A DNA stretch of 27,873 nucleotides from positions 1-27,873 of the forward strand of contig JBHLPR010000028.1 of the NCBI GenBank assembly GCA_048939245.1, read 5' to 3'. The position numbers were made by a program, and so were the translations under genes. Shown here one piece after another: positions 1 through 27,873 of the stretch; positions within the stretch are counted from its first letter, which is position 1, and every line of letters starts with the position of its first letter. Source of the DNA: Promethearchaeota archaeon. Lineage in GTDB: Archaea; Asgardarchaeota; Hermodarchaeia; Hermodarchaeales; Hermodarchaeaceae. The notes beneath the pieces are model-generated. The model saw nothing but the letters and a program-made list of their open reading frames with translations. It did not search any database and was not told the origin of the DNA.

Positions 1-833
1 CGTCCACTACCCAGCATTAAGGCGTCGATGTCTTCCCGACCTGCTCCGTGAAACTTGACATCTTTTCCTTTTGTAAATTCTAGAACCGTTGGTGCGATTA
101 ATTCTTCCACCGATTCTGCATACATTTTACCGGTATGATTACATCTCGGGCATCCTTTTCCGCGACATTCTCGGCAAGGCCATCGGGTTTGTGGTATACC
201 TCGGACCAACTTTTGATACCGTCCGTAGAGAAACAATGAATGCACTTCGAGTTCAACGTCAAACTCCGGGATGCGAGTTAAAGCTACAATATCCGGTGAG
301 TCAAAGTCAACAGTCAAGTCTAATTGATTGGTCACGAGTTTTCCGATTTCACGGTTGAGCTCAGCTTTAATAGGTTCACCAGTATCAATTTTTAGTTCAC
401 TTCGTAACTGTTCTTCTTTCTCAATGATGGTTGGACTAACTTTGGTTCCAATTAGAATGGAGGCGACTTCCCAACCTTCCAAGGTTTTTATTACAGCCTG
501 CGCGGCTTCCGGGAGCTTATCCATTACTCCTCCGCAAATATCACACGGTTGAAGAGGACTGAGGTCGGTTATCCCTTCTTTTTCCAGAAATTCTCTAGCT
601 GCCTGAAATTGCCCATTTTCAGCTAAAAGACGAAGAAGTGTAAGCGCACGTTTGGGGTTATGTTGGTACACCTCAGTCCCTGTCATTAACAGAAGGGTTT
701 TCAAGGCGTGGCCACGGGTCTCATTTGTCAGCCCGTAACCGTGCATAGCAAATTGTCTGCCTAGACACCAATCATCAATGGTGTAATGACGAAGAATTTT
801 CTTTGTGCTTCTAATCATGTTTCCCAAAGTCAT
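1..833 (-). CDS. pus10: tRNA pseudouridine(54/55) synthase Pus10, 3'-truncated by window edge
   Basis: Not in ORF track. Manual translation from ATG at 833 (alternative 818): MTLGNMIRSTKK...DDWCLGRQFA...YGRYQKLVRGIPQTRWPCRECRGKGCPRCNHTGKMY...FHGAGREDIDALMLGSG. The GRYxK-RxIPQTxW and HGAGREDxD catalytic motifs are Pus10 signatures. Lies downstream of ffh as in many archaea. Confidence 0.93.
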   Translation of the reverse strand, partial: MTLGNMIRSTKKILRHYTIDDWCLGRQFAMHGYGLTNETRGHALKTLLLMTGTEVYQHNPKRALTLLRLLAENGQFQAAREFLEKEGITDLSPLQPCDICGGVMDKLPEAAQAVIKTLEGWEVASILIGTKVSPTIIEKEEQLRSELKIDTGEPIKAELNREIGKLVTNQLDLTVDFDSPDIVALTRIPEFDVELEVHSLFLYGRYQKLVRGIPQTRWPCRECRGKGCPRCNHTGKMYAESVEELIAPTVLEFTKGKDVKFHGAGREDIDALMLGSG

Positions 834-881
834 TAAGCCACAGTCAACTACGACACTTTTTCAGTGTTTCTGCATCACTAT

Positions 882-1445
882 CTAAATAGAATCGAGGGCA
901 TGAACCACTTCGAGGATTGCCACATCACGGGGAAACTGACTACGATATTGTTCAATTGAGGATGTGGGAAATTCCGGTTTATCCCAGTGTTGAACAAGTG
1001 GGCAATACATCGCGACTTTCGAAAATTCATAAATTTTCTCCTTCCATGTTGGGATTTCATTTGGGATTAAAAGCAGAAAGTCCTGATTGAGGGTCTCGAT
1101 CATGTTCTCTCGAACCGGACCGTCATTAATTGATACTCCATAGGGAATTTTTGTTTGTCTGCCTCTTGCGGCGTTTTGTGAATGTAGAATAGTGTGTAGG
1201 ATTGATCGTTCATCGGTGCCCAGATATCGGATGGTTGTCGGGTTAAGTGTGAGCGAGAATGGGCCTAACTGATCAAAACCTATCGTTATTCGAACCCAGT
1301 CCCGTAAAGCATGAGACACCCAAAATCCTGCGCGAATGCAATGGGCGATATCCACATAGGGTTTGGTAATAAGGCCTATATCAAGTTCAGTTTTTGTGAG
1401 TTCATAACCAGCTGGTGAATCAAGGAAAATGTGTAGATAAGGCAA
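882..1445 (-). CDS. TrmY-like SPOUT protein (tRNA pseudouridine-54 N1-methyltransferase family), divergent
   Basis: HCIRAGFWVSHALR...IRYLGTDERSI and C-terminal ILEVVHALD resemble TrmY motifs (CxxxAFFxSHxxR, PDER, IIHNxLD). Sits between ffh and pus10. TTG start abuts the ffh stop. Confidence 0.65.
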   Translation of the reverse strand: MPYLHIFLDSPAGYELTKTELDIGLITKPYVDIAHCIRAGFWVSHALRDWVRITIGFDQLGPFSLTLNPTTIRYLGTDERSILHTILHSQNAARGRQTKIPYGVSINDGPVRENMIETLNQDFLLLIPNEIPTWKEKIYEFSKVAMYCPLVQHWDKPEFPTSSIEQYRSQFPRDVAILEVVHALDSI

Positions 1446-2807
1446 CTAGCGAGCGCCTCGTGGAGGTTTTTGACCGCCCAGCATTCCTTCCATCCCAGGA
1501 ACACGAAGGCCACCCCGACGCTTCCGTATGGATTTAATGAACTTCCGTGATTGCTGATACTGTTTAAGGAGATCTTTGACATCCTTTGGCTGGGTTCCCG
1601 AGCCGCGGGCAATCCGAGAGGATCGAGAACCTTTGATGAGCTTAGGATTCTGTAATTCTTCCTCAGTCATCGATTTCATGATGACCTTCCATTTCTCTAA
1701 GTTCTCCGCTGCAACCTCTTTCATTTCATCTGGGACTTTGTAACCCAAACCAAGCATGCTCAAGATTTTGCCTATCGACCCCACATTTCCCATGGCTTCC
1801 ATTTGTGCCATCATATCTTTCAGTGTGAATTTACCTGATAAGAGTGCCTTAGCCAATTGCTTGTCTGGCATCGCCTCTGCATCTTGGACTTTTTTCAGAA
1901 GCGATTCAAAATCAGCCATACCTAGAAGTTGACCCACAAACTTGGTTGGCTCAAATTTTTCAATATCGTTAATTTTCTCTCCAGTTCCGATGTATTTGAT
2001 AGGTGCTCCCGTAGCTGAAACCGCTGAAAGAGCACCCCCACCACGAGCTGATCCATCCAATTTCGTAACGATAATTGAGCCGATAGGTGTCGCTGCATTG
2101 AAGGCTTCCGCTTGGGTTGAAGCCTGTTGTCCTAAAGTTCCATCAACCACAAGGATAATTTCAGTGGGTTTCAAGGCTTTTGCGATTTGCTTCATTTCCT
2201 TGATAAGACCCTTCTCCTCTTTATGACGTCCCGCTGTATCAACCAAGATGACTTCAGTCTTTTTTGCTTGGTAGTGTTTTACCCCCTTCTTAGCAATCTT
2301 AATCGAATCTTTTTCTTTGGGGTCACCGAAGCAGGGAACTTCTGCTCGTTCAGAAAGTTGTTTCAATTGGTCGAAAGCGCCCGGGCGGAAGGTATCCGCC
2401 GCAACCACTCCCACACTATGACCTTCTTTCCTGAGGTTTTTCGCTAATTTAACGATATTTGTCGTTTTTCCGCTCCCTTGGATACCAACTACAAGATAGA
2501 TATTGGACTGGTTGGGTTGGATTGTGAGCGGAACTACTTTCTGTCCTAGGATCGCTGTCAGTTCTTCGTATACAACTTTAACGACATATTCTCGTCGGGA
2601 AATTCCGGGAGCCATTTTCTCTTTGAGTGCACGTTGCTCAATTTGTTTCGTTAAATCCATAACTAGGTGTACATTAACGTCGGCTTGGAGCAGAGCACGC
2701 TGAAGGTCTTGGACGAGTTCCTTTACAGCTTTTTCATCAACAACAGTGGATCGAAGTAGTTTCCGAACAGCTTGATGGAGTGATGAACCTAATTTTCCTA
2801 GGACCAT
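1446..2807 (-). CDS. ffh: Signal recognition particle protein SRP54
   Basis: N-domain ALLQADVN, G1 GIQGSGKTT, DTFRPGA, DTAGRH, TKLDGSARGGGALS, Met-rich M domain with RIARGSG. Confidence 0.98.
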   Translation of the reverse strand: MVLGKLGSSLHQAVRKLLRSTVVDEKAVKELVQDLQRALLQADVNVHLVMDLTKQIEQRALKEKMAPGISRREYVVKVVYEELTAILGQKVVPLTIQPNQSNIYLVVGIQGSGKTTNIVKLAKNLRKEGHSVGVVAADTFRPGAFDQLKQLSERAEVPCFGDPKEKDSIKIAKKGVKHYQAKKTEVILVDTAGRHKEEKGLIKEMKQIAKALKPTEIILVVDGTLGQQASTQAEAFNAATPIGSIIVTKLDGSARGGGALSAVSATGAPIKYIGTGEKINDIEKFEPTKFVGQLLGMADFESLLKKVQDAEAMPDKQLAKALLSGKFTLKDMMAQMEAMGNVGSIGKILSMLGLGYKVPDEMKEVAAENLEKWKVIMKSMTEEELQNPKLIKGSRSSRIARGSGTQPKDVKDLLKQYQQSRKFIKSIRKRRGGLRVPGMEGMLGGQKPPRGAR

Positions 2808-2868
2808 ATCAGTTGCCTACTTAGTGCGAATACTGAGCGGATAACTCAATACGGCATCTTAATTCTTT

Positions 2869-3810
2869 CTAATCGGGCTCAAGGTCCTCTAGTACTGCAC
2901 CAATAATAAGAGGAAAGAGGATTGTGGCATCGCCAATAACAGTCTCAAATTTCGCTTCTGCTTTCACCTTGCCCCATGATATGCCTTCTTGGAGTTTAGC
3001 TCCGCTTAAGCTTCCGTCTTCTTCTCGTGCTGTGGTAATTTGAATCGCGCTGTCTACTCCGCCTCGAAGGATGTTTGCACCCAAGGTAAAATGCTTTGGG
3101 AGTCCACCACCTAATATGATGGCTCCAATTCGTTTAGCATCATTAACCTGCTCGTAAAGGATCTCCATGTCTTTTAGCCCGTTTAGCTTCAAAGGATGCA
3201 GTTGGCTAAAAAGTGCGATATGCAAACCCAACATCGAGTCCAAGATACCTGGGCAAAAGATTGGCACTTTTTGTAAAAACGCTTGGTGGACAAATGAGTC
3301 CTCATCGTCAACGTGTTCTCCAATGGTGCGAATGAGCTCTGACGGTGAGATGCCATCCATGCGTTGAGCCTTTGGAATCTCTTTCAGGATGGAACGAATT
3401 ATGTCCTCGAATTTCACAAATCCGGCGGTTTCCACGTATACATCCCCTGCTCGTCCCAGTTGTTGTTCTGCAAGTTCTCGGTCATCAGCCTTTAAGGATC
3501 CCCTTACATGATGCTCACCTATTGCCTCGAGTACATCATGAACGATGTTAGCGCCACTCGTTACAATAACCTGAATTCGTCTGGTTCTCACTAACTGTGC
3601 AATGATATCGCGTAAACCTCCGGGAACCATAGGTCCCGCCATAGCTAAGAACACGAGACACTCGGGATCATCCAGCATCTGGTGAAGAATCTGGGTAGCT
3701 CGGGCTACCCGTCCTGCACCCAACACGCCTGCCCGCTGATATTGCTTCACTAGTTCATTCAGGGACATGCCCTTTGAAATTTTCATTTGTTTAACGTATT
3801 GGCGAGGCAT
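2869..3810 (-). CDS. dys: Deoxyhypusine synthase
   Basis: SGANIVHD, GGGLPKH, GSLSGAKLQEGISWGKV (catalytic Lys), DATI. Adjacent to its substrate aIF5A. Confidence 0.95.
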   Translation of the reverse strand: MPRQYVKQMKISKGMSLNELVKQYQRAGVLGAGRVARATQILHQMLDDPECLVFLAMAGPMVPGGLRDIIAQLVRTRRIQVIVTSGANIVHDVLEAIGEHHVRGSLKADDRELAEQQLGRAGDVYVETAGFVKFEDIIRSILKEIPKAQRMDGISPSELIRTIGEHVDDEDSFVHQAFLQKVPIFCPGILDSMLGLHIALFSQLHPLKLNGLKDMEILYEQVNDAKRIGAIILGGGLPKHFTLGANILRGGVDSAIQITTAREEDGSLSGAKLQEGISWGKVKAEAKFETVIGDATILFPLIIGAVLEDLEPD

Positions 3811-3858
3811 TGTGTAAAAACCGAATCCAATTCTTTCACGTGATGGAAGACCTGCTAT

Positions 3859-4263
3859 TTATCGTCGGCGTATGAGCTTTTTTCGTCCCATTACAATCCA
3901 GTATTCGAGTTGGATACCTTGCTCGACTTTGCCTTCAAACTCTTCTTCACTAGGCATAGGCTCTTCGAAGTTCTCATAGCTTTCCATGTCCATTAAACCT
4001 AGAACCGGCGGTGTGGCATCAGTGATATAATTGATTTGTGCGACTCGTTTATCAATTACAGGCGAATCAACTTTCGCATCAGTGGGCAAGACGATACTTT
4101 TCTTGGACCCATCAAAAACACCCACAGCAGTAATCCGCGCTTTGGCATGACCATGCTTACCTGATTTGCTCTTCTCGATGCTAACTACTCTGTAAGGCTC
4201 TTCCTCAATGATGAGATACCGACCCACTTTCAAGCTACCAGCTTCGACAACTTTATGCGACAA
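3859..4263 (-). CDS. eif5a: Translation factor aIF5A (eIF5A)
   Basis: Hypusination motif KSGKHGHAK. TTG start preceded by GGTGG. Confidence 0.97.
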   Translation of the reverse strand: MSHKVVEAGSLKVGRYLIIEEEPYRVVSIEKSKSGKHGHAKARITAVGVFDGSKKSIVLPTDAKVDSPVIDKRVAQINYITDATPPVLGLMDMESYENFEEPMPSEEEFEGKVEQGIQLEYWIVMGRKKLIRRR

Positions 4264-4441
4264 ATTCTGCCACCGTCTTCGATAAAATTCAAGAGCTCAC
4301 TTAAACCTTTTTACTGCTTGGCAAAAGCCCAAATATCTAAAAATCCTGACCATTTAGAGAGGAAAATAAATTGGAAAATTTGTCTATCCCAAACCAGACC
4401 TTCATATTATTCAACAAATTAGTAGAAGATCCGTTCTTGAG

Positions 4442-4993
4442 GTGTTGAACCTGCAACCCCGACCACTTCTCATCTTTGTCATTGACACCTCCGCACTATA
4501 TAATCATGAACAATTTGCGGCAGAAGATATTCAACTTGCCATCCCTCCAATCATTGAGAAGGAAATGTATCAAAAAGGATTGAAAGACGCTGTTGAGCTT
4601 CTAAAAGTCACAAAGAAACTTCAAATCCTTGAACCCACGACCCTCTCGCTGAAGAAAGTCAAAACCACCGCTACACGACTTGGTGATTTACCGTCTCTCT
4701 CCAACCCAGATCAACAACTACTTGCCCTCGCTTTAGATCTCAAATCCCAGGATTCTCACGTCGTGATAATAACTGACGATTACTCAATCCAAAATGTTGC
4801 TAAACGTCTCTCACTGGAATTCAAGTCAGCATCCACACCAGGCATCCGTGAGCTTATCAATTGGGAAATTTATTGTCCTGCATGTAGGCACAAAGAACCC
4901 AAATCATCCAAAGAAGAAATTTGTCCTATCTGTGGAACTCCACTTAAACGCCGAGCCGTCCGTAAGAAACGAATACGAAAGAAATCGGTCTGA
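4442..4993 (+). CDS. nob1: rRNA maturation endonuclease Nob1 (PIN + Zn ribbon)
   Basis: PIN motifs IDTSA, LSNPD, TDDYSIQNVA and Zn ribbon CPAC...CPICG. Exact start uncertain (GTG 4442 or TTG 4445). Confidence 0.9.
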   Translation: MLNLQPRPLLIFVIDTSALYNHEQFAAEDIQLAIPPIIEKEMYQKGLKDAVELLKVTKKLQILEPTTLSLKKVKTTATRLGDLPSLSNPDQQLLALALDLKSQDSHVVIITDDYSIQNVAKRLSLEFKSASTPGIRELINWEIYCPACRHKEPKSSKEEICPICGTPLKRRAVRKKRIRKKSV

Positions 4994-5048
4994 TACTCAA
5001 TAAAGTTTAAGAAGCCTATGTACATCCTTCTGAATCACATTTTACGCT

Positions 5049-5240
5049 ATGAAGGCGAAAATCATGAGTGAAAGTAAATCCTCATTCTGCTCATGCTGTG
5101 GCGGTCTTGTTACACCCCGTGAAAACTCAGTCCAATTTGCGTGCCCTGCGTGTGGAAACTACACCATCCGGCGGTGCCAAAAGTGCCGAGAATTCGCGAA
5201 CTCGTATACTTGCCCTGCCTGCAATTTCCAAGGTCCATAG
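5049..5240 (+). CDS. Small double zinc-finger protein (DUF1610 / HVO_2753-like)
   Basis: CxxC...FACPACG..IRRCQKCR...YTCPACNFQGP is the family pattern, normally directly upstream of aEF1beta. Start may be ATG 5064. Confidence 0.88.
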   Translation: MKAKIMSESKSSFCSCCGGLVTPRENSVQFACPACGNYTIRRCQKCREFANSYTCPACNFQGP

Positions 5241-5278
5241 CCTGCTTATACTCCTTTATTACGTGAGGGATTTTTGAT

Positions 5279-5545
5279 ATGGGAAAGGTTCTTGCCATTA
5301 TGAAAATTATGCCAGAAGATGCGAATAAGCCCATTAGCGAATTACGCCAACGAATCGATCAAAGCCTGAAAGAAAAGGTACACATCGAAGCCTGGGAAGA
5401 GATACCCATTTTTGGCCCACTCTACGCTTTACGCCTCCGTTTCATCGTTGATGATGACGTAGGGGGAACCGAGTTCGTCGAAGAAATCATTAAAAAAGTT
5501 GGCGGAGTCGGAGAAACCGAAATCGAGGCAGTAAGCCTCATCTAA
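5279..5545 (+). CDS. ef1b: Translation elongation factor 1-beta
   Basis: MGKVLAIMKIMPED...EEIPIFGPLYAL...DDVGGTE..EE pattern, 88 aa, conserved synteny with the Zn-finger gene and cdc48. Confidence 0.92.
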   Translation: MGKVLAIMKIMPEDANKPISELRQRIDQSLKEKVHIEAWEEIPIFGPLYALRLRFIVDDDVGGTEFVEEIIKKVGGVGETEIEAVSLI

Positions 5546-5633
5546 TGGAAATAAATCCTTGCCAATAGCATTTGGATGGCGTGTATGACAGTTTTTTATG
5601 TCTTTATGTCGTTGCATTATGTGGAGAATAACA

Positions 5634-7826
5634 GTGGAAGAAGATCAACCTCCGAAAGGAAAATCCATCAGCCTCCGTGTCAAAAAGGCCCATGAACGCG
5701 ACGCAGGACGCTTCATCGTCCGCATTGGTTCTGCAACAATGGAAAAACTCGGTGTCCAAACCGGAGACATTATTGGAATCAAAGGACGAAAACAGACTGC
5801 AGGAATCGTATGGCCCGCTTATCCACAAGACGAAGGACAAAGCATTATTCGAATGGACGGTCGGATGCGACGAAACGCCGGAGTCAGTTTAGAGGAGCCC
5901 ATCTCGGTATATACCGTTCAAGAACGCCCTGGACTTTCTGTTGTTCTCGCTCCGCTCGAAATGCGATTTCCAGTTAAGGATTTCGATGACTTTGTCAAAC
6001 AAAAACTTCTCAATTGCCCAGTTGTCAAAGATGACACCGTCCATGTGTCCATTCTGGGACGCCCAGTTCGCTTCATTGTTCAACGAACACGCCCCACAGG
6101 CGTGGTTCTCATCGCCTTGAATTCCCAACTTACAATCCAAAGTGAACCACCTAGAGAACTCGAAGTCGGCGTGCCCCTCATTACCTACGAGGAGATTGGT
6201 GGACTTGGCAACGAAATTCAACGAATCCGCGAAATGGTTGAACTACCATTAAAACATCCTGAATTGTTTGCACGATTAGGGATTACCCCTCCGAAAGGGG
6301 TTCTCCTCTTTGGCCCTCCCGGTTGTGGTAAAACACTCCTCGCACAAGCTGTTGCTAACGAGTCCGAAGCTCATTTCATATCAATTAACGGGCCCGAAAT
6401 CATGAGTAAATTCTATGGTGAATCAGAGAAACGACTTCGCCAAATCTTCGACGACGCTGAGAAAAATGCACCAAGTATTATATTCATTGATGAACTCGAC
6501 GCCATTGCCCCCAAACGTGAAGAAGTGATTGGTGAAGTCGAAAGACGAGTCGTCGCACAATTACTCGCCGTCATGGATGGACTGCAAAAACGGGGGCAAG
6601 TTATCGTTATCGGAGCGTCTAACAGACCAAATGCCATCGACCCTGCACTTCGTCGACCAGGGCGGTTTGATCGGGAGATTGAAATCAGGGTTCCTGATAA
6701 AGACGGGCGTCTCCAAATCCTCCACATTCACTCAAGGGGAATGCCTCTTGAATCTGTGAAACCCGAAGGTATTGCTGAAATTACCCACGGATTTGTCGGT
6801 GCTGACTTGGCCGCACTTTGCAGAGAGGCTGCAATGAACGCCTTACGCCGCTATCTCCCCCGTATTAACCTCGAAGAAGATGAGATTCCCCCCGAGGTAC
6901 TCGCAGATTTACGTGTCACCAACGACGATTTCGTTGAAGCTCTTCGAGAGATTCAGCCAACAGCTATGCGCGAAGTCACCATCGAGGTTCCCAATGTTCG
7001 CTGGTCTGACATTGGCGGTCTTGAAGTTATCAAGCACAAACTTCAACAAGCAGTTCAATGGCCGTTACAACACCCTGACTCATTCTCACGCCTAGGTGTT
7101 GAGCCACCCCGCGGGGTTTTACTGTATGGTCCTCCAGGCTGTGGCAAAACCATGCTTGCCCGCGCAGTCGCTACCGAAAGTGAAGCTAACTTCATTAGCA
7201 TCAAAGGACCAGAAGTTCTCAGTAAATGGGTGGGCGAATCAGAGAAAGCCATCCGCGAAGTCTTCCGTCGTGCCCGTCATGCCGCGCCAGCGATAATCTT
7301 CTTTGATGAAATCGACGCAGTTGCTCCTGCCAGAGGTTCAGGTGCTGGAGATTCCCATGTTACGGAACGGGTAATCAGCCAATTTCTCACCGAAATTGAT
7401 GGTATTCAATCACTCAAAGATATCGTAGTCCTTGCTGCAACAAATCGACCCGATTTATTAGACCCAGCGATGCTCCGACCCGGACGCTTCGATCGTCACA
7501 TACTCGTTCCAGCTCCTGACGATAAAGCACGAAAACAGATTTTTGAAATCTATACTAAAAACATGCCCACAGCTAAAGATGTGGATCTTGATGAGCTAGT
7601 GAAGTTATCACAAAACTTTGCGGGAAGTGATATTGCTGCCTGCTGTCGGGAAGCAGCACTTGCTGCCCTTGAAGAAAACATGAAGTCAACCAAAATTACC
7701 CGAAAGCACTTCATTAAGGCAATTCAAGAAGTGACCCCAACAATTACAGCGGAAATGGAAAAAGCCTATCTTGCTTGGGGGAAACGTGCCAAACAAACTC
7801 GTCCGAGCACCTCACCCTTCACGTAA
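5634..7826 (+). CDS. cdc48: CDC48/VCP-family AAA+ ATPase
   Basis: N domain followed by two AAA modules (GPPGCGKT twice; IIFIDELD and IIFFDEID; RRPGRFDR and LRPGRFDR). Start uncertain: track ATG 5598 overlaps a TATA-like TTTTTATG, while GTG 5634 follows GGAG; ATG 5619 is also possible. Confidence 0.96.
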
Positions 7827-7856
7827 GATCCTATTAGGAACACACAAAGAGGAACA

Positions 7857-8123
7857 TTAGTCCTCAGCAATGGCTAGATACCGTCTTTCACCAAGTAACT
7901 CAATTTTTCGTTTAGTCTTGGTGATTTGTTGAACATGGATTTTACCGCTGATTTCAAGTTCCATGAGAGTTCGGTCTAGCTCATCAGGTGCCACATTTAC
8001 GCGGTTCGTCTTTAACATTCGCGTCAGTTCTTTATCGATGATTACCCCTTGACGCTTTTCTAAAATGGAAAGGATTACATTGCGAAGGGGGATTGTTCTC
8101 CACGTCAAAGCATTCAACCTCAT
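7857..8123 (-). CDS. Small winged-helix protein, function unknown
   Basis: 88 aa with helix-helix-helix-wing pattern (PLRNVILSIL...DKELTRML...ELDRTLMELEISGKIHV...KRKIEL). Convergent with cdc48. Confidence 0.7.
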   Translation of the reverse strand: MRLNALTWRTIPLRNVILSILEKRQGVIIDKELTRMLKTNRVNVAPDELDRTLMELEISGKIHVQQITKTKRKIELLGERRYLAIAED

Positions 8124-8301
8124 TACATAACAGTAGAAGAATCCAATTCAGGATAAAACCAACATCTCAAGAAAGATGTCAAGTCAAGACTGACCGGAGG
8201 AGATTTTAAAGTTTGTCCTTCCCTCGACAGACACCAAAACAATACAACTTTAAGAAACATAATGTGAAATCCTACCCAAGAGCAAATAACGGAGTCTTTC
8301 G

Positions 8302-8646
8302 ATGTCAACTGATCCCTTTATCCGAACTCCAGCCGTGTACACCGACATAGGTCAAATCACATCCAACTCTGCCGGTCGGCGCGTTCGTGTAATGGGATTT
8401 GTCGTTGATGTCCAAGATAACACAGGGTTTACCCTCAGCGATGACACCGGTCGAGTAATGGTGGTTACCGAACAGCCCCCCACGATTCAAACCTTTGTGA
8501 GAGTGTTTGGAACAATCGCAATCTCTCCGGAGGGTCAACCACTGCTCCGCGCTGAAATAATGCAAGATCTTGCTGCACTTGATAAACAGTTATTTAAGCG
8601 TGTACAGAAAATAGTCCAAGCCGCTCCCCGTGGGAGGAATTCCTAG
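8302..8646 (+). CDS. Single OB-fold protein, RPA small-subunit (RPA3/RPA14)-like
   Basis: RTPA...RVRVMGFVV...LSDDTGRV...FVRVFG...LRAEIMQDL plus a C-terminal helix. Stop abuts the PCNA start. Confidence 0.72.
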   Translation: MSTDPFIRTPAVYTDIGQITSNSAGRRVRVMGFVVDVQDNTGFTLSDDTGRVMVVTEQPPTIQTFVRVFGTIAISPEGQPLLRAEIMQDLAALDKQLFKRVQKIVQAAPRGRNS

Positions 8647-9402
8647 TTGCTTGAAGCAAAATTTGAAGATGCAAAAACCTGGCAGGCTTTAATTAGTGCC
8701 ATTTCCGCTCTTGTTGATGAAGCCAACTTTGAGATTTCACCTAAAGGCATGACTCTCCGTGCCATGGATCCATCTCGCATCGCGATGGTCGACTTTGAGT
8801 TGCCCAAAAGTGCATTTAGTGCCTACAAATGCGATGAGGAAGGTCACATTGGTATTAATCTTGATGAAATGGACAAAATTGTGAAACGGGCAGGAGCTGG
8901 AAATAGCCTTGAACTCGCGCTTGATCGCGAGAAAAATCAATTACAGATTACCCTTCAAGGTCGTACAAGGCGGAGTTTCAAAATTTCTCTACTTGACCTT
9001 GGGGCAGACCGTCCTCCTACTCTAAACGTAGACTTTGGTGTCAATATCAAAATTACTGCGGACACGCTGAAAGAAATCATCCAAGACGCCAATATAATCA
9101 GTGATTTCATTGCCATCGACGCTAAACCCGATAACATAATGATCTCTGCTCGCGGTGATACGGGCAACCTTGAAGTATCTATCGCGAAATCAGAGGAAGC
9201 CCTCCTTGAATACACGGTAAAAGAACCTGCCAAGTCTCTTTACGCCCTCGAATATCTCAACGATATGATGAAAGCCGTTGCGGCATCAGACACGGTTCAA
9301 CTAGAATTTGGTAAAGGCACTCCAATCAAATTGATCTTCGCGGTTAGCAGTGGAGGACATATCACATACTTCCTTGCCCCACGAGTCGAAGACGATTTCT
9401 GA
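8647..9402 (+). CDS. pcn: DNA polymerase sliding clamp PCNA
   Basis: LRAMDPSRIAMV, C-terminal ITYFLAPRVE, 251 aa. TTG start after GGAGG. Confidence 0.98.
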   Translation: MLEAKFEDAKTWQALISAISALVDEANFEISPKGMTLRAMDPSRIAMVDFELPKSAFSAYKCDEEGHIGINLDEMDKIVKRAGAGNSLELALDREKNQLQITLQGRTRRSFKISLLDLGADRPPTLNVDFGVNIKITADTLKEIIQDANIISDFIAIDAKPDNIMISARGDTGNLEVSIAKSEEALLEYTVKEPAKSLYALEYLNDMMKAVAASDTVQLEFGKGTPIKLIFAVSSGGHITYFLAPRVEDDF

Positions 9403-9439
9403 TTATCCAATACTAATTTCCCCAAAATAGGACAGGAAA

Positions 9440-10474
9440 ATGCAAGAGGATATTTCGATATATGAGGCAGCCAAATACCCCTGGTCAGTGATGGCACGAT
9501 CCCTGCTTAAAGAACTCGATGTCTCTCTTGCTGAAGTTGATAAAAACCCCCGAATTATTCAGCGCGCTCACCAACGGCTAATGGATGCCATCGACGCTAA
9601 ATCATCACGCAAAAGAACCAGATCGAATGAGGATGCTTACACCGAACTTACCAGCTTCTTTGTCGCAAAAGCGTTAGTGGATGCCATCGGAAGCATGTAC
9701 TTACGACGGCGCTGGGCAACAGCTGAAGCAAAAATCGCAGAAGACTTCCTGATAAAAGAAACCGATACTAAACTGGTTCAACTCGCAAAAACAGAATTCA
9801 AATGGCAAATTAGTTCGCGTGGAGCACGTGTCGCTGGACGAACCTTCACCCACAGCGTCCACTTCACAAATTATTTAGCAGCCGCAGCTGGTTTTCACGA
9901 ACGCGAATGGAAACTGGTCAATAAACGACTGAATAAAGGGTTCGTTCTGCTTCGAAAAACTGAGACTACACGGGTCCTCCGTGCAGCAATAGAGAAGATT
10001 CTCATACGTGATATCAAAAAGGTGCCAGCTGATTTTCCACCGAACATTCAACAAATTTACGAGGAACTGGATTCTATCGTTCGCAAGCGAGCGGACCGCC
10101 TTAGACAAGAAATTGAAGGCGAAATCGTACCCGAAGCGTTTCCTCCTTGTATGCAAGCGCTTCTAACTGATATGAAGCAGGGGAAACCGTTGTCGCACAT
10201 CGCTCGATTCGCAATCACGGCCTTCCTTCTTAATGTCGGGATGGAAGTTGACTCAATCGTCGAACTTTTTATGCAAGCCCCTGACTTTCGAGAAGATCTA
10301 GCCCGCTATCAGATTGAGCATATTGCCGGCAAACGGGGAAGCACCGCCTATACACCGCCAAGTTGTAATTATATGATCTCTGTCCGACTCTGTGTTGACC
10401 CCGATAAAGCTGAAACTCGTCGACATCCTTTGAACTATTATCGATACAGGAGGAAACGCCTATCCAAACCATAG
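9440..10474 (+). CDS. priL: DNA primase large subunit PriL
   Basis: AKYPW, WKLVNKRLNKGFV, FPPCM, HxxRF, PDFREDLARYQIEH, YTPPSC, HPLNYY. Confidence 0.95.
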   Translation: MQEDISIYEAAKYPWSVMARSLLKELDVSLAEVDKNPRIIQRAHQRLMDAIDAKSSRKRTRSNEDAYTELTSFFVAKALVDAIGSMYLRRRWATAEAKIAEDFLIKETDTKLVQLAKTEFKWQISSRGARVAGRTFTHSVHFTNYLAAAAGFHEREWKLVNKRLNKGFVLLRKTETTRVLRAAIEKILIRDIKKVPADFPPNIQQIYEELDSIVRKRADRLRQEIEGEIVPEAFPPCMQALLTDMKQGKPLSHIARFAITAFLLNVGMEVDSIVELFMQAPDFREDLARYQIEHIAGKRGSTAYTPPSCNYMISVRLCVDPDKAETRRHPLNYYRYRRKRLSKP

Positions 10475-11691
10475 AGTTTCTCATCGACCAATTCATCAAA
10501 TATTACCAGAATCCCACAACCCCAATCACTCCTCCACATCAATTTGAAACCCGGGAGTTTGCATTCTTTTGGTTTGATCGAGAAGGGGCATTTCGGCATA
10601 CGAGTTTTGTGAACCCCGAAGAGCTTGTCAAATTCATGGGAGCCGATGGCCCCGCACACGTATTCCACTCTGCTGCATACTATGAAGCCCCAGATGCACC
10701 CCAGATGCCACTTAAAGGTTGGCTTGGTGCCGACTTGGTATTTGATATTGATGCCGATCATTTTGATTTACCCTGTCAAAAACAACACGACTCATGGTGG
10801 TGTTTGGACTGCAATCATCGCGAGCATGGTTCTCGTCCCAATCAATGCCCCAAATGTAGCAGCACCCGAATCAAGGCTTTAAATTGGATGTGCGAGGAAT
10901 GCTTAGCAAAATCCAAGGAAGAAGCCATCAAAATCATTGAAAACTTCCTCATTCCTGATATGGGCATCTCAAAGAAAGACATAATCGCTGTATTCTCTGG
11001 GCACCGCGGCTATCATATCCACACCTTCACTCCCGAACTCCATCATCTTGGTTCCCAAGAACGACGCGAAATCGTTGACTATGTCTCTGGAACCGGTATA
11101 GATTTTCGCTACCATGGATTCGTTGACAACACCTATGGCGTTCCCAAGGGACCCGATTCCCAGTCTCCAGGGTGGGAAAGAAAAATCGCTGAAGGCATCC
11201 GGCAACTATTTCAAAACCCACAACAACTAAGCCACATTCCTGGCTTAAGGGCGAACCAGATCAAAATTTTACAAAAGGATGCCAAAGCTATCAGCAAACA
11301 ACTCAACGAAGTCCCTCCTCATTATATCACTCCTAAAGGTGTCGGTCAAAAAACGTGGTATACCATTGCCCAATATGTTATAGAAAGCTATGCGGCGATA
11401 GTGGATGAGCCAGTTACAACTGATATCCACCGGCTCATACGACTTCCTGGTTCCTTACATGGAAAAACTGGGTTTCTTGTAAAACATCTCAAAGTATCAG
11501 ATCTAGAAGATTTTGACCCATTCTCTCAAGCGCAGGTCTTCTCCGGAACAGTAACAATCCGTATTTCCGATTCTCCTGAATTTACCTTAAATGGCGAATA
11601 TTATCCTCCAATGCACGAAATTAAAAAGGAGCTTCCGCTTTCCGCTGCTATGCTACTTCTTTGCAAAGGCGTAGCTAAACTCGTAACCTAA
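10462..11691 (+). CDS. priS: DNA primase catalytic subunit PriS; N-terminus extends ~49 codons upstream of the track start
   Basis: LVFDIDAD, FSGHRGYH, DEPVTTDIHRLIRLPGSLHGKTG. The in-frame upstream sequence encodes FIKYY...REFAF...RHTSF but has no ATG/GTG/TTG. Start placed at ATC 10462 (8 nt after AGGAGG) as a best guess. Confidence 0.93.
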   Translation: MQTIEFLIDQFIKYYQNPTTPITPPHQFETREFAFFWFDREGAFRHTSFVNPEELVKFMGADGPAHVFHSAAYYEAPDAPQMPLKGWLGADLVFDIDADHFDLPCQKQHDSWWCLDCNHREHGSRPNQCPKCSSTRIKALNWMCEECLAKSKEEAIKIIENFLIPDMGISKKDIIAVFSGHRGYHIHTFTPELHHLGSQERREIVDYVSGTGIDFRYHGFVDNTYGVPKGPDSQSPGWERKIAEGIRQLFQNPQQLSHIPGLRANQIKILQKDAKAISKQLNEVPPHYITPKGVGQKTWYTIAQYVIESYAAIVDEPVTTDIHRLIRLPGSLHGKTGFLVKHLKVSDLEDFDPFSQAQVFSGTVTIRISDSPEFTLNGEYYPPMHEIKKELPLSAAMLLLCKGVAKLVT

Positions 11692-12260
11692 TGGAGGGAA
11701 CCGTACTGTATACAGCGCTTCTTGAACGATGGCAAGCGGAACGTGATTCACCTACACTGCTTCCTTTACGTGACTCTTTCCTCCAAAGTATACGAGATTA
11801 TATCGAGCAACTACTCGAACAGAGTCGTGACGAGAACACCACTGACTTTCAACGTCAACTCTTTGAAACGGAACTCATGAATCTCCAGTTCATGATGAAA
11901 AGTCTACTCGAAATGAGGGTGCAAAAAATCCTTAACAAACTGGTTGAGCATGAGATTGATTATGATCTCCTAACTCGTAGCGAACGACGCTTTGCAGATC
12001 AGGTGTCCCGCAATCTCCGATCCGCTCTAATGCCGACAGATGATTTGTTTGCTCCGTTAGACACCAACACCACTTCTCAGCTGTTACTCATCCGATTTCT
12101 TGAGGAACATCCTCAGCTCGTTGGAGTAGATTTAAAAACCTACGGACCTTTCAAACCGGATGACCTCGCGGCGCTTCCCGTCGAAAACGCCCGGCTCATA
12201 ATCCGAAAAAACCAAGCAGAACCTGTAGAACTAGGTGATATTCACCATGAAAGCTCCTAA
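11691..12260 (+). CDS. gins15: GINS subunit Gins15 (Gins51)
   Basis: Helical A domain (ER..LLPL..F...RDYI; R.QKI) followed by B domain IRFLEEHPQLVGVDLKTYGPFKPDD. Conserved position after priS. Confidence 0.9.
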   Translation: MEGTVLYTALLERWQAERDSPTLLPLRDSFLQSIRDYIEQLLEQSRDENTTDFQRQLFETELMNLQFMMKSLLEMRVQKILNKLVEHEIDYDLLTRSERRFADQVSRNLRSALMPTDDLFAPLDTNTTSQLLLIRFLEEHPQLVGVDLKTYGPFKPDDLAALPVENARLIIRKNQAEPVELGDIHHESS

Positions 12261-12522
12261 AACTATTAAAACCTATTGTGCCCGGTGCAAAAAGCATACA
12301 GAACATGCTGCTAGTCTGTACAAGAAAGGTCGTGAGCGTGTTCTATCTGCAGGTCGTCGTCGCTATAATAGAAAATCATCAGGATACGGCTCTCAACCCA
12401 AACAAATTCAAAAACGGTTCTCAAAAGTTACCAAAAAGCAATCACTCCGGTTAAAATGCAAAGAGTGTGACCATGTGACGGTTCGAGAAGGTATACGTCT
12501 AAAAAAGTTGGAACTGGTCTAG
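12247..12522 (+). CDS. rpl44e: 50S ribosomal protein L44e (eL42)
   Basis: MKAPKTIKTYCARCKKHTEH...GYGSQPK...KVTKK..LRLKCKEC. ATG 12247 follows AGGTGA. Confidence 0.96.
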   Translation: MKAPKTIKTYCARCKKHTEHAASLYKKGRERVLSAGRRRYNRKSSGYGSQPKQIQKRFSKVTKKQSLRLKCKECDHVTVREGIRLKKLELV

Positions 12523-12540
12523 TCCTGGAGTGGAAAAATC

Positions 12541-12738
12541 GTGGGTAAAAAGAAAAAAACTATTAAAGAGCCCAAGTCTCGCTTCTTGCTTGTTAAATGT
12601 AAAGAATGCGACCATGAGCAAACAATCTTTGGTTGGGCAAGCCAAAAGGTCGTGTGTGACGTTTGTGGTAAACCGCTAACGAAACCCACGGGGGGCAAAG
12701 CTGAAATCATCGGAGAAGTAATTCAAGAACTGAGTTAG
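12541..12738 (+). CDS. rps27e: 30S ribosomal protein S27e
   Basis: PKSRFLLVKCKECDHEQTIF...CDVCG..L.KPTGGKA. Confidence 0.96.
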   Translation: MGKKKKTIKEPKSRFLLVKCKECDHEQTIFGWASQKVVCDVCGKPLTKPTGGKAEIIGEVIQELS

Positions 12739-12770
12739 TTCTCCTTGGTTCTTATGCGCAGGTGGTTCTC

Positions 12771-13580
12771 ATGGCAAAAAAAACTAGTCCAGTTTTCTCA
12801 AAACAATCCAAACTCCCTGAAGTAGGAGAACTTGTCATTGCTACGGTAAACCGGATCACTTCCCATGGATCTTATGCTCTAATGGATGAATACAACGAAC
12901 AGGAATGCTTCATTCATATTTCTGAAATTGCATCAACATGGGTACGGAATATTCGAAACTTCGTTCGTGAGAACCAAAAAATAGTTGTCAAGGTTCTTCG
13001 AGTTGATGCGGATCGAAAGCAAGTTGATACATCATTACGGCGGGTCACCAAAGAACAAGGGCGAATGAAAATTCAGGAATGGAAGCGAGCTCAACGTGGT
13101 ATCAAATTATTAGCTTTAGCCGCTGAACAAATGAAAAAGACGCCACAAGAAGCGTATGAAATTGCTGGAAAACCCATGGAAGCTAACTACTCCGATATCC
13201 TTGAAGCCTTGGAAGAAACGAAGGAGAAAGGGCCAACGGTTCTCACAGCAATTGGTATACCAAAAAAGTGGGCTGAACTATTGTATGAGCTGGCACAGGC
13301 CCATGTAATCATTCGCGATGTGAGTGTGGAAACAACAATCGAACTCACCTGCCGAGGACCTGAGGGAATAGAAGGCATTCGGAAAGCTCTTCTTGCAGCA
13401 GAAAAAATTGTTGCGCCTACGGGCGGCACGGTCTTTCTTGAAGGTGCTCCTCGCTACCGAATTCAAGTGAGTGGAAAAGATTACAAACAGGCTGAACAAC
13501 TGCTAGAAAAAGCTGTTGAAAAGAGTTTAGAAGTCATTGAGAAATGTGGTGGCGAATGTAAAGTCGCTAGCGGATCTTGA
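12771..13580 (+). CDS. eif2a: Translation initiation factor 2 alpha subunit
   Basis: S1 domain LPEVGELVIATV...FIHISEIAS.WVRNIR, VDTSLRRV, GAPRYRI. ATG 12771 follows GGTGG. Confidence 0.97.
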   Translation: MAKKTSPVFSKQSKLPEVGELVIATVNRITSHGSYALMDEYNEQECFIHISEIASTWVRNIRNFVRENQKIVVKVLRVDADRKQVDTSLRRVTKEQGRMKIQEWKRAQRGIKLLALAAEQMKKTPQEAYEIAGKPMEANYSDILEALEETKEKGPTVLTAIGIPKKWAELLYELAQAHVIIRDVSVETTIELTCRGPEGIEGIRKALLAAEKIVAPTGGTVFLEGAPRYRIQVSGKDYKQAEQLLEKAVEKSLEVIEKCGGECKVASGS

Positions 13581-13612
13581 ATTGATACTGAGCATTAATT
13601 GAGGGGACATCA

Positions 13613-13813
13613 CTGACAAAGCTGTTAAAGAAATGTAGTCGGTGCAATACCTACACACTCAATCCAACACGATGTCCCAGTTGTGGTGGTCCTGTAATAA
13701 ATGCCCATCCTGCACGGTTTTCCATCGAGGACCGCTATGGCTCATATCGCCGAAAAATGAAGAAAGAACTACTTTCTTCAAATAATACGCCGGAAGACAC
13801 GGCATCTAGATAG
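13613..13813 (+). CDS. nop10: H/ACA RNP protein Nop10
   Basis: Not in ORF track. Translation (L)TKLLKKCSRCNTYTLNPTRCPSCGGPVINAHPARFSIEDRYGSYRRKMKK... has the Zn ribbon and HPARFS.ED.Y..YR signature, in its canonical position after aIF2alpha. The best available start is CTG, 6 nt after GAGGGG. Confidence 0.92.
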   Translation: MTKLLKKCSRCNTYTLNPTRCPSCGGPVINAHPARFSIEDRYGSYRRKMKKELLSSNNTPEDTASR

Positions 13814-16782
13814 TTCAAGTAAAACATACTCTTTTCTTTCACTAGCACTGTTTCTGATGTAGGCGAATTTGTTTCTGTTGGAGATGAAGGACTGGATGGT
13901 GTAGGTGTCGTTTGAATTGTGATCGGAATTGTCACGTTTAATCCGTAGTAGCGGGGGACATCGCTCATGTAGTGTAGAAGTACGTTCACCTGTTCTCCTG
14001 CGATGAGATCAACACCCCAATAATTGGCATCAATTGTTATTCCAAGAACGTCAGTACTATAGAGGAGACGCCCACGGGTTAGAATAGCATTTTCTATGGA
14101 AAACTCGATGTCGTTGAGAAGCCCTTCTAAATCAACTTCGAGGTACCCTTCTCCTGTATTTTGGATTTCAAGATAGATTGTATCATTATCGTAGGCCCAA
14201 CAATTGGCGCTAAGAGGTGACAATTCCCAGGCTGGAGCATTACGAACGGGAATCGTTGTTTTTGCATTCAATGTTGGAATGAAACCAGCTGCATTGAGAG
14301 TGACGTTAATCTCGGTGCCAATTGTGAAGTATGGTTCAGCTCGTATCGCTAGTATTCTCGTCTCATCCGGGTTAATCGTTAAGTTGCCTGTATCCGATGT
14401 GATTCTATCATAGAAAGCAGTGATGCTGTCATATTGCTCTGTGATTCCATTCCAATACCCGATCTCCGCAGTATCTATTGTAATTGGATGGAGTCCTGTA
14501 TTCTTAACAGATAAAACAATCTGTGAAAAATCGTTTGCTGCATCAACATCTTTGTGAACTGGGTAAGCACTAGCTCCAGTTATTTCGAAATTACTTTCCA
14601 AGTAGGTATAGTTGCACTTGAAGATTTTCATAAACTGGGTATTGCTGAAATAGACGGGCTCGAAGAGGCTTAAAATCGTTTTTGCAGGCTCTGTAGTTAT
14701 ATCTGGTGCGATGCCGGGGTTTCCTGTGGTGTTTAATGTTGGGGGGTCAACTCCAACTTGGCTAGCATTCAGCCAGAGCATGTTATAGATTACCGTCTGA
14801 AAGAACGGATCAAGGTATTGACCCGTGTTTGGATCCCAGAAGTAGTTTTCATCAGGGACTTCATCACCGAACACTTCACCTGCAATCCGAATCATCCACT
14901 GCCATTTACCCTCATCACCACTCAAGCCAGATCGCCCTAATCCGAAATGGACGAAAGCATAGTCGACACTAAGCATTTGGCAAATTCTCAGAGCAGCCAC
15001 ATAATCGGTTTCCATGAACATCCGGCCAACCCATGCTATCTGAGTTTTATTTATAGTGGCATTATCAACAACCGTAAAACGATCACCGACTTGCCGGGTC
15101 CAATATCCATAGTCCCACCAGGACATATAGACCGTTCCGGGGGGTGTGTGGTATTTCATCCAAGCAAAGGCATCAAGATAATCTCGATAATAGACTGCGT
15201 CACCACTCGTTGTCCGTCCTCCGGGAGTAATTTCAGGGCCTGCCATCCCTTCGACTGCCCCGATGGCTGTTATGGTTGAAGCAAGGAGTAATACAATGAG
15301 GAATAGATACGCCACGCTGGCAAACCCTCGGCCAACGGGTGGGGTGATTCGTCGGCGCCGTCGCGTAAGAATGGTCCGTTGCCAGAATATGGGACGGAAT
15401 GGACGGATGGCCATCAATAAGCCATATGAACCAAGGATTGCTGCAGCAGGGGCAAGGATGAGTGCTAATCGAATCATCGAACCAGTGAAATACAAAGCGG
15501 TAAGGGCGAAGATGATGAGTAAGATGTCCGTTTCACGCTCGCGTTGAAATGCAATATAAAATCCAAATGGCATGACCAGGATTAAGAAACTGAGGTTATA
15601 CCAAAAGGTTGCCCACGGAGAGGGAAGGTGTTCACCTACTGACGCTAAGAGAAAAGCGTTTTGGCGAATCAAAGGATCGATGACGGTGTAAAATTTTCCA
15701 GCGAGACTTCCCAAGAACCCTTGTCCTCCTCCAGTCGATAACGTAAGAACGAGTCCAGACTGGAATAGATAACCTAACCCAACAACAATAAGGGCACACA
15801 TCGCACCAAAAATATACGCAAAATAGGGTCGAATTCTCGTCGATAACCCAGTTAGACGACCGGGGAAACTAATCTCAGTCAATTGGTAGCTGCGACTCAA
15901 TTCGATTAATAACAGAAGTGCCCAAACTCCGAGCGGTATTAAACCCGTCGTTTCAGTGGGCCAGTCAAAACCAATCCGGGGGACACAGACGGCAATGGCC
16001 ATGCCCGTGAGCACGACTCCTGAATAAGCGAGTAAAAGGCGGCGTGAATAGCGACGAAGTAAGACCATAACTAATGCAAATATAGCAAAAATTTGAAACA
16101 TGTACAAATAAACACTCCAACTCGCAGAAAGATAACCGAGTGATAGTCCCCCCAACATAGCTGAGGCGATGGAGCCTTTACGTAGCGCTCGAATAAAGAA
16201 GAAAAGGGTAAGAAGAATCGCGAAAATCCCCACAGCCTCGTTGTCAAAAAATCCTGCAATTGTACGCTGGACATAGGCAGGAAGTATGGCCATGAAAAAG
16301 GCTGCGAGAAGACCCACTTCTTTTGAACTCACCTCGACACCAAGAGCATAAATTGCGATAACACCAAAAACACCCATAATTGCGGGGAAAAGTACGACTA
16401 TCGTCATTACATCAATACTTATTCCGAGACTTTGAACGGCTAAGAACATCAAGGCAGCTGTGAATGGAATTCCCGGATATGAGGATCGAGGGATACTTCG
16501 ACCCCATGGAATCCACGTTGTGGTATCATACCATCCAAACCATGCGCCAAATCCGTTCTGTAAAATGTATTCGACTTCACGTAGGTTGTACCAAGGGTCA
16601 AAGGCGCGAATCAGGGTCTCGAATCCTACCATGGGAAGTAGTCGAATAGCCAACGCAACGATGCAGATAATGAGGAGCGCTAGGGCTGCCATGATATTAG
16701 CTCTGGAGAGCTCCATTCTTGGTCCATGTAGATAACGACGGATGAAAGACCAAGCTGATCGTAAAGCGCCGCGTATTGACAT
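13735..16782 (-). CDS. aglB: Oligosaccharyltransferase AglB/STT3 with long C-terminal extension
   Basis: Multi-TM N-half with FDPWYN, AGFFDNE, SVGEH; then WWDYG, DNAT, and DEGKWQWMIRI (DK motif). Confidence 0.95.
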   Translation of the reverse strand: MSIRGALRSAWSFIRRYLHGPRMELSRANIMAALALLIICIVALAIRLLPMVGFETLIRAFDPWYNLREVEYILQNGFGAWFGWYDTTTWIPWGRSIPRSSYPGIPFTAALMFLAVQSLGISIDVMTIVVLFPAIMGVFGVIAIYALGVEVSSKEVGLLAAFFMAILPAYVQRTIAGFFDNEAVGIFAILLTLFFFIRALRKGSIASAMLGGLSLGYLSASWSVYLYMFQIFAIFALVMVLLRRYSRRLLLAYSGVVLTGMAIAVCVPRIGFDWPTETTGLIPLGVWALLLLIELSRSYQLTEISFPGRLTGLSTRIRPYFAYIFGAMCALIVVGLGYLFQSGLVLTLSTGGGQGFLGSLAGKFYTVIDPLIRQNAFLLASVGEHLPSPWATFWYNLSFLILVMPFGFYIAFQRERETDILLIIFALTALYFTGSMIRLALILAPAAAILGSYGLLMAIRPFRPIFWQRTILTRRRRRITPPVGRGFASVAYLFLIVLLLASTITAIGAVEGMAGPEITPGGRTTSGDAVYYRDYLDAFAWMKYHTPPGTVYMSWWDYGYWTRQVGDRFTVVDNATINKTQIAWVGRMFMETDYVAALRICQMLSVDYAFVHFGLGRSGLSGDEGKWQWMIRIAGEVFGDEVPDENYFWDPNTGQYLDPFFQTVIYNMLWLNASQVGVDPPTLNTTGNPGIAPDITTEPAKTILSLFEPVYFSNTQFMKIFKCNYTYLESNFEITGASAYPVHKDVDAANDFSQIVLSVKNTGLHPITIDTAEIGYWNGITEQYDSITAFYDRITSDTGNLTINPDETRILAIRAEPYFTIGTEINVTLNAAGFIPTLNAKTTIPVRNAPAWELSPLSANCWAYDNDTIYLEIQNTGEGYLEVDLEGLLNDIEFSIENAILTRGRLLYSTDVLGITIDANYWGVDLIAGEQVNVLLHYMSDVPRYYGLNVTIPITIQTTPTPSSPSSPTETNSPTSETVLVKEKSMFYLNYLDAVSSGVLFEESSSFFIFRRYEP

Positions 16783-16870
16783 TCAGTCACCAAGTGGAGT
16801 TGAAGTGATGCCATGATAATGACGTGTGCTTAAAAAATTTCTCGTAGCGACCACACTGCCAGTTATGCGA

Positions 16871-17263
16871 TTATTTTGCCAAGCCTTCAGTGAAAGTCTT
16901 GTATGCAGCAGGGTTCATGAGGCTTTTTATCTCATCTGGGTCCGAGGCTTTGATCGTAATCATCCACCCTTCGCCATATGGATCATTATTCACCAGCTCT
17001 GGCGCTTCCTCAAGTTTCTCATTCATCTCAACAACCTCGCCTGAAACTGGTGAAAAAAGCTCTGATGTGGCTTTTACCGAATCAACAGTTCCAAACACTT
17101 CATTCACTTTCACCGCTGTGCCAACAGCAGGCAATTCCACCATAACGACTTCGTGCAATTCTTCTTGAGCATAATCAGTGATGCCCACACGCACGATCCC
17201 GTCTTCTTGACGGATCCATTCGTGTTCTTTCGTATAAAGTAAATCAGCAGGAATCTTGCTCAT
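16871..17263 (-). CDS. gcvH: Glycine cleavage system H protein (lipoyl carrier)
   Basis: YTKEHEW, VGITDYAQ, DSVKAT (lipoyl-Lys), SPVSGEV, VNNDPYGEGW. Confidence 0.96.
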   Translation of the reverse strand: MSKIPADLLYTKEHEWIRQEDGIVRVGITDYAQEELHEVVMVELPAVGTAVKVNEVFGTVDSVKATSELFSPVSGEVVEMNEKLEEAPELVNNDPYGEGWMITIKASDPDEIKSLMNPAAYKTFTEGLAK

Positions 17264-17311
17264 CTCAACAAAACCCCAAATAGTTGGTTATGTTCGCGTT
17301 TACTCGTTCCG

Positions 17312-17325
17312 CTATAAAGGTCTTT
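17312..17325 (-). promoter_or_regulatory. Putative BRE/TATA promoter of gcvH
   Basis: Minus strand AAAGACC-TTTATAG about 50 nt upstream of the gcvH ATG. Confidence 0.45.
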
Positions 17326-17395
17326 AGTTGATTCATTTCAAACAAGATTTCTGAATACGATGAAGACAAACGTGCGACGTTTTCCCGTTCCTTGT

Positions 17396-17636
17396 GGATT
17401 GGGCTTTGGACTTTTCCTTCCTGGTACACTTGTGACCAAGGTGTGTTTAGCCTGAAATTTAGCAGGTTCTAACGCTTCTCATCCCCACACCTGCCCCTTA
17501 TTTAAGGGAATTTCATACTACGCTGGAGAAGCCTTCATGTACGTAGATGCAGTCCTGCCGCTTAACGACTGGTATAATATACATCCAGTCGGGCATACTA
17601 CGGGTATAGCAATTAGCTGTATACACTCAACAATCC
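17396..17636. ncRNA. Candidate structured RNA of unknown family
   Basis: ORF-free. About ten complementary segment pairs, including an end-closing GGATTG/CAATCC helix and two crossing (pseudoknot-type) pairings; see findings. Confidence 0.4.
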
Positions 17637-17644
17637 TTCTCGCC

Positions 17645-17658
17645 GACAAAGTTAAAAC
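17645..17658 (+). promoter_or_regulatory. Putative BRE/TATA promoter of the tRNA-Leu gene
   Basis: GACAAAG-TTAAAA implies a start near 17680 and a leader of about 50 nt. Confidence 0.45.
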
Positions 17659-17740
17659 GCACAGAAGTTAATCATTGCACCAAACCATATGCGGGGGACC
17701 CTTCCGAAGGGGTCTTTGCCGCCATACCGGTGGCGGGGGT

Positions 17741-17761
17741 ATCTACGTGTGTAGACCCCAA
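17741..17761 (+). other. tRNA intron 1, position 8/9 (21 nt)
   Basis: Strict BHB: outer TGGC/GCCA, central GGGG/CCCC, bulges GT^A and AA^A, inner TCTAC/GTAGA. Confidence 0.88.
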
Positions 17762-17786
17762 AGCCAAGCCTGGTTAACGGCGCAGG

Positions 17787-17816
17787 AGTCACCCGTACCA
17801 ACGGGTTGACGGTGTC
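17787..17816 (+). other. tRNA intron 2, position 30/31 (30 nt)
   Basis: Relaxed BHB: central CGCA/GGTG (3 of 4 pairs), bulges GG^A and TC^A, strong inner hairpin GTCA-CCCGT/ACGGG-T-TGAC. A 31/32 register gives the same spliced product. Confidence 0.78.
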
Positions 17817-17823
17817 ACTCAAG

Positions 17824-17844
17824 ATTTAACCAGGTTTATGAGAC
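17824..17844 (+). other. tRNA intron 3, canonical position 37/38 (21 nt)
   Basis: Central CTCA/TGAG, bulges AG^A and AC^A; outer helix is the anticodon stem. Confidence 0.9.
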
Positions 17845-17875
17845 ATCCTGTCCGGCAGCGGTTCGAGGGTTCGAA

Positions 17876-17902
17876 AGATCCGCGCACTGCGAGCTCCGAA
17901 AT
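17876..17902 (+). other. tRNA intron 4, position 59/60 (27 nt)
   Basis: Outer GAGGG/CCCTC (T stem), central TTCG/CGAA, bulges AA^A and AT^T, inner GA/TC. Confidence 0.9.
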
Positions 17903-17930
17903 TCCCTCCCCCCGCACCACTTCAGCATCG

Positions 17931-17940
17931 TTACCTTTTT
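17931..17940 (+). terminator. Putative T-tract terminator after the tRNA
   Basis: TTACCTTTTT begins 12 nt after the CCA. Confidence 0.35.
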
Positions 17941-17995
17941 GACTGGGATTTCCCTAGCTTCTATAACGGATTTCCGTCTCCACGGGGCCATCTAA

Positions 17996-18589
17996 ATGCT
18001 ACACGTGGTTTATTTAATGCACCCAAGTGGGGTCTGTCTGCTAGACCAAAAATTTGGAGAAATAGAACTTGACTCTACATTAGTTGCTGGTTTCTTTTCT
18101 GCTATACGAGAATTTGCTCGAATGATATCAAAGGGAAAGGGTGATGCGCGGATTGTGGAGATGGGTGAATTCTACATTACCTACGCCGCTGGAGATTACA
18201 TCGTTATAGCCGCCGTGGTTGATAAGGAAGATAACCGACTTCAAGTCCTTCAAGCACTGGATAAGGTGATTGAACGATTTTCGGATCGATTCGAAGACAC
18301 TCTCAAATCCTGGGATGGGAAACTCGTCTTTTTCTCTTTCACACCTGAATTGAATAAAATGCTCAACAACGGATTTATCGGCAAAGATGACGCTCCTCAA
18401 CCAAAGCTTAAACGCGGCCTTCCCAAACTCATGGTGAAACTAGGGCAAATTAGCGAAGTAGAATACAATGTCGCTAAACAGTGCGATGGTAAGAAAACCC
18501 CGCCAGAAATTGCTGAAACCGTAGGGCTTCCTCAAGATGATGTGGAAGTACTGTTGTATCGGCTCAATAAACTCGATTTAATTGAATAA
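17996..18589 (+). CDS. Longin-like domain protein with C-terminal winged helix (Asgard eukaryotic-signature type)
   Basis: N-terminal VYLMHPSGVCLL...DSTLVAGFFSAIREF...IERFSDRF...WDG..VFFSF pattern typical of Asgard longins. C-terminal CDGKKTPPEIAETVGL...VEVLLYRL..LDLIE HTH. Confidence 0.75.
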   Translation: MLHVVYLMHPSGVCLLDQKFGEIELDSTLVAGFFSAIREFARMISKGKGDARIVEMGEFYITYAAGDYIVIAAVVDKEDNRLQVLQALDKVIERFSDRFEDTLKSWDGKLVFFSFTPELNKMLNNGFIGKDDAPQPKLKRGLPKLMVKLGQISEVEYNVAKQCDGKKTPPEIAETVGLPQDDVEVLLYRLNKLDLIE

Positions 18590-18604
18590 GCGTCTATTCT
18601 GGTC

Positions 18605-19264
18605 TTACTCGCTAGCCTCCTGTAATACACCCATAGCAATCAAGCCAAGAGCCAACAAGACCATCATAGGTGCAAAGACTATTCCAAGCGCAGGAAGAAC
18701 CGCTTGAAGGACCCGTCCCCCATAGTACACGAGAAACCCTGTGCCTAACAAGAAGTTACTTGTACGGAGTTGCCCCGTTAACTGAATTCCGATGTAAAAG
18801 AATAGGGCTGGTAACACAATCACGTACAAGGGAAGGATAGCATAATTTGAAATGATATAACCAATGGTTAAAATTCCCCCTGTAAGGGGCGGGGGCCAGA
18901 ACAACCACGACAAAAACAAAATGAGAACCGCAATAATAAGTGGAGGGGAGGAAATAAGGACAATCTGCCACAACTTCCGTTCAAGAATCTGATACGCTAG
19001 CGCAAGAAATACAGTAAAGATCGCTAACCACGAGGTCACGGTCGCTAACCGCCACCAAATTTCAATGTGTGCATAGAAATCCCAGACTAAATAGAAGATG
19101 CGTCCTACACCAAGGAGCAGGAAAAACAATCCAAACCCTAGGTGGAAGGGATTTCGCTTCTCACGATACCGAAAAGCAAGGAAATAGATGAACAGCAGAA
19201 AGAAGTATCCGACAATAACATACCATAAACCGATAATCACCGAATCAAGCTCAGTAAATAGCAT
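18605..19264 (-). CDS. Seven-transmembrane protein of unknown function
   Basis: About seven hydrophobic segments, no soluble domain. ATG 19264 after GGTG is preferred over the track start 19321. Confidence 0.75.
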   Translation of the reverse strand: MLFTELDSVIIGLWYVIVGYFFLLFIYFLAFRYREKRNPFHLGFGLFFLLLGVGRIFYLVWDFYAHIEIWWRLATVTSWLAIFTVFLALAYQILERKLWQIVLISSPPLIIAVLILFLSWLFWPPPLTGGILTIGYIISNYAILPLYVIVLPALFFYIGIQLTGQLRTSNFLLGTGFLVYYGGRVLQAVLPALGIVFAPMMVLLALGLIAMGVLQEASE

Positions 19265-19367
19265 TTTAACACCCTCATTCCGCATGGAAATATTACTAAC
19301 CAATCTTCTTTTTTTCTCCATTTAAGGCTGCTGTTCGCAAATTCCGTTTCATCGAACTCGGTAAGAG

Positions 19368-19399
19368 GAAAATGTTTTTACCTTTACAAATGTAAAGGT
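19368..19399 (+). promoter_or_regulatory. BRE/TATA of the hdr-kor-mvh operon with an adjoining perfect inverted repeat (putative operator)
   Basis: GAAAATG-TTTTTA, then ACCTTTACA-AA-TGTAAAGGT (19380-19399). SD GGGGTGA at 19417-19423. Confidence 0.6.
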
Positions 19400-19427
19400 C
19401 ACAGCTTTAACTCCTTGGGGTGACTTC

Positions 19428-19979
19428 GTGATCGATCGTCGGATAATTAATGGGTCAAAAATTGATAGTGAGCTTGCTGAAGAGATGGAGAAAGCTGGCC
19501 TTGATCGGATCCGTTCATGCATCCAATGTGGAACGTGCACGGGTTCTTGTCCTTCTGGTCGCCGAACAGCTCTTAGAACGCGACAACTCATTCGAAAAGC
19601 TATTCTCGGATTTAGAGATGAGGTGTTATCTGATCCAGACCTTTGGTTGTGCACAACTTGTGGTACCTGTACTGATCGTTGTCCTCGTAAAATTGATGTC
19701 ACCGAAGCCATTCTATATTTGCGAAATCTTTCTTGCCAAGCTGGATATATGAAGCCCGAACATAAGGGCGTTTCTCACAAACTCATTGAGACCGGTCATG
19801 CGGTCCCGATTGATAATGAGAAATGGAGCAAAATGCGTGAAGAACTTGGCCTTCCTCCATTACCACCTACCACTCACTCCTACCCCAAGGCGGTCAAAGA
19901 AATCCAACACATCATAAAGAAAACTGGCTTTGATAAACTGGTCAATTACAAGGAGAACAAAAAGGATGGAAAAACATAG
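19428..19979 (+). CDS. hdrC: Heterodisulfide reductase subunit C
   Basis: CIQCGTCTGSCPSG and LWLCTTCGTCTDRCPR (two 4Fe-4S motifs); TGHAVP...PPTTH tail. Confidence 0.95.
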   Translation: MIDRRIINGSKIDSELAEEMEKAGLDRIRSCIQCGTCTGSCPSGRRTALRTRQLIRKAILGFRDEVLSDPDLWLCTTCGTCTDRCPRKIDVTEAILYLRNLSCQAGYMKPEHKGVSHKLIETGHAVPIDNEKWSKMREELGLPPLPPTTHSYPKAVKEIQHIIKKTGFDKLVNYKENKKDGKT

Positions 19980-20859
19980 ATATAGTTTCTTTCTCGGCTG
20001 TGTAATTCCCAATCGTCTCCCCCAAATTGAAGCCGCTACTCGCCTCGTTGCACCAAAACTCGGTATCGAACTCGTGGAAATGAATGGGGCCTCGTGCTGT
20101 CCTGCACCAGGTGTCATCAAATCGTTTGATAAAAACACGTGGCTTGCCATCACCGCCCGTAATATTGCCATTGCAGAAGAAAATGGTTTGGACATCTTTG
20201 TTCTGTGCAATGGCTGCTATGGCACATTGATTGCAGGGGTACACGATCTAAAGGATCCTGAAACCCGAAAACGGGTCAACAAGATTCTGAAAGGAACTGG
20301 ACATCAAGTCAAGGGCACAATAACAGTGAAGCATCTAGTTGAAGTTCTTTGGATGGATATTGGTAAAGACGCTATCGAAGAAACCGTGATTAACCCGATT
20401 GATGCTCGATTTGCCATCCATGTTGGCTGCCATCTGCTAAAACCCAGTGATATCCGACCCTGGGGGGTAGTCGAAGATTTTACTCTAGTTGATGACCTAG
20501 TCGAGCTGGTTGGTGGAACCACGGTTGATTACAAACTTAAAGACATGTGTTGTGGCGCTGGTGGTGGGTTACGCTCAGCTGAGTTGGAAGTCTCTTTGGA
20601 TATGGCCCGAGAAAAATTTGAAGCCATGAAGCAAGCAAAGGTAGATGCCCTCATCAATGTCTGCAACTTTTGTCACCTCCAATTTGATCTGGGTCAGGTT
20701 CAGGTGAACAAGCAGTTCGGAACCGACTATCAGATTCCCGTTCTCTATTACACCCAACTGCTCGGTCTAGCACAAGGGTTCACACCGAAACAGATGGGAC
20801 TGGACAAGCACTTCATATCTGTTGAACCCTTCCTAGAAAAAATTGGGATGAGCGTGTGA
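19966..20859 (+). CDS. hdrB: Heterodisulfide reductase subunit B
   Basis: Two intact CCG domains: FFLGC/SCCPAPG/CNGC and HVGCH/CCGAGGG/CNFCHLQFD. ATG 19966 follows AGGAG. Confidence 0.96.
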   Translation: MEKHRYSFFLGCVIPNRLPQIEAATRLVAPKLGIELVEMNGASCCPAPGVIKSFDKNTWLAITARNIAIAEENGLDIFVLCNGCYGTLIAGVHDLKDPETRKRVNKILKGTGHQVKGTITVKHLVEVLWMDIGKDAIEETVINPIDARFAIHVGCHLLKPSDIRPWGVVEDFTLVDDLVELVGGTTVDYKLKDMCCGAGGGLRSAELEVSLDMAREKFEAMKQAKVDALINVCNFCHLQFDLGQVQVNKQFGTDYQIPVLYYTQLLGLAQGFTPKQMGLDKHFISVEPFLEKIGMSV

Positions 20860-21152
20860 TGTTGACAAGGCAAGAAAGAAGCCCCATTGTACCAGAGGAG
20901 GAATCCGGAACGAAATATGAGATAGTCGTTAACGAGGATTGGTGCAAGGGCTGTGGTTTCTGCTATACCTTCTGTCCACGTGAAGTGCTGGAAAAATCAA
21001 CAAAATTCAATGCAAAAGGCTACTATCCCCCCGTAGCCACAAACATCGACCGCTGTGTGGGATGCGGTCTTTGCGAAGCTCTCTGTCCGGATTTCGCTAT
21101 CTACGTTGTAGAAAAAGAAGCTAAAACCAAACACGAAAAGGGTGAGAAGTGA
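20856..21152 (+). CDS. korD: 2-oxoacid:ferredoxin oxidoreductase delta subunit (2x4Fe-4S)
   Basis: WCKGCGFCYTFCP...GYYPP...CVGCGLCEALCPDFAI. Confidence 0.9.
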   Translation: MMLTRQERSPIVPEEESGTKYEIVVNEDWCKGCGFCYTFCPREVLEKSTKFNAKGYYPPVATNIDRCVGCGLCEALCPDFAIYVVEKEAKTKHEKGEK

Positions 21153-22300
21153 TGCAGAGAGCGGTTTTAACGGGGGAAATGTTCACACAAGGCGACATCG
21201 CTGCCGCGGAAGGCGCACTCGCTGCTGGCTGCCGCTTTTTTGGTGGGTATCCAATCACACCCGCCACAGAAATCGCTGAGCGCATGGCTTATCGACTTCC
21301 ACGTATAGGCGGACGTTACATCCAAATGGAAGATGAAATCGCCTCTTGCACCGCTGTAGTAGGCGCCTCTTACGCCGGAGTTAAGGCTATGACTGCAACT
21401 TCAGGACCTGGCGTCAGTCTCATGAATGAAACCATCGGACTTGCCGTAATGACTGAAACACCCATGGTTTTAGTTAACGTTATGCGTGGCGGGCCTTCTA
21501 CCGGTCAACCCACCGAAGCCAGTCAAAGCGACATCATGCAAGCCAAATGGGGCAGCCACGGTGATTATGAAATCATTGCACTCATTCCCTCATCCGTCCA
21601 AGAAATGTTTGACCTCACTATCCACGCCTTCAACTTATCCGAACAATTCCGCGTTCCAACCTTTGTCCTAGCAGATGAAATCATTGGACATATGCGCGAA
21701 CGCTTGGTCATTCCACCCGAAGATGAAATTAAAATCGTGAATCGTAAAAAACCGACCGTTCCTCCCGAAGAATATATGCCCTTCAAAGCCGACGAAGACC
21801 TAGTTCCACCTATGGCGACCTTCGGTGATGGCTATCACTTCTATGCCACGGGTCTCACCCATGACGAACGCGGATACCCGGTCATGGACGATGAAACCCA
21901 ACTCGCGCTGGTTCCACGGCTCTGCGACAAGATTCGCAAGAACACCCACAAAATTACCCAAGCCAAGACTACAGAGACCGAAGACGCTGAAACCCTCGTT
22001 GTAGCCTATGGAGGAGAAGCCCGAACAGCAATTCGAGCAATCAAAGATGCACGAGCTGATGGCATGAAAATCGGTCTCTTTCGCCCAATCACCGTCTGGC
22101 CTTTCCCCAAAGAGCAATTGAAAGACGCTGCAGCCACTGCCCAAAATGTGGTCGTTGCAGAACTCAATTACGGTCAAGTGGTGGGCGAAGTAGAACGGGT
22201 CATCCGCAACGAAGTCCCAGTTCATTTAATTCCACGAGTCTGCGGGAGCCCCCATACCCCCGACGAACTCATGAAAGAAATCAGGAGGTGTATTAATTGA
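21149..22300 (+). CDS. korA: 2-oxoacid:ferredoxin oxidoreductase alpha subunit (Kor-type)
   Basis: GYPITPATEI, QMEDEIAS, TATSGPG, RGGPSTGQPT, WGSHGD. Substrate not certain. Confidence 0.92.
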   Translation: MMQRAVLTGEMFTQGDIAAAEGALAAGCRFFGGYPITPATEIAERMAYRLPRIGGRYIQMEDEIASCTAVVGASYAGVKAMTATSGPGVSLMNETIGLAVMTETPMVLVNVMRGGPSTGQPTEASQSDIMQAKWGSHGDYEIIALIPSSVQEMFDLTIHAFNLSEQFRVPTFVLADEIIGHMRERLVIPPEDEIKIVNRKKPTVPPEEYMPFKADEDLVPPMATFGDGYHFYATGLTHDERGYPVMDDETQLALVPRLCDKIRKNTHKITQAKTTETEDAETLVVAYGGEARTAIRAIKDARADGMKIGLFRPITVWPFPKEQLKDAAATAQNVVVAELNYGQVVGEVERVIRNEVPVHLIPRVCGSPHTPDELMKEIRRCIN

Positions 22301-23145
22301 CCGCAACAACCCGCACCACAACTGAAGCCGAACACCCCCTCCTCAACTACATTCGACGTGATCGATTCCCCCATATCTTCTGCAGCGCCTGTGGCATTGG
22401 CACTGTCCTCCAAGCCTTTGCCAATGCCCTTCGCAGCTTAAACTTCGATATGGACCGTTTGGTAGTCATCAGTGGAATTGGGTGCACAGGACGCGCTAGC
22501 GGATACTTTGCAGCCGACAGCTATCATACCACCCACGGTCGTGCCATTGCCTTTGCCTCTGGCGTTAAGGTGGCTAATCCTGAACTAAAACCTGTTGTCA
22601 TAAGTGGTGATGGTGATCTATTCGCTATTGGCGGAAACCACTTCATCCACGCGGCTCGTCGCAACGTCGATATGCTTGTAATCTGTATCAATAACTTCAA
22701 CTACGGGATGACCGGGGGGCAAATGGGACCCACCACACCTGACAATGCCATCACTGTCACATCCCCTGATGGTAATATCGAACACCCATTCAATCTGGTA
22801 AGCGTGGCCGCAGCTTCGGGGGCCGTCTTTGTTGCTCGATGGACCGCGCTTCACGCTCGGCGACTCACCAAATCCATCGAAAAAGCCCTTCAGAAGAAAG
22901 GATTCAAATTCATTGAAGTAATCTCACCCTGTCCCACGTTATACGACCGGTACAATCGCTACGGAACCGGGCTCGATGTCATGAAAAGATACCGCGAAAT
23001 CTCGGTAATCCGCAATTTCACGGATCCAATGAAAGCCGAAATCGACTATCGGACACGGATAGTGTGCGGCGAATTCGTAGACACCGAAAAACCGGAGTTT
23101 ACCGATTTACTCGCCCAGCAATCAGAGAAACTCCACACAAGGTGA
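22297..23145 (+). CDS. korB: 2-oxoacid:ferredoxin oxidoreductase beta subunit (TPP-binding)
   Basis: FCSACGIG, SGIGC, HGRA, GDGD...GGNHFIHA.RRN, NFNYGMTGGQ, SPCPT. Confidence 0.92.
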   Translation: MTATTRTTTEAEHPLLNYIRRDRFPHIFCSACGIGTVLQAFANALRSLNFDMDRLVVISGIGCTGRASGYFAADSYHTTHGRAIAFASGVKVANPELKPVVISGDGDLFAIGGNHFIHAARRNVDMLVICINNFNYGMTGGQMGPTTPDNAITVTSPDGNIEHPFNLVSVAAASGAVFVARWTALHARRLTKSIEKALQKKGFKFIEVISPCPTLYDRYNRYGTGLDVMKRYREISVIRNFTDPMKAEIDYRTRIVCGEFVDTEKPEFTDLLAQQSEKLHTR

Positions 23146-23154
23146 TGTAGCAAA

Positions 23155-23718
23155 ATGGTACGGACAGAAATTCGACTCGGTGGATTGGGCGGACAAGGAA
23201 TAATCAAATCCGCCGTTATCATCGGAGAAGCCGCGTCCATTCACGACGGGAAAGAAGCCGTCCAAACCGCTTCCTATGGCCCTGAATCCCGTGGCAGTGC
23301 CTGTAAAGCTGAAGTCATCATTTCCGATACCCCAGTTGATTACCCCCTAGTCCTTACGCCCGACGTTATGGTGGCATTATCCAACGACGCCTTCCACAAA
23401 TACAAAGCTGATCTCAGCGAAGGCGGCATCGCAATTATTGATTCAGATTTGGTGAAAGCGGGAAAAATTAAGGCAGGTGTGCAGGTGTATCATGTAGCAG
23501 CTGCGGCAACCGCTCATCAAGTTCTCAAAAATCCCCTGGTCACCAATGTTGTCATGCTTGGTGCCTTCACAGCGATCACCAAAGCTGTCACCCCAGAAGC
23601 AATGCGTAAAGCCATTGCCAACGCCTTTCCCAAATACTCTGAACTCAACCTCCGTGCTTTCAACGAAGGTATGCAACTCGGACAAGAAGCCATGGAACAA
23701 TCAACTCCAAAGAAGTGA
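23155..23718 (+). CDS. korC: 2-oxoacid:ferredoxin oxidoreductase gamma subunit
   Basis: GLGGQG, SYGPESRG, NVVMLGA, N.RAFNEG. Confidence 0.92.
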   Translation: MVRTEIRLGGLGGQGIIKSAVIIGEAASIHDGKEAVQTASYGPESRGSACKAEVIISDTPVDYPLVLTPDVMVALSNDAFHKYKADLSEGGIAIIDSDLVKAGKIKAGVQVYHVAAAATAHQVLKNPLVTNVVMLGAFTAITKAVTPEAMRKAIANAFPKYSELNLRAFNEGMQLGQEAMEQSTPKK

Positions 23719-25697
23719 ACCCCTCTATGTCAACAGAACAACCTAAAATCGGTGTCTTCATCTGTCACTGCGGCTCCAACATAGCAGGCGTCATCGACAT
23801 CTCTAAACTCATCGAATATGCCGCCACGCTCCCTAACGTCGTCGTCGCAGAAGACTACCGCTACATGTGCTCCGATCCAGGACAAGACCTCATCAAAGAA
23901 CGCGCCCGTGAAAAAGGCCTTAATCGTGTCGTTGTCGCCGCATGTAGTCCAACACTCCACGAACCCACCTTCCGCCGGGTCCTCGAAAGTATCGGATTAA
24001 ACCCGTTCTTCTTTGATATGTCCAACATCCGAGAACACTGCTCCTGGGTCCACACGCACGAAGAAGAAGCTGCCCTCGAAAAAGCCAAAGACCTCGTCAA
24101 AATGGCAGTCGCCAGAGCCGCAGAACTTGAACCCTTGGAACAAAAAGAAGTCGACGTTAAAGCCAAAGTCATGGTTGTGGGTGCCGGTATTGCAGGCATC
24201 CAAGCCGCCCTTGATATTGCAGACGCTGGCTACAAGGTCTATCTGGTTGAAAAAGAACCCAGCATCGGCGGACATATGGCCCAACTCGACAAGACCTTTC
24301 CCACGCTTGATTGCAGCAGTTGTATCCTGACCCCGAAAATGAGTTTGATAGGGCAACACCCCAACATCGAGTTGATGACCTATAGTGAGGTTCGAGAAGT
24401 GAATGGCTATGTTGGGAATTTCACGGTGAAAGTAGAAAAGAAACCGCGTTATGTCATCGAGGACAAATGCACAGCCTGTGCAGATTGCCTTGAAGTCTGC
24501 CCGGTCAATGTTCCCGATGAATTCAATGCAGGGCTGGGTTGGCGGAAAGCCATTTACATTCCCTTCGCTCAAGCTGTACCGAACGCCTACGTTATAGACA
24601 CAGAACACTGCTTAGGTATGACCCCCATTGCTTGTGGCAAATGTAAAGACGCCTGTGAAGCTGAAGCCATTGACTATGAAATGAAGTCCGAAATTGTGGA
24701 ACTGAATGTTGGCGCAATTATTGTCACCACTGGGTTCCAACTGTTTGATGCCTTGAGACAACTCGAATACGGCTATGGCAAGTATCCCGATGTCATGACC
24801 AATCTTGAAATGGAACGCATGTTAAATGCAGCCGGACCTACCGATGGGAAGATTGTCCGTCCCTCCACGATGAAGAAACCCAAACACATCGCCTACATCC
24901 AATGCGTCGGTTCCCGTAATGAACGCTACAATCCCTACTGTTCACGGGTCTGTTGTATGGCTGCACTGAAGCAAGCCCGACAAATACGCGAAAAATACCC
25001 CGACATTAAGGTAACTATTTTCTACATCGACATGCGCGCCTTTGGAAAGGGCTATGAAGAATTCTACGAAACGAGTGCCCGACAATATGGTGTTAACTTT
25101 GTCCGTGGACGGGTCTCCGAAGTGCGCGGATCATTCGAATCTGATCGCCTTGTCGTCCGTGGCGAAGACACATTTCTCGCTGAACCCCTGGAAACCGAAG
25201 TCGACATTGTCGTTCTCTCTTGTGGCATTGAAGCACCCAAAGACCAAGCGGACTTGGCTCGAATTCTCGGCATCCAACTCAGCGCCGATGGCTTCTTCTT
25301 AGAAGCCCACCCCAAACTCCGCCCGGTTGAAACCAACACTGATGGCATCTTCATTGCCGGGACCGCTCAAGGACCCAAGGATATCCCCGATTCTGTTGCG
25401 CAAGCTAAAGGTGCCGCGGCAAGTGCCCTCGCCATGGTCGCCGCAGGGCACGTCAGAATACAGCCCTACGCTGCAGTGGTTAACGAAGAGCTTTGTGCCG
25501 GCTGCGGCATCTGTGAAGCCTCCTGCCCCTACGGCGCTGTCAAAGTCGTCGACAATGTTGCGCAAGTCACCGAAGCTCAATGCAAAGGCTGTGGTACCTG
25601 CGCCGCTGCCTGTCCCAATGAAGCCATCGCCCCTCAACACTTCACCATGGAACAAATCATCGCCCAACTGGACGCCCTCTTTCAGGAAGCGAAATAA
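23715..25697 (+). CDS. hdrA: Heterodisulfide reductase subunit A (electron-bifurcating flavoprotein)
   Basis: [37 protein letters not shown], inserted ferredoxin, LEMER, CVGSR..CSRVCC..ALK, C-terminal 2x4Fe-4S. Start is GTG 23715 or ATG 23727. Confidence 0.97.
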
Positions 25698-25699
25698 CC

Positions 25700-26128
25700 A
25701 TGACCAAAAAGAACTGGGAACCCAAAATCGTCTGCTTCGCTTGCCGCTGGTGTAGCTACGCTGGCGCAGACATGGCGGGAACCTCGCGAATCCAATATCC
25801 CCCTAACGCCCGCGTTATCCGTGTTAACTGCAGCGGACGGGTGGACCCGCAATTCATCTTACGTGCCCTTAAACTCAAAGCCGATGGCGTACTCATCGCC
25901 GGCTGCCATTTCGGCGACTGCCACTATGCTACCGGCAACTACCAAACCTCCCGCCGTATTGCGCTCCTCAAGGAGTACCTTAAAGAACTCGGTTTAGAAC
26001 CCGAACGACTTCGCCTTGAATGGATTTCCGCGGCTGAAGGTCAAAAATTCGCGGAAACCATGAAGTCATTTGTAAAAGAGATTAAGCTTTTAGGACCCAA
26101 TCCGCTCACAAACGGAGGAACCGACTAA
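25700..26128 (+). CDS. mvhD: Mvh hydrogenase delta subunit (2Fe-2S)
   Basis: [35 protein letters not shown]. Confidence 0.96.
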
Positions 26129-26129
26129 C

Positions 26130-27068
26130 ATGCCAAAGCCCACCCTTGCCGTCGAAACTCTTAGCATCTGCTCAGGTTGCGAAATCGCCATCCTTGACTT
26201 ACACCAAGCCCTCCCCGGCGTACTAGAGGCCATTGACCTCAAATACATCCAAGTCCTCATGGACTTCCGCGAACCCCCCGAAGAAGGCGTCACCGTTGGA
26301 TTCGTCTCCGGTGGCGTCCGCAACGAAGAACAAGTCGAACTCTTACACAAAATGCGCGAACGCTCACAGATTCTCGTCGCCTTCGGTGCCTGCTCAGCTT
26401 TCGGTGGCATCCCTGGGCTAGCCAACCTACATACCAAAGATGCACTTCTCCAAGAAGTCTATGTCGACACGGTAAGCACCGTCAACCCCAAAGGCATCAT
26501 CCCCCACAAAGTCGTTCCACCCCTCCTCGAAGAAGTGCACCCTATTAGCGATTTCGTCAAAGTCGACTACATTCTGCCAGGCTGCCCCCCACCACCTAAA
26601 CTCATCGCCGAACTCGTCACCTGTCTCCTGGAAGGTAGAGAATTTCGCCTCGAACCCAAAACTGTCTGCGACCAATGCCCTCTCACCAAAGACGAAAAGA
26701 GCGTCACCAACTTCCTCCGCTGGGGCACCAAAAAAATCGACCCCGAACGCTGCCTCCTCGAACAAGGCTACCAATGCCTCGGACCCGTCACCCAAGGCGG
26801 CTGCGAAGCCCGCTGCCCCACCGCTCTAGCTCCCTGCCGCGGCTGCTTCGGACCCACCGAAAACGTCCACGATCAAGCCGCTAAAATGATCGGCGCCATC
26901 GGATCTGTCGTCATCCAAGACCCCACCAAAGCCCCAGACCCCGAACTTATTGTGAAGGAAATCCCCGACCTCGTCGGCACCTACCTCCGCTTCAGTCTCC
27001 CCGCCTCCACCTTCAAAAAAGCCCACCACATTAACCCCATTAAAACGAAAAAAGGTGCAAAAGCATGA
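26130..27068 (+). CDS. mvhG: Group 3c [NiFe]-hydrogenase small subunit
   Basis: CSGC, GACSAFGGIPG, PGCPP, CDQC, CLLEQG..CLGPVT.GGC.A.CP....CRGC. Confidence 0.94.
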   Translation: MPKPTLAVETLSICSGCEIAILDLHQALPGVLEAIDLKYIQVLMDFREPPEEGVTVGFVSGGVRNEEQVELLHKMRERSQILVAFGACSAFGGIPGLANLHTKDALLQEVYVDTVSTVNPKGIIPHKVVPPLLEEVHPISDFVKVDYILPGCPPPPKLIAELVTCLLEGREFRLEPKTVCDQCPLTKDEKSVTNFLRWGTKKIDPERCLLEQGYQCLGPVTQGGCEARCPTALAPCRGCFGPTENVHDQAAKMIGAIGSVVIQDPTKAPDPELIVKEIPDLVGTYLRFSLPASTFKKAHHINPIKTKKGAKA

Positions 27069-27873
27069 GTCAAAAAGGAAAAACCATCAAAATCGCCCCG
27101 GTCACCCGCGTCGAAGGACATGGCGCCATCACCATCCAACTCGACCCCAAAGGCAACGTCGCCGATGCCCACTTCCACGTTATGGATGTCCGTGGCTTCG
27201 AACTCTTCATGCAAGACCGTCCAGTCGAAGAATCGCAACGCATTGCCACTCGCATGTGCGGCATCTGCCCGGTCAGCCACCATCTCGCTTCCGCCCATGC
27301 CGCTGATGCCCTCTATGGCGTCGATCCCCCTAAGACCGCCAAAATGCTTCGTGAACTCATGCACCATGGCCAAATGATCCACTCCCACACCCTCCACTTC
27401 TTCTACCTGGCTGCACCTGACATTCTCTTGCCTGGCACCGGTCCTGAAGAACGCCATGTCATCACGCTTCTCCAAAAAGACCCCGCAATGGTGGGCAAAA
27501 TCATCCGCCTCCGCCAAGTCGGTCAAAACCTCATCGAAGCCACCGGAGGACGCGCCATCCACCCGGTCACCGCCCAACCCGGCGGCATCTCTAAACCCAT
27601 CACCGAGGACACCCGAACTGATCTTCTCAAACAAGTTGAAGAAGCCCAAGACCTCGCCACCGAACTCCTTGGAGTCGTTCGTCCTAGCCTTGACAAAGTC
27701 GAACTCCTCGACGAACTCCAAACCGGCTACCTCGGCCTCGTCACTCCCAAAGGTGAACTCGAAGTCTACCAAGGCAACCTCCGCATGATCGATTCCAAAG
27801 GCAAAAAACTCGCCGAATTCCCCGTCAAAGACTACCTCAAATACATCGGCGAACACGTCACCGACTACTCCTA
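27065..27873 (+). CDS. mvhA: Group 3c [NiFe]-hydrogenase large subunit, 3'-truncated by window edge
   Basis: Not in ORF track. MSQKGKTIKIAPVTRVEGHG...RGFE...TRMCGICPVSHHLAS...IHSHTLHFFYLAAPD. ATGA overlap with mvhG. Confidence 0.95.
   Translation, partial: MSQKGKTIKIAPVTRVEGHGAITIQLDPKGNVADAHFHVMDVRGFELFMQDRPVEESQRIATRMCGICPVSHHLASAHAADALYGVDPPKTAKMLRELMHHGQMIHSHTLHFFYLAAPDILLPGTGPEERHVITLLQKDPAMVGKIIRLRQVGQNLIEATGGRAIHPVTAQPGGISKPITEDTRTDLLKQVEEAQDLATELLGVVRPSLDKVELLDELQTGYLGLVTPKGELEVYQGNLRMIDSKGKKLAEFPVKDYLKYIGEHVTDYS

Follow-up and report, generated by a model that had tools for sequence, protein, structure and literature searches.

Architecture of the tRNA-Leu(CAA) gene

The window, by which we mean the whole analyzed stretch of 27,873 nt, carries on its forward strand a gene for tRNA-Leu(CAA) (17733-17919, 187 nt, with G1 at 17733 and CCA encoded). 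It is flanked by a gene for the glycine-cleavage H-protein and by an unannotated open reading frame; an STT3-type gene lies in the neighborhood. Four introns interrupt the gene and leave exons at 17733-17740, 17762-17786, 17817-17823, 17845-17875 and 17903-17919. Removal of all four yields an 88-nt class II tRNA-Leu with anticodon CAA, for which ARAGORN reports the full cloverleaf. Intronic sequence makes up 99 of the 187 nt, and no tRNA was called on the unspliced DNA by ARAGORN, with or without its intron mode, or by Rfam. No other tRNA-Leu(CAA) candidate was seen in the assembly, which is 88% complete. ARAGORN does call an intron-bearing tRNA-Leu(caa) at G000:C62:10247-10354, with a 5' end and D arm unlike the 5' end shared by the Leu genes, and the call probably misassigns an intron-bearing gene of some other type.

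Automatic intron assignment, in which subsets of BHB-like candidates were removed and the remainder was passed to ARAGORN, proved too permissive, giving many solutions per gene. It also missed the four-intron solution for tRNA-Leu(CAA), because the motif at 30/31 is relaxed. Intron boundaries were set instead by the conservation of exons and introns among relatives. The first intron (17741-17761, 21 nt) lies between U8 and A9. The second (17787-17816, 30 nt) was read from the sequence as a variable block between invariant exons and placed at 30/31, a 31/32 placement giving an identical product; its motif has three central pairs out of four and a strong inner helix. The third (17824-17844, 21 nt) occupies the canonical 37/38 position, with nucleotides 32-35 as a strand of the central helix. 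The fourth (17876-17902, 27 nt) is at 59/60, where the T stem serves as outer helix and nucleotides 54-57 enter the central helix.

The earlier note on this DNA had claimed a strict bulge-helix-bulge around the first intron, built in part from leader nucleotides -2 and -1 and from acceptor nucleotides 3-6. Motif inspection and alignment place an hBHBh' splice motif at 17731-17766, with every part located and both of these borrowed strands borne out. The outer helix pairs 17731-17734 (leader -2/-1 and G1-C2) with 17763-17766 (G10-A13), and the central helix pairs 17735-17738 (G3-G6) with the four intron C's at 17756-17759. Two bulges of 3 nt each, 17739-17741 and 17760-17762, lie on opposite strands. 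The inner helix, of 5 bp, joins 17742-17746 to 17751-17755 and closes a loop at 17747-17750. Helices and bulges follow the same order as at 37/38 and 59/60 of this gene, where the outer helices are the anticodon stem and the T stem respectively. The rule of cutting after the second bulge base therefore yields U8|A9, and a cut at this point in each bulge restores exactly the junction that had been proposed.

The insert has the bulges, the 4-bp central helix, the flanking helices and the restored tRNA of an archaeal BHB intron. It does not belong to the canonical 37/38 class, as its junction is U8|A9 and the gene has a separate intron at 37/38. Counting both strands, the 2.5-Mb genome contains 1,773 strict motifs of this type, a density of about 0.35 per kb of strand; they are thus not rare by chance, so that the case is built on placement, on comparison with relatives and on an intron-less ortholog rather than on the motif by itself. 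Taking these together, we consider it close to certain that the 21-nt insert is a genuine archaeal BHB-type tRNA intron at the junction of acceptor and D stems.

Conservation, loss and recurrence of the 8/9 intron

A DNA search recovered the tRNA-Leu(CAA) gene in each of the 14 further genomes of the genus and also in 4 from a sister genus. The 8/9 intron is present in 17 of these relatives, spanning both genera, and reaches 33 nt in the sister genus. Together with the window's own copy, these 17 gave 18 intron-bearing copies for an alignment of the motif, in which 97.9% of the cells expected to pair do so, against 22-49% when the partners are slid. The central helix is fully paired in 18/18 copies and varies solely in that G-C becomes G-U through changes in the intron strand, as one would predict where the acceptor stem fixes the opposite strand. 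Compensatory changes are found at two pairs of the inner helix (8 cells among the 18 copies), which varies from 5 to 7 bp. The outer helix has 4 bp in the window copy and 3 bp where leader nucleotide -2 is C. Across the 16 full-length intron-bearing relatives and the window copy, column identity is 97.6-100% in exons and 75-81% in introns.

One ortholog, L014, is without the 8/9 insert (G002:C12, minus strand, around locus position 1680-1737). Its sequence runs continuously through U8-A9 and keeps the other three introns. It is also without a 42-nt segment of the leader, and the 5' terminus of its tRNA occupies the position held elsewhere by a leader element, described below, that copies the acceptor strand. 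The body of the gene is 97-100% identical to two intron-bearing relatives, and the loss of the intron is therefore recent. The promoter type upstream of L014 is unlike that of its closest relatives, a difference that suggests recombination. Alternatively, L014 could have arisen by the copying of a precursor whose 5' end had been matured and whose 8/9 intron had been spliced out. The joint loss of intron and leader segment gives a natural handle on how such introns disappear.

The 8/9 site is not unique to tRNA-Leu(CAA); at least two genes of the genome, and probably three, are interrupted there. In tRNA-Leu(UAA) (C59:13664-13774) the only intron is at 8/9, and removal of its 23 nt leaves a perfect tRNA. 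The same intron was present in tRNA-Leu(UAA) of all family members checked, and in the sister genus it is just 14-16 nt long. The shortest examples, of 14 nt, are found at G015:C35:29250-29283 and G016:C45:3984-4017 (loci L087 and L088) and have an inner helix of about 2 bp. An 8/9 intron of this length is close to the smallest motif that still shows two bulges. The third gene (G000:C78, minus strand, 8183-8337) has three introns, among them a 30-nt insert at the 8/9 site, and reads as tRNA-His(GUG) in one of several ARAGORN solutions; it is probably a tRNA-His(GUG) with an 8/9 intron. Position -1 of the candidate is T and position 73 is A, which means that G-1 is not encoded, and no homolog of Thg1 was found in the 88%-complete assembly.

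A loose scan of the genome for 8/9 motifs returned 1,394 matches and was replaced by a search that used the acceptor 3' strand, the CCA and the T arm as anchors. Looking for the same site in other Asgard genomes had been proposed as a check, and we did so with a sequence pattern of the Leu intron across 400 genomes. Matches came from 19 of these, namely all 18 family relatives and the source genome, and the site is thus found throughout the family. There were no control matches and none in the other 381 Asgard genomes, the pattern being sequence-specific and blind to 8/9 introns in other tRNAs.

A leader copy of the acceptor strand and a proposed order of processing

The leader of tRNA-Leu(CAA) contains, 42 nt upstream of G1 on the same strand, a seven-base element identical to G1-G7 (17691-17697), which we refer to as the leader copy or 'decoy'. 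Both the copy and the real 5' strand have the acceptor 3' strand (nucleotides 66-72, 17909-17915) as a partner. A hairpin follows directly (17697-17714, stem 17697-17701 with 17710-17714); it is predicted in all partial and full transcripts, and relatives preserve it despite base changes, namely one compensatory exchange of a pair and shifts from A-U to G-U. Minimum-energy folds contain a second leader hairpin (17717-17735, 17731-17735 with 17717-17721), which can hold leader -2 to G3 and competes with the outer BHB helix. Further upstream, an A/T-rich TATA-like box at 17649-17660 is conserved in the ortholog alignment and is the probable promoter. It lies about 36 nt from the copy and at the same distance from the real 5' end in the intron-less ortholog, and this constant spacing makes it very probable that the copy is transcribed. 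Transcription would probably start about 10 nt before 17691. We also considered the leader as a second, 42-nt intron; the candidates had three of four central pairs and no flanking helices, and were rejected.

The copy is invariant in 18/18 intron-bearing tRNA-Leu(CAA) copies, against a mean identity of 58% in the 12 columns upstream of it. Similarly, the tRNA-Leu(UAA) genes, including that of the source genome, have an exact copy at about -42 in 13 of 14 cases and a 6/7 match in the remaining one. The leaders of the two Leu genes look homologous, and we count these genes as one lineage. The candidate His gene has its own copy at -12, again with a 6/7 match. Requiring at least 6 of 7 matching bases within 70 nt upstream, we surveyed 41 tRNA gene candidates of the genome; all three genes interrupted at 8/9 have a copy, as do 3 of the 38 others (Fisher p = 0.0019), an association that amounts to two independent lineages, the Leu paralogs with their homologous leaders and the His gene on one ARAGORN solution. 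In two of the three copy-positive genes without an 8/9 intron, the match is the 3' end of a neighboring tRNA gene. The element in tRNA-Leu(CAA) thus repeats the gene's own acceptor 5' strand within the leader, is conserved and can pair with the 3' strand. A copy of the short first exon is also the form that the scar of an insertion or duplication would take.

Folding predictions favor pairing of the copy with the 3' strand. For 17684-17922 the minimum lies at -98.7 kcal/mol, in a fold where all seven bases of the copy pair with 17909-17915. Forcing the real acceptor stem gives -90.4 kcal/mol, 8.3 above the minimum, and forcing the strict splice motif gives -93.6 kcal/mol, with the copy remaining on the 3' strand. 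Minimum-energy folds of four out of four precursors (Leu(CAA), Leu(UAA), His and the sister genus) pair the copy with this strand. The minimum prefers a register of the motif shifted by one G, in which G4-G7 are paired, and the strict motif lies 2-5 kcal/mol higher; for partial transcripts, no more than about 2 kcal/mol separates the strict motif from the minimum. With all introns removed, the copy is still favored over the real strand by 3.5 kcal/mol, so that the final strand exchange must be driven by tertiary structure or RNase P, both outside the model. When the copy was replaced in silico, the real acceptor stem was regained in two of the four precursors, and in both Leu precursors of the source genus the fate of the real strand was unchanged.

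Because the motif takes up the 5' strands of both the acceptor and the D stem, it excludes these native stems, and the intron would be cut from a conformer that is not a cloverleaf. The motif would present its two 3-nt bulges to the predicted (alpha-beta)2 endonuclease, which would cut after U8 and before A9, and an RNA ligase would then join U8 to A9 as in the established pathway. The acceptor stem, being all G-C, would otherwise compete for the real 5' strand. We propose that, as soon as the 3' strand has been transcribed, the leader copy of G1-G7 pairs with it and leaves the real strand unoccupied. Once splicing has made the real strand continuous with the D arm, this strand would displace the copy from the 3' strand, and RNase P would presumably remove the leader together with the copy. 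A putative helper in splicing is the likeliest reading of the copy.

That splicing precedes formation of the acceptor stem, as the earlier note had argued, follows from the sequence, in which G3-G6 are unable to pair with two partners at once. The accompanying claim that splicing has to precede RNase P cleavage was too strong as an obligation, since a 2-bp outer helix would remain. Splicing endonucleases of broad specificity accept relaxed motifs. Splicing followed by RNase P cleavage would nevertheless be the likeliest order, because the helper-like copy sits in the leader that RNase P removes. The earlier interpretation therefore held on every point of anatomy and gave way on this strict order.

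The explanation as a whole, a real BHB intron at 8/9 with the leader copy occupying the 3' strand during splicing, is in our judgment quite probable. A broader form of it would have the copy act as a cis-acting device: genes whose first intron borrows the acceptor 5' strand would encode a stand-in for that strand in their leader, which would form only a weak hairpin until the 3' strand appears, hold that strand while the endonuclease acts on a precursor misfolded by design, and be discarded by RNase P. On this broader form we are evenly divided. If true, it would fix the order as splicing, strand exchange and 5' maturation, and would explain introns in a part of the tRNA thought to be closed to them.

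We weighed three other explanations. The one given most weight accepts the intron and takes the leader copy as a scar, left when the 8-nt first exon was duplicated at the entry of the intron or of an intron cassette, with co-transcriptional cutting that involves no helper and takes place well before the 3' strand, 170 nt downstream, has been made. Transcription completes the motif 150 nt ahead of the 3' strand, and the motif lies near the energy minimum in partial transcripts, which fits such a course, as does the lack of effect on the real strand when the copy is removed in silico from both Leu precursors of the source genus. The 5' end of the intron-less ortholog, located at the position of the copy, is likewise expected for an ancestral 5' end or a direct repeat. 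A scar should decay, however, and these seven bases are invariant in two genera next to 12 upstream columns with a mean identity of 58%; the adjoining hairpin keeps its pairing through base changes, and the unrelated candidate His gene has a matching copy of its own. On balance we regard a scar as rather unlikely.

The remaining two explanations dispense with the 21-nt intron. One takes the copy as the true first exon, with a single 63-nt intron (17699-17761) removed by way of the same four C's. A relaxed motif for this exact excision does exist, with a 4-bp central and a 2-bp outer helix, but it is without an inner helix, and the strict 21-nt motif is far better and conserved. The 63-nt excision would moreover leave A8 in this gene, and C8 in that of the sister genus, in place of the near-universal U8, and we find this reading scarcely credible. 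The other, in which the insert is retained, would make the gene a decaying pseudogene or a tRNA with an extra 21-nt hairpin between U8 and A9, in keeping with its not being called by standard finders. Against it stand exons conserved at 97.6-100% over two genera while all four inserts drift, a splice motif maintained through compensatory changes, and an 88%-complete assembly in which no second tRNA-Leu(CAA) candidate was seen. Retention is thus very improbable, and excision of the 8/9 intron with the copy as helper is the reading that we carry forward.

Relation to known tRNA introns and the processing enzymes

The persistence of tRNA introns is thought to be limited to sites at which the neighboring tRNA sequence is able to build the splice motif. 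A motif drawn from acceptor and D-stem strands implies that a precursor without any tRNA fold can be spliced, and widens the positions allowed. If the leader copy works as proposed, it would be a simple built-in RNA chaperone that orders tRNA maturation.

In the accessible text of the reviews, intron sites are listed from 20/21 through 59/60, and 3/4 is singled out as extreme (Sugahara 2008, cited in PMC4090602). Neither an 8/9 entry nor an account of a leader copy was found in the accessible literature, a body that does not include the primary intron catalogues. Among non-canonical introns, those of Crenarchaeota (Thermoproteales and others) share the motif, the cutting rule, the broad-specificity (alpha-beta)2 kind of endonuclease and the presence of several introns per gene. 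They differ from the present case in the host, here an uncultured Asgard archaeon of the Hermodarchaeota type, in the 8/9 site and in the conserved leader copy of the acceptor strand, the last of which is not described in reviews. The extreme intron at 3/4 of the acceptor stem likewise lies close enough to the 5' end to need flanking sequence for its motif, and tRNAscan-SE 2.0 extends its candidates by 60 nt for such 5'-proximal introns (PMC8450103).

Reviews up to 2021 give three introns per gene as the archaeal maximum, and a 2026 preprint with a census of Asgard introns reports, in its accessible part, up to five, with a few cases at 'acceptor stem and junctions' set aside as 'other'. As far as their accessible parts show, published intron-rich Asgard genomes have introns at BHB boundaries in most tRNA genes, many of them missed by annotators, a picture that the four-intron gene fits. 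For one of three such genomes tabulated in PMC11291895, the accessible entries give called introns that start at least 15 nt from the tRNA start. The published Asgard surveys, again in the parts available, concentrate on sites in the D arm, anticodon and T arm, and no leader element or processing order was found there. Genes of the present kind are missed by ARAGORN, by Rfam and, by report, by tRNAscan-SE, with the consequence that Asgard genomes seem short of essential tRNAs. In our hands the finders missed both Leu(CAA) and Leu(UAA) and mis-called the candidate His gene.

Split and permuted tRNAs, known from Nanoarchaeum equitans, Caldivirga, Thermofilum and Cyanidioschyzon merolae, offer another parallel, in that leaders and trailers, lying outside the mature tRNA, likewise pair with the tRNA or its partner to build or permit the motif, and their ends are processed by RNase P after splicing (PMC4033280, PMC3978253, PMC4390854). 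In contrast to these, the gene described here is a single transcript in normal order, and its extra strand is proposed to occupy the competing 3' strand rather than to form the motif. Pre-tRNAs of C. merolae also resemble it in having several BHB motifs per precursor, whose stability and position determine the order in which they are processed. RT-PCR demonstrated this order in a eukaryote, whereas ours is inferred, and no 8/9 or acceptor-stem intron was reported there (PMC3728597).

The genome encodes two EndA genes, on C90 and C59. The 186-aa product is catalytic and alpha-like; it matches the catalytic alpha subunits of crenarchaeal heterotetramers and is closest to that of Aeropyrum pernix (3P1Z chain B, E = 2.6e-44). 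The 199-aa product is divergent, shows no catalytic His when aligned and has matches to structural subunits too, that of A. pernix among them. From their sequences, the pair is a predicted (alpha-beta)2-type arrangement, the type of endonuclease linked to non-canonical introns (PMC5829648, PMC4033280). An RNase P RNA is present as well (167.5 bits). The gene of the beta-like EndA (G000:C59:11969-12229) lies inside a tRNA gene cluster, about 1.4 kb from tRNA-Leu(UAA).

Follow-up and report, generated by a model that had tools for sequence, protein, structure and literature searches.

A four-intron tRNA-Leu(CAA) gene in Hermodarchaeota with conserved pairing elements in its leader and third intron

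We analysed a DNA stretch of 27,873 nt (hereafter the window) from an Asgard archaeon and found a tRNA-Leu(CAA) gene at 17733-17919 that is divided into five exons. Very probably, this locus is the sole Leu(CAA) gene found in this member of the Hermodarchaeota, with four bulge-helix-bulge (BHB) introns that are spliced by EndA and RtcB. We are likewise highly confident that the four-intron gene is functional. The gene extends four-intron tRNAs to another Asgard lineage, the Hermodarchaeota, and has been neither a record nor a new phenomenon since 2024. The new part of the locus is a set of conserved helper-like elements, namely a copy of the acceptor strand in the leader and a pairing of one intron with the D-loop.

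Gene structure and spliced product

The locus at 17733-17919 on the forward strand consists of five exons (8, 25, 7, 31 and 17 nt) and four inserts (21, 30, 21 and 27 nt), so that 99 of its 187 nt are intronic. The gene and its downstream flank are made up as follows:

17733-17740, + strand: exon 1, tRNA positions 1-8
17741-17761, + strand: intron 1 (I1), 21 nt, at 8/9, with a strict hBHBh' motif
17762-17786, + strand: exon 2, positions 9-30, with the D arm, position 26 and positions 27-30
17787-17816, + strand: intron 2 (I2), 30 nt, at 30/31 (by sequence equivalent to 31/32), with a relaxed BHB
17817-17823, + strand: exon 3, positions 31-37, with the anticodon CAA at 17820-17822
17824-17844, + strand: intron 3 (I3), 21 nt, at the canonical 37/38, with a BHB; bases 17826-17837 are complementary to the D-loop
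17845-17875, + strand: exon 4, positions 38-59, with the 3' strand of the anticodon stem, the variable arm, the 5' strand of the T stem and the T loop to A59
17876-17902, + strand: intron 4 (I4), 27 nt, at 59/60, with a strict hBHBh' motif
17903-17919, + strand: exon 5, positions 60-76, including the encoded CCA
17936-17940, + strand: oligo-T run (5 T), 17 nt past the CCA, read from the sequence

Joining the exons gives an 88-nt tRNA-Leu(CAA) with an encoded CCA end, and ARAGORN calls the spliced 88-mer tRNA-Leu(caa). The CCA is also encoded in 20 of the 20 confident tRNAs of the genome. The spliced product has an acceptor stem of 7 bp, anticodon and T stems of 5 bp each and a D stem of 3 bp, the usual length for a tRNA-Leu. 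Its variable region of 14 nt forms a long arm with a 3-bp stem, and the discriminator base is A73. Cloverleaf, long variable arm, leucine anticodon and A73 together identify the product as a class II tRNA-Leu. The T run at 17936-17940 is probably an archaeal oligo-T terminator.

The spliced 88-mer is 81-87% identical to uninterrupted Leu tRNA genes (GAG, CAG, TAA and TAG) of other Asgard genomes, and the alignment to those genes runs end to end with no gaps at any junction. The coordinates, intron lengths and intronic share given in the original prediction proved exact, and its claim that the cuts restore a canonical 88-nt leucine tRNA with paired stems and a CCA end agrees with the ARAGORN call on the spliced product.

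Splice motifs of the four introns

In the standard BHB geometry, which we applied, the two strands of a 4-bp central helix are each followed on the 3' side by a 3-nt bulge, whose second base precedes the cut. All eight cuts in the locus fall at this point and yield the 88-nt Leu(CAA). I1, I3 and I4 each contain a central helix of 4 bp flanked by 3-nt bulges, with both cuts at this position. The elements of an archaeal BHB intron, i.e. a 4-bp central helix, opposed 3-nt bulges and at least one flanking helix, are present at the locus, in a relaxed form in I2.

The four motifs draw on different parts of the tRNA. (i) In I1, the central helix is formed by G3-G6 with CCCC, the inner helix has 5 bp, and the outer helix pairs leader bases -2 and -1 together with G1 and C2 with G10-A13. 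In a 14-sequence alignment, the central helix of I1 is paired in 100% of cells and its inner helix contains two compensatory pairs. (ii) In I2, the central helix consists of C25-G, G26-U/C and C27-G plus an A28.G opposition (three of four pairs), and this A28.G is invariant across the 14 homologues; its inner hairpin has 9 bp, two of which show compensatory changes, and its outer helix has 2 bp. (iii) In I3, the central helix is C32-A35 with UGAG, the anticodon stem acts as the outer helix and the inner helix is weak; the fourth central pair is lost in 4 of the 14 homologues. (iv) In I4, T54-G57 pairs with CGAA in the central helix, and the outer helix is supplied by the T stem. The original claim that each insert has its own BHB is therefore strictly correct for I1, I3 and I4, and slightly generous for I2 with its three of four central pairs and A.G opposition.

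The I1 and I2 motifs are built from the 5' acceptor strand (G1-G6), both strands of the D stem (G10-A13 and G23-C25) and C27/A28. Because they share bases with the acceptor stem, the D stem and part of the anticodon stem, they compete with the cloverleaf and can form only while the cloverleaf is unfolded.

Detection and uniqueness of the splice solution

No match to the raw locus was returned by ARAGORN, with or without its intron mode, or by the Rfam tRNA model in runs on the window and on the whole genome; only 20 tRNAs of the genome pass the Rfam cut-off. An unbiased BHB-plus-cloverleaf search recovered precisely the four predicted introns; it considers every BHB-compatible excision from a paired acceptor stem to NCCA and scores each set by cloverleaf pairing, conserved bases and motif quality. 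With this score, the four-intron solution reaches 48.5, compared with 35.0 for the runner-up at the locus. Genome-wide, the search started from 1591 acceptor-plus-NCCA seeds and gave 40 loci with scores of at least 39.5, every other seed scoring at most 34; for about 360 other acceptor-plus-NCCA seeds of the genome, the best solution is likewise at most 34. The scan needs an uninterrupted and mismatch-free acceptor stem, U8 and an encoded CCA, so its counts are lower bounds.

Peeling off introns by BHB score alone, either greedily or with the top-k candidates, misses the true solution and leads to four other excision sets that ARAGORN accepts. Since several excision sets fit the BHB geometry, what decides in favour of the four-intron solution is cloverleaf quality together with comparative evidence. 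Folded by itself and without constraints, the locus shows no exceptional stability (z -1.8), and the four motifs are not all present together in this fold.

It had been anticipated that standard tRNA scanners would miss this gene and that other tRNAs might be hidden in the same way. The failure of ARAGORN and of the Rfam tRNA model on the raw locus bears out the first point, and the 40 loci recovered by the BHB-aware search, against 20 passing the Rfam cut-off, bear out the second. In intron-rich Asgard genomes, tRNAs are heavily under-counted by simple scanners; ARAGORN and the Rfam model see about 20 confident tRNAs here, compared with 40 in the BHB-aware search.

Conservation among relatives

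The protein encoded next to the tRNA gene (1015 aa) is 62-78% identical to proteins of Hermodarchaeota metagenome-assembled genomes (MAGs); it places the contig in the Hermodarchaeota, in line with the probable Asgard origin proposed from the window itself. Beside the same neighbour gene, the five-exon layout recurs at 12 MAG loci (L001-L011 and L017) and, in part, at L013, with 86-90% identity, and nine metagenome contigs carry further copies of the gene. Across these homologues, the exons are invariant (exon 4 in all of them) and the intron loops are variable.

In the 14-sequence alignment, 93% of BHB motif cells are paired, compared with 32-47% when the partners are slid by 1-3 columns. Five pairs in the inner helices of I1, I2 and I4 have changes on both sides. 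At one further locus (L012), I1 is precisely absent at the predicted boundaries, and the sequence there reads GCGGGGGTAGCC.

The genome is a MAG of 2.52 Mb in 122 contigs and is 88% complete. The Leu genes recovered by the scan are TAG, TAA, GAG and a single CAA gene, which is the present locus; a check for another Leu-CAA gene, as had been recommended, found none among the 40 tRNA loci of this 88%-complete MAG. The codon TTG accounts for 12.5% of Leu codons in open reading frames of at least 300 aa. As UUG, it could in principle also be read by tRNA-Leu(UAA), so Leu(CAA) may not be essential. A second ARAGORN call of 'Leu(caa)', at C62:10247-10354, was rejected as a class I tRNA-Val(CAC) whose 33-nt intron had been misplaced by ARAGORN. 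Occurrence in 13 MAGs and on nine metagenome contigs, compensatory changes and the status of the locus as the only Leu-CAA gene found all favour a functional gene rather than decay, as originally argued.

Conserved elements in the leader and intron 3

Four features can be distinguished upstream of the gene:

17652-17657, + strand: TATA-like box TTAAAA with an A-rich, BRE-like stretch before it; the acceptor copy in the leader follows about 39 nt further on
17690-17697, + strand: leader 'decoy', a T followed by GCGGGGG, which repeats acceptor bases 1-7 exactly and lies 42 nt before the true 5' end
17697-17714, + strand: leader hairpin 1 (GACCC/GGGTC stem), conserved; in L008, L010 and L091, changes in the stem compensate each other
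17718-17732, + strand: remaining 5' leader (GCCGCC...GGTG), the last two bases of which form part of the outer helix of the I1 BHB

The TTAAAA box is a putative promoter. A (G)TTTAAAA block occurs at a fixed distance in 13 homologous loci, and at L012, which lacks I1, the same TATA-like box lies about 40 nt before the tRNA itself. Both the promoter box and the oligo-T run are conserved among the homologues. RNase P presumably cuts after 17732.

The decoy at 17690-17697 can base-pair with the 3' strand of the acceptor stem and A73 (17909-17916). It is invariant in 13 homologues and in the eight metagenome contigs that cover the leader, while the rest of the leader is otherwise variable. Of the 40 tRNA genes in the genome, only Leu(CAA) and Leu(TAA) have the acceptor strand copied exactly upstream, at -42 in both; they are also the two Leu genes in which an intron interrupts 8/9. 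Leu(TAG) and Leu(GAG) share the same acceptor stem and have neither an 8/9 intron nor an upstream copy. L012 lacks both I1 and the decoy, and its tRNA starts, relative to the TATA box, where the other loci carry the decoy.

The second element links I3 to the D-loop. In this genome, I3 bases 17826-17837 and D-loop bases 17766-17777 are complementary and can form a 12-bp duplex, a 9-bp core of which is paired in 14 of 14 homologues. The duplex shows two independent double compensations: in L012/L017 a C-to-A change is matched by G to T, and in L010 and L091 a T-to-C change by A to G. Several improvements from G.U to G-C occur as well. Of 200 shuffled introns, one reached a 9-nt Watson-Crick match to the D-loop. 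In Leu(TAA), where the 37/38 intron is missing, it is the leader that contains a 9-nt anti-D-loop segment.

The minimum free energy (MFE) fold of the putative full precursor (17682-17922) has an energy of -98.7 kcal/mol. It contains the helix between the decoy and the 3' acceptor strand, the duplex between the D-loop and I3, the central and inner helices of the I1 BHB, the I2 hairpin and the complete I4 motif.

Processing enzymes

The genome encodes two EndA paralogues, each with the domains PF01974 and PF02778:

L051:1474-2034, - strand: EndA, 186 aa, aligning over its full length to the Aeropyrum pernix catalytic subunit 3p1z_B (E 3e-44)
L052:1201-1800, + strand: EndA paralogue, 199 aa, with Thr/Ala where M. 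jannaschii has the catalytic His (pairwise alignment)

In pairwise alignment, Tyr, His and Lys of the 186-aa EndA and its loop segment GKPLGIRKPK... lie opposite the corresponding A. pernix positions and loop. A catalytic subunit with triad and loop, accompanied by a non-catalytic subunit, is the sequence pattern of an (alpha-beta)2 EndA, as judged by pairwise alignments only. The EndA pair matches this architecture, and its assembly and specificity are predicted accordingly. The (alpha-beta)2 form is one of two EndA types that are able to cut non-canonical introns (PMC5829648), and the presence of two paralogues of this pattern is in keeping with the broad-specificity splicing endonuclease that had been expected.

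The closest parallel is the (alpha-beta)2 EndA of Crenarchaeota (A. pernix 3p1z/3ajv; Pyrobaculum 2zyz; PMC3241643, PMC5829648), which likewise corresponds to a catalytic paralogue and a His-less, structural-type paralogue as found here. In sequence, however, the second paralogue here resembles the homotetramer subunit of M. jannaschii (E 1e-19) more than the beta subunit of A. pernix (E 6e-8). The genome also contains RtcB (563 bits) and an archaeal RNase P RNA. Both enzyme activities on which BHB introns depend, an endonuclease and the RtcB ligase, are thus represented.

Proposed processing pathway and alternatives

From the observed gene structure, conservation, motifs and enzyme genes, we infer how transcription, cleavage and ligation, and the order of these steps, may proceed. 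A TATA-type promoter would give rise to a precursor of about 240 nt, about 50 nt of it leader, and each of the four introns in this precursor would form a BHB motif with its flanking exon sequence. A heterotetrameric EndA of the (alpha-beta)2 type would cut after the second base of both 3-nt bulges; RtcB would then join the exons and RNase P would remove the leader. The expected product is the 88-nt class II tRNA with its genome-encoded CCA end.

An extension of this explanation is that cis-acting folding guides ('splints') in the precursor make the awkward introns spliceable, which we put forward tentatively. The decoy might pair with the 3' acceptor strand and I3 with the D-loop, such that the acceptor and D stems are held open, the I1 and I2 motifs can form, and I3 and the leader are removed last; we regard this scheme as suggestive, if somewhat doubtful. 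Several observations are consistent with it: (i) the decoy is invariant within a variable leader and adjoins a hairpin with compensating changes; (ii) exact copies occur only with the 8/9-intron Leu genes, at -42, and L012 is without both I1 and the decoy; (iii) the I3:D-loop duplex is conserved, has two independent double compensations and is rare by shuffling; (iv) the Leu(TAA) paralogue carries an anti-D-loop segment in its leader; and (v) the MFE fold of the precursor contains the decoy helix, the D-loop:I3 duplex, the central and inner I1 BHB helices, the I2 hairpin and the I4 BHB. However, Leu(CAA) and Leu(TAA) are paralogous and L012 represents one lineage, so decoy and 8/9 intron may occur together through shared descent, e.g. 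from one insertion plus a 7-nt duplication, rather than for a functional reason. In addition, the strands of the decoy helix never vary and hence show no covariation, the I3:D-loop duplex is backed by only two or three compensatory events, and an exact decoy is missing from a tRNA-His gene that also carries an 8/9 intron.

If folding guides do operate, a tRNA leader and a tRNA intron would have a cis-acting chaperone role that imposes an order on processing. The decoy and the I3:D-loop duplex may then explain how introns whose motifs clash with the tRNA fold are cut by an endonuclease that depends on a local motif, and the same elements may explain how non-canonical positions such as 8/9 become colonised.

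A different reading of the leader is that it contains a fifth intron: exon 1 would then be the upstream GCGGGGG, and splicing would remove the 42 nt reaching to the second copy. Either copy yields an identical mature sequence, the 42 nt are flanked by direct repeats, and the upstream copy lies at the usual distance of a tRNA 5' end from the TATA box, as in L012 and Leu(GAG). Nevertheless, we consider this very unlikely: the would-be central strands are the same G-rich sequence or unpaired (at best three of four pairs and no flanking helix, in registers checked by hand), the strict I1 BHB requires the downstream copy to be adjacent to U8, and an RNase P RNA is available for leader removal. The candidate fifth intron between the two GCGGGGG copies was rejected, as no register among those checked by hand offers a BHB central helix and L012 has a simple, ancestral-like layout. 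Even more improbable is the reading that the inserts are kept and that the locus is either a tRNA pseudogene in decay or a structured RNA other than a tRNA: the raw locus gives no hit with standard scanners and its fold z-score is unremarkable, but the five exons stay invariant across lineages in which the neighbour protein has only 62-78% identity, compensatory changes occur in the intron helices, the 40 tRNA loci include no second Leu(CAA) gene, and the promoter box and oligo-T run are conserved.

Published precedents

The four-intron gene has counterparts in other Asgard archaea. The tRNAscan-SE 2.0 paper describes archaeal tRNA genes with up to three introns (PMC8450103), and three was also the maximum given in the original prediction. 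This maximum is superseded by Asgard data. Valentin-Alvarado et al. 2024 (PMC11291895) reported that, in the complete genomes of Atabeyarchaeia and Freyarchaeia, 92-95% of the tRNA genes have introns. Supplementary Data 4 of that paper lists Freyarchaeia Arg-TCT and Ile2-CAT with four introns both by tRNAscan-SE and by inspection, and Freyarchaeia Leu-GAG and Atabeyarchaeia Trp-CCA with three by tRNAscan-SE and four by inspection. The October 2026 preprint of Goswami et al. (bioRxiv 10.64898/2026.10.13.758758) reports 'up to five in a single gene' and 2.2 intervening sequences per gene in three focal families.

The suggestion of a possibly undescribed fragmentation system does not stand against these sources, as four-intron tRNAs were listed in 2024; the original prediction had itself named such prior documentation as a refutation. 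Nor is the fragmentation extreme: we count about 44 introns in 40 tRNA genes, i.e. about 1.1 per gene as a lower bound, compared with 2.2 per gene in the published focal families.

The published Asgard multi-intron tRNAs (PMC11291895; 10.64898/2026.10.13.758758) resemble the present one in phylum, in their short BHB-type introns of about 20-30 nt and in the use of both canonical and non-canonical sites. There, as here, several introns occur per gene, Leu is among the most interrupted tRNAs and a pair of EndA paralogues is usual. With its four inserts of 21-30 nt, the present gene also agrees with the published definition of a multi-intron Asgard tRNA gene (at least four insertions of at least 10 nt relative to compact relatives). 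The lineage differs, since the present gene belongs to the Hermodarchaeota, which are not named in the main text of either report, and the intron load is lower here. Another difference concerns the acceptor-strand copy in the leader and the I3:D-loop duplex, of which we found no mention in the available parts of the two sources; a limited literature search of titles and abstracts likewise gave nothing relevant on leader or decoy elements in BHB splicing.

The multi-intron genes of Thermoproteales (Sugahara et al. 2008; PMC8450103) are similar in their dependence on a broad-specificity (alpha-beta)2 EndA. They differ in their maximum of three introns per gene and in phylum (Thermoproteota versus Asgard here). 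In Thermoproteales, introns that lie close together may need ordered removal (PMC8450103).

Introns in other tRNA genes of the genome

The 40 tRNA loci comprise 13 with no intron, 17 with one, seven with two, one with three and two with four. The second four-intron gene is tRNA-Pro(CGG) at C81:28590-28788 on the reverse strand. For His (C78:4231-4385) and Asp (C59:10764-10871), the scan probably gives a wrong solution.

Intron hot spots in the genome are 8/9, the D-loop, the region around the anticodon and 59/60. The T-loop position of I4 is occupied in at least eight other tRNA genes. The 8/9 introns of Leu(CAA) and Leu(TAA, C59:13664) are clearly homologous, sharing the arrangement ATCT-hairpin-AGACCCCA.

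Second four-intron gene and the T-loop intron site

Our BHB-plus-cloverleaf excision search of the same organism's genome recovered a further tRNA gene with four introns (score 45.5), and its spliced sequence is called Pro(cgg) by ARAGORN:

contig C81:28590-28788, (-) strand: 199-nt tRNA-Pro(CGG) gene; the four introns measure 30, 33, 30 and 29 nt, and one exon is 6 nt long

The T-loop site 3' of TTCGAA/TTCAAA is an intron hot spot in this genome: introns at 59/60 are present in at least nine tRNA genes (i.e. Gly-CCC, Gly-TCC, Met, Arg-CCT, Pro-CGG, Lys-CTT, Leu-CAA, Leu-TAG and Glu-CTC, the last counted as probable). All of them end in ...CGAAAN or GGAAAN, 3' ends that the motif demands, and their remaining sequences are unlike one another.

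Two other calls of the search are probably wrong, namely an 'Ile-AAT' with three introns (C78:4231-4385, (-) strand) and a 'Ser-GGA' (C59:10764-10871, (-) strand), which ARAGORN reads as Asp(GTC).

Intron and leader complementarity in leucine tRNA genes

The canonical 37/38 intron (I3) of the window's tRNA-Leu(CAA) gene is antisense to the D-loop, and both 8/9-intron Leu genes carry a copy of the 5' acceptor strand 42 nt upstream:

window 17766-17777 with 17826-17837: D-loop and I3, 12-bp duplex
window 17690-17697 against 17733-17739: T + GCGGGGG, exactly matching the 5' acceptor strand of tRNA-Leu(CAA)
C59 ~13622 against 13664: exact GCGGGGG preceded by T, second Leu gene with an 8/9 intron

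The I3:D-loop pairing is kept across homologues, with two independent compensatory double changes. In Leu(TAA) the anti-D-loop segment lies in the leader rather than in a 37/38 intron. None of the remaining genes among the 40 recovered has an exact upstream acceptor-strand copy. The GCGGGGG leader copy is invariant among relatives, except at the related Hermodarchaeota locus L012, where it and intron 1 (the 8/9 intron) are missing together.

Other tRNA genes of the genome

tRNA-Met(CAT) (C59:13344-13491, (-) strand) is a further case of a long intron:exon duplex exceeding the minimal motif. Its canonical intron (45 nt) contains TCTGGCGCC, a 9-nt perfect complement of mature positions 24-32 that was matched in 0 of 200 shuffles.

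The region C59:10764-13896 is rich in tRNA genes (Asp, Tyr, Arg-CCT, Thr, Met, Leu-TAA and Thr) and also includes the gene for the structural paralogue of the splicing endonuclease EndA (C59:11969-12229). Elsewhere, tRNA-Arg(TCT) (C9:5954-6030) has the anticodon loop CCTCTAA, in which position 33 is apparently C, not U.

Follow-up and report, generated by a model that had tools for sequence, protein, structure and literature searches.

A 2-oxoacid:ferredoxin oxidoreductase nested within a heterodisulfide reductase-hydrogenase operon of an Asgard archaeon, a candidate H2-driven bifurcating module

The gene arrangement closest to the one described here is the rTCA cluster of tubeworm symbionts and Thioflavicoccus mobilis, tfrBA-hdrC-hdrB-korD-korA-korB-korC-hdrA-flxD-flxC-flxB-flxA-aclBA, for which it was proposed that the bifurcating module delivers electrons directly to OGOR and thiol:fumarate reductase (Rubin-Blum et al. 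2019, PMC6315080). A further Flx-Hdr system is the 'succinic acid operon' of Pseudoclostridium thermosuccinogenes with its novel fumarate reductase (PMC7282089, citing Koendjbiharie and van Kranenburg 2019); as summarized in the citing paper, an Hdr-type bifurcating module is there linked genetically to the reduction of fumarate and also yields ferredoxin-level electrons, in an NADH-driven, bacterial setting. In methanogens, MvhAGD-HdrABC (5ODC, 8RVU, 9SFI, 7BKB; PMC13518236) occurs in Hdr-Mvh-Fwd super-assemblies, in which a CO2-fixing enzyme, the W/Mo formylmethanofuran dehydrogenase, is connected to the low-potential branch. Among characterised 2-oxoacid:ferredoxin oxidoreductases (OFORs), KorABCD/KGOR is represented by the solved OGORs 8YS5 and 6N2N.

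The window analysed here is a 27,873-nt contig of Promethearchaeota archaeon (GCA_048939245.1 JBHLPR010000028.1:1-27873), and its host is an uncultured Asgard archaeon (Hermodarchaeota). From position 19428 to the contig end it carries ten co-oriented genes, hdrC, hdrB, korD, korA, korB, korC, hdrA, mvhD, mvhG and mvhA, in which korDABC, encoding a putative 2-oxoglutarate-type ferredoxin oxidoreductase, is nested between hdrB and hdrA of a hydrogenase/heterodisulfide-reductase operon (Table 1). Assignment of every ORF in the unit by Pfam and NCBIfam returned the gene identities of the first-pass annotation, and its junctions were reproduced exactly: from hdrC to mvhA, a 14-nt overlap (hdrB with hdrC), GTGA (hdrB with korD), GTGA, TTGA, a 9-nt gap, GTGA (korC with hdrA), a 2-nt gap, a 1-nt gap and ATGA. 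The cofactor motifs, which had been called intact, are so by inspection wherever they can be tested, the C-terminal DPCLSC of MvhA lying outside the window.

Table 1. Features of the hdr-kor-mvh unit and its upstream region
Feature	Position	Strand	Evidence
Conserved upstream block, A/T-rich TATA-like stretch and perfect palindrome CCTTTACAAATGTAAAGG; probable promoter/operator (inferred)	19365..19398	+	Upstream alignment
hdrC, heterodisulfide reductase subunit C, two [4Fe-4S] motifs	19428..19979	+	TIGR03290 210.5 bits, cut-off 160
hdrB, catalytic subunit, two CCG domains	19966..20859	+	TIGR03288 396.8 bits, cut-off 345
korD, delta (2x[4Fe-4S] ferredoxin-like) subunit of four-subunit 2-oxoacid:ferredoxin oxidoreductase	20856..21152	+	OGOR_delta NF042987 73 bits, cut-off 125
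korA, alpha subunit	21149..22300	+	PRK08659 579 bits, cut-off 411; POR_N and PFOR_II domains
korB, beta (TPP and [4Fe-4S]) subunit	22297..23145	+	TPP_enzyme_C domain; GDG...NN motif, CxxC
korC, gamma subunit	23155..23718	+	POR domain PF01558; PRK08537 204 bits, cut-off 235
hdrA, FAD/FeS electron-bifurcating flavoprotein, methanogen type	23715..25697	+	854 bits to HdrA 8rvu
mvhD, [2Fe-2S] connector subunit between hydrogenase and HdrA	25700..26128	+	FlpD PF02662 187 bits
mvhG, [NiFe] hydrogenase small subunit	26130..27068	+	Oxidored_q6 domain; best NCBIfam VhuG 277 bits, below cut-off
mvhA, [NiFe] hydrogenase large subunit, N-terminal 269 residues only (contig end)	27065..27873	+	NiFeSe_Hases domain

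This locus and the rTCA cluster share the core hdrC-hdrB-korDABC-hdrA, behind which come a connector of the MvhD type and a module for electron input, the published order being that of the paper's supplementary table. The input modules differ: the published combination of FlxABC with adjacent tfrAB and aclAB does not recur here, mvhD being followed by the [NiFe] hydrogenase genes mvhGA (H2) instead of flxCBA (NADH). TfrAB is encoded on contig C109, outside the operon, whereas tfrAB is adjacent in the published cluster, and the host is an Asgard archaeon rather than a gammaproteobacterium. The idea of direct delivery of bifurcated electrons is already published, only for this NADH-driven bacterial cousin and there as a hypothesis; the variant with Mvh in place of Flx is new. 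Synteny across phyla favours the functional Hdr-Mvh-OFOR module suggested by the first-pass annotation; the idea is not novel in kind, the same core having appeared with the same hypothesis in 2019 (PMC6315080).

HdrC carries two CxxCxxCxxxC motifs and HdrB two CCG motifs of the pattern C..CC..CxxC, for noncubane [4Fe-4S] clusters. Residues 6-658 of HdrA align to 8-655 of 8rvu, i.e. over the full length, and the protein, with GxGxxG and 28 Cys, has the complete architecture of FAD site, N-terminal domain, and inserted and C-terminal ferredoxin domains. It matches NF040770 with 985 bits and falls below the cut-offs of the NCBIfam HdrA models because these contain a fused MvhD or are lineage-specific. 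Neither McrA (PF02249) nor ComA (PF02679) was found in the 88%-complete genome, in line with the earlier view of this Asgard host as a probable non-methanogen; HdrABC is therefore Hdr by its predicted architecture rather than by a CoM-S-S-CoB substrate made by methyl-CoM reductase.

RMCGICPVSH in MvhA fits the N-terminal nickel-iron site motif RxCGxCxxxH, which together with MvhD and MvhG corresponds to a group 3c-type MvhADG. The DPCLSC motif is found on a 163-aa fragment at the start of another contig of the same genome (G000:C52:3-491), which is probably the C-terminal part of the window mvhA; about 45 residues that would join the two are missing from the assembly. A full-length MvhA orthologue (L004) carries the DPCxxC motif and has 7t2r_D and Mvh 5odc_F as its best PDB matches (429 bits for 5odc_F). 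All six subunit types of methanogen MvhAGD-HdrABC are represented, whereas the Mcr, ComA and Fwd context was not found here, and in L004 and L013, where the locus is complete, mvhA is not followed by an mvhB polyferredoxin gene.

The Kor genes encode the same delta-alpha-beta-gamma set with TPP motif and FeS cysteines as the solved OGORs, which are their nearest solved relatives among characterised enzymes; in contrast to those, the genes here are nested in an hdr-mvh operon. In the PDB, KorA comes closest to 1yd7, followed by the OGORs 8ys5 and 6n2n, and KorB to 8ys5_C, an OGOR beta subunit (211 bits). Two cluster motifs are present in KorD. KorA alone exceeds a curated cut-off, that of PRK08659, a model generic for 2-oxoacids, the other subunits staying below their equivalog cut-offs; the OGOR models are the best named match for KorD and KorB and the second for KorA, in all cases below cut-off. 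The candidate substrate is 2-oxoglutarate/succinyl-CoA, or another acyl-CoA. No feature of KorD specific to Hdr linkage was found, its N-terminal extension and inter-cluster spacer tracking clade and not linkage.

When the sequence preceding hdrC was aligned between the window and 12 related loci, GGAAAATGTTTTTACC-TTTACAAATGTAAAGG proved to be conserved amid diverging flanks. The palindromic block lies only 5' of hdrC, and TTTACAnnTGTAAA occurs once in the 2.52-Mb genome (about 0.35 expected); the block is probably the promoter/operator of the operon. The genome also holds a second, unlinked korDABC and a separate hdrA-mvhD-mvhGA set, indicating that the operon is a dedicated extra copy.

The synteny survey for kor genes between hdrB and hdrA that the first-pass annotation had called for found the identical ten-gene order in 13 further genomes of Hermodarchaeota and in one from Bathyarchaeia (L025), which bears out its description of a real, conserved and tightly coupled unit. 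Between hdrC and mvhA the GC content climbs from 0.44 to 0.56, the genome mean being 0.442 (SD 0.029), and the contig stops inside mvhA, as might be expected if kor genes from another organism had been joined into an hdr-mvh contig during assembly or binning, but order, spacing and GC rise recur in 13 genomes that were assembled independently in several studies, so such a chimera is rejected as having practically no chance of being correct. More widely, of 59 loci that could be assessed, 29 have kor within 3 kb of hdrA/mvhD on the same strand; they come from several archaeal phyla and a few bacteria (none of nine in Bacillota), and 20 of them also contain a hydrogenase. The junction of korC with hdrA persists in Asgard archaea and Bathyarchaeia, in other Thermoproteota, in Thermoplasmata and in at least one locus from bacteria. 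Hdr/Mvh linkage is found mostly in one part of the KorA tree and not at all in its Bacillota branch; in the tree of HdrA, the Kor-/Mvh-linked proteins from Hermodarchaeota and from Bathyarchaeia group together in a well-supported clade with 18 members, outside of which the three other HdrA paralogues of this genome fall. The two trees agree and reflect a shared phylogenetic history. A Heimdall-group array reads korDABC-hdrA-mvhDGA-hdrA-hycI-hdrC-hdrB-FeS protein-fumarate reductase flavoprotein; the fumarate reductase after hdrB recalls the P. thermosuccinogenes operon as described in the citing paper, whereas the window operon has Kor and no fumarate reductase.

The thiol:fumarate reductase on contig C109 (TfrB 489 bits, above cut-off, adjoining TfrA) is a candidate partner for the disulfide branch, and SucC is present elsewhere in the genome. 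TfrA/TfrB were not found in several cluster-bearing genomes, including the deep Hermodarchaeota branch (L012, L013) and the Bathyarchaeia genome L025, and none of 20 Tfr loci fetched from 19 cluster-bearing genomes adjoins kor or mvh genes. Citrate synthase was detected in none of 11 Hermodarchaeota genomes (this one and 10 relatives), a count that leaves room for a Re-type citrate synthase; in the control set only Methanocaldococcus jannaschii lacked a match, and Methanococcales are reported to make 2-oxoglutarate by a reductive route. This result tilts the reading to a reductive, anabolic direction over amino-acid fermentation and, in comparison with the rTCA cluster, makes a partial branch more likely than a full cycle.

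We propose, at a probability of about 45%, that the operon encodes an H2-oxidising, bifurcating MvhADG-HdrABC module with its own Kor, which the low-potential branch feeds, possibly reversibly; an Hdr-Mvh-OFOR functional module is the most economical way to account for a synteny shared across phyla. One operon, from promoter to mvhA, would then encode a methanogen-type flavin-based bifurcating module and a four-subunit Kor. MvhAG would oxidise H2 and pass electrons through MvhD to the FAD of HdrA, from which the high-potential electron would travel via HdrC to the noncubane clusters of HdrB and a putative disulfide; TfrAB could restore this disulfide as it reduces fumarate to succinate. The low-potential electron would leave through the HdrA ferredoxin domains to KorD, directly or through tightly channelled ferredoxin, and continue to KorB and TPP, driving conversion of succinyl-CoA (or another acyl-CoA) and CO2 to 2-oxoglutarate or the corresponding 2-oxoacid. 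In sum, H2 would power both reducing steps of a fumarate-to-2-oxoglutarate branch in the 1:1 stoichiometry that bifurcation delivers, by chemistry that should be reversible. The wiring of the low-potential branch to a CO2-fixing enzyme is a concept shared with the methanogen super-assemblies, the candidate acceptor here being a TPP-dependent OFOR; the physical complex, KorD as contact, the substrate, the thiol and the direction are inferred.

A bolder version, which we consider doubtful, is that all ten gene products assemble physically into a single Mvh-Hdr-Kor supercomplex, which would be the first non-methanogen counterpart of the Hdr-Mvh-Fwd CO2-fixing assemblies. Electrons from H2 would in that case be bifurcated straight into a TPP-dependent carboxylating enzyme, with fumarate reduction as the driving force, via a thiol/disulfide shuttle or an attached fumarate reductase.

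The first-pass annotation had named both H2-driven reductive carboxylation and confurcation to H2, and we judge these the right alternatives. In the oxidative direction, Kor would oxidise a 2-oxoacid during amino- or organic-acid fermentation, HdrA would confurcate its electrons with those of a thiol, and Mvh would release H2. All steps are reversible in principle, and cultured Asgard archaea are described as syntrophic, H2-producing amino-acid fermenters, which favours release of H2. The Methanomethylicia variant korABC-mvhDGA, which lacks hdrA and hence bifurcation, would run more easily towards H2 and would be exergonic only in that direction under standard conditions; a description of Hermodarchaeota places kor among peptide-fermentation genes (PMC8163825). 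However, no thiol-generating reaction in need of such an outlet was identified, the unlinked korDABC could serve catabolism with free ferredoxin, the failure to detect citrate synthase in 11 genomes calls for an anabolic reductive route to 2-oxoglutarate, and the published sister cluster stands in a reductive-TCA context. On balance we regard the oxidative direction as unlikely.

Alternatively, Mvh-Hdr and Kor might merely be co-expressed and share a common soluble ferredoxin pool, their interleaving being inherited history. Linkage is looser in Thorarchaeota, where opposite-strand genes separate hdrCB, korDA and korBC, indicating that the enzymes can work without co-transcription; the position of hdrCB varies between phyla, at the start or the end of the operon; and a search for Kor-Hdr fusion proteins found none, which is weak negative evidence. 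Against a shared pool stand the 4-nt overlaps with which kor is set between hdrB and hdrA, the korC-hdrA junction kept over such distances together with the same order in Gammaproteobacteria, the common history of KorA and HdrA, the spare copies of both systems elsewhere in the genome, and the direct binding of methanogen Hdr-Mvh to its low-potential acceptor enzyme (PMC13518236). We hold this explanation, too, to be improbable.

The role of MvhADG-HdrABC in organisms without CoM-S-S-CoB synthesis is a standing puzzle of anaerobe bioenergetics, and the operon names candidate partners: a Kor-type OFOR as low-potential acceptor and, at least in this genome, thiol:fumarate reductase as disulfide source. 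If the proposed H2-oxidising module is correct, synthesis of 2-oxoglutarate powered by H2 and independent of citrate synthase would be built into the gene order of Asgard archaea and Bathyarchaeia, as well as of other Thermoproteota and of Thermoplasmatota, and the principle of a bifurcating Hdr docked to a CO2-fixing client would be widened from formylmethanofuran dehydrogenase to the OFOR family, a hypothesis that is directly testable by experiment. A supercomplex, if real, would explain why methanogen-type Mvh-Hdr persists in so many archaea that are not methanogens, among them relatives of the eukaryotic ancestor. The question is relevant to whether Asgard archaea consume or produce H2, and it matters for syntrophy models of the origin of eukaryotes.

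Ten co-directional genes fill the contig from position 19428 to its end and were assigned by Pfam and NCBIfam to hdrC, hdrB, korD, korA, korB, korC, hdrA, mvhD, mvhG and mvhA, the parts of a methanogen-type H2:heterodisulfide/ferredoxin bifurcating enzyme (Hdr-Mvh) together with a 2-oxoacid:ferredoxin oxidoreductase (OFOR, here Kor). [quoted passage not shown] The successive junctions are a 14-nt overlap, GTGA, GTGA, TTGA, 9 nt, GTGA, 2 nt, 1 nt and ATGA, and several internal starts are preceded by GGAGG/GGTGA-like purine stretches. The gene identities, order and junctions listed in the first-pass annotation were thus reproduced exactly, and its statement that the cofactor motifs are intact holds for every motif that can be read; MvhA ends after residue 269, a C-terminal DPCLSC fragment lies at the start of another contig of the same genome (C52), and about 45 residues between the two are unassembled. 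The host MAG comprises 2.52 Mb in 122 contigs, and the window is one of these in full. Its first 17 kb carry archaeal-type replication and translation genes (Cdc48, PCNA, primase, GINS, aIF2-alpha, AglB, SRP54 and aIF5A), and the public records nearest to it are Hermodarchaeota (Asgard) MAGs.

GC content is 0.44 in hdrC and climbs to 0.56 in mvhA (genome mean 0.442, SD 0.029). Reading this rise as a sign of a chimera or of a horizontal transfer artefact is ruled out, since all Hermodarchaeota loci rise likewise (13 of 13 related loci, above their flanks); it could stem from an old transfer or from the codon bias of strongly expressed genes. The identical ten-gene order recurs with near-identical spacing in these 13 loci, drawn from separate studies and assemblies, and is also kept in a Bathyarchaeia genome (L025), so the arrangement is neither unique to this assembly nor chimeric. 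In the complete loci L004 and L013 the unit stops at mvhA, the next gene lies on the opposite strand, and no mvhB polyferredoxin gene follows. MvhA of several close relatives (L003, L005, L006, L007 and L011) is just 68-72% identical to that of the window, while the deep-branching pair L012 and L013 reaches 76-78%; HdrA identities fall in the expected order, about 91% for close relatives versus 82% for L012 and L013. Within the clade, the hydrogenase genes seem either to have been exchanged or to be evolving faster. Two loci labelled Thorarchaeota (L002, TM2M.154) and Odinarchaeota (L010, H3S.115) carry the Hermodarchaeota-type operon and group within Hermodarchaeota in both trees, and their public labels look inconsistent.

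Upstream of hdrC, an A/T-rich stretch and a perfect palindrome, CCTTTACAAATGTAAAGG, form a block that is kept throughout an alignment of the window and 12 related loci in which the flanks diverge. Such a block fits one regulated promoter, and further promoters inside the operon coding sequence are possible. The genome has a single copy of the palindrome core, which was dropped as a regulon marker for that reason. Bacterial sigma-70 promoter and terminator models, inapplicable to an archaeon, gave sites in the window no commoner than in shuffled sequence, and an Rfam scan of the whole window returned no match. Farther upstream lie gcvH, an interval that could hold a decayed gene or an RNA not yet described, and two ORFs; in L004 and L013 the operon is directly preceded by two ORFs, matched by position, that are comparable in size, strand and order. 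The GcvH is the only one in the genome, with GcvP and GcvT on other contigs; it is probably an ordinary glycine-cleavage H protein, and a role for lipoyl-GcvH as Hdr substrate is unsupported.

Coordinates of features in the window, on contig C16 of the host genome and in related loci of other genomes (L handles; L001-L013 are Hermodarchaeota)
Feature	Location	Strand	Remark
gcvH	16871-17263	-	2 kb upstream of hdrC; same position in complete loci L004 and L013 (deep-branching)
Interval between gcvH and next gene	17264-17995		~730 bases; no ORF >56 aa; no Rfam match at gathering thresholds
ORF, 197-aa soluble protein	17996-18589	+	No Pfam/NCBIfam match
ORF, 238-aa multi-pass membrane protein	18605-19321	-	No Pfam/NCBIfam match
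Operon, hdrC to mvhA	19428-27873	+	mvhA cut by contig end
korA to mvhA	21149-27873	+	GC 0.50-0.56, GC3 up to 0.64 (genome 0.44); rise shared by L001-L013
Second korDABC	C16:12227-14739		44-50% identity
Second hydrogenase-Hdr set	C16:74190-79975		hdrA-mvhD-hdrA-mvhD-mvhG-mvhA; at contig end
Methanomethylicia cluster	L041:9992-15277; also L044		korA-korB-korC-mvhD-mvhG-mvhA
Thorarchaeota kor genes	L026:11135-15456; L022:11119-14385		korDA and korBC apart
Atribacteria korD-korA	L050:2577-3965		One open frame
Heimdall-group array	L054:10001-21149, continued in L119:5987-9704		korDABC-hdrA-mvhDGA-second hdrA-hycI-hdrC-hdrB-FeS protein-flavoprotein; co-directional

The distribution of the linkage was surveyed in the best 80 KorA loci, with one genome per species and neighbours marked by tblastn. 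Among the 59 loci with flanks long enough to judge, hdrA or mvhD lies on the same strand within 3 kb of kor in 29, and a hydrogenase is present as well in 20; the linkage recurs in several phyla and was found in none of nine Bacillota loci. Beyond the unchanged order in L025, korDABC-hdrA-mvhDGA occurs in other Bathyarchaeia, one Heimdallarchaeota genome, a Thermoproteota MAG with the label Kor4 and further MAGs labelled Nitrososphaerota or Thermoplasmata; hdrA-mvhD-korDABC occurs in a second Bathyarchaeia group, and korDABC-hdrCBA-mvhD is found in some Bathyarchaeia and bacteria. In three lineages (L078, L054 and L063) hdrC-hdrB lies 3' of mvhA, in L078 and L054 with the hydrogenase protease gene hycI before hdrC. 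The Thorarchaeota loci are a loosened form of the cluster: between korDA and korBC lie 1 to 4.5 kb of genes, most of them on the opposite strand (for a Ras-family small GTPase, an acetyl-CoA-synthetase-like enzyme and an unknown protein), and hdrCB lies 1.6 kb upstream, beyond two opposite-strand genes. In the Atribacteria locus, korB, korC and hdrA follow a natural delta-alpha fusion. In the two Methanomethylicia loci the cluster strand carries no hdrA, korD or other CxxCxxCxxxC ferredoxin ORF, and this cluster is possibly a direct OFOR-hydrogenase unit in which MvhD would replace the delta subunit.

The KorA tree places the Hermodarchaeota clade alongside Thorarchaeota, Bathyarchaeia and Methanomethylicia, with the unlinked Bacillota on a branch of their own. 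A quick HdrA tree unites the Kor-adjacent, Mvh-linked HdrAs of Hermodarchaeota with those of Bathyarchaeia in a well-supported clade of 18 (SH-aLRT 98), outside which fall the three other HdrA paralogues of the host. Because the host encodes an unlinked second korDABC, a second hydrogenase-Hdr set with duplicated hdrA-mvhD and an hdrA-mvhD-hdrCB set on contig C70, the nested operon is a dedicated extra set inherited as a cassette.

The first-pass annotation had taken the host for a probable non-methanogen; McrA and, for the CoM side, ComA were not found in its 88%-complete genome, and it is not a methanogen. We favour a function in which Mvh-Hdr would oxidize H2 and bifurcate its electrons, Kor would carry out H2-driven reductive carboxylation on the low-potential branch, and a thiol:fumarate reductase (Tfr) would service the disulfide branch. 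This reading is favoured because the genome encodes SucC and adjoining TfrB (489 bits, cut-off 385) and TfrA (695 bits, under the cut-off of 718) on contig C109, because citrate synthase (PF00285) is absent from it and from ten other Hermodarchaeota genomes, and because making one 2-oxoglutarate by the reductive branch takes a single disulfide-forming step (Tfr) and a single ferredoxin-level reduction (Kor), which matches the 1:1 output of Mvh-Hdr bifurcation. In a control set of 14 model organisms, citrate synthase was missing in Methanocaldococcus jannaschii alone; the Methanococcales reportedly form 2-oxoglutarate via the reductive branch. The Heimdall-group array lends independent support to the gene set: it runs on along the extended contig into an FeS protein (237 aa) and a fumarate reductase/aspartate oxidase-type flavoprotein (553 aa), and its HdrB scores nearly equally as SdhE, the CCG-type fumarate reductase subunit.

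Several observations weaken the favoured H2-driven reading. Descriptions of cultured Asgard archaea portray them as H2 producers, and the hdrA- and korD-less Methanomethylicia cluster would more naturally suit a 2-oxoacid-driven hydrogenase. The assignment of Kor to the 2-oxoglutarate type (OGOR) draws on best matches that miss their cut-offs and on the fact that the nearest solved structures are OGORs. TfrA/TfrB were also undetected in several cluster-bearing genomes, including L012 and L013, and none of 20 Tfr loci in 19 cluster-bearing genomes adjoins kor or mvh genes, so Tfr as an obligatory partner is unsupported. Docking of Kor on HdrA is proposed from gene order and shared phylogeny. 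No KorC-HdrA fusion was found among longer proteins, just KorC-KorB and KorC-ferredoxin fusions, and three KorD traits (its N-terminal extension, its C-terminal tail and a 25-30-residue inter-cluster spacer) were rejected as specific to Hdr linkage, as they track clade.

Among published systems the rTCA cluster of tubeworm symbionts and Thioflavicoccus mobilis comes closest; it runs frdB, frdA, hdrC, hdrB, korD, korA, korB, korC, hdrA, flxD, flxC, flxB, flxA, aclB and aclA (supplementary table, PMC6315080), and the authors propose that Flx-Hdr passes electrons directly to OGOR and Tfr. The core order is identical in the window, which has MvhGA where the symbiont cluster has FlxCBA. Pseudoclostridium thermosuccinogenes is reported to have a Flx-Hdr 'succinic acid operon' that includes a novel fumarate reductase (PMC7282089), and methanogen Hdr-Mvh/Vhu binds the CO2-fixing client Fwd via polyferredoxins (PMC13518236). 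The description of Hermodarchaeota lists hdrABC, mvhADG and kor separately, with the nesting unmentioned (PMC8163825), and no described Mvh-Hdr-Kor operon was found in the literature searched, whose coverage is incomplete. What is new is therefore an H2-fed archaeal version, not unique to the host genome, of an already known category of Hdr-centred modules. The earlier idea of an Hdr-Mvh-OFOR module with KorD as the wire to HdrA is partly supported, in that recurrent synteny and shared trees point to a real, conserved functional module; the physical complex, the substrate and the direction of flow are proposals. The operon offers a concrete, testable answer to the role of Mvh-Hdr in non-methanogens.
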